From Theionarchaea archaeon (GTDB lineage: Archaea; Methanobacteriota_B; Thermococci; Methanofastidiosales; SZ-28-30), in assembly GCA_018992685.1 (NCBI GenBank), contig JACVGT010000025.1, positions 1 through 64,000 on the forward strand: a stretch of DNA of 64,000 bases. The letters are read 5' to 3'. Shown here piece after piece: positions 1 to 64,000 of this stretch. A model generated the notes under the pieces. That model searched no databases. It saw only the letters and a program-made list of their open reading frames with translations, and was not told the DNA's origin. The translations under genes were made by a program, and so were the position numbers. Numbering within the stretch: position 1 is the stretch's first letter; every line of letters begins with the position of its first letter.

Positions 1-71
1 GCTTCTGTCACTGTGAGGTGTTCTTCCTCTGGCAGTTGGAGTAATTTCCATCGTTCTGTTACCACGTCCAA
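1..71 (-). CDS. N-terminus of a putative IS481-family transposase (partial)
   Basis: AAGGTGA SD followed by TTG gives MDVVTERWKLLQLPEEEHLTVTEA..., resembling a transposase HTH N-terminus; runs off the window. Confidence 0.5.
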   Translation of the reverse strand, partial: MDVVTERWKLLQLPEEEHLTVTE

Positions 72-143
72 TGGGATCACCTTCTGCCAAAGTGTTACCC
101 ATGTCTCTACTTACTTTTGTTACCCATGTCCCTACTTATTACA
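1..143 (-). mobile_element. Left end of an IS481-like insertion sequence, truncated by the window edge
   Basis: Minus strand begins TGTAATAAGTAGGGACATGGGTAACA and carries a second near-identical 21-bp copy (plus-strand 93-113 and 118-138). A TGT terminus with internal repeats is typical of IS481 ends, and an HTH-like ORF start follows. Confidence 0.6.
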
Positions 144-231
144 CACCGGGACGAACAACGCAGATACGAAAAAGAGGGCAGAGAATGTCATGAAATAGAC
201 GGTGATACACGAGCACGTTGTCGTTGATTGA

Positions 232-272
232 ACAGAAGAAAAAAGAGGAACAAGAAAGAAAGAGAAAAGAAA
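232..272 (-). terminator. Oligo-T/pyrimidine-rich archaeal terminator downstream of the S8 protease
   Basis: Long T-rich pyrimidine tract on the minus strand immediately after the stop at 279. Confidence 0.5.
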
Positions 273-278
273 ATGATT

Positions 279-3200
279 CTATTTTCCCAACATTTCGTTG
301 AGCTCGTCAATGGCTTCCTTATAGAATTGCATGGCCTTGAGGACGTTCCAGTTCCCGGCGACACAGTTAGAACCCTCTCCACAGAATTGCTGAGCGATTT
401 CCAGGAATTTCTGTGCTTCTTTCATCAGGTCTTCTACGGCAGAGGTATCCAATCCCTGTCCCTGAGCTTCAGCCAGGAGAGATTCTGCTTCCTCTTTGAG
501 ATTCAGTGTTTGCTCGATGTTGTACTTGGCCAAGGGGCACAGTGAAGGTGAAGGGTTCCGAGGAGTGGCAAATTGGTCTTCGCAGGTGCCTGAATCATCG
601 TAGGTGATGATCAGTTGTGGCTTGTAACACACGCCGAGGCTGCCCAGGTCTTGTCGGAAACCAGTATCCCAACTCATGATGCTATCTCCTGTGGTTGCAC
701 CATCCAGCCTGAAGGTCAACGTGCTGTTGGCACAGCCGGACTTGTTGAAGAGCCTGAGTTGGAAGGGGTCACTGATGGTCAAAGTGTATGCTGTATCGGG
801 ACCATCTTCGACGAGTTCAGTAGTAGTCCAGGTGGGAGTCAATGTCACGAGTATGGGGGCATTCATAATGTTATCTACGGTACCAGCGAGATAGAGGTCT
901 CCACTGAAATCAATGAGGTTACAGCTCCAGGTATCGACCTGACCAGCATCCAGTTGATCTGCCTGCTTGAAGATCACCACTTGTACACTCTGGATGTACG
1001 ATTTTGGGGGAAGATTGCTCAACTTGAATTGGAAAACTCCGTTTCTTATCCCAGCATAGCTGGTGTTGTGCCCTGTCCACATGTCGTCATCATCCAGAAC
1101 CACACCATAATCAGTCTCAGCCACGTAGCCTACGTGGTACTGGGGCGGAGTGTATATCATGGGTGTAGTAAAGGAATGCGGTCCTGAGCATCCAGTGTTT
1201 CCTGCCTGATCTGTGGAACACACCTCATAGTAGTAGGTAGTTCCCATTTGCAGTCCGTCGAATTCCACATAATGGTTAAGCACCAAGTTCGGGTCTGAGA
1301 TTGTATTTCCATAGGCTGTGGTCGCACCCCAGTTGACGACAGTAGTGCCGTTTTCATCTGTGTCCCACGTGATCTCAACACTCGATCCATTACAGGTATT
1401 AGCCAAGACATTGCTGATTACAGGAGGCACTCCATCAATTTGGGCAGTATCTGTCCTCACTCCTGCAGGATTGGCATCATTGTAGGTTACAGTGAGAGTG
1501 TCAGGATCTGATACTTCAAGTTGACCGTTTCCTGGATTTGCCGCACCTGGGAGGCACCCGAGCGTGCCCTGGAAAATGCCAGTGGCGCCGCCAGTTTCAG
1601 TCACAGTGACAGATTCACTATCTCCCGTGGCAGCACTGGACACGGTGACAGTAGCTGTACCTGTTCCCGCCAGATCTGCATCGGCAAGTGTGATTCCCAG
1701 TGTATCGGTAGTTCCATAGTAGTCCTGATCGAACTGCACTGTCCCCTGTGATTGAACAATGTTTCCCGAGACTGATAGAGCATACGGCTGCACATTCCAG
1801 CCAGGAGTCACCTGATCTGTCTGGAAGGCCACCACATAAATGGTGTATAACCCTGGGTCTGGATTATTGATGCGAACCTTCTGTACGGTGTCAGGATAAA
1901 TGAAGGCAGTATTGGGCACTGACCAGCCTCCGGAGAAGTTGCCACTGCCGCTCAAATAGTACGTAATTCCATTGGGGTGATCTACCTCAACGTACATGTA
2001 GTTGACCATCTGGAAGGCGGAACCTGCTGTTCCCGGGGGATCGGTGTAGACCGCAGTAACGTCCAGATATCCTCCAGGTCCAACCACAGCGGTGTAGGCC
2101 TTGAAGAATGGCCGTACAATAGCAGCGCCATCCAATCCAGCAGTGTTGTCATCCACCAGCAGTGACTGGGTATCTCCTGAGAAGTACAGTGCATTATCCA
2201 GCAGCACACGGCCCCATCCCTGACCATCACCGGGGATAGTTCCCCCTATGTTGTATCCGGTCATGGGCTGAGCACTGTTGATGATGACAGCCTTCATCAT
2301 AGCTGCTGAAGGAGTAAACGCACCTCCACCCTGGAATCCTGTTGACGAACCCACGGGAGTGTAGTATCCACTTGCAAAGTAATCCCGCACCAATGCACAG
2401 CATCCTGCAATTCCTGGGGCTGACATACTTGTTCCTTGAAAGCCCACCAATCCATCGTTGGGGGCTATGCCGTCTGTAACATTGTTGTTATCTCCTGAGA
2501 AAATAACTTGCCCCGGGGCACACACGTCAGGCTTTATCCTTCCCCAGCCACCGGTGGGTCCCCAACTGGAGAATGAAGCCACATCCTCCGAGTTGCCGCC
2601 ATATCCATCGTTTGTGGTTTCAGACGCTCCAATGCTCAGGCAGTCCTTAGCAGTGGCGGGTGGAGTAATTGTTGTAGTACCCGGTCCATCATTCCCATTT
2701 GAGAACACAACCAGGAAATTCTTGTTGGCCCACATCATCTCGTCAACGTCCCTGGAATAGGCGTCATATGCTCCATACGCGCCTCCTCCCCAGGAATTTG
2801 AGTGAATGTAGGCGCCATCAGCCATAGCCTGGGGAAATAATCCAACAGTCCCTGGATATGGGACACCATTCAACGTCCCTGCAGGTGTCGGATCATTGAG
2901 GTCTGGAGGTCCATATACATAAGGAGAATCAGACCGTCCCAGATCCTGGAATACCAGCTTACCCTGGAAAGCATTTCCCTCATAGAAATCATATCCTGCA
3001 GTCGGTGTTACACCCCATGTAGGCAACGCGCTACCAGTCACCCACTCACCTGCAATGGTACCAGATGTGTGTGTACCATGGCCTGCGGCGTAATTGGTCC
3101 CAATGGGATTCTCAATATCCCAGTCGTACACGTTGTACATGGGATCTGCGGCTCCTGGGTAGTATCCATCTCCAGGATTGTAATAGTTGTAAGGAGTAGC

Positions 3201-4139
3201 CACGGTATAGACTCCGGTTTGATACCAGTTGTAGTAAGATAGAACCTTCCTCTGAGCTGCATTATACGTGTGGGAGGGTAGTCCCTGTACAGAATCCCAG
3301 AACATCAAGTGGTCTGCATCAATACCTGTATCAGATATTGCAACAACCTGTCCTGAACCGGTGACACCGTTACTAAACACCTTCCTATTCCCGAGTTGAT
3401 ACGTCTGCACAATCCAGGTGTCGTTGTCATTCACAGGTGCCATCAAGTATCGTCTCTCCACAAAGTACACACCGTTCAGACCGGCAAGCTGGGTAACATT
3501 CTCTTTGTCCAGAGTTACATACATCCTTTCAGCAGTATAATTGTGAACATAGCCACCCATTGCTCTGATCTGTGGTATGTAATTCGCAGCGTTTTCTCCT
3601 CTGAAAAACGTGATCACAAATTCATTCTCAGGCTGAGGAAGCTGATTGAACTTTGGAATTGCATCCCCGTCGAAGGCCATTCCTTCTGATGTCGTCGTTG
3701 CACTGACAGCTTCGTGGATCTCAGGACTGATCTTATACTCAGGTTTCCATGGGCCAATCCAGTCGATTTCCTTCATTGAATTCAATGATGCCAAATGAGA
3801 ACTACTCAATCGGCACAGATAGGTACTGTATCCAAGATTCTCCTTGATGTTCCCCTGCGTCACAGCCAGGACAAACCGTGAAGCCTCATCTTTTCCCAGT
3901 TTGTCTTTGAAATGAACAAGGTAGTATCCACCGTCCACGGGCAATTGTTGGTTCCCTCTCAGATTATCAGCAAATCTGACATCAATAGAGGCAGAACGGA
4001 GGAGCACACTGTTCTTATTGACCTGTAACCCGACAGGTCGGGGTCCGCTGGCTTTGGCTTCATAGGTTATTCCTGAACCTACCAGCAGCAGAACAAGAGC
4101 TACAGCCATAACGAGCTTTGTCGACTTCTGCATATCCAT
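279..4139 (-). CDS. Secreted S8 (subtilisin, KP-43-like) serine protease with FN3/purple-acid-phosphatase-N-like and C-terminal helical domains
   Basis: Signal peptide; catalytic motifs SDTGID, GHGTHTSGT and GTSMSAP; oxyanion-hole SNGNDG; KPDVCAPG; FN3-like ITWDTDE...YYYEV; AGGAGG SD. Confidence 0.93.
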   Translation of the reverse strand: MDMQKSTKLVMAVALVLLLVGSGITYEAKASGPRPVGLQVNKNSVLLRSASIDVRFADNLRGNQQLPVDGGYYLVHFKDKLGKDEASRFVLAVTQGNIKENLGYSTYLCRLSSSHLASLNSMKEIDWIGPWKPEYKISPEIHEAVSATTTSEGMAFDGDAIPKFNQLPQPENEFVITFFRGENAANYIPQIRAMGGYVHNYTAERMYVTLDKENVTQLAGLNGVYFVERRYLMAPVNDNDTWIVQTYQLGNRKVFSNGVTGSGQVVAISDTGIDADHLMFWDSVQGLPSHTYNAAQRKVLSYYNWYQTGVYTVATPYNYYNPGDGYYPGAADPMYNVYDWDIENPIGTNYAAGHGTHTSGTIAGEWVTGSALPTWGVTPTAGYDFYEGNAFQGKLVFQDLGRSDSPYVYGPPDLNDPTPAGTLNGVPYPGTVGLFPQAMADGAYIHSNSWGGGAYGAYDAYSRDVDEMMWANKNFLVVFSNGNDGPGTTTITPPATAKDCLSIGASETTNDGYGGNSEDVASFSSWGPTGGWGRIKPDVCAPGQVIFSGDNNNVTDGIAPNDGLVGFQGTSMSAPGIAGCCALVRDYFASGYYTPVGSSTGFQGGGAFTPSAAMMKAVIINSAQPMTGYNIGGTIPGDGQGWGRVLLDNALYFSGDTQSLLVDDNTAGLDGAAIVRPFFKAYTAVVGPGGYLDVTAVYTDPPGTAGSAFQMVNYMYVEVDHPNGITYYLSGSGNFSGGWSVPNTAFIYPDTVQKVRINNPDPGLYTIYVVAFQTDQVTPGWNVQPYALSVSGNIVQSQGTVQFDQDYYGTTDTLGITLADADLAGTGTATVTVSSAATGDSESVTVTETGGATGIFQGTLGCLPGAANPGNGQLEVSDPDTLTVTYNDANPAGVRTDTAQIDGVPPVISNVLANTCNGSSVEITWDTDENGTTVVNWGATTAYGNTISDPNLVLNHYVEFDGLQMGTTYYYEVCSTDQAGNTGCSGPHSFTTPMIYTPPQYHVGYVAETDYGVVLDDDDMWTGHNTSYAGIRNGVFQFKLSNLPPKSYIQSVQVVIFKQADQLDAGQVDTWSCNLIDFSGDLYLAGTVDNIMNAPILVTLTPTWTTTELVEDGPDTAYTLTISDPFQLRLFNKSGCANSTLTFRLDGATTGDSIMSWDTGFRQDLGSLGVCYKPQLIITYDDSGTCEDQFATPRNPSPSLCPLAKYNIEQTLNLKEEAESLLAEAQGQGLDTSAVEDLMKEAQKFLEIAQQFCGEGSNCVAGNWNVLKAMQFYKEAIDELNEMLGK

Positions 4140-4298
4140 TTCCTCCTTTCTCCTTTGAGAATTATATGTTGTATTTTGTAAACCTGCTTTTTAAATGTTT
4201 GGGTTTAGGCAGGATTTCAGAGGAATTTCCAAGAGAAATGACAGAATACATGCGTCGATTCTCCAGATTCTGACAATTGCGAGAATCCAGAACAGGTT

Positions 4299-5123
4299 TC
4301 AAATCAATCCGTCCAAGACGTGATGGAATTCTTCTTTCTGCCTCTCAAGATAGTGGATTCCTGAAAAATACTCCTTTTCGAGTCCCTGTCGAATCATAGA
4401 TTGCTGGAGAGCATTTTGGTAGTAGTCCTTTTTGTCTCTCAGCGTTGTGGCTTTGTGGATTTCCATCAAGGGGTAGGGATACCCCAGGCAGAAAAGGTAG
4501 CGAGAAAAGTAAGCCAATCTCTCGAACAGGGGAACTCCTCTCACGTCAATTCTGAAGGATGGTCCTCTCTCATGCAGTCTGGCAATGTATGTGTCTCCCA
4601 GAGGGTTCAGGGACCGACACATGTTCTTAGAGATTCTGTAGTACCAGGTGCCTGGAGACTCCAGAACTTCAGTGTCAGGAATGCCTCTCTGAAGCGTGTC
4701 CAGCCGTGTTTTCTTTGATATGCCCATGACAGTTGTGATCCCTTTCAAAGCATCTATCACCTGCTTGAACGAGGTGTGAGGGACATCCTGTAGTGCTCCA
4801 TCAAACAGAACACAATCACAAAAAGGGGCAACCTCTTTGAGGTGTTGAAGCTCGTAGTCAAACCGATGCGTGTCAATATCTTCCCCCGCGAGAAGGACTG
4901 CCTTGCTCCGGACCTTATGACGTACAATAAGGTGATGTTCGTCATACATGATATACCCTGCAGTCACCACTCCAATACTCTGAACAGTGTTGCTCCACAG
5001 AATTGCAGCTCCCCCATCCACTGCAGCTACGGTTCCCGGTTCTTCACTGGAGATGGGGGTGACGAAGTACGTCTGCCTGTGTGAGTACTGACCCTTGAGT
5101 TGGCGTACAACTTCTTCAAACAT
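4299..5123 (-). CDS. nurA: NurA-domain nuclease
   Basis: AAVDGG, LFDGAL, GISKKT and GYPYPLMEIH motifs of the NurA family; start set at MFEEVV. Confidence 0.8.
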   Translation of the reverse strand: MFEEVVRQLKGQYSHRQTYFVTPISSEEPGTVAAVDGGAAILWSNTVQSIGVVTAGYIMYDEHHLIVRHKVRSKAVLLAGEDIDTHRFDYELQHLKEVAPFCDCVLFDGALQDVPHTSFKQVIDALKGITTVMGISKKTRLDTLQRGIPDTEVLESPGTWYYRISKNMCRSLNPLGDTYIARLHERGPSFRIDVRGVPLFERLAYFSRYLFCLGYPYPLMEIHKATTLRDKKDYYQNALQQSMIRQGLEKEYFSGIHYLERQKEEFHHVLDGLI

Positions 5124-5203
5124 GTGTCCTAGTGGGGAGTCACATAGAAAAAGGTACGTATCTGGAAATGAGTTACCAGGACACGGCAAAACCCTGGCTG
5201 CAA

Positions 5204-5806
5204 TCAGAAATCCAGGAATCTAGCAATTCCCGCCGTTATAGCTATGGTGACTGCCACAAACACTGCGGGACTAAAGAACCAGAAAAATAGTGGGATACTG
5301 TAATACAGACACCGCATTCCCAGCGTGTGGTGGAGAAAGGCTTGATTTGTCTTCTTTGCCAGATACTCCACAGCCGGAATTCCTTCCAGTTCCTCAATCT
5401 TTGAAGGGGATGATTCTATCAGGATAGTAATTTCATTGGCTGTTCTTAAAGTGAACAGGAAATTGAAGAAGGCCAGAGCGATGATCCCGATTAGGGCATA
5501 CAGTTTGTAGTCATAGTAGTCCTGCGGGACAGGGAATGATCCCCGAGCATAGCTCACGGCAACACCAATAAAGATGAGAGTAGATGAAGCCAGGAATGTG
5601 GTAATAGTGGTCATATTCCTGATCTGCTGCACTGCTACCATCCCTCTCCCCCCTCGAAGCACGTTTTCAATCCAATACTCGCGGTATATATTCTGCCGGC
5701 CCTTCTGGGTCTTCTTAGGATAGTTCTTTGTGTACCAGAAATAGGCAAGGTTGTAGCCACTGAACATAGCAACAAACGCTAGGCCGGATACCGATTCCAC
5801 GTTCAT
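5204..5806 (-). CDS. DUF599-family membrane protein
   Basis: AVQQIRN...TFLASST and LGMRCLYYSIPLFFWFF motifs, four TM segments; start set at MNVESV. Confidence 0.8.
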   Translation of the reverse strand: MNVESVSGLAFVAMFSGYNLAYFWYTKNYPKKTQKGRQNIYREYWIENVLRGGRGMVAVQQIRNMTTITTFLASSTLIFIGVAVSYARGSFPVPQDYYDYKLYALIGIIALAFFNFLFTLRTANEITILIESSPSKIEELEGIPAVEYLAKKTNQAFLHHTLGMRCLYYSIPLFFWFFSPAVFVAVTIAITAGIARFLDF

Positions 5807-5901
5807 GAACGTGATATCGATTTGATGCATAAATAGATTGTGAGGACAAGATAAGGATGAGCCCCGTGGCAGAGAGCTTTTATAATTATCGAGATGACAG
5901 T

Positions 5902-6837
5902 ATGAGTATGAAGGCCACAGCACGTGCGCATACTGTGCAGAACTTGACAAACCCGTTTCCGTTCTCCACGTTTGGGGCTCAGGTTCCTTTCTTGAGCAGT
6001 ATTTCAGTGTGTACAGCCCCTTTGGAGACGGTAGCCACCGTTGAATTTTGGGAAGAAAGAGAAAAAAGAGAAATCGCCTTTGAAGAGAGGACTGTGGACC
6101 AGCGAGTGGGGCGCGGAGTTGATGCAGTGATTTCTGAGGTCAGGAGATTATCTGGGATCGATTGTGAGTATGCCGTCTTGGGAAAAAGCAATCTCTCGAC
6201 GAGTGCGGTCCTTGATGAGCCTTCTTTCATTGCAGCTGTGACGGTGGCTTCGTCTGAAGCATGTGGCCTGGATTTGTGCCACAAAGAATTGTCACGGATT
6301 GCATCAAAGGGTTCTGAGTCTGCACCAGGGGCAGTTACAGGATGGGTTTCCAAATGGGAAGCAGGCCTGCAGGAGGAATTCTCTCATTCCGTTGTACTTG
6401 AGGAGGAGCTGGACATGGGCATGATTCGAGTGTTTGTGAACCCATTTGTGGATGATCTGGAGATAGTGAAATCTCCTCTTGTTGAAGCGCGGCTGAAAAT
6501 GGCTCATACCAGTGTGATTGAGATGGAGAGAGCAATCAGGAATCACGACATAGAGAAAATCGGGGAATTGGCGGAAAAAACCTCACTGCTACTCCATGCC
6601 ATAGCGGCAACAGCGAGGAACGAGGTCATGTGGTCACCTGGAGTCCTGAGCGTTGTCCATGAAGTGAGGGCATTGCGCGAGGAGGGGGTGAAAGCGTATT
6701 TCAATGTCGACTGGACTGGAGTCTACGTAAACTCATACCCCGAGGACATAACAAGGATTGCACAGAGGATCAGGGAGGCGGGCGTAGAATTATGTCCTCT
6801 GCATATTGGAGGAAATGCACAGTCATCCACGGATTGA
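5902..6837 (+). CDS. Divergent (phospho)mevalonate decarboxylase-like GHMP-kinase family protein
   Basis: N-terminal MKATARAH, ELSRIASKGSESA, ELAEKTSLLLHA and VRALREEGVKAYFNVD match the MVD/PMD scaffold, but key motifs are degenerate. Confidence 0.7.
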   Translation: MSMKATARAHTVQNLTNPFPFSTFGAQVPFLSSISVCTAPLETVATVEFWEEREKREIAFEERTVDQRVGRGVDAVISEVRRLSGIDCEYAVLGKSNLSTSAVLDEPSFIAAVTVASSEACGLDLCHKELSRIASKGSESAPGAVTGWVSKWEAGLQEEFSHSVVLEEELDMGMIRVFVNPFVDDLEIVKSPLVEARLKMAHTSVIEMERAIRNHDIEKIGELAEKTSLLLHAIAATARNEVMWSPGVLSVVHEVRALREEGVKAYFNVDWTGVYVNSYPEDITRIAQRIREAGVELCPLHIGGNAQSSTD

Positions 6838-6889
6838 ATATTCTTTGAGTGTAACCTACTACTTAAAAAGGTAATAGCAAAGTACCATC

Positions 6890-7708
6890 ATGCTGGTGGA
6901 TTTACACACTCATACGACTTGCTCAGACGGGACTCTAAGCCCGGAAGCTCTCGTCCAGTATGCCAAAGAAAAGTCCCTGGAAGCTATTGCTGTCACTGAT
7001 CATGATACTACGGCTGGCAATGAAAGAGCAATCCAGGAAGGATTATCAGTGGGTGTAGAAGTCGTTCCAGGAGTGGAACTCTCTGCTGAATGTGACAGAG
7101 GAAGTCTGCACATCCTGGGGTTTTTTGTTGATTCTGAAAGCCCATCCATCACTGAAGCAACAGCTTTCCTCCAGGAAAAGAGGAGGGAAAGAAATATCTC
7201 AATCATTGAGATTCTCGAGGATATGGGGGTCTTCATCGAGAAAGATCCTTTCTTGCACAATGCGTATCTGGGAAGGCCCCACATTGCTAGAGCCCTCGTA
7301 GACGCTGGACACTGCGAGACCATTGATGAAAGTTTCGAGAAATTCTTGAAAAGAGGAGCCTCTGCCTACGTGGAGAGGAAAAAACTGTCCGAACAGAAGA
7401 CAATAACGTCTATTGCTGAAGCCGGGGGCATTCCAGTTCTTGCTCATCCTGTAACAGTTTCTGACCCCGAAGAGACTGTAGAACGGTTATGTGAACGAGG
7501 GCTTAAGGGAATCGAGATATATTACCCTACGCACACCGACAAAGATGTCGCTCGCTTCACATCGTTAGCAGAGCGTTATGGACTGTTCGTGACTGGAGGG
7601 TCTGACTTTCATGGGCTTCACAAACCCCATATCGGCCTGGGCTGTGTAAACGTCCCATATCGTGTGCTACAAGAAATGAAAGAACACTGGGCAACCTTCA
7701 CCTCATAA
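6890..7708 (+). CDS. PHP-domain phosphoesterase (TrpH/YciV-like)
   Basis: DLHTHTTCSDG, AVTDHD, GRPHIA, LAHP and TGGSDFHG motifs. Confidence 0.92.
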   Translation: MLVDLHTHTTCSDGTLSPEALVQYAKEKSLEAIAVTDHDTTAGNERAIQEGLSVGVEVVPGVELSAECDRGSLHILGFFVDSESPSITEATAFLQEKRRERNISIIEILEDMGVFIEKDPFLHNAYLGRPHIARALVDAGHCETIDESFEKFLKRGASAYVERKKLSEQKTITSIAEAGGIPVLAHPVTVSDPEETVERLCERGLKGIEIYYPTHTDKDVARFTSLAERYGLFVTGGSDFHGLHKPHIGLGCVNVPYRVLQEMKEHWATFTS

Positions 7709-7763
7709 TCTTCCCCGGGGACAATCTGTGCTCCTGACGTATTGAGGTAACACGTCAAAGGAA

Positions 7764-8318
7764 TCATACATGAATCTTCTTCCAGCCAGCAGGCATTCTA
7801 CTCCCGGACTCCAGAACGTCCAGAGCTTTGGTGGCCTTTGACCTCACTGCAACGCTCTCATTATTCTTGAGGTTTCGTATGTTCTCGATTATTTCCTCCC
7901 GTCTTCTCTCACATCTCGATCCGAGGACGCTGAGGGTGACTATTGACCAGCTCCTGACAAAGACGCTCCTGTCCTGCAGGAGATGAAGCAATATGGACAC
8001 TACTTCATCAGTTTCTTCATGAGACAATTCAATATTCGCAAATATCATTGCCAGATGCCATCTCACCATGGGGACATTGTCATGTACCACAAGATGCATG
8101 AAAGTTCTAGTTAGTCCTTTCAACAATTCAGGGGCTATTCGAGAAATCTTCTCCAGAACATGAGTTGTTCTTCCACGCATTACATCATCAGGGTCATCCA
8201 GCCCTTGGGCAACCGTGGGCAGGAGATGCCGGGATTCCAGCACTTTTCTTGCCACTTCATCTGCTTTCCCATCTGAGCGCAGATCACCGCCGCGTAACTT
8301 CTCCAAGAGTTCATTCAT
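7764..8318 (-). CDS. HEAT-repeat protein
   Basis: Repeated helical units (DPDDVMRGR, DNVPMVRW, DRSVFVRS, ESVAVRS); start set at MNELLEKL. Confidence 0.7.
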   Translation of the reverse strand: MNELLEKLRGGDLRSDGKADEVARKVLESRHLLPTVAQGLDDPDDVMRGRTTHVLEKISRIAPELLKGLTRTFMHLVVHDNVPMVRWHLAMIFANIELSHEETDEVVSILLHLLQDRSVFVRSWSIVTLSVLGSRCERRREEIIENIRNLKNNESVAVRSKATKALDVLESGSRMPAGWKKIHV

Positions 8319-8480
8319 TTGTTTGCCCCTGTTCTGGGTCAGCCTGTCAGCCACATCTCTGATTTCGACTAACAGCACACCACGACTGTGAGTCATTGAG
8401 TGAGTCTCAACTCTCTAATTCTCTTCTGTGACAAGAGACCTTGGAGGGTTTCAGCAGTTACGACTTTCGTGTCGCTGTAC

Positions 8481-10727
8481 CTACACGGGAGTGTATGTAT
8501 CCTCCACTGTGGAAACTCCCTGATCAAAGTCCTGAGAGACCTTGTGCACTCTGAATACCTTGGCTGTCCCACAGTCTTTCACCAGCTCAAAATAGTGCAG
8601 TCCCTCTCCATTGAAGAAGAACATCCTGGTGAGCATACATTCCAGATCTTCCTGTTTTATCAGAAACACTTGGTTGGGCATGTCTTCCCATGTTTTCAGG
8701 ACTTCAAAGTACTGTATGCTTTCGGGGGGCACAAAAATCACGCCAAATTCTCCATTCTCTCTTCTCAGGAAATTCATGACTCCATCCTTCAGGAACAGAG
8801 TTCCCATGGTTGGTACATAGCCTGCATTCTGGTCAATAATGTAACTGTGGTAGTTCTCACCCTCTTTTATGACAGAAAAAGCAATACTCTGGTCCCCATA
8901 AATATAGTCAGTGCCGACATAGAGCTTTCGAGCGCCCTGTATCCACATCGGGCTGTACAGTCGTCCTTCACCTTCTCCTGTCACATAATTCCATCTGCCA
9001 AAGTAAGACAGCCAGTAGAAGGTCAAAACTGTCCATTCACTGATGAGGAGATATGCATCATCCTCTACAAATCCGGACATTTCTCTTGTGACAGGACGGG
9101 TCTTTGTCTCAGGGAATTCTCTCAGTGCTCTGACTTCGGATGCATTGTCAAACCCGAATATCTCCTTTACTGCAATTTCCTCATCTGTTGTCTCCATCAC
9201 CTTTCCTAGCTTGACAAGCCTCCACCAGATATCATAATGTGATCCGTTCATCACTGTTTTCCGCTCAGCGATTGATTCGATCCAGTATCCTGAATCCCAT
9301 CCCGAGATTACCACGGCGTCTTCAGGAGTGTTGTCTCTGATCCAGGTCAGTGCTTCCCACAGATTGCCATCCATGACTGATTGCGCCTGACAGGCATCTG
9401 AAGCTCCCAGATAACAGGGGACAACACTTAGTGCACATACAAATCCTGCCGCCCACATTCCTCTGGTCGTGACACGTGTTCCGAGGATCTCAGGCAATCT
9501 TCCGAAGAAAATGCCACCTGCCAGAACGAGGGGTACAGCAAAGAGCATGAGATATCGTCCGCCCATCAGGAGCAGTGCACCGGTACCAACTAAATACAGC
9601 CCGAGATATCCCAGAGTGAACAAGGAGAATCGATCCCGTTTCCACAGGAGAAACACTATACCCAAGGGGGCAATAAGCAGAATTGCGCTGAGCAATTGAG
9701 TCGCACTGGAAAATGTGACATCGAATCTCTGCACGATAGAAACAGAAACATCAGGCATCATGATTCCGGACGTTCCAGATTGAGACTGACCCGAGACGGT
9801 ATTCAGTACCAGGATTGCTCTTTGAGTCACTTTTTCTGACTGTAGGGTGATCGCAGTTACTGCAACCTCAGCCAGACCCACTAGAGGAATCACAATTTTC
9901 TCCACGCGTGAAATTCCTGCCCTGGAAGAGAGTGCCCATCCTACTGCCAGGAGTCCAAGAATGCCTACTACTACATACTGTTCTTTATAAAGTGCAAAAG
10001 GAACAATAAATGAAAAAAGAGTGACCACAGCGGCCAGGATCATGTTCCTGTCAAAATTCCTCTTTGCAGCATCGATTAGAAACAGCAGGCAGAAGGCGCC
10101 CCACACCAGTATGAAGAGGTGCCAGTGACCTGTCCAGGTAAGTGAGAACAGAAATAGAGAAAATCCCAATAGAAAAGGGTAGATTACACTTTCTCTGGTC
10201 TTTTCGCTCTTGATGCTCTTGAAGAAGAAGTATGTAACAGCAAAAGAAAACATGACAATCCAAATATCAGTATCTGTGTAGCCAATGACGGTGCGGGAAG
10301 CTATCGACCCATTTACTGCCATGAACAATGCTGTAAACAGCCCACCCACCTCGTTTGTCAGGGTTCTACCTGCCAAGTACGCAAAGACGATAGCAAGTAT
10401 TACTGGGATGACATTTGCGTACACAGTCCACTGAAAGAGTGAAACATCAGAAACCGAGCGCACCACGAGATATGAGAATGCCAAATAATAGTGGAACAAC
10501 GGAGGATGCCTCACAGGTGCACCAGTGGGATACGCTGCCATGGCATCCCATTGAGGACGAGACCCTTCTTCAAGAATGGTGTCTGCCATCCTGTAGTGGT
10601 AGTAGGGATCAAAAGCCAAGAGATAGTCTCCTTCCTCCCTAATGTAATAGCTTCTGACATACAGGCCAAGGCCAATGACCGCAAGCAACGCAATAATAAT
10701 GATGAGAGTACGACGATTTAGAGGCAT
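8481..10727 (-). CDS. aglB: STT3/AglB-family oligosaccharyltransferase homolog
   Basis: FDPYYH, YPTG, GYTDTD, about 13 TM segments, W.EAL.WIR.NTPEDAVVIS followed by the variant motif GWDSGYWI. Confidence 0.85.
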   Translation of the reverse strand: MPLNRRTLIIIIALLAVIGLGLYVRSYYIREEGDYLLAFDPYYHYRMADTILEEGSRPQWDAMAAYPTGAPVRHPPLFHYYLAFSYLVVRSVSDVSLFQWTVYANVIPVILAIVFAYLAGRTLTNEVGGLFTALFMAVNGSIASRTVIGYTDTDIWIVMFSFAVTYFFFKSIKSEKTRESVIYPFLLGFSLFLFSLTWTGHWHLFILVWGAFCLLFLIDAAKRNFDRNMILAAVVTLFSFIVPFALYKEQYVVVGILGLLAVGWALSSRAGISRVEKIVIPLVGLAEVAVTAITLQSEKVTQRAILVLNTVSGQSQSGTSGIMMPDVSVSIVQRFDVTFSSATQLLSAILLIAPLGIVFLLWKRDRFSLFTLGYLGLYLVGTGALLLMGGRYLMLFAVPLVLAGGIFFGRLPEILGTRVTTRGMWAAGFVCALSVVPCYLGASDACQAQSVMDGNLWEALTWIRDNTPEDAVVISGWDSGYWIESIAERKTVMNGSHYDIWWRLVKLGKVMETTDEEIAVKEIFGFDNASEVRALREFPETKTRPVTREMSGFVEDDAYLLISEWTVLTFYWLSYFGRWNYVTGEGEGRLYSPMWIQGARKLYVGTDYIYGDQSIAFSVIKEGENYHSYIIDQNAGYVPTMGTLFLKDGVMNFLRRENGEFGVIFVPPESIQYFEVLKTWEDMPNQVFLIKQEDLECMLTRMFFFNGEGLHYFELVKDCGTAKVFRVHKVSQDFDQGVSTVEDTYTPV

Positions 10728-11082
10728 ATTGCTTTGTGGTTTCGTGCGCTTTTAAAGGTTTGTGGCAATAACTCAGCCAGGAGGCTAGGAGAACGGGGCC
10801 TTTCAAAGGTTCAAAAGTGGCTGTGAACATATTCCAGCTTTAAAAGAATACTCTTCTCGCCTGCGTACTCAAATACCGGGTGAAAGGGCTTCATGATATC
10901 TGTGCTGGTCGGCCAAAACCTTATAAAGAATGAGCATTTCACACCTTCATGCACCATGTTTTCTGCCGAAAGAGAATCAAACTCCCGGCCCTCAAAGTTG
11001 TGGGTGGATATCATCGTCCCTCTGTACAAGAGAGCAGGGAACCATGTACTGAAGCAGAATGTCCTAGGAGGGGGGGTCTACC

Positions 11083-11250
11083 ATGAAAAAGAAGCTCAAG
11101 AACTGTGAAAACTGTGGACGGGAATTTGACATAAAGGAACAGAACAGAATAGTCCTGGAGGGGTGGCGTGATGAGAAGCACTTGTCCCGTCTCTACTTTT
11201 GCAGCAAGAGCTGTTTTGTAACGTTTCTGAAAACCAAGAAATTTGTGTGA
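11083..11250 (+). CDS. Small zinc-binding protein (TRASH/YHS-like, 55 aa), absent from the ORF track
   Basis: GGAGGGGGG SD followed by MKKKLKNCENCGREFDIKEQNRIVLEGWRDEKHLSRLYFCSKSCFVTFLKTKKFV; CxxC...FCSxxC motif. Confidence 0.75.
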   Translation: MKKKLKNCENCGREFDIKEQNRIVLEGWRDEKHLSRLYFCSKSCFVTFLKTKKFV

Positions 11251-11257
11251 ACCGTGC

Positions 11258-11295
11258 CTCTGATTTGTATTTGCTCTGATTTGTATTTGCTCTGA
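11258..11295. repeat. 16-bp tandem repeat (CTCTGATTTGTATTTG x2.4) between convergent genes
   Basis: Read directly from the sequence. Confidence 0.85.
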
Positions 11296-11310
11296 ATATG
11301 TTACGTCCTT

Positions 11311-12045
11311 TCAGAGATTTCTGTCACAGAGATATCGATGGCTTCTTACGGCATCCTCATACGTATATACTTCGATAATCAGTCTCTTGTCCTTCAGTTC
11401 CTTCATGAAGTCCAGATTCGTATTCCCATCACCCAATGCCAGGTGACTGTCCCTGTCTCCGAAATTGTCATGGAGATGTACGGCAACCACGAATTCTTTC
11501 AGGTCCAGGAACTCTTCTACCGTTCGCGTGGTATTAGCGTGACCCACATCAAAGGTGATTCCCAGATACTCTGAGTCCACCGCTCTTACAAGATGTTCTA
11601 TCTCCTGAGGAGTCCTGCAGGACAGAATGGGGAACAAGGGCATGTTTTCAACTCCCAGTTTGACATTCTGGTCTTCTGCTGTTCTGGCCAGAATCTCCAG
11701 CGATTCTTTCTGGACGGCCTGCACCTTCTTCGGAAAATGCATACCCAAAGGCGAAAGATGTCCGGGATGAATGCACACGGTTTCTGCATCATACGTGACG
11801 GCCATTTCAATATTCTTAGAAATCTGGGACAGAGACTCAGACCGAATGGCTCTGTTCAATGACATGATATTCAGATCGGAAAAAGGAGCGTGGAAGCTGA
11901 TACTACATTCATAGGAGAAAAGAACCTCAAGGTTCGTGTGATTTCCCTCACAGACTACCTCAACATGAGAAAAGGTTGGTACCACAGAATCCAGAACCTC
12001 TTGAAGACTGCTCTGCAGCATACACAGAGACGAAACACCGATCAT
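11311..12045 (-). CDS. Sugar phosphate isomerase/epimerase (AP endonuclease 2 TIM barrel)
   Basis: HAPFSDLN, CIHPG, GVENMP, FDVGHAN and HLHDN...DSHL motifs. Confidence 0.9.
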   Translation of the reverse strand: MIGVSSLCMLQSSLQEVLDSVVPTFSHVEVVCEGNHTNLEVLFSYECSISFHAPFSDLNIMSLNRAIRSESLSQISKNIEMAVTYDAETVCIHPGHLSPLGMHFPKKVQAVQKESLEILARTAEDQNVKLGVENMPLFPILSCRTPQEIEHLVRAVDSEYLGITFDVGHANTTRTVEEFLDLKEFVVAVHLHDNFGDRDSHLALGDGNTNLDFMKELKDKRLIIEVYTYEDAVRSHRYLCDRNL

Positions 12046-12051
12046 GAATCC

Positions 12052-12780
12052 TCAGTCCATGGTTCTCTTAAATAGGTATGCAATAATTATTCCCAGAATC
12101 ACCAGAAAGCCCTGAGTTGCTGATTCTTTTCGGGAGGGATCTTCAGACGGTGTATCATTCACACTGTATGAGCTGGTGAACGTCTTTCCATATTCGTCTT
12201 CATATGCCACTGCGAAGGACGGTTTCTTCTCCATTGTGAATTCAGCTGTATCGCCTGGAGAGAGCACAGGCAGTGTTTCCCCTTCTACTGAAATATTGAA
12301 TATCCTGGTGATTCCCGAGTTCCTGATTTGAACTACCAGGGAGGAACCCTCAACGACATGGGTGACAGTCACTTCAGGTTCAGTTCGCCTCACTCTCACT
12401 GTCACTTCTTGCTCAAGGAAGTAGGGAACGCATCCCTCTTCACAGGCACCCACACCTCCGCCCAGCGTAATGAGGATGGGATACTCCCCTGCTTCCGTCT
12501 CCCGTGAAACCTGGAAGGTTACCTCTCCAATATCTGTCTCACCTGGATAGATTTTTTGCGAAAGAGCACATTCAGACTTCACGGGAATGAAGAAAGCTGG
12601 TGTCTGCTCAAGGCGCACGACGCTGTTCCACAGGACTTCTGCAGAATTAGGATTGTGAACAAGAACTCGCACCACCACAACCTTGTTGGGTTCTGCAGTG
12701 GCCACCTCTATGGAAATTTCAGGATTGGCCTCCTGCATGACAAGGACTAAAACAAGAAGAAGAATAGGCAGTACCCTCAT
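12052..12780 (-). CDS. Secreted Ig-like surface protein with C-terminal membrane anchor
   Basis: Signal peptide, beta-rich domains, and a C-terminal QGF-TM-KR segment. Confidence 0.7.
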   Translation of the reverse strand: MRVLPILLLVLVLVMQEANPEISIEVATAEPNKVVVVRVLVHNPNSAEVLWNSVVRLEQTPAFFIPVKSECALSQKIYPGETDIGEVTFQVSRETEAGEYPILITLGGGVGACEEGCVPYFLEQEVTVRVRRTEPEVTVTHVVEGSSLVVQIRNSGITRIFNISVEGETLPVLSPGDTAEFTMEKKPSFAVAYEDEYGKTFTSSYSVNDTPSEDPSRKESATQGFLVILGIIIAYLFKRTMD

Positions 12781-14471
12781 CTGGGACGCCTCATAAAGAT
12801 ATACACCACAAGGCCGCCAATGATCACCATGAGAAAGATATCAAGCCATGTCAGTCCTCCCCCCCCTGTTTCTCTGCTGATAATGCGTGGAAGGGTGCCG
12901 GTACCTGATTCTCCTCCTTCATCTTCTGACAGTATTTTCTTGATGAGAGCAGCCATTCGAAGTTCTTCCAGTTCTTCGTACAGCCCTCTGGCAAGCTTCA
13001 ACAGGGCGTACGCTTCTTCCACTTTTCCTTCCTGCAGAAGGTTCATTGCCTCATCAAAATACTGGGAAGCCTTGATCAACTTGATATATCTGTTGGTCTC
13101 CGTGACCATGGCATCAAAATTGCCACTAAGGTACATCTCCTTGGCCTGCTGGAACATGGTAATAGCAGTCTCAAAATCCCCACTCTTGTAAGCACCTTCT
13201 CCCTGGTCAAAGTAATTCTTGGCTGTATCCTCCATTTTGACCAGGAGTTGTTCCTGCAGTTTCTGTTCATCACCGTAGTGGTCTATGTAGTATAGGGTAA
13301 TGGCTATAACATAACTCCCCAGAGGGGGCAGTGAGGTAAAGTATCCTTGAATATCCACGGTCCGTGATTCTTCTGCCACCATTTTGTCTGCTACATAGTA
13401 CTGGGGAAGCAGTCCATCAATCGTAAACTTCTCCGGCTCTACCACGATCTTCACATTGGATATTTCTGTGGGCCCATGGTTTGTTACCTGCGCTCGTATG
13501 AGGACGGGAATACTGTAGGGGACACAGTTGTTAACGTAGCAGCTGCCCAGCTGGAGGACAAAGGTTTCTGCCTCGAATTCTGCACATTCAAAGAGCCCGG
13601 GTGTGGTTCGGGGCGTACCTGTGGTCACTGTGGTGGTGTCTGTAGCAGAGTCACTGCATTCTCTGGATGTGGATCGTGCTGTGATAATCGTAGTATCGAT
13701 AACACCCTCCTGGGCTGAGGATGGAACCTTTAAAGCAAGGATGACAGGGAAGCATTCACCGGGAGCCAGTAAATCTGTGGAAGCGACCACCCTCGTTTCA
13801 GTGGTGTCCAGGACCTTGTTGTTATTCTGATCCCAGTAGACAGTCACCTCCCAATCTTCGCTGGACTCTGTCTCGATGGTGAAGGTATCCTGCTCTGTTC
13901 CAAGGTTACAGATGCGGTGCGGGTACGTGAACGTTGTTCCGGGTTTTGCTTTTCCCGTGCTGTCAGGGATGACACACACATTGCAGGGATTTGCAAACCA
14001 GGCTTTCAATGAGACATTTGAGGGTTCTCTGAGCACTTCGAACGTGATGAACTCTGTGAGTTCAAAGGGGATAGCGTCAGGGCAGGCTTTGACTTCTCCT
14101 TTCAGAGTGATGGGAACGACGTATCTCCCTTCAGGGGCATCCTGCTTGAACCGGATGATGAACTCAAACTGGCGTGCTTCTCCAACCTCGTGGAGAGAGA
14201 ATTTATCTGACTGCCATTGGAGGAAGGTGATATACTCCAGCCCCCGGGCACTGGGATGGGACAGATCGAGGTAGACCGTACCTTCGCAGACAGTGGTGCC
14301 CCCTTGTGTTCTTTCGACATTGACAGTAAAACTCACGGTGTCTCCAGGATGAACGATCATGTGGGCAGGGGATACCGTCATTGAGGGCTTCTTTGGTTGT
14401 TCTTGTTGGTATGACGGCATGCTCCATGAAAGCATGAGTATGAGGAAGATGATGCAAATTCTGTATTTCAT
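12777..14471 (-). CDS. Surface protein with NEW3/CARDB-like Ig domains, TPR-like helices and C-terminal TM anchor
   Basis: Signal peptide; N.G...DTF.I and LLAPGE motifs; Thr-rich linker; YFDQGEGAYKSGDFETAI helices; TM plus RRPR; stop overlaps the next start. Confidence 0.75.
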   Translation of the reverse strand: MKYRICIIFLILMLSWSMPSYQQEQPKKPSMTVSPAHMIVHPGDTVSFTVNVERTQGGTTVCEGTVYLDLSHPSARGLEYITFLQWQSDKFSLHEVGEARQFEFIIRFKQDAPEGRYVVPITLKGEVKACPDAIPFELTEFITFEVLREPSNVSLKAWFANPCNVCVIPDSTGKAKPGTTFTYPHRICNLGTEQDTFTIETESSEDWEVTVYWDQNNNKVLDTTETRVVASTDLLAPGECFPVILALKVPSSAQEGVIDTTIITARSTSRECSDSATDTTTVTTGTPRTTPGLFECAEFEAETFVLQLGSCYVNNCVPYSIPVLIRAQVTNHGPTEISNVKIVVEPEKFTIDGLLPQYYVADKMVAEESRTVDIQGYFTSLPPLGSYVIAITLYYIDHYGDEQKLQEQLLVKMEDTAKNYFDQGEGAYKSGDFETAITMFQQAKEMYLSGNFDAMVTETNRYIKLIKASQYFDEAMNLLQEGKVEEAYALLKLARGLYEELEELRMAALIKKILSEDEGGESGTGTLPRIISRETGGGGLTWLDIFLMVIIGGLVVYIFMRRPR

Positions 14472-14677
14472 GATTTTGTTTAGGGGGTTCTAGTTTTTAA
14501 GGTTTTCTCATTGAAAGGCAGAGCATCCCCATTCTGGCCGTGACCCGAGTTCTGGCAAAGTTTTCGGGTGGTGAGAGACTGCGTTGATGACACCAGGATA
14601 TATGAAGATGCATAATGTAATGTACATTGCGGAGTAGGTTCACAGGGCTGGTAACAGCCTCAGGAGTACCAGATAAT

Positions 14678-15463
14678 CTACAGGTTCAGCAGAGTAGCCA
14701 GTGTTTTTCCCAGAATCTGCTGGGAATCCTCGTATGATAGTTCCAGTTCACGGAAGGCTGTCAAAGCGTCTACCAGCTGATAATGAGGATAGTTAGAACC
14801 GAAAACAACTCGATCTGCACCCATTTGCTCAACTAACCACTTTACCTGTGGTGTGTAGGGACTCCTCCTAAACATAGGAACAAGAGTGCTCAGTTCAAAA
14901 TAGATATTCTCAATGCCTGATTTCCTTTTTTCTACATATGCGTAACAATCAAGAAACTGGAATCCTCCTGTGTGGGCCAGCAGGAAGTCTGTTTCAGGGT
15001 GGCTGCTCACCAGGTGATACAGGCTCTCAGATTCTCTGGAGTTGTACGGAAAGGAGGAATGAATCAGTATAGGCATACTCAAATCTGCAGCTTTCTTGGC
15101 CAGAAGGTGCAGCGCATCACAATCACAATGAAAATCCTGCAAGACAGGATGAAGCTTGATACCTCTTAATCCCAGACTGTGGCACCTTTCAAGTTCTTGG
15201 AGTGCCTTCGTGCCTTGGGCAGGATGTACTGAACAGAACCCCACCAACCTCTCGGGCATCTCACTGATAGCAGCAGCAACGGCAGAATTACTGTCTTCTG
15301 TGAGGGCCATTCCTTCCTGAGAGGTAACTGCAAAGACAACTGCCATGTCAACTGCTGCAATGTCCATTTGTAACGAGAGATCATCAAGGACATCTTTATC
15401 AAGAGAGCCGTTTGAGCCAGCCAGGTGAACGTGGGCATCAAAAACATCAGGGAGAGTGTTCAT
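14678..15463 (-). CDS. Amidohydrolase family 2 protein
   Basis: DAHVH, GIKLHP, ILIHS, LAHTGG and RVVFGSNYP motifs. Confidence 0.9.
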   Translation of the reverse strand: MNTLPDVFDAHVHLAGSNGSLDKDVLDDLSLQMDIAAVDMAVVFAVTSQEGMALTEDSNSAVAAAISEMPERLVGFCSVHPAQGTKALQELERCHSLGLRGIKLHPVLQDFHCDCDALHLLAKKAADLSMPILIHSSFPYNSRESESLYHLVSSHPETDFLLAHTGGFQFLDCYAYVEKRKSGIENIYFELSTLVPMFRRSPYTPQVKWLVEQMGADRVVFGSNYPHYQLVDALTAFRELELSYEDSQQILGKTLATLLNL

Positions 15464-15704
15464 GGTTGTACTTGGTGGAACAATTTAAAAGGTTCTGCTT
15501 CCCCTGGTGAGCTGGTACCTGGGTCGAATGGTAGCCCTTCCAGAGGGGGGTGAAGTGTCTTCTCGAACAGTTTCAAGAGAAGATTCAGGTAATGCGCAGT
15601 AGAATGAATTGTTTTCTGAAACCATATTACCCTGACGGGAGGCACTTCCTGTGAAACCGAAAAGCTTATAACGCAACATCACGAAGAGCTAACGGGTGAA
15701 AGAT

Positions 15705-16076
15705 ATGTATCAGCCGGAAGAGATCAGGGACTGTGTCAAAGGAGTGGATGGGACATTCCTTATGGTGAATGGTGCACCTACTTTTTCAGACATTGATTGT
15801 GATGTAAACTACGTATACAATACTCTCCACTATTTGAGAATGTACCTGGATGAGAACTTCAGAGCCTCACGAATCTATGTTATTGGTCACAACAGTGATG
15901 CTGTATTCTATCTGGAAGGCGAATATACCATGGGTGTAAGGATTCTGAAAGGCACCAATATCCACCTGTTGCATCGCACCGTTGAAAAAATGTTTAATCA
16001 TTTGAAATTTAAATCCAGGAATGAGTCATCAAGAGAAAATAATGATCAGAGAATGAAATTCTTCCTTGCCGGTTAA
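15705..16076 (+). CDS. Hypothetical protein, possibly roadblock/LC7-like fold
   Basis: GGGTGA SD; alpha/beta pattern ending GTNIHLLHRTVEKM; the fold call is tentative. Confidence 0.55.
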   Translation: MYQPEEIRDCVKGVDGTFLMVNGAPTFSDIDCDVNYVYNTLHYLRMYLDENFRASRIYVIGHNSDAVFYLEGEYTMGVRILKGTNIHLLHRTVEKMFNHLKFKSRNESSRENNDQRMKFFLAG

Positions 16077-16122
16077 CCTTAATGCTAATCTTTCCTCCTT
16101 TCTTTTTCTTTTTTGGCTGTTT

Positions 16123-16901
16123 TTACTTGATGAGGACAACATCTGCCTTTTTTCTAACATCTAGAAATGCTGCTGCATTCCCTTGATTTTGTGAAAGAGT
16201 TGCCATACCATCAGCATCTTCGTAGAGAAGGAGCTCCCGGGATGTACGTTTCCAAAAGTCTTGACATGACGAATGCTGATTATTTCTCCTCCAATCTCTA
16301 CAGTTATTCTCTCTTTTGAAGGCACCATTCTACCAGGTATGTTGGTCTGGAGGTTACCAAATCGATCAACACGCAGCACCGTCCCCCTGATCTCTGCTTC
16401 TCCCTCTTCAGGAGAGGGTAATCGCACTACATAAAGATCATCATACATGAGAGGGCGTCCCAGCTCAGAAAGAGAAATTCCCTTTGCCAGGTATCCCGCA
16501 GCAGGTGCAAACACATCTCTCCCGTGAAAACTGGACGATACAGGATGTAGCATGTAGTGTTCGTTCTCAAGAGCAACTGCCTTTGTGAACTTGAGCCTGT
16601 CTATAGCTTCTATCAGGATCCCATTGTCAGGTCCCACCAGAAAGTCACCTCGTTCTGTCTCTACAGCAATTCCTCGCCTTTCAGTCCCAACTCCAGGGTC
16701 TACAACCGCCACATGCACGCCTACGGGAGAATACTCAACAAAATTCCTGAGCATAAGTGCTCCTTCCTCAATATCAAACGTTGATCCATTATGGCAAATA
16801 TCAACAATATCCACGCCAGGACACACTGAGAGCAGAACAGCCTTACATACTCCAACATATTCCTGATTCAATCCAAAGTCGGAGAGAAGACTTATAAACA
16901 T
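16123..16901 (-). pseudogene. DUF62 SAM hydroxide adenosyltransferase (SAM hydrolase/halogenase family) with a 1-nt frameshift near 16236
   Basis: LLSDFG, VVDPGVG, GPDNG, FHGRDVFAP and VDRFGNL motifs. Restoring one G in CCCGGG(G)AG gives the expected tail ELLLYEDADGMATLSQNQGNAAAFLDVRKKADVVLIK* ending at 16123. Confidence 0.8.
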
Positions 16902-16944
16902 ACACCAGTAAACCCACTTTACCTAATAAAGTTGAGGGTTGCTC

Positions 16945-17448
16945 ATGGAGATAAAGTCAGATTCGGAAGTATTTGAGGAAATCACAGAAGAGTACAACCG
17001 AGACCCTGAAGGCAACTGGAGAGTGACAGCATTCAGGGATGAGAAAGGCCGCTACGATCTGTATGTGGTCAAAGGTAAGAAATTCTGGCAGGTCAAGACC
17101 GAGTTCATAACACCCCACAGGTATATTGGAGTGGGAGGACGAACCACCACAAGGGAGCAGGAACCCCAATTCACCTTCGGGCTGCGTCCGTTGCCCAGAA
17201 GATACGTCAGAAAATTAGTGGAAAATGCTCAGAACGGGGAAATCTCAGAGCATCTGCTTACTAAGATCATGAAAATACCTCCCGCACCTGCCACCGAGTT
17301 CTCAGAAAAAGATCGGGTCCTCCAGGGACCAGTAACCTTCTGTCCTCTGAATGGAATTTCCCGTTCCCAGAGAGTTCTCAACACAAAACTAGCCTGCGAA
17401 CTGGACAGGTTGCTCTTCAGAGAACAGGTGGGCAGCATGTATCGTTAG
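16945..17448 (+). CDS. Hypothetical archaeal protein
   Basis: Long ORF divergent from DUF62, protein-like composition, no recognised motif. Confidence 0.7.
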   Translation: MEIKSDSEVFEEITEEYNRDPEGNWRVTAFRDEKGRYDLYVVKGKKFWQVKTEFITPHRYIGVGGRTTTREQEPQFTFGLRPLPRRYVRKLVENAQNGEISEHLLTKIMKIPPAPATEFSEKDRVLQGPVTFCPLNGISRSQRVLNTKLACELDRLLFREQVGSMYR

Positions 17449-17720
17449 AACATGGCAACGATTGAAGGGAGAAGCTGAACCAAGAGATACAGCACGAAGA
17501 TTATGATTAGGATCTCCAATACTTTTCTTGTAAAATCAAATCCTGCCCTCAGCAGTACCAGAATAATGAGGATTCCAAGTTCGTCTACTGCATCCGGAGG
17601 GACAAACCCTGCAGTGAACTCGGATACCATGTCAGCTAGGAGCTCGCAGATATCCATGACCATTTTCACGATCTGGAGGATGAATTCCGTTGTACCAAGC
17701 AAGAGCATACTAATCACCAT
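17445..17720 (-). CDS. Small membrane protein
   Basis: Two to three hydrophobic helices; TATA-like TTTATATA upstream on the minus strand. Confidence 0.6.
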   Translation of the reverse strand: MVISMLLLGTTEFILQIVKMVMDICELLADMVSEFTAGFVPPDAVDELGILIILVLLRAGFDFTRKVLEILIIIFVLYLLVQLLPSIVAMF

Positions 17721-18107
17721 GATTAAGTAATATTGGTAATCGATAGTATATAAAGCTTTCGGTTACAAGCCCGAGGAAGAGATACCAGGGAATCTTTGGG
17801 TGAAAGTTAGACTTCTTGAAAGAGATATCTGAGCAACAAAGGTGTTCAAGCCTGTATCAGTATGGTATTGAGGCAGGAAAGACATGCTATTGTTGTATTC
17901 TTTAGGAACCAGTTAAAACCCGATATATGTTCAGCATACGTGAGCAAAAGATGACAAGGTGACATATTGTAATGGTTCTAGCTCCAATATGATGATTTGC
18001 TAACACATTGGATAAGAGAGACAGATTCCAAGAAGACCGATATACATATAAGCCTGGAAGCCACATGAAACAATTGAAGCTCAATAACGAGAAGAGATGT
18101 GACCTGC

Positions 18108-18609
18108 ATGAGTTCTATGGAGATCTTGATTCCCAGTGTGCGTCTGCCAGTAACAGAAGAAATCCTCTACGACAACGTGAAAGATACCTACAGAAATGTG
18201 AAGGGGATACTGGCTCTCAAGCAGCAGTTCTATTTTTCTGTCCTCAATGCCTTCAAAGCAGTGGCTGGTTCCACGGATGAATCGATGCTGAGAATTCTTG
18301 TTGACCACTCTGATCTCAGGAATGAATTGATGGAGAGGCTTTCTCTTGCTGGAGTGACTCGATATGTACAATGCAATCTACTTGAAGAATCCTGCTGAGA
18401 ATCCTGTAAGAATCTTGCGAATTGAAAAAGAGGGCAGTGCAGCTCCTGGGTTATTCTCTGTGGGAAAGAAAGATTCATGGTTCATGAAGGAATGGCAAGA
18501 GGTTCTGGTGTATCTTGATCTGCGGTATTTTCAGAAAAGGCTTGATGCGCTACTTGAGTTTTTTGACATTCCCAAGATTGGATTTGAGAAAGCCGTGTCA
18601 TCTCTCTAG
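18108..18609 (+). pseudogene. Hypothetical protein split by a 1-nt frameshift near 18357
   Basis: ORFs 18099-18398 and 18364-18609 join into ...LSLAGV(L)DMYNAIYLKNP... if one base is removed from GTGACTCGATATG. Confidence 0.55.
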
Positions 18610-19129
18610 CTCCTACAACGGTCCAGAGTCATTTTGGAGGGTTGGTAGTCATTTTTTGCTGTCTCCATTTCTTTTTTTACTCTTACAAGGGATTGGTCAA
18701 GGCACAGACTCTAAGAGAGAATGTGTTGTCATCTTGACTGTTCCGTGTGAATGCTGTCCTCATACAAAGAATAACGCAGGAATCTCCCAGTGCCAATTAC
18801 GTATCTGATCTTCAATAGAACAGTGAATGAGCTGTTTTCAGATTACTGGGACGTCAAATTCAAAGACTACAGGAGGAGGTGAACCGTTTTTGCGCTCTGA
18901 TAGTGAGAGAATTCGTTCTTTTGAAGTAGATAGTCAACCTTTATATGAACCAGAATATACAACACTAAATCACATTCTGAACAGGAAGTCATACTGAACC
19001 GCCCGCTCATCCAGTTGTGAAATCACAAGAGGAGCAGACAGCACTGAAACATTCAAGCTGTCGAGGTACTACTACAAGCCAGCAATTCCTGTGAGTGACA
19101 GAGCTGCTCCTGAGGTGGAGAAGGAAATA

Positions 19130-19936
19130 ATGCGTGATGTCGAAATTCTCCTGAAAGAGGGTAACCCTCTAAACCCCTCGTGCCCTGGAAGCTGGCGCCT
19201 CTCTCTGCCAGCAGACATCGAAGTGAAACGAATACTGGCAATTCTAATCCCTGAGCTACAATTGCCCACACACAGGGCAGATGGAAGTCCCATACCGTAT
19301 AGACTCCGCCACGTGAAAACTGACAGAACGCTCTCTCAGGTCGAAACCCTTGATCTGGCAGGAGTTACAGAAGGAGACGTGTGTTTGCTCTTCACTGAGC
19401 CAGGCTACAGAGTGTCCGACCGTACAACCAGATCCGCTGCGGGATCGCAAGAACGAAAGTCACGCCCTCAACCCAGACCGCTCACTCACAGAGATTTGCC
19501 CGTGAAGACACCTGAGAATCTCACGTTGTATGTTCCTTCCAACCTTCTGTACAGCAGCTATCACCTCTGGATTGATGTCTCCTCTGAACGTGTAGGAATC
19601 ACCCGCCATCTAACCCAAAAGATGTCTGTAATTCTGTCTGTGGATCTACCAGATCCAGGGAGGGAAATCCTTCCGGGTCAGGCGGCTTCCACCATATGGT
19701 TTCTGGATGAATCCATGCATGAAGGTGAAGTATCTCTGCCTTCTCCAATCCACGGGATTATTAGAGGTATCAACACTGATCTCACTGGGGGCTTCCCCGA
19801 GGAGTCGAAATTTGAGCGTATACAGGAAGATCCATATCGCGGGGGATGGTTATTCACAATGCAGATCTCGAAGCCCGTTGAGCTGAAGGTGTTAATGGAT
19901 GCTGCAACCTATCAGAAATTCCTCAACAAAGCATGA
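19130..19936 (+). CDS. Fusion of an EsaB/YukD-like ubiquitin-fold domain and a GcvH-like domain
   Basis: N-terminal LSLPADIEV...PIPYRL...LDLAGVTEGDVCLL; C-terminal HLWI..RVGIT..VDLP..SPIHG..EDPYRGGWLF..LMDAATY; GAGGTGG SD upstream. Confidence 0.75.
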   Translation: MRDVEILLKEGNPLNPSCPGSWRLSLPADIEVKRILAILIPELQLPTHRADGSPIPYRLRHVKTDRTLSQVETLDLAGVTEGDVCLLFTEPGYRVSDRTTRSAAGSQERKSRPQPRPLTHRDLPVKTPENLTLYVPSNLLYSSYHLWIDVSSERVGITRHLTQKMSVILSVDLPDPGREILPGQAASTIWFLDESMHEGEVSLPSPIHGIIRGINTDLTGGFPEESKFERIQEDPYRGGWLFTMQISKPVELKVLMDAATYQKFLNKA

Positions 19937-19994
19937 CAGGATGAAGTCCAGGGTTGCCAGACAACCTTTAAAGGAATTCCTTCTACCATTGAGT

Positions 19995-20300
19995 ATGGAT
20001 GTTCAAGCTGCTCTGTCCAAGAGTGACACCGGAACCATCCTCAGAGTTCATGCAGTCCCCGGTTCCCGAACCTATGAGATAAAATATGATGAATGGAGGA
20101 AAGAGCTGAGAATCAAAGTGATGGCCCAGCCGGAGAAGGGAATGGCCAACCAGGACATTGTGTCATTCTTATCACAATATTTCAGTAATCCAGTAATTAT
20201 CGCAGGGAGTACCAGCCGATCAAAGAAAATCAGAGTTGACAATTCCCTAGAAGAGACGGTGACAATCCTGGGAGAAGTGATTCATGAACCAGAAAGATAG
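19995..20300 (+). CDS. DUF167 (YggU-like) protein
   Basis: RVHAVPGS, PEKGMAN and AGSTSRSK motifs. Confidence 0.85.
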   Translation: MDVQAALSKSDTGTILRVHAVPGSRTYEIKYDEWRKELRIKVMAQPEKGMANQDIVSFLSQYFSNPVIIAGSTSRSKKIRVDNSLEETVTILGEVIHEPER

Positions 20301-20655
20301 AGTTCTTGCGCTGATTGAGTCACTGAAAAGGGAATCAGAGGCAGTTATACTGGTGGAAGGTGAGAGAGATTGCCAGGCGTTACGGAAGCTGGGAGTGGAA
20401 CACCCTGTGGAAAAGACCAGCGGGAGAAGGATATTCGATAATCTTTCGTTCTTGAAAGGAAAGAATGTGATACTCTTACTCGATTTCGATCGTACTGGCT
20501 GCAGACTTTTCCGGATTCTTCGGACAGAACTGGAAGTCATGGGGTATAAGCCAAACCTGTTCTACTGGCAGCAGCTTCGGGAAGTTCTGAGAGGCGAGAT
20601 AACTCAGATTGAGGAACTGTCTAGATTTGCTGATGATTTCCGGGAGACTATGTAA
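20284..20655 (+). CDS. Stand-alone TOPRIM-domain protein (UPF0292-like)
   Basis: ILVEGERD and LLLDFDRTG motifs. Confidence 0.88.
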   Translation: MNQKDRVLALIESLKRESEAVILVEGERDCQALRKLGVEHPVEKTSGRRIFDNLSFLKGKNVILLLDFDRTGCRLFRILRTELEVMGYKPNLFYWQQLREVLRGEITQIEELSRFADDFRETM

Positions 20656-21286
20656 TTCCCAGGAGCAATTTTGCCTTTTCTACGGCATCTCTGGCATCTT
20701 CGCCGTACGCATCTGCTCCAATCTTATCAGAAAATTCCTGGGTGAGAGGAGCTCCCCCCACCATGATCTTCACCTGGGTTCTGAGCCCTTTCTTCTGGAT
20801 TGCTCTAATAATGGTCTCCATTTCCTGCATAGTGATTGTCAGCAGGGCAGACATTCCTACGATGTCAGGGTGGCATTCTTCAATCTTCTGGACAAAGGTA
20901 TCGGCCGACACGTCAACCCCCAGATCGATGACTTCAAATCCAGCCCCTTCCATGAGCATCCCCACCAGATTCTTCCCAATGTCATGAATGTCTCCCTTGA
21001 CTGTTCCTATCATGAAGGTTCCTCTGGGCTCGACTCCATGCTCTGATAACAGCGGTTTGAGAATTTCAAGACTGGTATGCATGGCCCGCGCAGAAATGAG
21101 GACTTCTGGGACAGATATCTCCATAGTCCTGAACTTTGTTCCAACCACATCCATCCCCTTGATCAGCCCCTCATTGACAATATCAAGAGGAGCAATTCCG
21201 GAAGAAAGCGCCTTTTCAGTAAGGTGCTTGACCTGGGGTGCATTCCCCTCAATGAGTGCTTCTGCGATCCTGTCCAGTTCGCTCAT
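20648..21286 (-). CDS. Corrinoid (B12-binding) methyltransferase cognate protein
   Basis: GTVKGDIHDIGKN (DxH), GMSALLT and MVGGAP motifs; start set at MSELDR. Confidence 0.92.
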   Translation of the reverse strand: MSELDRIAEALIEGNAPQVKHLTEKALSSGIAPLDIVNEGLIKGMDVVGTKFRTMEISVPEVLISARAMHTSLEILKPLLSEHGVEPRGTFMIGTVKGDIHDIGKNLVGMLMEGAGFEVIDLGVDVSADTFVQKIEECHPDIVGMSALLTITMQEMETIIRAIQKKGLRTQVKIMVGGAPLTQEFSDKIGADAYGEDARDAVEKAKLLLGIT

Positions 21287-21417
21287 GAGGCTCGATACCT
21301 TCCTTACCTTATAATGGTTGTGCACAGGAAATGACTGTGTGATTCGTGAGAGCACGTGGATTCTGCAATGCAGGGTCCAAAGCATGATATGCCTGTTGAA
21401 TCGTAGCGTCACCGGTC

Positions 21418-21900
21418 CTATGAGCCCGCAGCATCCAGCCCACACAGGAATCGTTTCAGGGCTGCAGAGTCCTCAAGGAGATCATTATCCCTAATGTTCA
21501 GTGTCAGTCCCTCTTCCTGAAGGATGATCTGCAATTCTTCAATAAAAATTCCTGGCTCCGCAGCATGTCGTCCTCTCTTGTGAGTTCTCTGCGCTCCACA
21601 CGAAGGGGAACCTCCAATGGATATCAATCCTACGACAGTGAAGTCACGGTACATCCTCACGATGGTCACAACGTCTTTGGCAAGATTTCTGCAGGAGACC
21701 CTGTATTCTGGGGTATCGTAGTCCTCTTTGTTACAGGGAAGCCTTGAAAGTCCATACCTCAATTCCGGGCATGGCAGCTGGACGATGCTCATATCGTCAT
21801 CTATGAGTGCAGTGATAATGTCACGGGATATCTTCTTCGTCCCTCGGGCCCGGGTCAGGGGGTCCAGCAGACAGTGGCATACTAGGACACACTTATTCAT
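21418..21900 (-). CDS. DUF523/TudS-related Fe-S desulfidase-like protein
   Basis: HCLLD, QLPCPE and SPSCG cysteine motifs; overlaps the ilvE stop. Confidence 0.8.
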   Translation of the reverse strand: MNKCVLVCHCLLDPLTRARGTKKISRDIITALIDDDMSIVQLPCPELRYGLSRLPCNKEDYDTPEYRVSCRNLAKDVVTIVRMYRDFTVVGLISIGGSPSCGAQRTHKRGRHAAEPGIFIEELQIILQEEGLTLNIRDNDLLEDSAALKRFLCGLDAAGS

Positions 21901-22855
21901 AGATGGGAGTCAGCCAGTCCTTGTACTTCTCGTTCTTTCCTCTCACGATGTCAAAATACGTCTTCTGTATCTTGCTGGTTATGGGCATATCCTGGTTCTT
22001 CACCTCTCTGTGGTCCACTTTTGTCACGGGGGCCAGCTGCACACCAGTTCCACAAAAGAATATTTCATCACAAACGTACAGTTCTGACCTGTGAATGGGC
22101 CGTACCTCTACAGGGATACCCAGATCTCCAGCCACCTGCATCACAGTCCGTCTGGTTATTCCTTCCAGAATGTCAGCATACACGGGCGTCGTAATAATGG
22201 TACCCTTCCTCACAATAAAGAGGTTCATGGCCGAACCTTCTGACACATGCCCATCTTCCGTCAAGAAAACTGCATCATTGAACCCTGAAAGCGTAGCTTC
22301 AGACTTTGAAAGACAGGAGTTCACGTATGTACCCGAGATTTTTCCCCGCGCAGGAATACACACATCAGGAATCCTTCTCCAGGTGCTCGTGCACACGTGA
22401 AGACCTCCAGACAAGGGTAAGTATTCACCGAATCCCAGTGCAAACATGAGGAATGAACTCGGTACCGTGGTAATGTCCATGCCCACGACCTTGGGTCCCG
22501 TACTCTTGAAAGCCAGGGGCCGGATATAAACGTCGCACCTGAACTCATTCTTCCGCAGGAGTTCTTTGGTAATGTCTATGAGCTCATCCACTGAGTATTT
22601 CAGGTCAATGAAGATGATTCTCACTGAGTCGCGCAGTCTTTCAAAATGATTTCTAATTCTGAATACGTACAACTGTTGCTCCTCTTCATTCCAGTAGCCT
22701 CGGAGGCCTGCAAAAACAGCAGTTCCGTAATGTAATGCATGGGTAGATACAGGCACCTTGGCCTCTTCCCATGGGACAAACGTGTCCTCCAGAAAGCAGA
22801 ATTTTGGCAAGCTGATTTCCATTCTCTCACCAGTCTCCGTTTTGGGATGCCACAT
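21893..22855 (-). CDS. ilvE: Branched-chain amino acid aminotransferase (class IV PLP)
   Basis: HALHYGTAVF, YIRP, GKISGTY, EGSAMNLF and ILEGITR motifs. Confidence 0.93.
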   Translation of the reverse strand: MWHPKTETGERMEISLPKFCFLEDTFVPWEEAKVPVSTHALHYGTAVFAGLRGYWNEEEQQLYVFRIRNHFERLRDSVRIIFIDLKYSVDELIDITKELLRKNEFRCDVYIRPLAFKSTGPKVVGMDITTVPSSFLMFALGFGEYLPLSGGLHVCTSTWRRIPDVCIPARGKISGTYVNSCLSKSEATLSGFNDAVFLTEDGHVSEGSAMNLFIVRKGTIITTPVYADILEGITRRTVMQVAGDLGIPVEVRPIHRSELYVCDEIFFCGTGVQLAPVTKVDHREVKNQDMPITSKIQKTYFDIVRGKNEKYKDWLTPIYE

Positions 22856-22936
22856 ATAAAGCTAATGGACAGGATAGAGCGGGACAGTAATGTTTAAATG
22901 ATGGGTTCATATTGAGGAAGAACGTGAGGAATCCAC

Positions 22937-23824
22937 ATGGAAATGAGATCCAACCTGATAAGAGCAACAGTGCTGCTCTTGTTCTTGACGACCGCCTGTA
23001 TCGGCCAGAAGGACTTGACCGTGGATGAATGGAAGCAGCAGGTAGTCCTTGTAACCCCTCCCTTGGGTCAGGACCCCATGAGCATGATCACAGGAATCGA
23101 CAATGTTGGGATACTCCCAGTCGGAACACATTTCGAGGTGAACGTTGATTATTCAGGGACTGCGCAGGGCGTCAGCGTGGACGCTCACATGACAATTAGT
23201 ATTACTGTTATGAGGCGGGAGGTTTCACGCTCTGAACTACTGACTGTTCTTGATGTGGGAATTGATGCTCATTTTGAAAGCCAGAACGAGGCTGTCGATG
23301 TGGTGATTGAAGGCACTGAATGGCTGGATGAAGACGGCGTTCCTATTCGAATCGAAGAGGAAGTGGCCATGAACGTGGGTGGGTTCGATGTTCCCATGGT
23401 TTTCATTTTAAATCGGACAGGAGAAGACATGTGTGGAGATCGAGAATGCTGGGTTTTCATGGGAACCCAGACCATCAACCTCCCGGGACTGGGAGAAAGT
23501 CGAGTCGTGGGATATGTGGACAAGGGGAATGGGGTTGTCGTGAGAGCCATGACCAGCATCGGAGGAGAGGAAGTAGACACGGGATTCATGGAGCCCCCTG
23601 TGGCAATTGGCGGACTTACTTGGGAGCTGGGGTCACAGGAGTCAGTAAAAACTGATATGGGCAACATCAAGTGTCAGGCCATCTACCTTTCTGATGACAG
23701 TGAGAAGGTGGGAACAGTATGGGTGAACAAGGATATGGCGATACCTCTGCAAATTGTCCGATCGTACAAGTCATCATATCTGGACCTTAGTGTGACAATG
23801 ACCCTGGTTACATACCAGGTGTAA
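22937..23824 (+). CDS. Putative lipoprotein, paralog 1 of a tandem triplet
   Basis: Lipobox-like TTACIGQ; TVDEWK; ECWVF; WELG..E.V.T..G..KCQ.I module shared with the next two genes. Confidence 0.8.
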   Translation: MEMRSNLIRATVLLLFLTTACIGQKDLTVDEWKQQVVLVTPPLGQDPMSMITGIDNVGILPVGTHFEVNVDYSGTAQGVSVDAHMTISITVMRREVSRSELLTVLDVGIDAHFESQNEAVDVVIEGTEWLDEDGVPIRIEEEVAMNVGGFDVPMVFILNRTGEDMCGDRECWVFMGTQTINLPGLGESRVVGYVDKGNGVVVRAMTSIGGEEVDTGFMEPPVAIGGLTWELGSQESVKTDMGNIKCQAIYLSDDSEKVGTVWVNKDMAIPLQIVRSYKSSYLDLSVTMTLVTYQV

Positions 23825-23920
23825 AAGGAGTTCTCGTTTCATGTGTCATACAGTTGTTTCTGGTGGATTATTCGACAGTTGAAAGTATCTAGACGTTGAA
23901 GCTCCGTTTTTTTAATGTTC

Positions 23921-23937
23921 TGGGGAAAACCTTAAAT
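23921..23937 (+). promoter_or_regulatory. BRE/TATA promoter of lipoprotein paralog 2
   Basis: GGGGAAAACCTTAAAT, conserved with GGGGGAAACCTTTAAAT upstream of paralog 3. Confidence 0.55.
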
Positions 23938-23971
23938 TCCTCTGTTCACTGAAAAGAAGAAGGTGTGCTGC

Positions 23972-24865
23972 ATGAAGAAAAACTATTATTTGATTGTCAC
24001 CATTACCATGTTGCTGCTTTGTTTGTGCATAGGGCAAGAGGAAGAATGGACCGTGGACGACTGGAAGGATCACTTGATGTTTGTCAGCCCAAGTGGAACC
24101 CAAGGAGGCATTCCAGGCTTCGTGCCCACTTCCAGTACCGTCATGACGCTCCCTGTGGGAACCCACATGGTGTTTGATGTTGTATCTGAGGGCACGGTGG
24201 GGGAACTCGAAATGCCCACACGGATGGTTTTAGGGTTGAGGTATCTGGGCACAGAACGTGTCAACGAAAAGGAATGTGCTGCACTGCAGATTACCATGAA
24301 CATGGAGATAGAGATGTACGGAGAATCAATGGCCATGGCTAGCGAAGGAAAAGAATGGATAGGCGAAGATGGTGCGCCAGTGAAAATGGATTTTCGGGCC
24401 ACGGGGAATTTGGCAGGAATAGAAATTCCCATTTCTCTTACTGGGGGTTTGACGGAAGAAACACAGTATCAGGGGCATGAGTGTTGGGTTTTCACGGTAA
24501 CTCAGAAAGTGGAGATGGCAGGTCCTTCTACTGAGATGGAGATGATCATGTACATGGACAAGGAGAGCAGGGCGCTTGTGCGCATTGTGGCCAAAATGGG
24601 AGAAATCGAACAGGATTCGGGGTACATGGAACCAGTTTTTTCGATTGGACCCTCAACATGGGAGTTGGGACCAGAGGAAACAGTAACAACACCTCTTGGA
24701 ACCTATAAGTGTCAGGTCATCTACGTCGTGGAGGAAGGGAAAACGGTGGGCACCATATGGGCTACCAAGGATGTGAGAGCTCCTGTCAAGTACATTTACA
24801 CCTTTGAGAATGGGGATTCCAACCTTGAAGTGACCATGGTTCTCATTGAGTACAGTTCAGGGTGA
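23972..24865 (+). CDS. Putative lipoprotein, paralog 2
   Basis: CLCIGQ lipobox-like motif; WTVDDWKDHLMFV; clearly similar to paralog 3. Confidence 0.82.
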   Translation: MKKNYYLIVTITMLLLCLCIGQEEEWTVDDWKDHLMFVSPSGTQGGIPGFVPTSSTVMTLPVGTHMVFDVVSEGTVGELEMPTRMVLGLRYLGTERVNEKECAALQITMNMEIEMYGESMAMASEGKEWIGEDGAPVKMDFRATGNLAGIEIPISLTGGLTEETQYQGHECWVFTVTQKVEMAGPSTEMEMIMYMDKESRALVRIVAKMGEIEQDSGYMEPVFSIGPSTWELGPEETVTTPLGTYKCQVIYVVEEGKTVGTIWATKDVRAPVKYIYTFENGDSNLEVTMVLIEYSSG

Positions 24866-25074
24866 TTTTTGGCGTTTCTATTTTTTTCTCGTGTAATGCG
24901 TTTGACATACTCCTGATGATCTATTCCAGAGCGTAGATAGCTCACAGATTAGCACGGATTGAGGGGAGAGAGAAGGGTGGACAATGAATGACTCTGACAA
25001 GAAATCAGCAATGAGGAGGGTTCTGAACACGGCTGTGTGACACCAGGACGCTGTCATTAACATTACTGGGGTTT

Positions 25075-25091
25075 GGGGGAAACCTTTAAAT
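25075..25091 (+). promoter_or_regulatory. BRE/TATA promoter of lipoprotein paralog 3
   Basis: GGGGGAAACCTTTAAAT about 35 nt upstream of the ATG. Confidence 0.55.
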
Positions 25092-25125
25092 GCGTGTCTC
25101 CTCTTCAAGGGAAGAGGTGTGCTAA

Positions 25126-26016
25126 ATGAAAAGGAATTGCTGTTTGATTTTCATCATTGCTATAGTCCTTCTTTCTTCATGTATTGGGCAAGAGAAGGAA
25201 TGGACTGTGGATGATTGGAAAGACCATCTCATGTTTGTCGACTTTAGCTCAGCCCAGGGAAGTGTTCCAGGTTTCGTTTCTACCTCAGGCAACGTGAAAA
25301 ATCTCCCTATCGGAACTCATATGGCGTTCGACATCTCATCCGATGCAACGGGTCTCCCTGATGTTCCCATGAGCATGGTCCTGGGATTGACATATCTAGG
25401 GACAGAACTGGTGAATGGGAAGGAGTGCATTCTATTGGACGTCTCCACGAAAGTGGAAATGGAGATTTCTGGAGAGTCAATGACAGTGACGGGCAGAGGA
25501 AAGGAATGGCTTGGTGTTGACGGTTCGCCGATGAAAGTGGAAGCAGAAGGCAGCGGAAATATGTCAGGGATGGTAATTCCAATGACTCTCACAGGGGGTC
25601 TCACAGAGGAGACCGTATATGAGGGACACGATTGCTGGGTCTTCACTGTGACTGAAGAAGTGGAGATGATGGGCGCTTCTACTGAAATGGAGATGATCAT
25701 ATATATCGACAAGGTTAGTCGAGCTCAAGTACGAATGATAATGAAAGCGGAAGAAATCGAACAGGATTCGGGGTACATTGAACCAGTTTATTCAACTGGA
25801 CCCTCTACGTGGGAGTTGGGACCAAGAGAAACCATAACGACCCCTCTGGGAACCTATGAGTGTCAAGTCATCTATGTTTTGGAAGAAGGGAAAACTGTGG
25901 GCACCATATGGGCTACCAAGGATATGAGAGCTCCTGTCAAGTACGTTTACACGAATGAAACCGAAGAATTCAAGTTCGAAATGATCTTAGTTTTAATCGA
26001 ATACAGCTCTGGATGA
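25126..26016 (+). CDS. Putative lipoprotein, paralog 3
   Basis: SSCIGQ; WTVDDWKDHLMFV; C-terminal part near-identical to paralog 2 (EIEQDSGY.EPV...GKTVGTIWATKD.RAPVKY). Confidence 0.82.
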   Translation: MKRNCCLIFIIAIVLLSSCIGQEKEWTVDDWKDHLMFVDFSSAQGSVPGFVSTSGNVKNLPIGTHMAFDISSDATGLPDVPMSMVLGLTYLGTELVNGKECILLDVSTKVEMEISGESMTVTGRGKEWLGVDGSPMKVEAEGSGNMSGMVIPMTLTGGLTEETVYEGHDCWVFTVTEEVEMMGASTEMEMIIYIDKVSRAQVRMIMKAEEIEQDSGYIEPVYSTGPSTWELGPRETITTPLGTYECQVIYVLEEGKTVGTIWATKDMRAPVKYVYTNETEEFKFEMILVLIEYSSG

Positions 26017-26392
26017 TTCTTTTTACTCTTTTCTTCCCCCTTTTTGTATTTTTATAAGTTCAGGAGGTATGACTGGGAATTACGTTTGATGCAAATAATC
26101 TGATAAGTCCAGCCAGTATGAGATACATTTCGAACCTATATAGAATGCAGTAGATATTCGAGTATGAATCGAAAGCAATTGTACAATCCTTGGGGACCTG
26201 CTGATTGCATCAGGTTGGAGCTAAGAATTCTCTTTTCTTTATGAGTATCGGCAGGAGCGGTCCTGACCCAATTGCAGATCCTTCATAATCTCCTCAGTTT
26301 TCCCCTGTTGTGTGAAGCATTTCACAATTTGAGCAAAGGTCGTCAAACTCCTGTGTTCCTCTGCAATAAGCTGGAGCACTGACTTACCGTCT

Positions 26393-26530
26393 CTAGTCTC
26401 TAAAAGATGCCCATATCGCTATGAAACCAACGGCTGCTAAACAGAGACCAGCCAAGATATTTGTCCGGGGACCGATCCCCATGGCGAGCAGAAGGAAGAA
26501 TATCCCAAAGAGAAGACCCTTCCAATTCAT
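26393..26530 (-). CDS. Small two-TM membrane protein (45 aa)
   Basis: GGAGGTGA SD, 4-nt spacer, ATG; MNWKGLLFGIFFLLLAMGIG... Confidence 0.75.
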   Translation of the reverse strand: MNWKGLLFGIFFLLLAMGIGPRTNILAGLCLAAVGFIAIWASFRD

Positions 26531-26541
26531 TTTTTCACCTC

Positions 26542-26727
26542 CTATTGAATTATTTTCTTTTGAACGAATATCGATCAACAATCTGTTCTATGTTCACAAA
26601 CATGCTCGAAATTGTACTTTCCAACATATTGTCCACGATTCTCGCAATAGACCCGACATCAATTGTAAGAGTGACAGTCATGAGAATATCCCTTCCTGTT
26701 TCCACAATATGGACAATATCGCCCCAT
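26542..26727 (-). other. Cys/His-rich 61-codon frame with two in-frame TGA codons (selenoprotein candidate or pseudogene)
   Basis: GAGGTGA SD, 4-nt spacer, ATG; MGRYCPYCGNRKGYSHDCHSYN*CRVYCENRGQYVGKYNFEHVCEHRTDC*SIFVQKKIIQ-TAG; the TAG overlaps the next gene's SD. Confidence 0.55.
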
Positions 26728-26776
26728 TGAATCACCTCATTCTGAATCTATCTCTCCTTATTCCACTTGTGGGCCA

Positions 26777-28357
26777 CTATGATGTGAAATGGTTCTCGAA
26801 GGCAGAGGTAAATTCCTCAAAGTGCTTGTCTTTAATCCATCCCGACCTCTTAAGATCCTGTAAGGACTTTAGGTATTTGTCTTTTGCATCACCTCGGTCA
26901 AGTATGTTGCATAGGGCACATTTGGTGCACATTTGCTCTTTCAGTGCATGATCTTCTTCAATACGGTCTTCGATTCTTTTCTTGAGGATTTTCCCGAACT
27001 GCTTTGTTCTTGGTTCGATTGGCAGCGTTACTCCTCCGAAGACCCCTTTGAGTTTATCGGCTGTCTTTTTCTCTCCACGAATAATCACTGGTGGACACAC
27101 CAAGTACCTGCTTTTGTTGTCAGCCTGATAATTTGCTACGTACATGGGAAGATAAAGAAAAGATCTCTCTTCCAGAAGCTCGTCAATATCGAATACTTCC
27201 ACGCCTACTTCGTCAATTGCACTAATGAAAGTGTTTTTTCTCTGTATTAACTTATTCACCTTTTCTTCAAGGTTTTCTGTCTTTTTTTCAATCTCTTTTT
27301 TCTTTTTCTCAAGCTCTTTAATCTCATCATCCCGTTTCTTTTCCAGAGAGTGTATTCTGTCAAATTCTGACTCAATCAGGTTTAGATAGTGCGTTTTTGT
27401 ATTCCGGATCTCATCATCGTACTCTCTCCTGGTCTTACCGAGCTGATTCTCTGACTCTTTTCGGGCATGACGTATGCTATCTCTTTCCCTTGCATGGGTC
27501 TCACCAAGTCTGTTGTACATGTCCTCTTCTCGTCTCCATCTCGAAACTTCAGCTTGTAAGTTTGAAATGAGCGGGCTGAACCGTAGTTCTAGAGACTGGA
27601 TTTCGGAATTCATTTGAGATCGATGGTTAGAAACTGCTGATTCTACTTCTGGAGTGATTTCTCTGATCTTCTCATTAAAATATCTAAGAATTTCTGATTG
27701 TTTCTCCGTCAAGTTTTCCTTCCACTCAAAGGTCGCAGAAAACGCTGTGTTCTTTATACTCAAAAGAGATTCAACGTCTCTCAGGGACTTTCTCTTTAGA
27801 TCCAGCAGCAGATCTAGGTTTTTCTCAGCTTGCTCCACTGACAGATGAGATGAAATCTTAGAGATCTCTGGAAGCTCAGCTGTTTTGTCCACGAACCGCA
27901 AATAGTCGACAAGGTCTTTTAACAAATCTTCATGTGTCAAACACCCTGTTAGCGTTGTAACCACCGTACCGGCGAAATCTCTTAAGGAATCTTCATGGGA
28001 CTTCAGAAGTGCAATGTATTCCTCACATCGTGCGTGGGACGGTTTGTGCTCTTCAAGACCTCTAATAATACCGGGGATATCTGGCGTTGTCTTATACTCA
28101 AAAGTCTGCTCGAAGATTCCCAACATATCAAGAATCACGTATTTGTTCTCTTCAGGTCTTTTCATGACAAAAAGAGGCCAAAAAACTTTTGATACGAAGG
28201 AAATGCTCTCGGCAGTCTTTTTCTTCAAAAATCCACCGCCTTTTTCTCTCTCTGCTTCAACCAGAGAAAGGACCAAGCATAATTCGAGGTCATCTGCAGC
28301 AACGGTTTCCTGACCATCATTCTCAAGCCTCATGGCAAAAGGCAAAATCAATACCAT
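26777..28357 (-). CDS. Hypothetical protein with a long central coiled coil
   Basis: 526 aa; K/E-rich heptads in the middle, globular ends; GGAGGGG SD. Confidence 0.85.
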   Translation of the reverse strand: MVLILPFAMRLENDGQETVAADDLELCLVLSLVEAEREKGGGFLKKKTAESISFVSKVFWPLFVMKRPEENKYVILDMLGIFEQTFEYKTTPDIPGIIRGLEEHKPSHARCEEYIALLKSHEDSLRDFAGTVVTTLTGCLTHEDLLKDLVDYLRFVDKTAELPEISKISSHLSVEQAEKNLDLLLDLKRKSLRDVESLLSIKNTAFSATFEWKENLTEKQSEILRYFNEKIREITPEVESAVSNHRSQMNSEIQSLELRFSPLISNLQAEVSRWRREEDMYNRLGETHARERDSIRHARKESENQLGKTRREYDDEIRNTKTHYLNLIESEFDRIHSLEKKRDDEIKELEKKKKEIEKKTENLEEKVNKLIQRKNTFISAIDEVGVEVFDIDELLEERSFLYLPMYVANYQADNKSRYLVCPPVIIRGEKKTADKLKGVFGGVTLPIEPRTKQFGKILKKRIEDRIEEDHALKEQMCTKCALCNILDRGDAKDKYLKSLQDLKRSGWIKDKHFEEFTSAFENHFTS

Positions 28358-28628
28358 TTTAGACCCCTCCTCTTACACCACTGGAGTTTATTTCCCTGAG
28401 AATATTTTTCTTTCTGAATTATAAGAATTTTTCCTCTTCAACATGGGCTATGAATGTGATTTTTCCCCGGTTCTGAAATCCGAAAATCATTACTAAAGTC
28501 AGGAAAACACAGGAAACGAAGACGAAAGTTTTGAATTCAATGCATTTGAAGGGTAACGTCATGAATCTTTGCAGGAATAACATTCGTGCTTATAAGAGAT
28601 TATTATTCCGGAGTCACGAGACCAGGAA

Positions 28629-29423
28629 TTACCTCAAGAGTTTCTTTGCCTTGATGATTGGTTTTCCGAATTCTTCCAGCATGGTGGCTACTGAACTTCT
28701 ATCAGGTGTTCCCTTCCAATCCAGAATGAAAGCATCACACCCTCCATTTTTTTCAAGCGCTTTCCTGACATTTTCTTCAGTCACCTGAACATACTTGGCC
28801 AAAACATGACCAACGGCATACTCTCTGTGTAGGGCAACCAACGTGTGTTTCTGGCAGTAGTGCCCGCCCCCAATGCCCACAGCTTGTGGAAACCTGTAAT
28901 CTGGATAGGCGAGAGCTTTCATCAGAGCGACTGCTACCGCTTCTCCTGCCTTCTTGCTAACCCATTGGTCAGGTCCAGATCCAATCTCGATGAACATGGT
29001 GGGAAGTTCAGTGAGAGGCCCATGATGTGTTGCTTCCATGGACACTTCGAATTCCAGGTTCAAGGTATCTTTCTGATTCTTGAGTTCCTGAAGGCCCAGT
29101 TTCTGGGCTATGGGATTTGAGACACAGATTTCACCCGCAGATCCTCCAAAATCTGCAGCTCCGAAATTTCCAGGAGTGTGTACGGTTAATGAGGGAACTC
29201 CCGCCTCTGAAGAATGTCGGGAAGCGAATACAATAAAATTCACATTTTTGAATTCTTTCTCGGGGAATTCTGCATACACAGAGTCTTTCTCTATGAAGAC
29301 CAAGAGAGAGTCCCGGTAAGCATAGTGTGATTTACCAACCTTTTCAAAGTCGAACAATTCCAGTACATGGTGAGCGATATTCATTCCTGCCAGGTCCTGG
29401 GTGGATGCCAAGATGAGATTCAT
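28629..29423 (-). CDS. dtdA: D-aminoacyl-tRNA deacylase (archaeal DTD2/DtdA)
   Basis: FASRHSS, LTVHTPGN, EATHHGP, FIEIGS and GIGGGHY motifs. Confidence 0.93.
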   Translation of the reverse strand: MNLILASTQDLAGMNIAHHVLELFDFEKVGKSHYAYRDSLLVFIEKDSVYAEFPEKEFKNVNFIVFASRHSSEAGVPSLTVHTPGNFGAADFGGSAGEICVSNPIAQKLGLQELKNQKDTLNLEFEVSMEATHHGPLTELPTMFIEIGSGPDQWVSKKAGEAVAVALMKALAYPDYRFPQAVGIGGGHYCQKHTLVALHREYAVGHVLAKYVQVTEENVRKALEKNGGCDAFILDWKGTPDRSSVATMLEEFGKPIIKAKKLLR

Positions 29424-29626
29424 CGGACAGAGTAGACACCAGGATTTAAAGCTTTCACCCTTGACCTCTCGGATTCTTGGGTATTGAGCATGGAGTTGAG
29501 GAAGAACAGCTCCTTTTTCGTGGTCTAGAGACTGCCTATCCGAATTCCATCTCTAACGACCATCAGATGCTGAAGGCTTTGGGTGTGAGATAGCCAACCT
29601 TAAAAAGATTCAGGCAAAACGGGCAC

Positions 29627-30430
29627 ATGCCAGAACTTCCAGACTTGGAGGTACTCAAAGAACGATTGGAACCCTTGATTGGAGACACAATCTCAGACGT
29701 TGAGATATTATTTCCTCTGACCTTTCGTGTTCTGGTAGAAGGTACTCCTCAAAGCCTACTACCGCACCAGACTATTAAGAAAGTCACCCGAAGAGGAAAG
29801 GTTTTGATATTCGAGCTTGATACCCTGTTTCTTGTTCTGAACCTGATGCTCACAGGGAGGTTACAGCTGACGAGAGCTCCAGACAAATCCCGATATCCCG
29901 TGGTCGTTCTTCATTTTGCATCAGGGGCTGCCCTCAAAATCATGGACTACAAGAAGATGGGCAAAATCTACCTAACCGATACTTTAAAGAAGGTGCCTCA
30001 GTACACAAAGCTCGGGGTAGAACCTCTAGAAGGAAAATTCAGTGTGGAAGTTCTCTCGCGAATTCTCAGTGATTCACGGCCTGTTAAAGTAGTCTTAACC
30101 GATCAGAACAAGATTGCAGGAATTGGAAATGCATATGTGGATGAAATACTCTTTCGCGCCAGAATGAACCCTAAGAGAAAGGCAAACTCGGTGAATCCCG
30201 AGGAAATCATATATCTGTATGATTCTATCATAACAGTCTTGAACAATGGAATTGAGAAGGTCAGAGAGGGTCTTGATGACATGTCAGAGGAAGTCCGGGA
30301 TTTCCTCCTCGTCCACGGGAAGAAAGGCCAGAAGTGCCCAGTCTGCGGCGAAGTGATCAGGGAAATCGAAGTCTCCAAGAGAGTCACACATGTCTGTCCT
30401 CGCTGCCAGAAGGCTACTCTTCCCTGGTAG
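29627..30430 (+). CDS. mutM: Fpg/Nei-family DNA glycosylase/AP lyase
   Basis: N-terminal MPELPD, RRGK, LMLTG, H2TH motif DQNKIAGIGNAYVDEILF, C-terminal CPVC...CPRCQ zinc finger. Confidence 0.9.
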   Translation: MPELPDLEVLKERLEPLIGDTISDVEILFPLTFRVLVEGTPQSLLPHQTIKKVTRRGKVLIFELDTLFLVLNLMLTGRLQLTRAPDKSRYPVVVLHFASGAALKIMDYKKMGKIYLTDTLKKVPQYTKLGVEPLEGKFSVEVLSRILSDSRPVKVVLTDQNKIAGIGNAYVDEILFRARMNPKRKANSVNPEEIIYLYDSIITVLNNGIEKVREGLDDMSEEVRDFLLVHGKKGQKCPVCGEVIREIEVSKRVTHVCPRCQKATLPW

Positions 30431-30507
30431 GGGTCTCTGGTTTTTGCCCAGGTACCTGGAGTTGACGTTATTCCAAGGTCAAGAAACAAAGAAAAATGAA
30501 AAGGGTG

Positions 30508-31824
30508 TTATATTTTCTTCAGAGCCTTTTCAAAGATATCCATTGCGAAATCCGCCTGTTCTGCTTCAACTACCAAAGGAGGCACAAATCGAATGGCACT
30601 CTTTCCGCATGGCAGGAGTAGCAATCCATTTCTCCAGGCTTCAAAGATGATTTTTTCCACTTCTTTCTTTGCGTGTTCCTTCGTCTTCCTGTCTTTCACC
30701 AGTTCACATGCGATCATTAACCCTTTGCCCCTTACGTCTCCAATGAGAGAATGGTTTTCGTACATCTCCTTCAGTCGTTTCAGCATGCCAGCTCCCACTT
30801 TGGCCGCATTGTCCACGAGTTTACTGGTCAGCAGATCAATGGTGGCCAAGGATGCAGCACAGGACACAGGATTTCCTCCAAAGGTTGAAGCATGGGCACC
30901 GGGAGGCCAGGACATGATTTCAGAAGAGGCAACACAGGCACCCAGAGGCAACCCACTGGCAATTCCTTTTGCCATGCATATCACATCCGGGACAACGCCC
31001 CAATGTTCAATGGCAAACATTTTTCCTGTCCTGCCAAACCCTGATTGAACTTCGTCATCCACCAGCAGAATATTGTGTTCATCACATATCTTTTTTATTT
31101 TAGGAAGGAACTCCGGAGGGGGAACCACATACCCGCCTTCTCCCTGGATGGGTTCAGCAAAGATCGCTGCAACATCGGTAGGAGGAATGACTTTCTCCAG
31201 GTAGTGCTCAATGTGTGCAACACATTCAAAGGCACAGCTCCCATATTCTTTATTGAAAGCACAACGATAACAGTACGCGTAGGGCACATGAGTCACCTCA
31301 GGTACAAGGGGAGCGAACCGTTCCTTCTGGATAGCTTTTGAAGCTGTCAATGAAAGGGCACCCATGGTTCTCCCGTGGAATGCTCCGAGGAAAGCAATCA
31401 TCTTGACCCGTCGTGTGTACCATCGGGCTACTTTGAGCCCACACTCAACAGCCTCTGCCCCTGAGTTTCCAAAGAATACTCTCTTATCAAAGTCTCCTGG
31501 AGTGATCTGTGCCAGCTTCTGAGCCAGATCTACCTGCTCTGTATAATAGAAATCTGTTCCCGACAAATGGATTAACTTTTCTGCCTGCTTCTTTATAGCT
31601 TCCACAACCTTGGGATGAGAGTGACCGGTTGCACAGACAGCAATGCCTGCTGCAAAATCAAAGAATGTGTTCCCATCCACATCCTCGATAATCATCCCGC
31701 GCCCCTGTTTGGCAACTAGAGGGTAGGATCGAGTGTAGCTCGTGGATATGTACTTTTCATCCTTCTTGAGGATTTCTTCTGCTTTTGGTCCCGGAAGGGT
31801 AGTCCTAATCTGTGGCTTCTCCAT
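30508..31824 (-). CDS. Class III PLP aminotransferase (acetylornithine/4-aminobutyrate type)
   Basis: NSGAEA, AFHGRT, EPIQGEGG, DEVQSGFGRTG, MAKGIASG and STFGGNP motifs. Confidence 0.95.
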   Translation of the reverse strand: MEKPQIRTTLPGPKAEEILKKDEKYISTSYTRSYPLVAKQGRGMIIEDVDGNTFFDFAAGIAVCATGHSHPKVVEAIKKQAEKLIHLSGTDFYYTEQVDLAQKLAQITPGDFDKRVFFGNSGAEAVECGLKVARWYTRRVKMIAFLGAFHGRTMGALSLTASKAIQKERFAPLVPEVTHVPYAYCYRCAFNKEYGSCAFECVAHIEHYLEKVIPPTDVAAIFAEPIQGEGGYVVPPPEFLPKIKKICDEHNILLVDDEVQSGFGRTGKMFAIEHWGVVPDVICMAKGIASGLPLGACVASSEIMSWPPGAHASTFGGNPVSCAASLATIDLLTSKLVDNAAKVGAGMLKRLKEMYENHSLIGDVRGKGLMIACELVKDRKTKEHAKKEVEKIIFEAWRNGLLLLPCGKSAIRFVPPLVVEAEQADFAMDIFEKALKKI

Positions 31825-31950
31825 CAATATCACCGTGTGAAATTCAAGCCTCTGCCTTATAAATGTTACCATACCTTTATTAGGGGAAAAGAATATACTG
31901 AACTACTCAGGCGATTTAGCCACTTCGCTTGAATTTGTCAGGTGGTCATT

Positions 31951-32394
31951 ATGGACGAACTGGATAGAGATATACTGCGGGAACTGAGAGAAGACGGGAG
32001 AATATCCTTTCGAGACGTGGCTCTGAAAACAAACGTGTCATCCCAGACTGTCAGTGACCGCATCCAGAAACTGATGGATAAGGGAGTGATCAAAGGATTC
32101 ACCGTGGTGATAGATCAGGGTGCTGCGGGATATCCCATCACCTTCACCGTTGAACTGGATGTAGATGTTCGTAACATGAAGCAGATTTTGGACAGCCTCT
32201 GTGAATATCCGGAGCTGCATCAGATCAGTGTCATCACAGGGGACCACGACATCCTGGCTCTGGGTGTGGCTCGGGATATTTCACACCTCTATGAGATTAT
32301 TGAGGAAAAGATCAGCAATATTGAAGGGGTCAAGGCAACGAAGACATCCATATCGTTGAAAACGGTAAAAGAAGTTCCGAAATGTTTTGGCTAG
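31951..32394 (+). CDS. Lrp/AsnC-family transcriptional regulator, divergent from the aminotransferase
   Basis: MDELDRDILRELREDGRISF HTH; ITGDHD RAM domain. Confidence 0.92.
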   Translation: MDELDRDILRELREDGRISFRDVALKTNVSSQTVSDRIQKLMDKGVIKGFTVVIDQGAAGYPITFTVELDVDVRNMKQILDSLCEYPELHQISVITGDHDILALGVARDISHLYEIIEEKISNIEGVKATKTSISLKTVKEVPKCFG

Positions 32395-32570
32395 GATGCA
32401 CAATCGATTCAGTGGGATGAGTTCCAACCACTCGCGCTTTCTGAGCTTCTGCAGCAGTACTTCTTCTTGTTCGCAGACCTTGAATCCTTCTATCGATGTC
32501 GCCTTGCCCACTCATTCTACTCAGGTCAAAAGGATTCAGCGGACGGGAATCCCTCAAGGAGGTTCTGAGG

Positions 32571-33311
32571 CTAGGCTGTGGCTGCATACATGACCATGGC
32601 AGAGAGAGTACCTGCAACAGTGGCCCACAAATTGGTCTGGTTGTTTCCCCACCAGCTAATCTTGGTTTCGCAGGTCGCGCCGAGGACAGAATCCACGTTG
32701 GCTCCAATGAACCCTGCTGCACTGATGGCCAGAAACAGTGTCAGTCCAGCAAATCCACCACTGTGCATTCTCAGAATCCAGGCCAGTCCTCCAATGACAG
32801 CAGCAATCCCCAGTTCTGCAGCTTCTCCTAAGGGAGTGATTCCTCCTTCTGCACCTGCAACTACTGTCTCAAAGGTTGTAATAAGAACAGGGGGTCTCTT
32901 GGAGAGTCTTCCGATTTCCCCTCCTGCTGTATCTGCCGTGGCGCTCGCCATAGCGCCAAGAAATCCCGCAAGAAAAAATCCGCCACCATAGATACCTTCG
33001 AGAATTGCGCATATCATGGCAGCCAGCCCGTTTCCAAATACATTTCCATAGCCTCTGGCTCCCTTTTTGGCTTCTGCGACACCTCGTTTCTTCTTTTGCT
33101 CATATTTGTACTGGGTGGCAGCTCCTGCCAGAACGAAAAACGTCAGTGAAATGACAAAGTATTCCCAGCCCGCAAATATCCATACGATGAACCCAATCAG
33201 GAATCCTGACCATAACCCTGAACCACGGACAACTTTCGCTTTGAAGGCCAGAGCTCCTATGGAAATCAAAATGACCACTGGGATTACTATTTCGTTGATT
33301 GACGAGATCAT
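32571..33311 (-). CDS. DUF92 (TIGR00297-like) membrane protein
   Basis: RGYGNVFGNG, ATADTAGGEIG, EGGITPLG, NVDSVLGAT and NNQTN motifs. Confidence 0.9.
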   Translation of the reverse strand: MISSINEIVIPVVILISIGALAFKAKVVRGSGLWSGFLIGFIVWIFAGWEYFVISLTFFVLAGAATQYKYEQKKKRGVAEAKKGARGYGNVFGNGLAAMICAILEGIYGGGFFLAGFLGAMASATADTAGGEIGRLSKRPPVLITTFETVVAGAEGGITPLGEAAELGIAAVIGGLAWILRMHSGGFAGLTLFLAISAAGFIGANVDSVLGATCETKISWWGNNQTNLWATVAGTLSAMVMYAATA

Positions 33312-33358
33312 TTTATCACGTTTGATATTTTGAAGGGGTATTTAAGGGTTTGTGTAGG

Positions 33359-33814
33359 TTATGGGGGCGGTTGCTTCGACGCGTACAGGTAGACAGCTTC
33401 TGTATAGCCGGGGGTGGTCATGGCAGGTGGATTCACGGTTCTCACCTGGGCAATAGCCCTGGCAGGCGGAATTCCCTGGTGTATGAGATAACAGGAAAGC
33501 ATGGCCCCCGTTCGGTCATTCCCGGCGTAACAGTGGACAAAGGCTGGTGCCGTAAGCAAAGTGGCTGCTTCGAGGAACCGGGGTACAGCATCTACGAACT
33601 GTCTCTTTGATTCTGGGGTCGTCAGAGCAATATCGGGGAGGTACAGTGGAATATGTTCTATGGAGGAGGCAGTGATCTCCCGGGAGTTGACCTGCTCATC
33701 CAGGGATATGATGGTGCGTATTCCCGCAGTGTACAACTCAGGAAGGTTCCAGGGCCTTCGTACGGGTCCGCACCGTCCTCCTAGTGAGGGGGTAATCCAG
33801 TAAATGTGGTTCAC
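33359..33814 (-). CDS. Dual-specificity/tyrosine protein phosphatase-family protein
   Basis: VHCYAGNDRTG (HCxxGxxR) P-loop. Confidence 0.88.
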   Translation of the reverse strand: MNHIYWITPSLGGRCGPVRRPWNLPELYTAGIRTIISLDEQVNSREITASSIEHIPLYLPDIALTTPESKRQFVDAVPRFLEAATLLTAPAFVHCYAGNDRTGAMLSCYLIHQGIPPARAIAQVRTVNPPAMTTPGYTEAVYLYASKQPPP

Positions 33815-33822
33815 ATGATCAC

Positions 33823-35112
33823 CTACATTCTCTTGATAATTTCTTCAATGACAGTAATTCCTTCCTCATAGTCTGCTAATGAAATACTCTCATTGGGACT
33901 GTGTGCCCGGGATTCTGCATCTCCCACGCCAATAGAGACCGTGGGGATGCCCAGGACATCAGTGAACAGCCACATGGGGCCTGAACCGGACATGGTAGGA
34001 TAGATGACAGGTGGCCTCTTATGGACTGCCTCCATGGATTGCTCCGTAACAGAAACAATTCGTGCAGTAACAGGAGTCTTGGCTGGCCAGAGAGGGCCCA
34101 GCAATTCAGTCTTGATGTCTGTGAACCCGTGCTTTTCAAGATGATGATTCAGTAATTGGAATATTCTGTGTGGATCTTGGTTGGGAACAAGCCTGAAATC
34201 GATCTTTGCCATGGCTTCTGCAGGGAGAACAGTCTTGCTTCCGTCCCCTGTGTAGCCGGAATTAATTCCACATATATTGCAGGTGGGACCATAGAGGAGG
34301 TGGAAGACTGCTTCTTCGTCTGACATATTCTTGAGGAAATGGTCAATGCCCAGGATAGTCTTGGTCTTGTCACCATCATAGGGGATGGAGTTCACCTTGC
34401 CGAGTTCTTCTTCGGCGGGGGCCTCAATGTCCTGGTAGAAGTCTTCTATCAGGATGTGCTCCTGGGAATCTTTCAACGTGGTTAGAGCTCTGATAAGTCT
34501 CCATGCAGGATTTTCCACAATGACGGCAGAGGCTGAATGGAGATCTCTCTTGGGTCCATACGCACGAAGTTCAACGTAACACAAGCCTTTTGCTCCCAGG
34601 TACATGGTGGGTCTTCCTGCTTCGTCTTTATATCCTGCTTCCCAGATGCAGGCATCTGCCTTGAGGAGGGACGTGTGAGTTTCAACGAATTTCCCCAGAG
34701 AAGGACTGCCGATTTCTTCCTCTCCTTCTATGATGAATTTAATGGTAATAGGTAGTGTGGCAAAGCGTTCTACTGCGGCCAGACGGGCCATGATGTTTCC
34801 CTTGTTATCTGCAACTCCTCTGGCGTAGAGCCGATTGCCTCTGACACTCGGTTCAAAGGGTGGGGTGACCCACTGATCAAGGGGGTCAGGGGGCTGGACA
34901 TCATAATGGTCATAAAAGAGCAGGGTCTTTTCAGATTCGCCTTTTTTTTCACCGAATACTACGGGATGACCTTCTGTAGGGATGACCCGGGCTTGAAATC
35001 CTGCTTCTTGCAGGAATTCCTTGACGTGTTCTGCACAGTCCTGGATTCCTTGATGATGGGCAGAGATACTGGGGATCTTGAGGAGCTCTTCCAAGGCTTC
35101 AACGTTGGTCAT
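33823..35112 (-). CDS. M20/M25/M40-family metallopeptidase (dipeptidase-like)
   Basis: HYDVQP, ARGVADNKG, EGEEEIGS, DLHS and HSPNE motifs; start set at MTNVEAL. Confidence 0.93.
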   Translation of the reverse strand: MTNVEALEELLKIPSISAHHQGIQDCAEHVKEFLQEAGFQARVIPTEGHPVVFGEKKGESEKTLLFYDHYDVQPPDPLDQWVTPPFEPSVRGNRLYARGVADNKGNIMARLAAVERFATLPITIKFIIEGEEEIGSPSLGKFVETHTSLLKADACIWEAGYKDEAGRPTMYLGAKGLCYVELRAYGPKRDLHSASAVIVENPAWRLIRALTTLKDSQEHILIEDFYQDIEAPAEEELGKVNSIPYDGDKTKTILGIDHFLKNMSDEEAVFHLLYGPTCNICGINSGYTGDGSKTVLPAEAMAKIDFRLVPNQDPHRIFQLLNHHLEKHGFTDIKTELLGPLWPAKTPVTARIVSVTEQSMEAVHKRPPVIYPTMSGSGPMWLFTDVLGIPTVSIGVGDAESRAHSPNESISLADYEEGITVIEEIIKRM

Positions 35113-35311
35113 GCGGGAGTGTTGTAAATGGCTATAATAAAGCTTTGTTCTGAACCTTCTGATCTTTCGAAGGACTTGACCTGGAAATCCGGGATGCAAC
35201 ATCTCGGTGAGGTGAATCTCATATGACCAGGGGTTAATCAGCAGTTGAAAGATTTCTTGCCACAAGTACCTTTATATTTATATGAGGACACAGGAATAGA
35301 GGTGTGGAGGA

Positions 35312-36088
35312 ATGGCAGTGAAATCCGGAAACGGTAGGGTGGCCATAATAACAGGGTCATCCAGTGGCCTGGGAGAGGCTTTCGCCAGGAATCTAGCTCT
35401 GCAAGGATACAACCTGGTCCTTGTAGCAAGAAGGGAAGAACGATTATTTGCCTTGAGTACTGAGCTCCAGACTGACTATCTCGTTAAGGCGGAGATTGTG
35501 GTTGCAGATTTGACCAGAGAGAGTGACATAGCGAGGGTGGAAGCCAGAATCTCTGATTTGGAACAGGTAGATATGCTCATAAACAATGCAGGGTTTGCAA
35601 CCACAGGGACATTTGCAGAGACAGATCTTGACGGGCAGCTTAAAATGATAGCACTTCACATTGTCGCGCCTACCAGGCTTATCCATGCTGCCCTGCCCAA
35701 GATGGAAAAGGGAGGGTCAATCATAAATGTTGCTTCTATCGGCGCTTTTGTCAAAGTGCCAGAAAATGTCACCTACTGTGCAACGAAGGCCTACCTTGCG
35801 GCCTTCTCAGAGACCCTGCAGCTCGAGCTGAAAGAGAAAGGAATCCGCGTTCAGGCATTATGTCCAGGGTTCACTATGACAGAATTCCATGAAAGAATTG
35901 AAGGATTCGATCGTTCGGTGATTCCACAATTCCTGTGGATGACGCCTGGAGATGTTGCCAAGGAATCGTTGGAGGCATTGGAGAGGGGATCAGTCCTGTG
36001 TATCCCAGGTTTCAGGAACCGCATTATTCTTCTTCTGTCACGTGTCGGCATTCTTTCATTTCTCCTGAGAATGTTTCGCCCTCAGTAG
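35312..36088 (+). CDS. Short-chain dehydrogenase/reductase
   Basis: TGSSSGLG, NNAG and YCATK motifs. Confidence 0.93.
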   Translation: MAVKSGNGRVAIITGSSSGLGEAFARNLALQGYNLVLVARREERLFALSTELQTDYLVKAEIVVADLTRESDIARVEARISDLEQVDMLINNAGFATTGTFAETDLDGQLKMIALHIVAPTRLIHAALPKMEKGGSIINVASIGAFVKVPENVTYCATKAYLAAFSETLQLELKEKGIRVQALCPGFTMTEFHERIEGFDRSVIPQFLWMTPGDVAKESLEALERGSVLCIPGFRNRIILLLSRVGILSFLLRMFRPQ

Positions 36089-36191
36089 AGGAACTCCTCA
36101 GTGCATGGACGGTCAGAAGCCTGATTGACTCGTTCTTCCCGTTCCTTTTCTCACGAACTCAGTAACGTCCCATCTGGTATTCGTACACATC

Positions 36192-37388
36192 TCACTGAAT
36201 TCCCACTAGGCCCAGAAGTCTCTCCACACCCAGAGCAATCCCTTCAACCTCAATGCCACCCTCTCCCTTGGCACTATCGCCCACCAAGTATAACCCCTCT
36301 ATGGGCGTCATCTGATCAAGGTCCTGACCTGATGCAGCATGGTTTACAGGGTTGTTCCTCCGGTAGGTCTGAACATTCAAAATCTCGTATCTTCCATCAA
36401 ACAATTTCTCAAGCTCAGAAAGTCCTTTCTCCTTCTCCTTCTTGAACTCACGTGATGAACTCCTCTGGTGGGCCATCACCAGATGGTACCCCTCAGGGGC
36501 CAGAGAAGGGTCAACATTCGTCACCTGGTTAATGCCTCCAATGTAGTCCAGTGCCGGCGTAAACATGACTCCAGAATGATCTATCAGCGGTTCCTTTGAA
36601 GCCAGAGAGTACTTGATACCTTCAGAAGGGGTCATGGCATCGATCCTCTTCTGGTAGTCCCCGGGGAATCTGACCAGTCGTGACGTGGCCTTAGCACCAA
36701 TATCTGATACCACCTTAGAGTCCGTGTGCTCTTTTCCGTCCTCATCTACAACGCCGTACACCTTGTCATCTGCCACAATTTCGGTCACCCTTTTGTGTAC
36801 AATGGCATTCCCTCGTCTTCTTATGGCCGTCTTCAGTGCTCGTATGACACCTGAACATCCTCCCATGGGTACACCAGGACCTCGATACTTGAACATGGAC
36901 TTGACAATAGAAAACATCTCCCTGCACGGGACCTGTGACGGTTCCAGACTCAAAGACCAGATACAAAAAGACCTGAATCCCCTCAGGATTATTTCGTTTT
37001 TCGTTCTGTGCTCAAGAAACTCCTGAAATGATCTTTTATCTCCCTTCCTGTACCTCATTTCCAGCAGTGTAGTATACAACCAGGTTTTTTCAGCCAGCTT
37101 CAGCTGGTTCAGTACCTGTCCAAACCTCATCTCCTTATCATAGAAAAACGTTGCCAGAGGATTTGAATCCACAATCGTGCAGGGTGCTCCTGCTCTTTTC
37201 AGTAACTGAGCAAGAGGGCCTTTGGAACCGTGAGGGACCATGTGTAGAGCACCAGTTGTCAGCTGGAATCCCCTGAATGGAATATTACGAAACCGACCAC
37301 CGACCTGGGATGTCCTCTCGAAAAGCGTCACCTTGGGACACAGAGCTGCCACTAGCAACCCTCCAATCCCGCCTCCAATGACGATCAT
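36192..37388 (-). CDS. FAD-dependent oxidoreductase, phytoene-dehydrogenase-like (archaeal)
   Basis: GGGIGG, GGRF, TTGALHMVPHG and GLYLVGD motifs. Confidence 0.88.
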   Translation of the reverse strand: MIVIGGGIGGLLVAALCPKVTLFERTSQVGGRFRNIPFRGFQLTTGALHMVPHGSKGPLAQLLKRAGAPCTIVDSNPLATFFYDKEMRFGQVLNQLKLAEKTWLYTTLLEMRYRKGDKRSFQEFLEHRTKNEIILRGFRSFCIWSLSLEPSQVPCREMFSIVKSMFKYRGPGVPMGGCSGVIRALKTAIRRRGNAIVHKRVTEIVADDKVYGVVDEDGKEHTDSKVVSDIGAKATSRLVRFPGDYQKRIDAMTPSEGIKYSLASKEPLIDHSGVMFTPALDYIGGINQVTNVDPSLAPEGYHLVMAHQRSSSREFKKEKEKGLSELEKLFDGRYEILNVQTYRRNNPVNHAASGQDLDQMTPIEGLYLVGDSAKGEGGIEVEGIALGVERLLGLVGIQ

Positions 37389-37791
37389 GTACTATTACGG
37401 ACTGATAGGAATAAAAAGGTTACTATATTCAATCATAGATAGAGAAAACATTCTTTCAAATCCAGACTGAGTTCTTGTCAATTTATATCTTTTCGGTACG
37501 TGGGAGAGCTTCATTTAGCGAATGTTTTCATCCTAACGTAACTCATTTACCCTGAGAACCTGGTCGTTGATTGCTCGTGATCATATTATCTCTCAAGATC
37601 AGGATACCATCAGTGTGGATTGTAACGCACTATCACTCCAGCAGAGGTCGAGAAGTTCTCAGTTCAAGGTGATACTCTTTGGCGAGCAGCTCCTGGAATA
37701 TTCCTTCTTGTTCAGGAGAACCTGATAGTCTCTTCCAGGAGGGTTGTCTTCCTGCATCAACGTTTAAATATGTCAATGACTCAGTACTCCT

Positions 37792-39042
37792 ATGAGCAAA
37801 ACCATGGCTGAGAAGATACTGGGAAGAGCCAGTAACCAGGACGTTACGTCAGGTGATATCATAGACGGTACGGTGGATCTGGCCATGTCTCATGAGAATA
37901 CTGCTGCCATCTCTGGCAAGTTCAAGTCCATAGGTGTTTCCAGAGTGTGGGACCCTGAAAAGATTGTGGTCCCCATTGATCATTGTGCACCCGCAGCAAA
38001 CGAGGATTATGCCAAGAATCACAAGATTATCAGAGAATTTGTCAAGGAACAGAATATTACCAATTTCTATGATATAAAAGCAGGAGTCTGTCACCAGGTT
38101 CTCCCTGAAAAAGGACATGTGAAACCAGGCATGCTAATTGTAGGTTCAGATTCTCATACGCCCACATACGGGGCATTTGGTGCCTTTGCCACTGGGATAG
38201 GGAGGACAGAGATGGCTGCTGTCTATGCCACAGGGAAGATCTGGTTGAGAGTCCCTGAAAGCTTTAAGATAGTCATAGAGGGGAAGGTTCCAGACAAGGT
38301 ATCGGCAAAGGATGTGATCCTTCATATCATTGGAAACCTGCGAGCAGATGGTGCAAACTACAAAGCTGTGGAATTTGTGGGAAATACGGTGGATACCATG
38401 ACAGTGGGTGAGAGAATGGTCCTGTGCAACATGTCTGCCGAAATGGGAGCCAAAGCAGGGATGGTTCCTTTCGATGATACTACCAGGACCTATCTGGACG
38501 AGAGAACAGACAGAATGTATACCGTGGTGAACCCTGATCCAGATGCGGCCTACGAGCAAGTGGTCAACATTACAGTATCCAACCTGGAACCACAGGTGGC
38601 CTGCCCCCATGCTGTTGACAATGTGAGACCCATCTCTGAAGTGGAAGGGACTCCCATCAACCAGGCAGTCCTTGGTACCTGCACGAATGGCAGAGTGGAG
38701 GACCTGGCAGAAGCTGCATCTCTCCTCAAGGGCAAGAAAATTGCTGACACCGTGAGGCTGATTGTAATTCCTGCTTCCACAGACGTCTACGAGGAAGCCG
38801 TACAGAACGGCACAATCCTGGACTTAATCAGGGCAGGTGCAGTTATCTGCAATCCGAATTGTGGCCCTTGCCTCGGCGCTCACCAGGGCGCCCTCGCTCC
38901 GGGCGAGGTATGCATCTCCTCGTCCAACCGCAACTTCAGAGGGAGAATGGGCTGTAAAGATGCTGAAATCTATCTTGCTTCTCCTGCCACTGTAGCAGCG
39001 TCTTCCCTCACTGGCAGAATTACTGATCCCCGAGGTGTATGA
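37792..39042 (+). CDS. leuC: 3-isopropylmalate dehydratase/homoaconitase-family large subunit
   Basis: IDHC, GSDSHT, GTCTNGR, CGPCLG, SNRNFRGRMG and YLASP motifs; substrate specificity not resolved. Confidence 0.9.
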   Translation: MSKTMAEKILGRASNQDVTSGDIIDGTVDLAMSHENTAAISGKFKSIGVSRVWDPEKIVVPIDHCAPAANEDYAKNHKIIREFVKEQNITNFYDIKAGVCHQVLPEKGHVKPGMLIVGSDSHTPTYGAFGAFATGIGRTEMAAVYATGKIWLRVPESFKIVIEGKVPDKVSAKDVILHIIGNLRADGANYKAVEFVGNTVDTMTVGERMVLCNMSAEMGAKAGMVPFDDTTRTYLDERTDRMYTVVNPDPDAAYEQVVNITVSNLEPQVACPHAVDNVRPISEVEGTPINQAVLGTCTNGRVEDLAEAASLLKGKKIADTVRLIVIPASTDVYEEAVQNGTILDLIRAGAVICNPNCGPCLGAHQGALAPGEVCISSSNRNFRGRMGCKDAEIYLASPATVAASSLTGRITDPRGV

Positions 39043-39543
39043 ATGAAAATGAAAGGCAGAGTATTCAAGTACGGAGATGATATCAATACTGATGTCATCT
39101 TTCCCGGGAAGTACACCTATACCATAACAGACCCCAAAGAAATGGCAGAACATGCCCTGGAAGACCTGGATCCTACATTTGTCCAGAAAGTAAAGAAGGG
39201 AGATTGTATCGTCGCAGGAAAGTACTTTGGATGCGGATCTTCGCGAGAACAGGCTGTGACCTGCGTGAAGGAGGCTGGAATTTCAGTAGTTATTGCAGAA
39301 TCATTTGCCCGGATCTACTACCGGAACTGCATCAACTCGGGGTTGCCCCCTCTGATACTGGAAGACACATCCTGCATCAGTGACGGAGATGAGCTGGAAA
39401 TAGATGTAGAAATGGGAACTGTTACAGATGTAACGACAGGAGCAGAATTTACTGTCAATCCGCTCCCACCCTTCATCATGAAGATCATTCAAGATGGTGG
39501 GCTAATCCCGCATCTCAAGAAGGAGCTCCACCATGGACGCTGA
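39043..39543 (+). CDS. leuD: 3-isopropylmalate dehydratase/homoaconitase-family small subunit
   Basis: DDINTDVI, FGCGSSREQA and SFARIYYRN motifs. Confidence 0.9.
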   Translation: MKMKGRVFKYGDDINTDVIFPGKYTYTITDPKEMAEHALEDLDPTFVQKVKKGDCIVAGKYFGCGSSREQAVTCVKEAGISVVIAESFARIYYRNCINSGLPPLILEDTSCISDGDELEIDVEMGTVTDVTTGAEFTVNPLPPFIMKIIQDGGLIPHLKKELHHGR

Positions 39544-40309
39544 AGGGTTCTATGACGAGAGGGCCCCCTTTTACGATGGGGAGTATAAGACTCCCTTTTT
39601 TGATCTCTACCGGGCCATCACCTGGGACAATATCAGCAGGTTTCTTCCATCGAAGGGTGTCATACTGGATGCAGGAGGAGGAACGGGTGAATGGGCTCTT
39701 CCCCTGGCTGAGGCAGGATATGACGTTGTCCTGATCGACATTTCACGGGGAATGCTGAGACAGGCCAGGAGAAAGCTGGAAGAAAGGAATATCAAGAATG
39801 TCACTGTGGAAAGGGTGGATATGACTGACATGGGGTGTTTTCAGGATAACACGTTTGACATGGTTCTGGCACAGGGTGATCCCCTTTCCTACTGTGGAAA
39901 TGCGGAACATGCTGCGGCTGAGATTTACAGAGTGTTAAAAGAGGGACGACATTGCGTGGCATCAGTAGACTGTATGTACGGATTTGTTTTGCGATTGATT
40001 ACATTGAAACAGTGGGATATCCTGCAGAGGCTGTTTGAAACAGAACGTGCTGCCTTTCAGACAGGGTTTGAGATTCGCTACTTCACTCCACAATCCCTTA
40101 ACCACCTATTTGAAGGGGCAGGATTTGAGGTGGTGCGCATTCTCGGTAAACCCGTCTTCCTTTCTCTAGTTCCCCGGGAGAGAGCGCATGACCTGCTGCG
40201 AGACAAGAAGGTGTTTGACAGAGTTCTTGAACTGGAACTGCAGTTCTGTGATGATCCAAACCTGGTGGGGTTTGCTGGGCATCTGGAGATTGTCGGAAAA
40301 AAAGTGTGA
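39533..40309 (+). CDS. Class I SAM-dependent methyltransferase
   Basis: ILDAGGGTG, DISRGML and FDMVLA motifs; overlaps the leuD stop. Confidence 0.9.
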   Translation: MDAEGFYDERAPFYDGEYKTPFFDLYRAITWDNISRFLPSKGVILDAGGGTGEWALPLAEAGYDVVLIDISRGMLRQARRKLEERNIKNVTVERVDMTDMGCFQDNTFDMVLAQGDPLSYCGNAEHAAAEIYRVLKEGRHCVASVDCMYGFVLRLITLKQWDILQRLFETERAAFQTGFEIRYFTPQSLNHLFEGAGFEVVRILGKPVFLSLVPRERAHDLLRDKKVFDRVLELELQFCDDPNLVGFAGHLEIVGKKV

Positions 40310-40320
40310 GAAGATGAGAA

Positions 40321-40683
40321 TTACTTCTTGAGTGTGTATCGTTCCTTTTGGTTGAAGAAGGTCATGTCTTTGAATCCTTTCTTGATTCTTGCCCTGTGCA
40401 GAACGCCCTTGGGTATGTAATACGTGTCTCCCCTTGAGAAGATATGGGTTTCACCACCAATGGTAAGTTCTATTTCCCCGTCAAGGATAACACCCCATTG
40501 AGCTTCATGAGAATGTTCGGGAACGGCAACATCCTCGGAAAATTCCATGAAAATGATCTGACTGGCTTCACCCTGGACCAGATATGAATGGAGACCTTCA
40601 ATCGGGATATCTGCTTCTGGCAGTTCTGTAATCATGTCGGGAAAGAAGTCTTCCTTCGTGGTATCGGCAGAGTTATTTTTCAT
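40321..40683 (-). CDS. Cupin-domain protein
   Basis: PEHSHEAQWG and GDTYYIPKGVLH motifs. Confidence 0.9.
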   Translation of the reverse strand: MKNNSADTTKEDFFPDMITELPEADIPIEGLHSYLVQGEASQIIFMEFSEDVAVPEHSHEAQWGVILDGEIELTIGGETHIFSRGDTYYIPKGVLHRARIKKGFKDMTFFNQKERYTLKK

Positions 40684-40907
40684 GGGGGGAAGTTTTTGGT
40701 AGTCTTATTAACGTTTTGGTGAGGTATGGGTAATGAACCAAAAACCATTTAAGTCGTGAGATACAACTAGAATTAACTGGCAGAAAGCAGGTGGAATATG
40801 GCTGAGGCTGAAGAACCTGAGCCTCCTGATACGGCTGCAGGATGGCTGTCTCAGGAGGGATACAGAACTGCATGGCTCAACCTGATGATAGAAGAGTTGA
40901 AGCTAGA

Positions 40908-41450
40908 ATGTTACGAGGGATTGCTGTGAAGGCTGGACAGTGGGAAGTCCTGGGCATTCTGTTCATCATTGTGGTGGGATCATGTCTGCATTTCCTCTTT
41001 GAGCTCTCAGGATCTCTTCCTGTGGTGGGGATGGTTGGGGCTGTGAACGAGAGCGTGTGGGAGCACCTGAAGATTGGATTCTGGCCTGCAGTGTTTTTTG
41101 CGTTGATTGAATATTCCTTCCTGAAGTCAAAGGCGAATTTCTGGATGGCAAAAGCCACATCCGCATATGTCATACCTGTCACCATAATCGTCCTGTTCTA
41201 CGTGTATACGACCATACTGGGGTACAATACGCTGGCTCTTGATATCACGGTGTTTATTGTAGCTGTCATAGTGGGCCAGGCTGCCAGCTACCGAGTGTTG
41301 ACGTACAGAGACCTCTCTGCACAGTTGAAATGGGCTGGCATCGCTGCACTGCTGGTCCTGGCTGCGCTGTTCATGGTTTTCACATTTTATCCGCCGCATG
41401 TTGGACTGTTCCAAGATCCAGTGACAGGCGGGTACGGCATCGTATCATAA
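40908..41450 (+). CDS. DUF6512-like membrane protein
   Basis: LHFLFELSG, VNESVWEHLK and FTFYPP..LFQDP motifs; five TM segments. Confidence 0.8.
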   Translation: MLRGIAVKAGQWEVLGILFIIVVGSCLHFLFELSGSLPVVGMVGAVNESVWEHLKIGFWPAVFFALIEYSFLKSKANFWMAKATSAYVIPVTIIVLFYVYTTILGYNTLALDITVFIVAVIVGQAASYRVLTYRDLSAQLKWAGIAALLVLAALFMVFTFYPPHVGLFQDPVTGGYGIVS

Positions 41451-41471
41451 GTGAGGTAGGCATCCAGCAGA

Positions 41472-43301
41472 TCATGACAAAGAGAGAAGGTATAAGACTC
41501 CACTGGGAGTTACCACCAAAAGATACCCTTCTGAACTGGTCACTGAAAGGGAGATCTTGTCAGGAAAAATCTCTAGCTCATTCTGCGCCATGAAATACCA
41601 CGTGATAAAGCCAGTTTCTGCACTTAAACAGTATATGTATCCATCGTCTGCCGATACACAGATGTTCTCTTTATATTCATGAAAAGACGTCACCGTGGTC
41701 CCTCTCACCTCACGAATCCACAGCTCTTCGCCTGTCTCTACATCGAGGGCCTGGATTATGCCTGCTTCTCTGATGAGGAACACTCTCTGTTCACTCAGGA
41801 TCATCCTGGAGATGGGATAGTCATTTCTCTCTAGAGTATGTTCCCACGTTCTCACACCATCTGTATGCACCATGAGGACTGATTGGATTCCGGATTCGTC
41901 CTTGAGTACCAGGACGATCCTGTCCCCAAGAATGCTCATGGACTCGACAGGTTGTGAGGGCTGGAAAAGATCGGTTTCTGCCATCTGTTCCAGCGCTACT
42001 TTGGTGAGTGTCCCTTCCTCATTGAAGAAGTACAGGGTACCCTGGGAGTAAAAGGGATGCTGGACTGTGTGCAGAGGTCTCCCCCAGAGTGGTTCCACTG
42101 TGGCAATATCCAGGACGATGTAGTGGGGTTGAGATAGGTCCTGCAGGTAGGCAAAGAGTATCGTGTCATTGTACACTGTTTCATTCCAGGTATCAGATGC
42201 TATCTCCCAGAGAACATCACCATGTTCCTTTTCCAGGCAGACAATGCCCCCCGTGAGGGCAATCACCTTGTCGTCCACGAGCGTTACCGGAATATAGTCA
42301 GTAACAGGTGGTATCTTGTACGCCCACCGTATGTCCCCGGTATCTGTGTCAATACTGTAGATATGAGAATCAGGAGCGCCAACGTACAGGGTGTTATCGG
42401 AGACAGCAATCTTCTGGTCTTGAACAGGCAGATATGGCTGCTGTACAACCTCAAAGGGGATGGTATACAATTGAGCTCTTGATTGGGCGTCAATACATTC
42501 GATTCTGTCAGCAAAGGGAAGGAATACTTTCTGATTATAGTAGACAGGCGTGCATACGGGAATTTCTGGAAGGGTCAGCAACCACTGGAGATGGGTCTTT
42601 CCGAGGAGTTCTTCTGCGGGAGGGGGGGTATTGGCCGAAGGAAAGTCAAGGCTGATTCCTTTTTCTTGGGTGGAGACAGGAACTCGAGCAGGATAACATC
42701 CCCAGGTCGCTACTTTCTGGTATGGCGCCCACTGGTCCCTGTCCAGCGTAGTGAGGATTTTGAACAGGGTACTGGGGATCATTCCATTGTACTGGACGTA
42801 GTTGGAGCCTTCATAGCTGACATTCCACGGAATGAAGCAGTAGTAGCTTGATTCGGATTCTGCTCGTACAGTCCTCCCATTGAGAAGCGTTATTTCAAGT
42901 GTAAAGTGGAGGCCGGAGTCACGGCGCGAATAGGCGTTGTATGATTTCTGATAACCAACTTTGTAGAGGTCTGCAAAGCTTTCTGATACTTCTCTGATTA
43001 ATTCCGGATCTACATGGTCTCCAGTACTGGCAAAGTAATCATCGCCAATTTTCTGTATTCTGTAGAAGTTGTAGGCAAGGACAGAACTTGTCGTGTTGTC
43101 AGGATTTCCCGTGTTGTTCGAAATGATATCGGAAGTCGCTACAGCAGTATAGGTGATGTCAATGGCTGCTATGGACTGAACAGGAGAGGATACTGTGAAA
43201 GAGTCAGATTCATGAGGAAGGTACCACTGGACAGCCATGATGCCTCCTATCACGATTATTATCAGTAACAGGGAACCACTCTTTCTGAGGGTAGACGTCA
43301 C
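41472..43301 (-). CDS. Membrane-anchored PQQ-like beta-propeller repeat protein
   Basis: N-terminal TM; repeats of the type IYSIDTDTGDIRW, ALDVETGEELW and CLSAETGFITW. Confidence 0.85.
   Translation of the reverse strand: MTSTLRKSGSLLLIIIVIGGIMAVQWYLPHESDSFTVSSPVQSIAAIDITYTAVATSDIISNNTGNPDNTTSSVLAYNFYRIQKIGDDYFASTGDHVDPELIREVSESFADLYKVGYQKSYNAYSRRDSGLHFTLEITLLNGRTVRAESESSYYCFIPWNVSYEGSNYVQYNGMIPSTLFKILTTLDRDQWAPYQKVATWGCYPARVPVSTQEKGISLDFPSANTPPPAEELLGKTHLQWLLTLPEIPVCTPVYYNQKVFLPFADRIECIDAQSRAQLYTIPFEVVQQPYLPVQDQKIAVSDNTLYVGAPDSHIYSIDTDTGDIRWAYKIPPVTDYIPVTLVDDKVIALTGGIVCLEKEHGDVLWEIASDTWNETVYNDTILFAYLQDLSQPHYIVLDIATVEPLWGRPLHTVQHPFYSQGTLYFFNEEGTLTKVALEQMAETDLFQPSQPVESMSILGDRIVLVLKDESGIQSVLMVHTDGVRTWEHTLERNDYPISRMILSEQRVFLIREAGIIQALDVETGEELWIREVRGTTVTSFHEYKENICVSADDGYIYCLSAETGFITWYFMAQNELEIFPDKISLSVTSSEGYLLVVTPSGVLYLLSLS
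42850..43007 (+). repeat. 158-bp direct repeat, copy 1 (inside the PQQ-repeat gene)
   Basis: Matches 46271-46428 with 3 mismatches by eye. Confidence 0.92.
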
Positions 43302-43739
43302 ATGTGATTCTTGGAATACCCCTTTTTAAGAATTCCTGCAAAAGGCGTTGCCGTGGAGAGATCTCGTAAGAATCGTGCAGAGCCCTATGGTTTTTTCAGG
43401 AGACGAGAGATGTGATGGAATCCCATTCTCACTCTTCATTTGTTGGGTATCGGACGGGGGATTTCTCACTAGGCCGGAGGCATTCTTGCTGGACCGGATC
43501 CCTCTTGTGCCAGTTCCGAAAGATCTACAGTTTTTTGCCAATGTGATTGCCTGGATAGATGATTAAGGTGTAAAGAAATCCCAGTCACCATCCACTTCTC
43601 AGCCAAATCCTTATAACCTTTGTGATGTGATCCAGACATGAGGAAGATGACTAAACCAACAGGCGATTCACTAAAGAATAAAGATAATTCCAGAAAACTC
43701 AACATTCGAAAGGAAAAATCCCACAAGGACCCACATTCA

Positions 43740-44816
43740 ATGAGAAATCCTCTGAATCCTTTCTGGGTACTTGTTCTTGCTGCAACCTGTGCTCTTGCAG
43801 GCTGTATGTCACAGGATGTGGGAATAGAAGAGAATACCGCCATGGTAGACTACGTTGTTGATGAGGACTGGAGAGTCGCATCACCTGAAGCTCTGGGGCT
43901 GGACGGAACTCAGCTGGCACTACTCATTGACTCTCTGGAAGGGCTCCCCATATCAAGCATCCTCATTGTGAAGGATGGGTATCTTATTGTGGAGGAATAT
44001 TCCAATGGGTATGATAGATCCTGCCAGCATTTTATTGAATCGTGCACCCAGGGTATCATGTCGGCTCTCATAGGAATTGCTCGTGATAAGGGGTACATTG
44101 ATAGCGTTGACCAGAAGATAGTGGATTTCTTCCCTGAACTTGAAAGTGACAGTGAGTGGAAAAAGGACATTACCGTTGAACACCTTTTAACCATGAGTTC
44201 GGGATTGGATCAGGGAGCTTGGCATCCTGGGCGCCCAATATTTGCACTGGCTCCTGACTGGATAGCCCATATTCTCTCCGGGGGGGCTGTGACAAAACCC
44301 GGAACTTCCTTTGATTATTATCCAGGCAATGCCCATATTCTGTCTGCTCTCCTGCAGAGAGCAACTAAGGAAGATACACGCTCTTTTGCTCTAAGATACT
44401 TATTCGAGCCTTTGGGCATCTCAGAAAAGGATATCGAATGGGAAAAAGATCCTCAAGGTGTCTTCTCAGGCAGTTGGGGGCTGTACATGAGACCGAGGGA
44501 CATGGCAAAGGTTGGTTTTCTATATCTTGAAAAAGGAGCATGGAACGGAGCCCAGATAATCCCAGAAGCGTGGATAGAGAAATCAGTAACTCCCTCCTTC
44601 AAGGGAATATCTATTGGAGGCCTTGCTGCAGACTATGGCTATCTCTGGTGGATAGAGGAAAAGGACTCCGCACCAGGATACTTTGCACTGGGAACCAAAG
44701 GACAGTGCATCTATGTCAATTCAGAATTGAACCTCGTCATTGTGATTACCGGGAGTTTTCTGGACACCACTGCACCTTTAAAGATGATAAATGACGTGGT
44801 CTTGATATTGAAGTGA
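43740..44816 (+). CDS. Serine hydrolase (class C beta-lactamase-like) lipoprotein with an SxxQ active-site variant
   Basis: ALAGC lipobox; ESCTQG in place of SxxK; HLLTMSSG; LFEPLG; RDMAKVG; YGYLWW. Confidence 0.88.
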   Translation: MRNPLNPFWVLVLAATCALAGCMSQDVGIEENTAMVDYVVDEDWRVASPEALGLDGTQLALLIDSLEGLPISSILIVKDGYLIVEEYSNGYDRSCQHFIESCTQGIMSALIGIARDKGYIDSVDQKIVDFFPELESDSEWKKDITVEHLLTMSSGLDQGAWHPGRPIFALAPDWIAHILSGGAVTKPGTSFDYYPGNAHILSALLQRATKEDTRSFALRYLFEPLGISEKDIEWEKDPQGVFSGSWGLYMRPRDMAKVGFLYLEKGAWNGAQIIPEAWIEKSVTPSFKGISIGGLAADYGYLWWIEEKDSAPGYFALGTKGQCIYVNSELNLVIVITGSFLDTTAPLKMINDVVLILK

Positions 44817-44949
44817 TAATGAATGATCAGTTCGGAGACAATCGAATTCAGTTTTTTGGTTCAACATCAAGTGGGGGTTTTGAATGAACTGTGTTAATTC
44901 CTAAATGCATCAGATCTCTTCAGGAATAGAGAGAGGGCCGCAAGGGTAC

Positions 44950-44996
44950 GGCCACCCGGGAGGAATGGGTGGCCACCCGGGAGGAATGGGTGACCC
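44950..44996. repeat. 21-bp tandem repeat (GGCCACCCGGGAGGAATGGGT x2), reading PIPPGWP on the minus strand
   Basis: Read directly from the sequence. Confidence 0.85.
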
Positions 44997-45082
44997 ATTC
45001 AGAAGTCCCAATCCATCAAGGTTGCCTGCACCAATAGTATATCTAGAAATAAGATAAATTATTGACAGTTCAAAAGACGAAT

Positions 45083-45565
45083 TTACTTCCAATTTGCAGA
45101 TGCTTCTACGATGTGTTCAGCAATCTTTTCAATAGATGAAAATAGCATCTGATCAGGAAGTTTGCTATCCCCTAGGTATATATGGTTTCCCCTTATTTCT
45201 ATGTGGGGTGCCTTTGCTCTTCTCAGCATATCAGCTAATTCACTATCTTGATTTAGTCTCTCAGCAAACTCTCCTCCTTGCCATTCATAGTCTATAATCT
45301 TTTCGGAAAATAGACCAATTAAGAAAATAATGCCTCCTAAAAACCCAGATATAAAAGAAGATTCAAATAAGAAAAATAAAAATAAGGCTATTCCTAAGCC
45401 AAATATAACTATTTCTGTTCTTTTAACTTTAACTGGTGCACCATAAGATTCAATTTGAGAAACTAGTAGAATATTTACTATGAAGTCAAAATGATATTTT
45501 GAATAAAATCTTAGTTCATCCCTACGAATATTGGATGATCCATATGAAGATTCAAAGGGACTCAT
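45083..45565 (-). CDS. AT-rich hypothetical membrane protein
   Basis: GGAG SD; two TM helices; YEWQGGEFAERLNQD segment. Confidence 0.65.
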   Translation of the reverse strand: MSPFESSYGSSNIRRDELRFYSKYHFDFIVNILLVSQIESYGAPVKVKRTEIVIFGLGIALFLFFLFESSFISGFLGGIIFLIGLFSEKIIDYEWQGGEFAERLNQDSELADMLRRAKAPHIEIRGNHIYLGDSKLPDQMLFSSIEKIAEHIVEASANWK

Positions 45566-45668
45566 GGTATCGCTCCTAGTTTTTTATCATCTTGCTCGCG
45601 GTGTTATTCATCAATGCAACGAAAGGTTTCTATTACTCTAAGGCCTTCTTGTTTTAGTAAGTGGATTA

Positions 45669-46241
45669 TTATACGCATTCAATCGTGGCGTATCCACTTT
45701 CGGTTACCTTGATTGAGTGGATGTAACTGTTTTTTAGCTTGAGGATTCCCAGCTCTCTTCTCCAATATGCGATCCTCCTAGGACCAGGTAAAGATATCTC
45801 TAAATCAACCTGGGTAGGCTTAGTGAACCCAACGTATAACCCCAAATTTCTTAATAATTCGACAAATTTCGTAAGGCTTTTATCTAATTGTTGTTCTATT
45901 ATGTGCCCTTGGTGTTGTGAAATAATAAGAATACTATAGTACAATTTCAATGCACCGAGAACATCATCAAAACATGAATGAAGCTTTAATGTATTATGGT
46001 TCTCCTTTTCATCTGAATACTCTATAATACAGGTATCTCTCTTACCAACTCGAGAATCCTCAGGATTCCGGAAATAGTTACACTTACAGATTGCAGCATA
46101 TGGTATAAATATATCACTCAAGAGCCATCGAGGAATATATACGCCTTCATGTGTAAGATAGACTTTTCTATTTAGAAGCCATGTACGAACCTTATACCAT
46201 TCGATAGTTTCTTCTTTCAAATCCCAACTCATAATAATCAT
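45669..46241 (-). CDS. AT-rich hypothetical protein, possible N-terminal PH-like domain
   Basis: 190-aa ORF; the VYLTHEGVYI...IFIPYAAI pattern resembles bacterial PH domains (tentative). Confidence 0.6.
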   Translation of the reverse strand: MIIMSWDLKEETIEWYKVRTWLLNRKVYLTHEGVYIPRWLLSDIFIPYAAICKCNYFRNPEDSRVGKRDTCIIEYSDEKENHNTLKLHSCFDDVLGALKLYYSILIISQHQGHIIEQQLDKSLTKFVELLRNLGLYVGFTKPTQVDLEISLPGPRRIAYWRRELGILKLKNSYIHSIKVTESGYATIECV

Positions 46242-46270
46242 ATACCCCTACATTACTTATATCTTTTTCC

Positions 46271-46428
46271 GATTCGGATTCTGCTCGTACAGTCCCCCCA
46301 TTGAGAAGCGTTATTTCAAGTGTAAAGTGGAGGCCGGAGTCACGGCGCGAATAGGCGTTGTATGATTTCTGATAACCAACTTTATAGAGGTCTGCAAAGC
46401 TTTCTGATACTTCTCTGATTAATTCTGG
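46271..46428 (+). repeat. 158-bp direct repeat, copy 2 (intergenic orphan fragment of the PQQ-repeat gene)
   Basis: Offset 3421 bp from copy 1. Confidence 0.92.
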
Positions 46429-46511
46429 TATTCTTGATCGTGAAGTTTCCTGTCAATTGCTTTTCTAGTTTTTCTTTAAATGTCTTGACAAAATCGCAAA
46501 ATCGAAGTGAA

Positions 46512-47555
46512 TTACAATTGAAAACCTAGGATATTAGTTGGGAAAAGGAAGTTTGCTACATAAACATTTAGAGCATAACCACATGTACATCCGGGGCATT
46601 TTTTCACGAACATCTGCTGAGCCCTTCTCTTGTATTCATCGGACCGAAGGATATTTCTCAATTTGGTTTTTCTGAGATTACCTATCGGATTCAAAACCCA
46701 ACATCCCGAATAAACTTCTCCTCTTGAGCTGAGATATACTGATAGGTAACCATGGGCGCACAGAAATTCTTTAGGAGTACCTTTACAATATGCTCTGACA
46801 TATTCCAGGGCATTGCTGTCTTCGCTGATGATCCAAGGAGTTTCTTTTTTCATCGTTTCAATATGGTCTAATGTCTTATCAACAACTTGTTTATTATCGA
46901 TTGACAATGCTGACATCTCAACTCCCCGAAATTCATATGGATTCTTATCGAGTAAATTTATTCTAAATGATATACCCAGATCCCTGCACACCTCTAGGAG
47001 CATAGGAACCTCTTCAATACTGTACTTGGTTAATGTTGTTGAAATCCTTACATTTATTTTCTTTTTAAGAGTTTTCGCTAACAGGGTTATGGCTTTAATG
47101 CCCAACAGTGAAGCATCATAGGCATACGGAATTCCTCTAATGATGTTGTTTGTTTTTCCTATACCATCAACTGAAATTGATATGTCTGTAATGCCGCTTT
47201 TAACAAGTTCTTCAGCTCTATTACATAGCAAGAGACCATTAGTTTGGATTGCTACCTCTTTGAATCCAAGATTCCGTGCTTCCTTTATCAAAAGGGTGGC
47301 GTCTTCCCTCAAAAGAGGTTCACCACCAGTAAATTTAATAACTCGTATCCCCACATCTCTCATTTGATTCATGATATTCTGAAGTTCCTCAGTACTCAAT
47401 TCATTTGTGTGTTTTGTTTTCCATGTATTGCATGTGATGCAATGACCATTACAATTTTCAGTGATTTTTATTTTTGCAGCATACGGGTGAATGGGAATTA
47501 CTCCTAGCAGTTTATTGAAGTATTGGCTAAAGTAGAGCAATGACCTAACAACCAT
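46512..47555 (-). CDS. Radical SAM protein with SPASM/twitch domain
   Basis: CNGHCITC motif, FTGGEPLL, QTNG, SVDG; C-terminal CAHG...SGC...IGNL...CPGC. Confidence 0.92.
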   Translation of the reverse strand: MVVRSLLYFSQYFNKLLGVIPIHPYAAKIKITENCNGHCITCNTWKTKHTNELSTEELQNIMNQMRDVGIRVIKFTGGEPLLREDATLLIKEARNLGFKEVAIQTNGLLLCNRAEELVKSGITDISISVDGIGKTNNIIRGIPYAYDASLLGIKAITLLAKTLKKKINVRISTTLTKYSIEEVPMLLEVCRDLGISFRINLLDKNPYEFRGVEMSALSIDNKQVVDKTLDHIETMKKETPWIISEDSNALEYVRAYCKGTPKEFLCAHGYLSVYLSSRGEVYSGCWVLNPIGNLRKTKLRNILRSDEYKRRAQQMFVKKCPGCTCGYALNVYVANFLFPTNILGFQL

Positions 47556-48036
47556 CGTTGTATAATGAATTCTATACCTATATACTTTTCCATGTTCGCA
47601 AATATTAGCAAGGATTACAGAATCGTAAGACTCTAGGAAATTCTAGTAAAACAATTCATTTTCATGATTTCCTGCCAAAATCTTTCGAAAATGTCACTAT
47701 TTTCAAAAAAGGTAAAAGGAAATATCTCTGGCAATTTATGTACACAGGATAACGAGTGAAATAAGTAGGATTACATCTCCGGAGACTATCAATAGTCTCG
47801 TGAGCCTTTGCTTCTATAGGTAGAGCATTGAACCTAGTCGGAAATAGTGCTGACCATTCACCTTGGCAAAATAGCTGAGGAGTACTAAAATATCAATATT
47901 GTTTTCTTCTTGATTATCAATATTGCCAATCCAGCGAAGAATATTTAAAACTAGAAGATCAGTTTCCTTTTAAGTAAAGAGTGCTTAGATAGAAGTACAA
48001 GTTGCCGCAGGAGATGATAGACTGCAGAAAAAAGCT

Positions 48037-48348
48037 TTGTATAAAACAGGGTCTATTCTCATAGGGATAATACTGGTGGTGGGAATGATTCTGGATACGT
48101 ACGTAGAAAGAAGCATTTCTAGCCTAGATCTAGATTCATTGCATGACTTAGAAACTTGGTCTAAATTTTTTATCCAGAAAGGGGAAGGTCCATCGGATCA
48201 ATATGAGTTAATTGCAGAAACTTACGCTGATATCATCAGAGATGGGATTCAATTCCTTACTCCTTCCTGGATCACAACATTCCTGACCATTACAGGCGTC
48301 TTCCTTCTAGCGTGGTTCAGTTATAAGGTTGGTGTTTTGAGTAAATGA
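48037..48348 (+). CDS. Small hypothetical two-TM protein
   Basis: Hydrophobic N- and C-terminal helices; start uncertain (TTG). Confidence 0.5.
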   Translation: MYKTGSILIGIILVVGMILDTYVERSISSLDLDSLHDLETWSKFFIQKGEGPSDQYELIAETYADIIRDGIQFLTPSWITTFLTITGVFLLAWFSYKVGVLSK

Positions 48349-48885
48349 GAGAAGATCTTTTCTTTCATGCAGAAGAAGAAGGTGGAGTTTTTTCTGCTGA
48401 GAATGGTGGCGAGTTTCAGATCGTTTAGGACGATAATGGAAATGGCAAAAATCGCCTTACAGCCAAAACTGGCAAATAGATATATCGACGATGTTATCAC
48501 GGCATTAGATGCTTCCATCTGAAGTAGTAGGGAATTCTATGCATCTTCAAGCCTATGCTGTCAACCCAGAACAATCTCTCGCTTAAGATACAGCGCAACC
48601 TTCTAATTCAGTGAGGTCACAGTCAAAGATGATGCTATGACCCAGAGAATTGTCGTAGGGACCGGAGAATCCTTGGACATCATGGATCATCATGATTTAT
48701 GGCGATTGCTCAAGGAAGCTTTCAGGACACCTGTTGTCTGCAGTGAATGTTAGATCGTGGTACAGGTGTGTAACATTACCTCCTTGGAGACTCCCCAGGA
48801 TCTGGTGAATCTCCTATCTTCTCTGGATAAGACATGGAACCTGATTAGACATCACATCGGTCAGTAGATGGCTCAAAAATTGTAA

Positions 48886-49002
48886 TGGCACGGTGCCACA
48901 AATTGGCCTTTTGAGATGGCACCGTGCTGCTCATTGAGTGATTTTACATCAAAATGAGCCCAGATTCAAGGAAAATGTAGTGAAGAAGATGGCACTGTGC
49001 CA
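48886..49002. promoter_or_regulatory. Three copies of the palindrome TGGCACnGTGCCA upstream of the integrase
   Basis: 48886-48898 TGGCACGGTGCCA, 48917-48929 TGGCACCGTGCTG, 48990-49002 TGGCACTGTGCCA. Confidence 0.65.
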
Positions 49003-49213
49003 ATCAAACCTCCTTGGATAACTGAATTCAAAAGTTTTAACAATTCCAAGTATCGTGTAAGCCTTGGCAGCAATCAAATTACTGAAAGTGAGAATGAAAA
49101 AAGGAAAAGTTGTTAGGGATCAAAACAAGTTAACTCAAGCCGAGGGAGCGCTTCTGAAGTTGGTGTTAAGAGCCCACCAAAACATTTATAAAGGGCAGGT
49201 GGTTCCAGGGTGT

Positions 49214-50425
49214 ATGTTGTATGACTTTGACCGCCGCCTTGAAAGCATGAAAAAAAAGATAAGGGGGCTTGAGGAAAAAGAGAATGCTGAGATCATCTTG
49301 AAGTTTCTCAATCAGCTCTTTGCAGAAGGGTTGTCAAAGCCCAGGGTCTTGAAGTATGCCACTCATCTCAAAGTGATATCAGAGAAAATGGGCAAGAACT
49401 TCTCAGAGATAGAAAAGGATGATCTAATTTGGTATTTATCAGAGTTGGAACAATCTGACTATTCTGCTCAAACAAAAAGAGACTACAAGGTGGTTCTCAA
49501 ACGATTCTTTCCATACATTGGGAAAGGGGAGCTGGTATCGGATATAAAGACGACTTTAAGAGGAAATAAGAAGACACTGCCAGAGGAGCTACTAACAAAG
49601 AAGGATGTGGAAACATTGATTGAGGCTGCAAAACATCCTCGAGATAAGGCTCTCATCGGCATTCTGTATGAGGGAGGATTGAGGATAGGAGAACTGACAA
49701 GTCTCAAGATTAAGAATGTGCAATTTGATGAACATGGTGCTGTCTTAAAGGTTCGGGGTAAAACGGGGGAACGACGGGTAAGAGTTGTGTTGTTTGCTTC
49801 TTCACTGGCAAAATGGATGGAAATGCATCCTGAGGGCGACAACAAGGAAGCACCCCTCTGGGTTAATCTGTCGAATAATTACAGGAAAAAGGGAATAACA
49901 TATGAAGGGTTATACCAGAAGCTCAAGAGGATTGCCAAGAAGGCAGGGATAAAGAAGAAGTTGAATTTTCACAATTTCAGGCATTCCAGGGCCACCCACC
50001 TGGCTCAGCAATTGACAGAGGCCCAGATGAACGTGTACTTTGGGTGGGTCCAGGGAAGTGATATGCCAGCTACATATGTGCACTTGAGTGGGAGAGATGT
50101 TGATGACAGGATCCTAGAGATCCATGGAGTGAAACCCAAAGACAACGACAAGGATGACCAGTTAAAACCTCAGGTGTGCCCCCGGTGCAAGTACATCAAT
50201 TCACCTGTTAGCCGATATTGTGGAAGGTGTGGGACAGTCCTTGATGAGAAGGAACGATTGAGAATGGAGATGGAGAGCAGGGGATTAACGAAGGGCTTCC
50301 CAGATATAGGTGTTGAGGATGCTGGGGTATTGGAGGGGATGAAGAAGTTCAGAGATGTGCTGGAATTGCTTGAGAAGCATCCGGATCTGTTCAAGAAAAT
50401 GAGAACACTGCTGGAAGGGACGTGA
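49214..50425 (+). CDS. Tyrosine recombinase/integrase (archaeal type with C-terminal zinc ribbon)
   Basis: LYEGGLRIGE, RGKTGER, HNFRHSRAT, FGWVQGSDMPATYVHL, CPRC...CGRCG; TTTATAAA at 49185 supports the ATG at 49214. Confidence 0.93.
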   Translation: MLYDFDRRLESMKKKIRGLEEKENAEIILKFLNQLFAEGLSKPRVLKYATHLKVISEKMGKNFSEIEKDDLIWYLSELEQSDYSAQTKRDYKVVLKRFFPYIGKGELVSDIKTTLRGNKKTLPEELLTKKDVETLIEAAKHPRDKALIGILYEGGLRIGELTSLKIKNVQFDEHGAVLKVRGKTGERRVRVVLFASSLAKWMEMHPEGDNKEAPLWVNLSNNYRKKGITYEGLYQKLKRIAKKAGIKKKLNFHNFRHSRATHLAQQLTEAQMNVYFGWVQGSDMPATYVHLSGRDVDDRILEIHGVKPKDNDKDDQLKPQVCPRCKYINSPVSRYCGRCGTVLDEKERLRMEMESRGLTKGFPDIGVEDAGVLEGMKKFRDVLELLEKHPDLFKKMRTLLEGT

Positions 50426-50503
50426 TATAATTTGGGCTATTTCCCCCCATCTTTATTAGTGAGAGGAGAATCATAGAACTAGACCACATATCTTTCGTAT
50501 TGT

Positions 50504-52786
50504 ATGAGCAGCCTTTATATACTTAGATTTCAATCTCCAAATATGTTATATAGTGCCATACTCTTCGCGGTGTTTTTATTCTTCGTCTCTATATGCGTTA
50601 GATTGTTCATGAAGGTTAAAAAGTGGAAGTTGATTTTAATTGATATCATTTGTTTCGCAATAATCGCTTCTACTACTGCTTACTACATTTTCCCAAAAGA
50701 CACAAAGTCTGAGGATATCTACGTTTTCCTGAATGTATATTTCGATGACCGCGGGGAAAACGACTATGATGAGAATGGAAAGGTACAACAAGTTTTCCTT
50801 CTTTATCAAGAAGACCACACAAGGGTCCTGATGTATTGCTGTTGCGTTCATCACCCCCAAGACATCGATTTTCGGCTGCTTCTTGAATATTGGAATCCCT
50901 ATTCACTAAGCATGGATTTCCCGCAGAACGAAACTCTCAAATTTTTTATAATCCCTTTAGATAATTATAGTGACCGAGACCTTCTTTTTCGATCTGAAGA
51001 TGATCTAGAAAAGGAATTTCCTGATTTCCAGATGACCCGCGATCCTAATAAAGAAACGGGATATTTTAGTATGTCATCTGTTGAAGATAAGATCATGGAA
51101 AGAAATTTCTGGATTTGCTTTGATGTTGAGCCATTAGAATTTGGAACGCAGGCATATGTCCATGTCAAATTTAATAGTTGGTTGCCTGCTGACTTAATTT
51201 CACTGTGGGTCGATGAAAAACATGATATAGTTCTCAGTTTTCCTCCGGGAAAACCATCCACTGACCATGTGAACTTTGATGTCTATGGAAAATTTCAGGA
51301 ATGTACGATCAAAGTCAGAGAGACTAAACGATTCAATGAAGCTTGGTTCGTAGCAGTATTCGCAACTTTGATTACTATGACATCCTATTATCCCAGTATT
51401 AATAGAGAGAACGGCCAAACTGGAGAAATGCATGAAAGAGGACACCTAAATCCCGAAATATCCCCTTTCTTGATTTCTCTTATCTCTGCAATATTTGTGT
51501 TCATTATTTCTTCAAGAGATAATTTTGTCGATAATAGCGACAATACTCGATATATGCTTAGTGCTCTTGTGCAAAGCGAAGCAGCAATCATTGCTATTTT
51601 TGTGACGATAGGGCTCGTCGGGGTGCAACTGGCAGGAGTTTATTCTCCTGCATTAGCGAAAGCTTTCAGAACAAGCAATGGGCTCAAAGGACTCGTTTTT
51701 CTGTATATTTTTTCGATATCCTTAGGGCTTTATATTCTTGGAGCGCATGATTCAACTCCGGCAATCTACATCAGACTTTGTTTTTCTCTTGGAGTTTTCT
51801 GTTTTGTAGCTTTTGCTCTTTATGCATTTGACGCGATTGAAATGACCGAACCTACCCGATTCATCGAGAAACAGTGCCAAAAGATTAATGGATGTAATAT
51901 TTTCCAGAAAGATGATCCTATTCAATCCATTTTCGATATTATAGGAGCGCTGATACGGAAATATGATGAAAGAACGGCAATATACGGATTAGACAAAATG
52001 GGAGAAGGAATTGAACTTATGTTGAAAAATGAGAAGTTCGAGAAAAAGGAGGAAATCGAAGTCTCAAATAAGATCCGCTTTGCATTCAAGGATATCGGTA
52101 TATTGGCATTTCATCAAGGAAATGAGAATGTGGTACTCGAGGTTTTAGAACGTCTCGAGAGTATAGGCAATATAGCAATAGAAAATGATCTTGAAATAGT
52201 GGCTCGGAAATCTGCAGAATCTCTTGGGTCGATTGGAGAGACCATTGTCACCAAGCAGTTCTTAGAAGAGAGAATGGATGACAGCCTAGTAGCCTACAAT
52301 ATCCAGGAAACTGAGAAAATTGCTTTGTCTGCTTTGGAGAAGGGATACAAAGCAGCAACTGTTGCGACGAGAAAGCTTGGAATAATTGGAGAAATTGCTA
52401 TCAAGAGAGGATTTGGGAATGTAACACATGATATAATCGAGTCATTGGAAGAAATCACGAAGAGTGCTGGAAAAAGGAAAGGGAAGACAAATAAGAGTGG
52501 GATAGTGATATCAAATATTGAGCTGGATAGAACCATAGGAGGTGCAGTCGAATACATTAATAGTATTGCGAAGAATGCTGTTGAATTAAAATACGAGGAT
52601 ATAAGCGAGCACGCAATTCACTCTCTTGAGGCAGTAATTGACTGCGTTCTCATGATTGATCATAGCTACACAGCCAAACAAGTTAGAGAACAAATAGAGA
52701 AAACAAAGCACGCAGTACAAAAGGAGAAAAACAGAAGTTTATCATTAGACTTGGAAGAGATCCTTAGAAAGCTTGATTCTGCTTGA
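50504..52786 (+). CDS. Large membrane protein with a DUF2254-like TM domain and C-terminal helical repeats
   Basis: RYMLSALVQSEAAIIAIFVT.GLVGVQL...YSP; DPIQSIFDII; repeated L..IG..AI units. Confidence 0.75.
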   Translation: MSSLYILRFQSPNMLYSAILFAVFLFFVSICVRLFMKVKKWKLILIDIICFAIIASTTAYYIFPKDTKSEDIYVFLNVYFDDRGENDYDENGKVQQVFLLYQEDHTRVLMYCCCVHHPQDIDFRLLLEYWNPYSLSMDFPQNETLKFFIIPLDNYSDRDLLFRSEDDLEKEFPDFQMTRDPNKETGYFSMSSVEDKIMERNFWICFDVEPLEFGTQAYVHVKFNSWLPADLISLWVDEKHDIVLSFPPGKPSTDHVNFDVYGKFQECTIKVRETKRFNEAWFVAVFATLITMTSYYPSINRENGQTGEMHERGHLNPEISPFLISLISAIFVFIISSRDNFVDNSDNTRYMLSALVQSEAAIIAIFVTIGLVGVQLAGVYSPALAKAFRTSNGLKGLVFLYIFSISLGLYILGAHDSTPAIYIRLCFSLGVFCFVAFALYAFDAIEMTEPTRFIEKQCQKINGCNIFQKDDPIQSIFDIIGALIRKYDERTAIYGLDKMGEGIELMLKNEKFEKKEEIEVSNKIRFAFKDIGILAFHQGNENVVLEVLERLESIGNIAIENDLEIVARKSAESLGSIGETIVTKQFLEERMDDSLVAYNIQETEKIALSALEKGYKAATVATRKLGIIGEIAIKRGFGNVTHDIIESLEEITKSAGKRKGKTNKSGIVISNIELDRTIGGAVEYINSIAKNAVELKYEDISEHAIHSLEAVIDCVLMIDHSYTAKQVREQIEKTKHAVQKEKNRSLSLDLEEILRKLDSA

Positions 52787-52980
52787 GAAGTACTCAAGAC
52801 TGTCAGATTTCTATCAATCTATCGATAGAGAGTAGCTGAACAGAGACTACTCAACACGGGCTGATAGAGAAAAATGCCATGGAGCACTGGATCAATGTCC
52901 TTATTCTCTTAATTCTGCTACTCATGCTTTATGATCTCACATTCGAAAGTTGTGCTGACTCATCAAGACAAGAAAAACGG

Positions 52981-53013
52981 AAAAATAAAAAAGGTGGCAG
53001 CATATGCTGCCTG
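52981..53013 (-). terminator. Hairpin plus T-tract terminator (duplicated at 54988-55020)
   Basis: GGCAGCATATGCTGCC palindrome followed on the minus strand by a T-rich tract, just after the stop. Confidence 0.6.
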
Positions 53014-53018
53014 CAAAA

Positions 53019-53348
53019 TCACTGCTCAGGATCTGCCCCTAGTTCCATTATGGCCAGAGCCATACTCCTGACCACAATGTCACCGCTCATTGCGATCTTC
53101 TGGAGCCACTCCTTGTTCTCCTCGTCTGCCTCGTCAGTATCATCACTGCATTCCCACAAAGATTCATGAGCCCGGACATCCTTGACCAGACGCCTGTACA
53201 ACTGTGCTTCAGAGAGGATTTTCCTGAATTGTTTCACCAGCCAGATAAAGGTCTGATTCTTATTCCCTGTGCTGAAGTGGCTCATGATCTTGCGGAACTC
53301 CTTTTCCGTGTCTTTATCCACCACAAAACTGAGACGTTGTGTACGCAT
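53019..53348 (-). CDS. Small protein with ribbon-helix-helix-like N-terminus (intact copy)
   Basis: QRLSFVVDKDTEKEFRKIMSHF...NKNQTFIWLV strand-helix-helix pattern; acidic linker. Confidence 0.7.
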   Translation of the reverse strand: MRTQRLSFVVDKDTEKEFRKIMSHFSTGNKNQTFIWLVKQFRKILSEAQLYRRLVKDVRAHESLWECSDDTDEADEENKEWLQKIAMSGDIVVRSMALAIMELGADPEQ

Positions 53349-53523
53349 GGTATCCCATCCATAATTGAATATTGCAGCCATTGGTCTCACATGACGGCAC
53401 CGATGGAGTCAATGAGCATGTGCCAGAAGACACCGTTCTGGACGAAGATGGCAAACTGGACAATGAAGGGAGCATCAGGGTTTAAATTCAATTTCTCAGG
53501 ATTATTGCGTGATTGTCCTATTG

Positions 53524-53904
53524 TTATGATTCCCAAAATGGGCAATACTGCCTGCTGATTGGCTTTCTGTGCAGTTTTCGCTTGATTTGTATTTTATATT
53601 TTTTCTTTTCAGTCATTCTTTCTTTCATTTGTCCTAAGGATATTAGAATAATTATAACTCCACCTACTGCAAGCGAACAATAGAAAAAGTTTATATCTGA
53701 CCCTGGAAGAGGTTTCCTAAAAATGCCGTAATAAGAAACTGAAAAACCTGCATAAATTCCACATATACAAAGAAAGAAATAATACATATCCAGAACTATC
53801 TCGTTAATTGATATCAATTTTCCCTTTGTAAAGAGAATTATGAATTTGATAAACACCAATACTAAGAGAAGGATTATTAGAATCAATGTGGGATTATGAG
53901 GCAT
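53524..53904 (-). CDS. AT-rich three-TM membrane protein
   Basis: Three hydrophobic helices and a basic tail; overlaps the upstream ORF. Confidence 0.65.
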   Translation of the reverse strand: MPHNPTLILIILLLVLVFIKFIILFTKGKLISINEIVLDMYYFFLCICGIYAGFSVSYYGIFRKPLPGSDINFFYCSLAVGGVIIILISLGQMKERMTEKKKYKIQIKRKLHRKPISRQYCPFWES

Positions 53905-54325
53905 TTGATTGTTCCCTCCTTTCGATGATGTGGAAATTGGAATTATTAACCAGATTTGAATATCTGAGTAATATCTTCAAATTTTCTAGTAGGATATTAT
54001 CTACATACTCTAGTTCAAGCTGTATTCCCATCCCAAACTCATTATACCATTTTTTATACTCTAGAAAAGCTCCTTTGATCTTTTCACACGTTCTATCTAG
54101 ACTCTCTTCATCAAACCTTATCCTGGTTTGCTCATTCAAACAGTATTCGACATCCTTTATCAAATCTTCAATCAGAGGATACACTCTATTGATATGAGAT
54201 CCAATCTTCTGCCTCATTTCAATTTTTCTTTGATGCCTAAATCTGATCTCTTCAACGGAGATTTCGATTATCAGATTTCGTAGAGCTGATAATAGTACTT
54301 TTAAGACTTCGATTACAGCATTCAT
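53894..54325 (-). CDS. AT-rich helical hypothetical protein
   Basis: 143-aa ORF, ATGA-coupled to 54322-54573. Confidence 0.65.
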   Translation of the reverse strand: MNAVIEVLKVLLSALRNLIIEISVEEIRFRHQRKIEMRQKIGSHINRVYPLIEDLIKDVEYCLNEQTRIRFDEESLDRTCEKIKGAFLEYKKWYNEFGMGIQLELEYVDNILLENLKILLRYSNLVNNSNFHIIERREQSNAS

Positions 54326-54573
54326 TTCAGACCACCTAATGCCTTTCTCTCTATTAGGAAATTGAGAACGCGAGAATAATCTCTGGGGAGTTTCATTTTA
54401 GAATATCCTATGAGATGATAATCTATTGAAATTTCCCGAGTTTTGAAGGTTCTTGTCTTGCTTTCTATTAGAAATCTTATGATTGACAGTATATCCCCTT
54501 CATCATTATTATCGTCCTCCCTCTTCATCAAATATGTTCTCTTCAGAGGTTTTGCATTAAATCCCGGATCCAT
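54322..54573 (-). CDS. AT-rich small hypothetical protein, possible winged helix
   Basis: 83 aa; first gene of a coupled three-gene cassette; fold call tentative. Confidence 0.55.
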   Translation of the reverse strand: MDPGFNAKPLKRTYLMKREDDNNDEGDILSIIRFLIESKTRTFKTREISIDYHLIGYSKMKLPRDYSRVLNFLIERKALGGLK

Positions 54574-54987
54574 GAGTAGAAGTTGGTTCAGCTGCTTTTA
54601 AGCTTTTGCCGAAAGGATTATAGACTGTCAAAAATAGATATAAAAGCATATAATGGTATATAATTGCGTAGAGTGTTACATAACTAATTAGACAAATATG
54701 AGTAACATGAGTTTTTCCTAGTCCTGGTTCACTTCCACATTAATTGACATATAGCATTTTAAATTCCTTGAATGGGAAGAAGATTTAAGAATATGGCATA
54801 CAGAAACTCCATTGCTCCAGTACACGAACCTGAGAATTTAGTATTACTTCAATTGGTTATTCACCTTCCAAGTAATCCAAAAAATGGAACACCAAGCATT
54901 TTCATCATGAAATCGTGTTTATCAAGTTCGAATATTCGAGAATTTTATTGAACATACCATGTTCTCAAAAGAAGATATTCTAAATCA

Positions 54988-55522
54988 AAAAATAAAAAAG
55001 GTGGCAGCATATGCTGCCTGCAAAATCACTGCTCAGGATCTGCCCCTAGTTCCATTATGGCCAGAGCCATACTCCTGACCACAATGTCACCGCTCATTGC
55101 GATCTTCTGGAGCCACTCCTTGTTCTCCTCGTATCCTGGTCATCTGACTCTGCCTCTTCAGTGTCATCAGTGCATTCCCACAGAGCTTCATGGGCCTGGA
55201 CATCCTTGACCAGACGCCTGTACAACTGTGCTTCAGAGAGGATTCTCCTGAATTGTTTTACCAGCCAGATAAAGGTCTGATTCTTGTTTCCTGTGCTGAA
55301 GTGGCTCATGATCTTGCGGAACTCCTTTTCCGTGTCTTTGTCCACCACAAAACTGAGACGTTGTGTGCGCATGGTATCCCATCCATGAGTTGTATGTTGT
55401 AATCATTGGTCTCACATGACGGCACCGATGGAGTCAATGAGCATGTGCCAGAAGACACCGTTCTGGACGAAGATTGCGAACTGGACAATGAAAGGCGCAT
55501 CAGGGTTCAAGTTCAATTTCTC
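54988..55522 (+). repeat. ~520-bp direct repeat, copy B
   Basis: See copy A at 52981-53497. Confidence 0.93.
55026..55372 (-). pseudogene. RHH-like protein, copy B, frameshifted by 1 nt near 55132
   Basis: 347 nt versus 330 nt in copy A. The 17-nt insertion shifts the frame; one extra base restores DDEENKEWLQK...ADPEQ*. Confidence 0.75.
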
Positions 55523-55834
55523 GTAGACCACGGGGATAATGACGAAAGCAACGACAGCAGAGAGGATCACCTCAGGGATGCTGACGGCTGGGTTTAGAGT
55601 TCCAGATCTGAACTGCATGATGGCTGAACTGAGTAGGACACCCACAAAGGCTCCAAGATACATGAGGACCTGGCGCAGCACAGTGAGGTAAGGGAGATCA
55701 TCAAGTTCAGGTGCATCCAGTTCTTCAGTCTCCTGGTATGCAGCTGCCATGGTGCCATTATGCAGAGAGCCACCGTTGTTATTCTCCCATGCTTTTCTCA
55801 CCCGTTCATTGAGATCAAAGTACTGCTTCATCAT
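55412..55834 (-). CDS. Three-TM membrane protein
   Basis: Hydrophobic helices ending FIVQFAIFVQNGVFW; ATGA-coupled to the upstream gene. Confidence 0.8.
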   Translation of the reverse strand: MMKQYFDLNERVRKAWENNNGGSLHNGTMAAAYQETEELDAPELDDLPYLTVLRQVLMYLGAFVGVLLSSAIMQFRSGTLNPAVSIPEVILSAVVAFVIIPVVYEKLNLNPDAPFIVQFAIFVQNGVFWHMLIDSIGAVM

Positions 55835-56649
55835 AGAGATTCCTCCACAGTAATCTCTGACTCCTGAATTAAACCGTCCTCATTGAGATCCTTCCAGCGC
55901 AGTAACACCATTCGGCAGTCTTCATAGTCTTTCCAGGTATCAGGGTTGGCCACAAAGATGGATCCAGCTAGTGTCCCCTGCCACCCGTAGCCCCAGACCA
56001 TCAGGATGTTCCGCCCTCTGTATTCTCTTAAGTAGACAATGCAGATGTCTTCTGCAGGGTATTTCTCCAGATCCAGGTAGATGGACTTTGACTCAGCATT
56101 GATCTTGAAGGACTCGTTGATGTTGTACTCATAGGTTATTCTCAGTAGCTTTCCCAGTTCAACAGCCAATTCGTTTACTGCAGGTCCTCCCACAACAATG
56201 AGGTTCCCCGTGTCATGTTCCTCGTCAGTCAGCAGCATGTCAGTTCGACTTTCCGGGTTCTGCTGGCACCCACCCCAAGCCAATGCATACGAGATATTGG
56301 CTGCACCCAGGACATCGGGAGTTTCAGCCTTTTCTCCCACGATCAGGTAAGAATTCTTGCGGAAGAGTGTGGCCAGCGTGTGAAAGGTTTCTCTCAAGTG
56401 GTCAGTATTGTCAACATCGATAATGTCAGGTTCGTAATCAGTCTCAGGTTCATCCTCTTCAGCACTGTAGACTGCAGGTGCCGGAATAGGTGATTGCTGT
56501 AACTCAGAAAACAAGGTAGCAGGATCTACGGTCACCGTGATGTGACCAGGTACACCAGGATCTCCCACAGCTACCAACACAACAACTGAATTGACCCCGG
56601 ACATGACCACTACAAGAACCAGGACTAGAGAAATCATTCTGTCATCCAT
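55831..56649 (-). CDS. Secreted S-layer-like domain protein
   Basis: N-terminal signal/TM; DVLGAANI, NLIVVGGPAVNELA and VWGYGWQGTLAG resemble archaeal S-layer C-terminal domains; GGGGTGA SD. Confidence 0.75.
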   Translation of the reverse strand: MDDRMISLVLVLVVVMSGVNSVVVLVAVGDPGVPGHITVTVDPATLFSELQQSPIPAPAVYSAEEDEPETDYEPDIIDVDNTDHLRETFHTLATLFRKNSYLIVGEKAETPDVLGAANISYALAWGGCQQNPESRTDMLLTDEEHDTGNLIVVGGPAVNELAVELGKLLRITYEYNINESFKINAESKSIYLDLEKYPAEDICIVYLREYRGRNILMVWGYGWQGTLAGSIFVANPDTWKDYEDCRMVLLRWKDLNEDGLIQESEITVEESL

Positions 56650-56669
56650 GTACTATCACCCCAGAAGAA

Positions 56670-57326
56670 TTAAGGGACTAGCCCCGAATCGCGCACCAGT
56701 CCGGAGGCATCTCTGACAAGGCCTGAAGCATCTCGTACGAGACCAGAAGCCTGGCCTGCCAGTAGTATAACGTCTTCAGTCTCTGCGTAGGCTACCTGGT
56801 TCTCCAGTTGTCCCGCTCTCTTTTCGATCTCATCTGCTCTCTTGATTTGCGATTCAATTTTCTCTGTAGAATTACCTCTCACCAGTCCTGAGGCATTGCG
56901 TACCAGACTGGATGCATCCCTCACGAGACCGGAGGCATCTTTTACCAGACTGGATACGTCCTGTACCAATGCTGAGGGATCTGCAGTCTCTGCCAACGTA
57001 ATAACACGTCTCACATACCGTGAAAATTGGACAGTCCCTTTTGATAGATTCTGGACAGTCTCAGTCAATCTCCGGTAAGAACAAGCAGTCTCATCATCTG
57101 TGACCAGTCTGGATGAATCTCTCACGAGACCTGAGGCATCCCTCACTAATCCAGAGGCATCCCGAACCAATCCAGAGGCATTCCTTACAAGCCCAGATGC
57201 GGAAGGTCTTACCTTTCCGCAGTCCAGAGCGGCAGTACTTTCACGTACTGCTTCATCGAGCTCCAGGATAGCATTATCTGTATCCTGGACAGTCCTAATT
57301 TCAATTACGACTATATCCGTTCGCAT
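56670..57326 (-). CDS. DASGLVR-heptad repeat protein (218 aa), function unknown
   Basis: About 14 [D/N]ASGLVR-type units in three blocks with synonymously diverged codons; GGAAGGT SD. Confidence 0.85.
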   Translation of the reverse strand: MRTDIVVIEIRTVQDTDNAILELDEAVRESTAALDCGKVRPSASGLVRNASGLVRDASGLVRDASGLVRDSSRLVTDDETACSYRRLTETVQNLSKGTVQFSRYVRRVITLAETADPSALVQDVSSLVKDASGLVRDASSLVRNASGLVRGNSTEKIESQIKRADEIEKRAGQLENQVAYAETEDVILLAGQASGLVRDASGLVRDASGLVRDSGLVP

Positions 57327-57824
57327 TTTAATACCTTCCTTTTTTTTCTCAAAGGAAAGTCCTTCACCCTCTAGATTTTCGGAATGGTTATCGTTCCGTC
57401 AAAAAATATACCCTATATAAATGTTTCGGCCATTTAAAAGCTTTAAAACAGAAATGCAATCTGTCAGTGTAACGATTTCAGAATGATGACGGAAGAAGTG
57501 GACAGTATTCGATAAGAAAAATAGCAAGAATACCCACTTCTACAGAGATGGTAAGATTTGCTTCACTTTCGAGAATTTCTTGAATTTTTCGCAAAAGTAG
57601 AATTTTCTTCTTTTTCTGCAGGTTGCTCTGTCCAGAATTCCTGTGAAACAGCATCATCAAGTACTCTTGAAGTGATTTGAGTACCAATATCTTTATATGA
57701 AAAGAAGAAAACAATATACACCCGATTCAGAAGAGATTTAAAATGGAATTTTCCCCTATTTTCTTCTACATTATTGCCACATTTTTTAGAGTTGCACAAT
57801 CGTACAATTTCTATGGTTATTCAT

Positions 57825-59462
57825 CTAAAAAAAGTCGTTCAAACTCAATTGTTTCTCTTTATGTATTCTGAGGTCCCGCCTTGTAGGAATAGCTGATGGA
57901 ATACATAAGAAGTAAATCTCTCTTCTTCTTTTTGCATTTCCAGTGTATACTAACCAATTCATTAACGTTCTAGTATTTTCTGGAATTGAAGAATCACCAT
58001 ACACTCTCAGACCCGCTCGTTTTCTTTCTTCTTGAATCAGATGCTGTATTTTCTTAGGATTCAAACCTTTGTCCTCAGAGAGATTATCATAAATAGTTCT
58101 GTATAACTTCACCGTTTTCAGTGCCTGTTCATGAAAGATCTTTTTCTTTGTGAATTCATCGGAATCTGCGAATATGCTCCCCAAGTCGGTAATCCTCACA
58201 TAACTCATAAAAGGAGATTCTGTGAATCCTAACGTATCCGAACATTTCCGTTCATGGTGAATATTTTCTTTATGTAGAGTGTTCTTTAGAGTATCAATTG
58301 TCGTCAATCCCCCATGATAAGCTACTGCTTCAACAAATCTGACAATTGGGAGCGCGTCTGCATTAGGTACATAAGGCATCTTCGTTGGAGAGACACCTTC
58401 AGTTTCTTTAGGTTTCACTCTCAATCCAAAATCGAATGCTGTTTCTTTTTCAGCAAAATCTTTGTAAATATCCGGACCGATTCTTCTACTTCTGAATTTC
58501 AGGGGAAATCCATATCTTGACGTTCCTGTAGAATCATCCTTCTTCAGGACATTAATTTGAGAAAGTTTCTCAAGAGCGTCTTTTATCCATTCACTATTTA
58601 GATCATTTCCTGAAATTGTCAAAGGTTTCAAACTCCTTATTCTTTCCATTAGTTCTTCACGAGATAAATACAAGAATTCTTCTTTCCTATATTCTCCTCT
58701 TTCAACTAAGGACTCCAAACAGGGAATGATCATTTCCAGTATAAATTTCATTGTATATTCTACAGCTGGTGGTTTTTGTGAAACAAAATACGTTTTCTTA
58801 CCAAGTAGTAATATTCTCTCTGAATAAAAGTTTCGCTGTTGGCTAATAAGAGGACAAAGAATCTCACCCCTTACATGATTGATGTAAAGACCATCCTTGT
58901 TCCGTTTATCTTTAGTACAAAAATACCATAGGCTGAAATCATGAGGAGAATTTTTGAGAAAATCTAACTGCTGATAGTTTCTTTCTAGGAATTCAATTAC
59001 ACTGCCATAATCGTGTTCACTCACAATCAGCCAGACTTCGTGTCTATCGAATTCTTTCATTTCCTGGAAATATTTTTTCAAGTCACTTAGTCTATTTAGC
59101 ATATTTGCTTCGAAATCAGCAGAATTTCTGTTTGGTAATGACGACTTTATCTCTATGAGAATCCCCTTTCTTCTTGAACCGTATGCAAAAGTAAGATCCG
59201 GGGTTTTTGGATCTTCATCTTCATTCATAGGATTGATTTTAATACTTTCCCCTAAGAAAGAAATTTCATCATCCATAGAACTAAGTTTAGGTATTTCTTC
59301 TGCTAACATTTCTGAAATCATAACACAGTACTCATAATCTGTACATTTCTTTCTTATTTCATTTTCTCTTTTTTTTATTACTTTTTGTAACTCTCCCTCA
59401 TCAAGTTCATTTTCTCTTCCTTTTTGATCCTCATCATCATTTGTTTTCATTAAATCACTCAT
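57825..59462 (-). CDS. PD-(D/E)xK nuclease-like protein with probable C-terminal winged-helix region
   Basis: TPDLTF...ILIEIKSS motif; AT-rich; overlaps the upstream gene by 8 nt. Confidence 0.7.
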   Translation of the reverse strand: MSDLMKTNDDEDQKGRENELDEGELQKVIKKRENEIRKKCTDYEYCVMISEMLAEEIPKLSSMDDEISFLGESIKINPMNEDEDPKTPDLTFAYGSRRKGILIEIKSSLPNRNSADFEANMLNRLSDLKKYFQEMKEFDRHEVWLIVSEHDYGSVIEFLERNYQQLDFLKNSPHDFSLWYFCTKDKRNKDGLYINHVRGEILCPLISQQRNFYSERILLLGKKTYFVSQKPPAVEYTMKFILEMIIPCLESLVERGEYRKEEFLYLSREELMERIRSLKPLTISGNDLNSEWIKDALEKLSQINVLKKDDSTGTSRYGFPLKFRSRRIGPDIYKDFAEKETAFDFGLRVKPKETEGVSPTKMPYVPNADALPIVRFVEAVAYHGGLTTIDTLKNTLHKENIHHERKCSDTLGFTESPFMSYVRITDLGSIFADSDEFTKKKIFHEQALKTVKLYRTIYDNLSEDKGLNPKKIQHLIQEERKRAGLRVYGDSSIPENTRTLMNWLVYTGNAKRRREIYFLCIPSAIPTRRDLRIHKEKQLSLNDFF

Positions 59463-60573
59463 CGAGAAGAGATATTTCGGCTACTCCTATTGCCATTTGG
59501 ATTTCTTCAACGATGTCAGAAAGAGATGAAGGGGAACATCTTGTTTGAGGGACAATTGCGATTTTGTTGTTTAAAGCATTGATAGAAAAAGTTGAGTAGT
59601 CTTTGAAATCAACCACATTAGCTGAAAAATATGGATTTGAAGACTGATTGATGGTATAAGATAAGAATTTCATTTTCTCAAGAACGAAGGTCAATCTCTC
59701 TAACTGTGACTCATTTAAATCATTCTTGAATTTCAATACAATGGGAGATAATTCAATTTGCTTTTTTTGATTGTTGTAACGTCTTTCTCTGTTAAGATAA
59801 GACTTGTTTGTCTTTGCAAATGTCTCGATACAATTCCTCAAAACGTCGGCCCAGAAATAATCCAGCGCTCCGGAATACAGAGTAAATGATTTGTCTTTTC
59901 TCTTATATCTAAATCTCATAATTGTCTCTCCTCCCTTCCCAGAACAATCTATGATTATCCTATTAATGACTTTCCCGTAAAGCTCATTTTCTATTCCTTT
60001 TCTGAATTCAGAATAATTCTTATCGGCAGATTTGCCCCTCAATTGAACTGATGAATATTGCGATTTATTTTTCAACGGGTCGTAAATTACACTTTGAACT
60101 TCAGTAACATAGATTTCGCCATAAATTTCTTTGAGTCTGTCAATCATCTCAATAATACCTTTGTTGTCCAAATGAACTCTATACAAATAAGGATATGAAT
60201 ATTCTATCCATTTCAGAAGAGTTACAGACAAGGAATTCTTCAGGATTTCATCACTTAGAAACATATAAAAGTTTTTCTTGATTCTTACTACCAATGAAAT
60301 AGATGCTACTTCCTTTTCGGTGTTCACGACTATGAGTGAATAAATGTCATTCGAAATTTTGCTAGACGCTATTCTAAATGTTTTTCTATTTGAAATATTC
60401 TGCCAGTTTTCTATGTCGTATTTCGAAAAGCAGAAAAAGAATTTCAATCCCGTTCTGGTATTGTTGACAAAGTTTTCATTGAAAAACGATTTCAATTCAT
60501 CAAAATTAGCTATATTCTCAATTTCATTCTGGAATTCTCTTATCAAGGAGCCTGGTGTTGCAGGTACTAACAT
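59455..60573 (-). CDS. AT-rich hypothetical protein, partner of the nuclease
   Basis: 372 aa; GAGGTGA SD; C-terminal NPYFSANVVDFKD...IAIVPQ; no recognised catalytic motif. Confidence 0.8.
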   Translation of the reverse strand: MLVPATPGSLIREFQNEIENIANFDELKSFFNENFVNNTRTGLKFFFCFSKYDIENWQNISNRKTFRIASSKISNDIYSLIVVNTEKEVASISLVVRIKKNFYMFLSDEILKNSLSVTLLKWIEYSYPYLYRVHLDNKGIIEMIDRLKEIYGEIYVTEVQSVIYDPLKNKSQYSSVQLRGKSADKNYSEFRKGIENELYGKVINRIIIDCSGKGGETIMRFRYKRKDKSFTLYSGALDYFWADVLRNCIETFAKTNKSYLNRERRYNNQKKQIELSPIVLKFKNDLNESQLERLTFVLEKMKFLSYTINQSSNPYFSANVVDFKDYSTFSINALNNKIAIVPQTRCSPSSLSDIVEEIQMAIGVAEISLLDE

Positions 60574-61079
60574 TCTATTCTCACCTCTTTATGTAATGAA
60601 GATGTCTCTATTATTAAGCTTTTTGGAATTCTTTCATCCATACTATCAGCTTCATGGATATCCCTCCGAGAATCATGCCCTCTTTTGGTCTTTTTTCTTT
60701 ATAACCTTATCTACTACTAACTCCTATCACGATATCACCTCCTTTCTTTGCTCCTATGACCAGTACAACCACCACTGTTTCCTGGTGAAGAGCTCCCGTG
60801 AATGCCACGCACTGAATGTGGTGAGCTGCCTCCCTGCCACCTGTCGCGTTGTTGAAATGGAGAATCACTTATTGATATTCGTTAATACGGTGTCCGTAGC
60901 TGTCCTGCAGAAGTTGATGATCCTGATGATGAGCATGAAGACCTCAGGACTACTGGATGACTTGAGGTATGCATCAGTGTTGGAAGTGGCTCACCAACCT
61001 GTACGATTGGGATCTCCTGCAGAAGAGGATAGGAACAATAGAAAAGAACGTACTGATTGAAATACAGGAACCTGACTTC

Positions 61080-61452
61080 ATGGATCCTCCTCCATAACGT
61101 GGTGTAATCTGCAGATGTCAATCCTTCTATATACTGCGACAACTTTTCTAAAATGCCTTCTAACTGTCTATAGGGTACATTGAATACTGTTTTCATCAGG
61201 ACAGTATATGCTATGAATGACTGGGGAAATGCAAAAGGGCTACCTCGTTTATTCACATTCATCGTTTGGAGTTCTTCATTCCAATGTTCAATAAAATCCA
61301 TTGTTAAGTAAAATTCTCCTCTTCTTACCAGTTTCTTGTTATATTCTTTCCAATTTCTGGTCATGAAACCGTCTGGTTTCCCTATGGTTCAAATCTTTCC
61401 ATTGGTTTATACTTCAAATGAGGCATTTGAATGGTAAATTGTACAACACAGC
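61080..61452 (-). mobile_element. Truncated IS5-family (IS903-like) element: left end plus transposase N-terminus
   Basis: MTRNWKEYNKKLVRRGE...KRGSPF...PYRQLEG...DYTTLWRRI, after which similarity is lost; upstream GCTGTGTTGTACAATT resembles an IS903-group terminal repeat. Confidence 0.8.
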
Positions 61453-61464
61453 AGATTTGTCGAG

Positions 61465-61902
61465 TCACTGTAATTGAAGAGTTTTCAATTCAATCTTGGT
61501 TCCTTTTTTCCATAAATCCTTTCTCATAGCAATTGCAACTTCCATGAAAGTAGATTCGGAGGGTTGATTTATGAATTGCTTGAACTTTCTTAGGACGTCG
61601 TCGGAAGCATAGAGAACAGAGTTGTAATAGAATTCCGTCAACCTCACCATGGCATATTCTTTGATTTCTTCTTCATTTTTCAGATGCGGTATTTTGGGGT
61701 CTTCGATATGAAAGTGACTTACATTTTCCGGTTTCAGAACACAACGCATGAACACAAGGGTAGAACGATACTTATTCTCGTTGAGATTTTGAATTCTCAA
61801 TTCAGTTTCTCTCTTTTGACTCCAAAGATGTTGAAGGTAACTCCCAGCAATACCTCCAATTCCCAACAAGCCGAAAACCGAGATTATTGTTTGAATGTCC
61901 AT
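61465..61902 (-). CDS. Hypothetical protein with N-terminal TM helix
   Basis: 145 aa; N-terminal hydrophobic helix followed by a helical domain. Confidence 0.7.
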   Translation of the reverse strand: MDIQTIISVFGLLGIGGIAGSYLQHLWSQKRETELRIQNLNENKYRSTLVFMRCVLKPENVSHFHIEDPKIPHLKNEEEIKEYAMVRLTEFYYNSVLYASDDVLRKFKQFINQPSESTFMEVAIAMRKDLWKKGTKIELKTLQLQ

Positions 61903-62494
61903 GAGCTATAGTTGAGGCAGCGAATATTTAAGTCTTCTAGTTGTTCCTCCTCTAGTTGTCTACAAGGCTGCTATCCTCCTCCGAATAATGAGGACCTTTT
62001 CGAGGAAGACCGCGTGCATCCATTTCCTCTTACCACAGGATTATTGTTCCCTCTACCATATTTCACGTTCTTGGTTTCATATTTTTTCAAGTTCTTCAAG
62101 GTGCTCTTTTAGTCATTTTTTCCATGAATATATCCCGAAAATATGAACGGTCATAAATGCCCATAATTACACTGTTTTCAACTCTTATTCTCCACTTTGT
62201 GAAGGTCATTCTTTTCCGGTAACAGCCATGTGGATTTTTGTCATGAAACTATGGACAGAATTCTTGAATACTAGTGTGACGTTCGGCGGATAATTATTTT
62301 CTTGAATACAAATGCTCAATATATTCCGAGTACGTGAGATTTCTTTCCAAATTTAGAACGTAGACATTCAACCGTAAACCTTATAAATTGCTCAACGAAT
62401 TGGAGTTGGCCTGTGCATGTATTCCATGGGGGATGCTTTGCATAAGAACTGGGAGACATACGTGCGAAAAGAACAAATGAAGGAGATGACGAAG

Positions 62495-64000
62495 ATGAGA
62501 GACAAAATCTTAATATTGGGGTTAAGTGCTGCTCTTCTTATGAGTTTATTTTGTTATGTTCAGGAGATAGCAGCAGGGTATGATGGTTTGAGTGAGAGAA
62601 TTCCTGTTGTGGGAGATGATGTTGCAGGCTCTCTCAGTAATGTGCCACCTGTGGTGGAAGTTGTACCTGATGTATCCAGTGGGAAGGCACCCTTGCGCGT
62701 GCAATTTGAGGGAGATGTGTATGATGAGGACGGGGAGATTACTAGTCTGGAATGGGACTTTGAAGGAGACGGGGCCTTTGAGGTTACGAGTGATCTGAAG
62801 AGTATTGAGAGACCTCAGAAGTTGCAGGCGGCACGGGAAGGATTACAGAAGGAGCATGTATATGATAATCCAGGAATCTACCATGCGGTCGTCAGGGTGA
62901 CGGATGATAAAGAGGAGAGTACTACAGCATCTGTGACCATACAGGTGTATTCGGATAGACCATGGCTGGATATTACGCCATCCAACAAGGATGGATTTTT
63001 GTATCAGGCACAGGCTGGATATGAGGCCTTCTTTGGGGAAAATGTGGGTAAAGAGATAAAATTTGAGTTGAATAACGCATATATTACGTACCGAATGGTG
63101 AATCAGTCTTTTGGTGCTGTCAATACCGCAAAGGGTGAACCTGAAGGGAACAGAATCTGGTACAGGAATGTCTTCCCCGGAGTTGATATACGATATACGG
63201 TGCATGAGGATTTGTTACTGGAAGAATTTGTGGTATACCAGCCCGTGGGTATAACGGTGATTGAGCAGGAATTTGTAACGCATGGAGTGGACTATAAGAT
63301 GGAGGAAGATGGGTCCATTGGGTTCTACAATGGGGAAGATCTGGTATTTTCTATCCCGAAACCGGTGATGTATGAGTTTAATAACCCGGAAAGGAAGTGT
63401 TACGGGTTACATTATGAAGTTGTGGAGAAAGGTAATTTGTACATACTGAGGAAGGTTATTGATAATTTAGAATGGTTAAAGTCTGCCAAATATCCCGTGG
63501 TCATTGATTCGTCCACGCAGGGCGAGATAGCTGATCCCTGGGAACAGCAGGGGTTAACACCGTACGGGCAGTACTTCCAGAACATGAATGAATATGTTGA
63601 TCCCTTGACTGGGCATCTTAATATAAGACAGACAGATTATTCTCTATCTGGGAGAGGGCTGGATTTATCCATATCCAGGGTCTACTCCACGGTGGTGGCT
63701 TACAAGGAAGATGAAGAGGAGAGTGGCTCTGGGGAGTATGTACCCATTGCTACCTATAAAGAAGCACCCACGGATCTGGGATATGGATGGTCTCTGGATT
63801 TTCCCTGGCTGGAATTTAACGAGGATGACCAGGAACCTGGCCACTACTTACATTTACCCAAAGGGGTCCAGATCAAGACCAATTTTGTTGATGGAGTATG
63901 GATTGATGAGACACACCACTTTGTTATGTACATTAATGGAGATTATTCCTATACCAAATACAGAGATGATGGTGTGAGAGAAGACTATGATAGTCAGGGG
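62495..64000 (+). CDS. Secreted PKD-domain/RHS(YD)-type large protein, N-terminal part (runs off the window; absent from the ORF track)
   Basis: 502 open codons starting MRDKILILGLSAALL. Contains PKD (EWDFEGDG...HVYDNPGIY..VRVTDD), YPVVID, and the RHS-associated EYVDPLTGHL...GRGLDLSISRVYS...LGYGWSLD; AGGAG SD. Confidence 0.88.
   Translation, partial: MRDKILILGLSAALLMSLFCYVQEIAAGYDGLSERIPVVGDDVAGSLSNVPPVVEVVPDVSSGKAPLRVQFEGDVYDEDGEITSLEWDFEGDGAFEVTSDLKSIERPQKLQAAREGLQKEHVYDNPGIYHAVVRVTDDKEESTTASVTIQVYSDRPWLDITPSNKDGFLYQAQAGYEAFFGENVGKEIKFELNNAYITYRMVNQSFGAVNTAKGEPEGNRIWYRNVFPGVDIRYTVHEDLLLEEFVVYQPVGITVIEQEFVTHGVDYKMEEDGSIGFYNGEDLVFSIPKPVMYEFNNPERKCYGLHYEVVEKGNLYILRKVIDNLEWLKSAKYPVVIDSSTQGEIADPWEQQGLTPYGQYFQNMNEYVDPLTGHLNIRQTDYSLSGRGLDLSISRVYSTVVAYKEDEEESGSGEYVPIATYKEAPTDLGYGWSLDFPWLEFNEDDQEPGHYLHLPKGVQIKTNFVDGVWIDETHHFVMYINGDYSYTKYRDDGVREDYDSQG

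Follow-up and report, generated by a model that had tools for sequence, protein, structure and literature searches.

The window analysed here, a stretch of 64,000 nucleotides of Theionarchaea DNA, contains a compact cassette of four open reading frames, all of which lie on the minus strand and are tightly packed. The first of these, gene A (57326..56670), encodes a 218-aa protein built on a DASGLVR heptad repeat. It is followed, after a 20-nt spacer containing GGGGTGAT, by gene B (56649..55831), whose 272-aa product has a hydrophobic segment at its N terminus, then an acidic linker and, C-terminally, a domain that is S-layer-like. An ATGA overlap joins gene B to gene C (55834..55412), which codes for a 140-aa membrane protein with a YFDLNER motif, an acidic linker and three hydrophobic helices. 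Gene D (55372..55094) encodes a small basic/acidic protein of 92 aa that is RHH-like by pattern only; a frameshift sets it apart from the intact 123-aa copy at 53390..53019, whose last 34 codons have their counterpart here in a different frame. A terminator-like hairpin, GGCAGCATATGCTGCC, and a T-run can be read after gene D on the same strand (55018-55003). At the other end, the non-coding part from 57327 to 57625 (minus strand) forms the 5′ boundary of the cassette and likely supplies promoter and leader: a TTTATATA box is readable about 90 nt 5′ of the gene A ATG, and the GC content shifts near 57500. The co-orientation and tight packing, the ATGA overlap and the terminator had all been described in an earlier note on this DNA, which did not give the strand, and all are confirmed. 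Among the RNA runs searched, none was found to hold this stretch.

The repeat of gene A comprises 14 heptads, the number that the earlier note had estimated, in three blocks at residues 41-75, 117-151 and 190-218. Nine of them are perfect ASGLVR units (residues 43, 50, 57, 64, 131, 145, 193, 200 and 207), and about five are degenerate. The synonymous codon scrambling remarked on before is real: units with the same peptide share on average 72% DNA identity (range 56-89%), each residue of the ASGLVR units is encoded by three to five different codons, and repeat finders see a weak 21-nt periodicity (67-84%). Together with a dN/dS of 0.14 between gene A and its paralog on contig C8 (0.074/0.515 overall; 0.054/0.575 in the repeat blocks), the scrambled codons show that it is the peptide that is conserved, not the DNA. 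Gene A is a real gene under purifying selection. The earlier note had made its reading depend on conservation of the repeat between homologs, and the repeat is kept down to 40% identity. Across 32 sequences, blocks 1 and 3 never depart from the heptad residues S, G, R and D, and variation at positions a, d and e is conservative; most homologs have a degenerate block 2 in which the helical pattern persists. Homologs differ in repeat number, and the blocks within one protein are similar to each other in length. Direct reading places small or apolar residues at five of the seven heptad positions and detects no hydrophobic segment anywhere in the protein. As the N terminus is not hydrophobic, gene A has no signal peptide, in line with the original description.

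AlphaFold2, supplied with 32 homologs, folds gene A into a single-chain six-helix bundle (pLDDT 89.9, pTM 0.87) with predicted helices at residues 3-35, 41-72, 78-114, 117-146, 154-179 and 183-215. Repeat blocks 1-3 correspond to predicted helices 2, 4 and 6, and the model consists of three hairpins, each made of one spacer helix and one repeat helix; the spacer helices are also conserved among homologs. A PDB profile search returned designed single-chain six-helix coiled-coil barrels as its best matches (E 4.7e-7), and VIA-align superposed residues 44-218 of the model on gp41-5, a single-chain five-helix bundle, over 175 residues (rmsd 2.7 Å) with a Z of 13.6, which by the aligner's own note falls in the range of 13-14 that helical bundles reach by chance. 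Profile search, model and alignment agree on a helical protein of the small-residue coiled-coil type, as had been proposed, and we consider a single-chain six-helix fold highly probable. Foldseek searches of the model against PDB and BFVD gave nothing at E<=0.001; the best TM-scores, none of them at that threshold, belonged to designed helical filaments (8uao, TM 0.56).

The gp41-5 alignment sets helices 2, 4 and 6 of gene A on the inner N-helices. The hydrophobic face of the heptad is made up of Ala (a), Leu (d) and Val (e), the small side chains at b (Ser) and c (Gly) leave room for other helices to pack closely, and polar residues occupy positions f (Arg) and g (Asp) alone. Given this small/hydrophobic a-e pattern, the repeat helices most likely constitute an inner parallel three-helix core with the spacer helices around it, a ‘trimer of hairpins’ within one chain. 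The single-chain or trimeric class I viral fusion six-helix bundles represented by gp41-5 (PDB 3o3x) have an inner parallel three-helix heptad core with antiparallel helices in its outer grooves, a layout that the model of gene A may share, but the likeness is one of shape, not membership: sequence identity is 9%, the Z-score lies within the chance range for helical bundles, and gene A supplies all six helices from one natural chain and has no fusion peptide. A class I viral fusion glycoprotein was rejected as an identity for gene A, which has no relative among the viral contigs searched, no viral fold match at E<=0.001 and no hydrophobic segment. Designed bundles (sc-apCC-6, 9r1o/8qad; the filaments 8uao/8ubg; 8ga6) resemble gene A in their near-perfect small-residue heptads, six helices of ~30 residues and short loops, and they head the structure searches as well as the PDB profile search. 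However, these proteins are artificial, the match reflects heptad composition rather than descent, and natural gene A alternates repeat and non-repeat helices. Chemoreceptor signalling coiled coils and syntaxin/SNARE-like helices share Ala/Ser/Gly-rich heptads with gene A at scores below family thresholds, but gene A lacks HAMP, ligand-binding and SNARE zero-layer features, and its heptads recur with much greater regularity.

Gene A falls into no family of Pfam, NCBIfam, PHROG or PADLOC, which upholds the initial impression that no described family carries this heptad repeat. The best Pfam score, for Syntaxin_2, is 20.5 bits against a cut-off of 26.5, and the PDB profile match to Syntaxin-12 has an E of 0.36; a SNARE or syntaxin assignment was rejected on these values. 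The best NCBIfam models are CGLAU_01105 (29.9, cut-off 45) and MBP-1 (18.8, cut-off 80), MCP chains reach E 0.06 in the PDB profile search, and PHROG matches to tail proteins at E 1e-4 were judged to be weak coiled-coil noise. One source names a gene A homolog ‘methyl-accepting chemotaxis protein’. PADLOC-DB 2.0 yielded no family for any of genes A to D, and none of the tools assigned A, C or D to a functional family. The ESM Atlas gave no usable match for gene A, and the clusters it gave for gene C were all unnamed and below 0.9. PspA/ESCRT-III, phasin-like and gas-vesicle proteins were dropped as candidates since they do not appear in the Pfam, PDB-profile or structure lists, an absence that is not proof. 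Low-scoring profile matches to eukaryotic 7-residue tandem repeats (RSGYIRY, DSSGINR, HAAGLVC) were treated as convergent, not homologous. Among the papers searched, none contains DASGLVR, ASGLVRD, SGLVRDA or GLVRDAS; the family did not turn up in literature searches on Theionarchaea, RHS proteins and archaeal polymorphic toxins, and PMC8416519, on the VARTIG module of Thermococcales, was found to mention neither Theionarchaea, Methanofastidiosa, heptads nor coiled coils. The protein search gave 48 homologs of gene A, and 109 proteins among 1.84 billion representatives are related to it at E<=0.001. Among species genomes, the family turned up in a single genus, with 3 of the 133 genomes of the phylum.

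The companion of gene A that stands out is gene C. Its 88 homologs share an invariant N-terminal YFDLNER motif and have a variable acidic linker. Gene neighbours were counted in the 29 informative loci, in which the sequence continues for 1.5 kb or more beyond A: a same-strand gene C lies downstream in 14 of the 29 and gene B or C in 17. Eight loci have A then C without B (L014, L017, L018, L019, L020, L047, L064 and L065); in one of them, L019, a B-like fragment is found ~3.4 kb further downstream. In many loci, small RHH-like or zinc-ribbon ORFs come after C. Three proteins (P0041, 305 aa; P0042, 306 aa; P0047, 185 aa) begin with the N-terminal motif of C, end with its membrane domain and carry three A-like hairpins or one between these parts. 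AlphaFold2 predicts for fused P0041 six helices plus three terminal helices at residues 219-243, 254-275 and 283-304 (pLDDT 82.6). In P0138, a complete gene A is fused to DUF7363 and a CHAT protease. Two further junctions, of A with a 5′-truncated type I restriction R subunit (L028) and of block 1 of A with a 5′-truncated Endo_dU gene (P0043), were set aside as rearrangements, not functional fusions. The A-C synteny and the natural fusions bear out the suggested tie of gene A to a membrane component, and it is probable that A and C form one functional unit, a pair that belongs to no described family. The two proteins may bind each other physically; a prediction of the A-C complex scored 0.00 in two runs without controls, a value that says nothing for or against binding.

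The four-gene operon of the earlier note thus survives in part, with A and C as its conserved core. Gene B, which follows A in 11 of the 29 informative loci, is frequent but dispensable, being missing in the A-C loci, and gene D occurs in 2 of the 29. The ‘S-layer-like’ label of gene B, also taken from the note, is limited to a short Pfam match: against S_layer_C (PF05124), the archaeal S-layer outer domain, the whole protein scores 30.1 bits (cut-off 23.9) with no single stretch passing alone, and the match covers residues 137-173, around NLIVVGGPAVNELA, and profile positions 100-135 (36 of 177). The match to TIGR01564 is weak (17 bits), and an archaeal S-layer subunit has 500 aa or more compared with the 272 aa of gene B. 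Four more secreted proteins of the same genome, 217-820 aa long, carry a version of the C-terminal 185 aa of B at their own C-termini. For gene D, no sequence match was found in Pfam, PHROG, NCBIfam, PADLOC or PDB; both the 92-aa and the 123-aa form lack an RHH profile (no Pfam at E<=0.01, no PDB sequence at E<0.6), and the putative strand-helix-helix pattern is our own reading of the sequence. Outside this genome, D has homologs in just two loci, L039 and L060.

With a length of 2.6 kb, the cassette forms a discrete unit. A second full copy (85% at the nucleotide level) lies on contig C8, and an integrase paralog is convergent to each of the two genomic copies, with different genes between integrase and cassette in each. 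On an unrelated MAG contig, L010, 89% identity to the window extends from 57625 down to 56463, and the sequences are unrelated beyond. Only the cassette part of L010 matches this genome; its ‘Kariarchaeota’ label probably reflects a binning matter or cassette transfer. Within the window, a remnant second copy of the cassette 3′ end on the minus strand (52981..53497) comprises the last 36 codons of C, the intact D (53390..53019) and the same terminator (53011-52996). It was delimited by tblastn and by direct repeats (D2-D4) with 92-100% identity to 54988-55522. The low-GC (33%) insert between remnant and full cassette, 53498..54987, to which no strand is assigned, contains minus-strand ORFs of 126, 143 and 83 aa from no known family and is uncovered in two of the four metagenome runs that cover the cassette. 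Those four runs also contain hundreds of short variant contigs over the cassette at 85-100% identity. With a GC content of 49-50% against 46.7% for the genome, the cassette is close to native and the flanks are the deviating part. At the cassette ends, no tRNA, Rfam family, inverted repeat or att-like repeats were seen. A third paralog in the genome, C32 (51%), and its relatives in L011, L021, L053 and L054 stand alone, without B or C. L021 has other neighbours in no cluster; with that exception, the context of this type, comprising EamA, Fe-ADH, UPF0179, DUF2085, an HExxH membrane protein and an arginase-family gene, is conserved and housekeeping-like, a setting that suits a structural role in the cell more than one in defence.

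In other loci, neighbours of the cassette match PbeA (E 2e-231), PDC-S39 (5e-38), bSEFIR/TIR (1.5e-26), a DpdA-like protein (1.4e-10) and an LA2681-like HEPN protein, and an SNase-like nuclease and a metallophosphoesterase are also found. PADLOC models are matched by such neighbours only (PbeA, PDC-S39, bSEFIR/TIR and DpdA) and not by A-D themselves, and residence in a defence island is weak evidence, such islands being a collecting place for many accessory genes that have nothing to do with each other. At least 11 loci have, upstream of A and co-directional with it, a gene for an RHS-repeat protein (BNR + RHS, 1200-1700 aa), followed by one variable gene, A, C and small ORFs; almost all of these loci come from one assembly, JADDYB01, and are therefore not independent.

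Taken together, we favour as the best overall explanation, with a probability of about 0.4, that a six-helix cytoplasmic head and the membrane protein C form a conflict or defence module. The role itself, that of an accessory conflict or defence module, is a tentative assignment, made because the cassette is a discrete unit in variable regions rich in integrase, RHS and defence genes. In this module, A would be the soluble cytoplasmic head, a coiled-coil domain that holds or senses, and C the membrane part, effector or anchor; in some relatives, A and C are joined in one polypeptide. B may be an optional third part that is exported and has an S-layer-like domain for attachment to the surface, and D an occasionally present small putative regulator. 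The same head could be wired to another effector, as the CHAT-protease fusion may illustrate. A known two-component abortive-infection design of this kind is phage lambda RexA/RexB, in which a soluble sensor is paired with a small effector in the membrane. The analogy, in which the gene for a ~220-aa soluble protein stands beside that for a ~140-aa multi-helix membrane protein in mobile or defence-rich DNA, would be one of architecture alone, PADLOC giving no match for A-D. More speculative, and in our estimation unlikely, is the specific form in which A and C, optionally with B, are an undescribed archaeal membrane-acting defence or conflict system with a natural single-chain ‘trimer of hairpins’ as its sensor or latch. 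Since the three core helices are identical heptads, a triggered bundle could open, slip register or re-pair with other copies, which would release C or assemble it into a membrane-damaging form.

Other roles have to be weighed against a defence module. The cassette could be a cell-envelope scaffold, with A in the cytoplasm, C in the membrane and B outside, serving as a housekeeping link to the S-layer in which the heptad bundle is a rigid spacer or docking platform. The S_layer_C match of B, the recurrence of its domain at the ends of other secreted proteins, as expected of a surface-attachment module, the lone paralog directly after an HExxH membrane protein in a conserved non-island context and the native-like GC all speak for such a scaffold. 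We nevertheless think it unlikely in view of the A-C loci without B, a family found in a single genus, which would be odd for a core part of the envelope, and a multi-copy cassette with movable boundaries beside integrases and defence genes. These same boundaries, with flanks that change, the partial tandem remnant, the many metagenomic variants, the small ORFs after C and the integrases, which are present in L020 as well, would suit a cassette that an integrative mobile element or a provirus carries as cargo, together with the integrase and small DNA-binding proteins, perhaps as a module for exclusion or structure. This explanation is rather improbable, as IMG/VR yielded no relative (25 pattern matches, none confirmed), the PHROG matches are noise, no viral fold matches at E<=0.001, tRNA or att-like repeats were not seen and the genes between integrase and cassette differ between copies. 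A role as accessory or immunity module at polymorphic toxin loci of the RHS type would account for the co-directional RHS arrangement, and the gene for an RHS-type protein (PKD + DUF6531) begins within the window itself, at 62417. But that gene is divergent from the cassette and 5 kb away, the A-B-C loci have no RHS gene upstream, the supporting loci come almost all from a single assembly, the variable gene parts RHS from A, and A and C, at 40-60% identity, show conservation where immunity genes would be polymorphic. We thus regard an RHS-linked function as quite improbable.

Two further possibilities concern gene A itself. Its identical heptads might pair between molecules and not within one chain, making the protein a subunit of a homo-oligomeric filament or sheet. 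Perfect repeats could allow register shifts and domain swapping, the top Foldseek TM-scores are to designed helical filaments, and a monomer core leaves the invariant R and D unexplained; yet AlphaFold2 closes the chain into one compact bundle, for gene A as for fused P0041, and the three blocks are of similar length within a protein, so that a filament is given little probability. The notion of a polyprotein precursor releasing DASGLVR peptides by cleavage after Arg, also raised in the earlier note, could draw on identical units ending in Arg and on the HExxH membrane protein adjoining the lone paralog. It has become hardly tenable: the units are predicted to be continuous helices of a compact bundle with pLDDT near 90, block 2 degenerates and repeat number varies, positions a, d and e drift around fixed S, G, R and D, conservation extends to the spacer helices, and fusions make the repeats a domain of membrane or protease proteins. 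Neither a signal peptide nor a conserved protease or transporter in the operon was found as a hallmark of a precursor. The original interpretation is therefore retained for the novel repeat, the coiled coil and the membrane tie, in part for the operon, and not for the peptide precursor.

Finally, we would like to place the cassette, with a conflict or defence module as its preferred reading, in a wider context. If the fold prediction holds, gene A encodes a natural protein whose regularity equals that of designed coiled-coil bundles, with nine identical heptads under peptide-level selection, three per core layer from one chain, and would provide a clean natural model for helix packing by small-residue heptads (Ala, Ser, Gly, Leu, Val). 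An undescribed membrane module is suggested both by its pairing, and now and then its fusion, with a very small membrane protein that is highly conserved, and by its location in the midst of archaeal defence genes, integrases and RHS loci. Most accessory genes of uncultured sediment archaea, of which the host is one, are ‘dark matter’. Should the cassette instead prove to be an envelope scaffold, it would still represent a new family with a testable partner. To our knowledge, few archaeal defence systems are known beyond CRISPR and restriction, and a new membrane-acting system would for this reason be useful.

Four co-oriented ORFs lie on the minus strand where the earlier note had placed them: gene A (57326..56670, 218 aa), which encodes the heptad-repeat protein, gene B (56649..55831, 272 aa, S-layer-like), gene C (55834..55412, 140 aa, membrane protein) and gene D (55372..55094, 92 aa). 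The 20-nt spacer between A and B contains GGGGTGAT, a ribosome-binding-like site, B and C overlap by ATGA, and a GC-rich hairpin followed by a T-run (55018-55003) lies 3' of the cluster. A comprises nine perfect ASGLVR units and about five degenerate ones, giving 14 heptads in three blocks (residues 41-75, 117-151 and 190-218). Units of identical peptide share a mean DNA identity of only 72%, with 3-5 different codons per residue, and DNA repeat finders detect only a weak 21-nt periodicity. Compared with its paralog on contig C8 of the same genome, A has dN/dS values of 0.074/0.515 overall and 0.054/0.575 within the repeat blocks (B versus its C8 copy: 0.068/0.705), showing that the gene is real and that the peptide repeat is held by selection, as the scrambled synonymous codons had led the note to propose.

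Repeat number differs among the homologs of A, and metagenome contigs of two runs carry an in-frame 42-nt skip, from 57123 to 57166, of exactly two block 1 heptads; the number of repeats is thus polymorphic in nature. Antisense to A, two long open frames on the plus strand (57100-57420 and 56842-57078; 106 and 78 aa, SLTRPEASLTNPEA...) are by-products of the repeat's codon pattern, and the same frames appeared as false ORF clusters in other loci. Block 1 gives weak matches to the NCBIfam models CGLAU_01105 and MBP-1, a soil metagenome contig (L066) encodes an unrelated membrane protein with a short RVRDASGLVRDASGRVRDASGRVRDAS run ahead of a TM segment, and similar short repeats may exist in other lineages.

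An AlphaFold2 model of A, computed from a 32-sequence alignment, reached a pLDDT of 89.9 and a pTM of 0.87 and predicts six helices (residues 3-35, 41-72, 78-114, 117-146, 154-179 and 183-215). The repeat blocks form helices 2, 4 and 6, so that A would consist of three hairpins, each pairing a spacer helix with a heptad helix. The prediction that A is a folded helical-bundle protein with the heptads as its structural helices is well supported, and we accordingly discard the suggestion that DASGLVR peptides are cut from a polyprotein precursor. In a PDB profile search, designed single-chain six-helix coiled-coil barrels lead (E 4.7e-7 and 8.7e-6), and a designed building block ranks first in VIA-align (Z 15.1). 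The HIV gp41 single-chain five-helix bundle gp41-5 aligns with model residues 44-218 (Z 13.6, rmsd 2.7 Å over 175 residues), placing helices 2, 4 and 6 of A on the inner N-helices; this likeness describes shape only, as helical bundles without kinship attain Z 13-14 according to the VIA-align warning. Read from sequence, small or apolar residues occupy five of the seven positions of the heptad, while the spacer helices bear a single a/d stripe. Across the 32 homologs, S (b), G (c), R (f) and D (g) are invariant in blocks 1 and 3, and drift occurs at a (A/V/T/I), d (L/I/M) and e (V/A). This composition and these invariant positions favour repeat helices buried inside the bundle, where the small b and c residues would leave room for close packing of the outer helices. 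The bundle reading gives no account of the invariant Arg-Asp pair.

The window's genome (3.03 Mb, 45 contigs, 46.7% GC) contains three A genes: the one described here on contig C27, that on C8 (87% identity) and a lone paralog on C32 (51%) without B or C beside it. A word-indexed search returned 48 relatives at E≤0.001, mostly metagenomic and about 217 aa long, the nearest carrying the source names 'Candidatus Methanofastidiosia archaeon' and 'Theionarchaea archaeon'. Exhaustive comparison of the A profile with 1.84 billion representatives gave 109 matches at E≤0.001, 43 at 1e-10 and 12 at 1e-30, many of the weak ones being regarded as convergent seven-residue tandem repeats of eukaryotes. Among species genomes, the profile matched 3/133 in the phylum, all in the window's genus (3/41 in another search). 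Scanning 185,579 species genomes brought in two more contigs, of a Theionarchaea MAG, and one labelled Kariarchaeota (L010; 92% identity), whose MAG is assigned to another phylum. In L010, only the cassette, as we call the A-B-C-D unit of about 2.6 kb, matches the window (57625 to 56463, 89% nucleotide identity) and the remainder, at 37% GC, is unrelated to the window's genome, which indicates transfer or mis-binning of the contig. No relatives of A were found in IMG/VR. In agreement with the note, which recognised no family with this repeat, A matches no Pfam, NCBIfam, PHROG or PADLOC model at threshold, nor do C and D, and a literature text search did not find the heptad sequence in the papers it covered. 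A heptad helical bundle is a known type of fold; within the reach of our searches, we found no description of the A family, of natural heptads this close to perfect arranged as six helices in a single chain, or of the pairing with the C membrane family.

To count partners, the window's proteins were compared with 68 fetched loci, leaving out three own-genome loci and four duplicates (L001-L004, L006, L007, L009); 61 loci with an A match remained, and in 29 of them the sequence extends 1.5 kb or more downstream. C was found in 14/29, B in 11/29, one or the other on the strand of A and no more than 4.5 kb away in 17/29, and D in 2/29; the proposed four-gene unit is thus partly supported, with A and C as its conserved core. 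The 12 loci without B or C comprise lone-paralog types or contigs of the same MAG (L012, L021, L053, L054, L061; L053/L054 near-duplicates), truncated or weak partial A matches (L028, L044, L057, L058, L048, L049; L048/L049 near-duplicates) and L031. Where the DNA downstream of A is short (32 loci), the start of B or C is still visible in 14. C follows A with no B directly between them in eight loci (L014, L017, L018, L019, L020, L047, L064, L065), although in L019 a fragment resembling B lies some 3.4 kb farther downstream. C has 88 homologs, in which the N-terminal motif M-x-YFDLNER-x-RKAW is invariant and the acidic linker after it varies; the three hydrophobic helices bear a near-invariant PVVYEKLNLNP..PFIVQF.IFVQNGVFWH. 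The main evidence that A and C form one unit, with A on the N-terminal side of C, comes from three naturally occurring fusion proteins (P0041, 305 aa; P0042, 306 aa; P0047, 185 aa), which start with the C motif, end with the C membrane domain and carry three A-like hairpins or one in the linker; in the P0041 model (pLDDT 82.6, pTM 0.70), a weak linker joins six helices to three terminal ones. That C is the functional partner of A is well supported. P0138 (733 aa) joins a complete A to DUF7363 and a CHAT (caspase-like) protease domain. Two further candidates were rejected as functional fusions: in L028 (2887-5910), A breaks after block 2 and runs into a type I restriction R subunit (hsdR), and in P0043 it breaks after block 1 and runs into Endo_dU. 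Both partner genes are 5'-truncated, identifying rearrangement scars, and rearrangements seem to be frequent in the repeat gene.

The cassette (~54988-57625) has 49-50% GC, near that of the genome, and its flanks 33-38%. The 3' end of the cassette recurs as a 517-bp remnant (52981-53497, 92-100% identical) that holds the end of C, an intact 123-aa D and the terminator. Between the two lies a 1.5-kb insert (53498-54987, 33% GC) with three small ORFs of no known family (126, 143 and 83 aa), which lacks cover in two of the four metagenome runs covering the cassette. The last 34 codons of D (KEWLQKIAMSGDIVV...) are in frame in the remnant copy (53390..53019) and out of frame in the operon copy (55094-55372) and the C8 copy, an arrangement that decay, an assembly error or a recoding site might explain. 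D matches no family, so the RHH fold ascribed to it is a pattern reading only. Upstream of the cassette, an overlapping minus-strand pair of low GC (33-35%; 57825-59462 and 59455-60573) encodes a 545-aa protein with a C-terminal AAA-associated domain (PF09821) and a 372-aa protein of no family. Contig C1 carries a paralogous pair, likewise adjacent (27-33% identity), and the pair in the window could be an unknown island system. Beyond it lie a DDE transposase fragment (PF13737, 60882-61364) and the start of a large RHS-type protein (PKD and DUF6531, 62417-64000) that runs off the window. Elsewhere, a radical SAM/SPASM protein (46512-47555) beside small ORFs of no family could mark a peptide-maturation locus.

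ORF clustering of the 61 loci and three regions of the window's genome yielded three settings. In the window-like one, a divergent SNase-like gene (its cluster in 16 loci) precedes A and B; a metallophosphoesterase comes next in 6 loci, and C and small ORFs follow, joined on rare occasions by D. Matches to known or candidate defence genes occur among the neighbours in such loci: L039 has PbeA (E 2e-231) and an LA2681-like HEPN protein, L038 has PDC-S39 (E 4.9e-38), L042 a bSEFIR/TIR protein (E 1.5e-26) and L010 a DpdA-like one (E 1.4e-10). In the second, an RHS-repeat protein and one variable gene precede A, C and four small ORFs. In the third (C32, L011, L053, L054), a lone A follows an HExxH membrane protein, without B or C, in a conserved, housekeeping-like block (EamA, Fe-ADH, UPF0179, DUF2085, an arginase-family gene); L021 has in common with these only the HExxH membrane protein next to A. 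Hundreds of short contigs from four sediment and sludge metagenome runs cover the cassette at 85-100% identity with depths that are sums, unlike copy numbers, which points to many cassette variants in those communities.

How might these proteins work? A would be a cytoplasmic head attached to C physically or, in fused forms, covalently, with C as membrane effector or anchor and A as latch or sensor. From the movable cassette boundaries, the integrases, the defence-gene and RHS neighbours and the CHAT fusion, we infer that the A-C module is an accessory conflict or defence device; the lone paralog in its housekeeping setting and the non-independence of many loci weaken this reading. It competes with an envelope scaffold linked to the S-layer through B. 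The putative S-layer-like, secreted protein B combines an N-terminal hydrophobic segment with, after an acidic linker, a C-terminal domain that shows a short match to Pfam S_layer_C (30.1 bits, residues 137-173). The same domain ends four other secreted proteins of the genome (683, 217, 572 and 820 aa) and would suit a surface-attachment module. Alternatively, an integrative element could carry the genes as cargo. Convergent to the cassette lies a tyrosine integrase (49064-50425) that has a zinc ribbon at its C-terminus and is followed by a 760-aa protein of no family (50504-52786); a paralog of the integrase (68%) faces the C8 copy in the same way, across a different set of genes. A role as RHS accessory would draw on the RHS-linked setting, found in at least 11 loci, almost all from a single assembly. 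A homo-oligomeric filament is a further rival; Foldseek with the A model returned no hit at E≤0.001, and the highest TM-score (0.56) was to a designed helical filament subunit. Limited to a narrow uncultured lineage and with a function drawn by inference, the A family is a real and testable lead.
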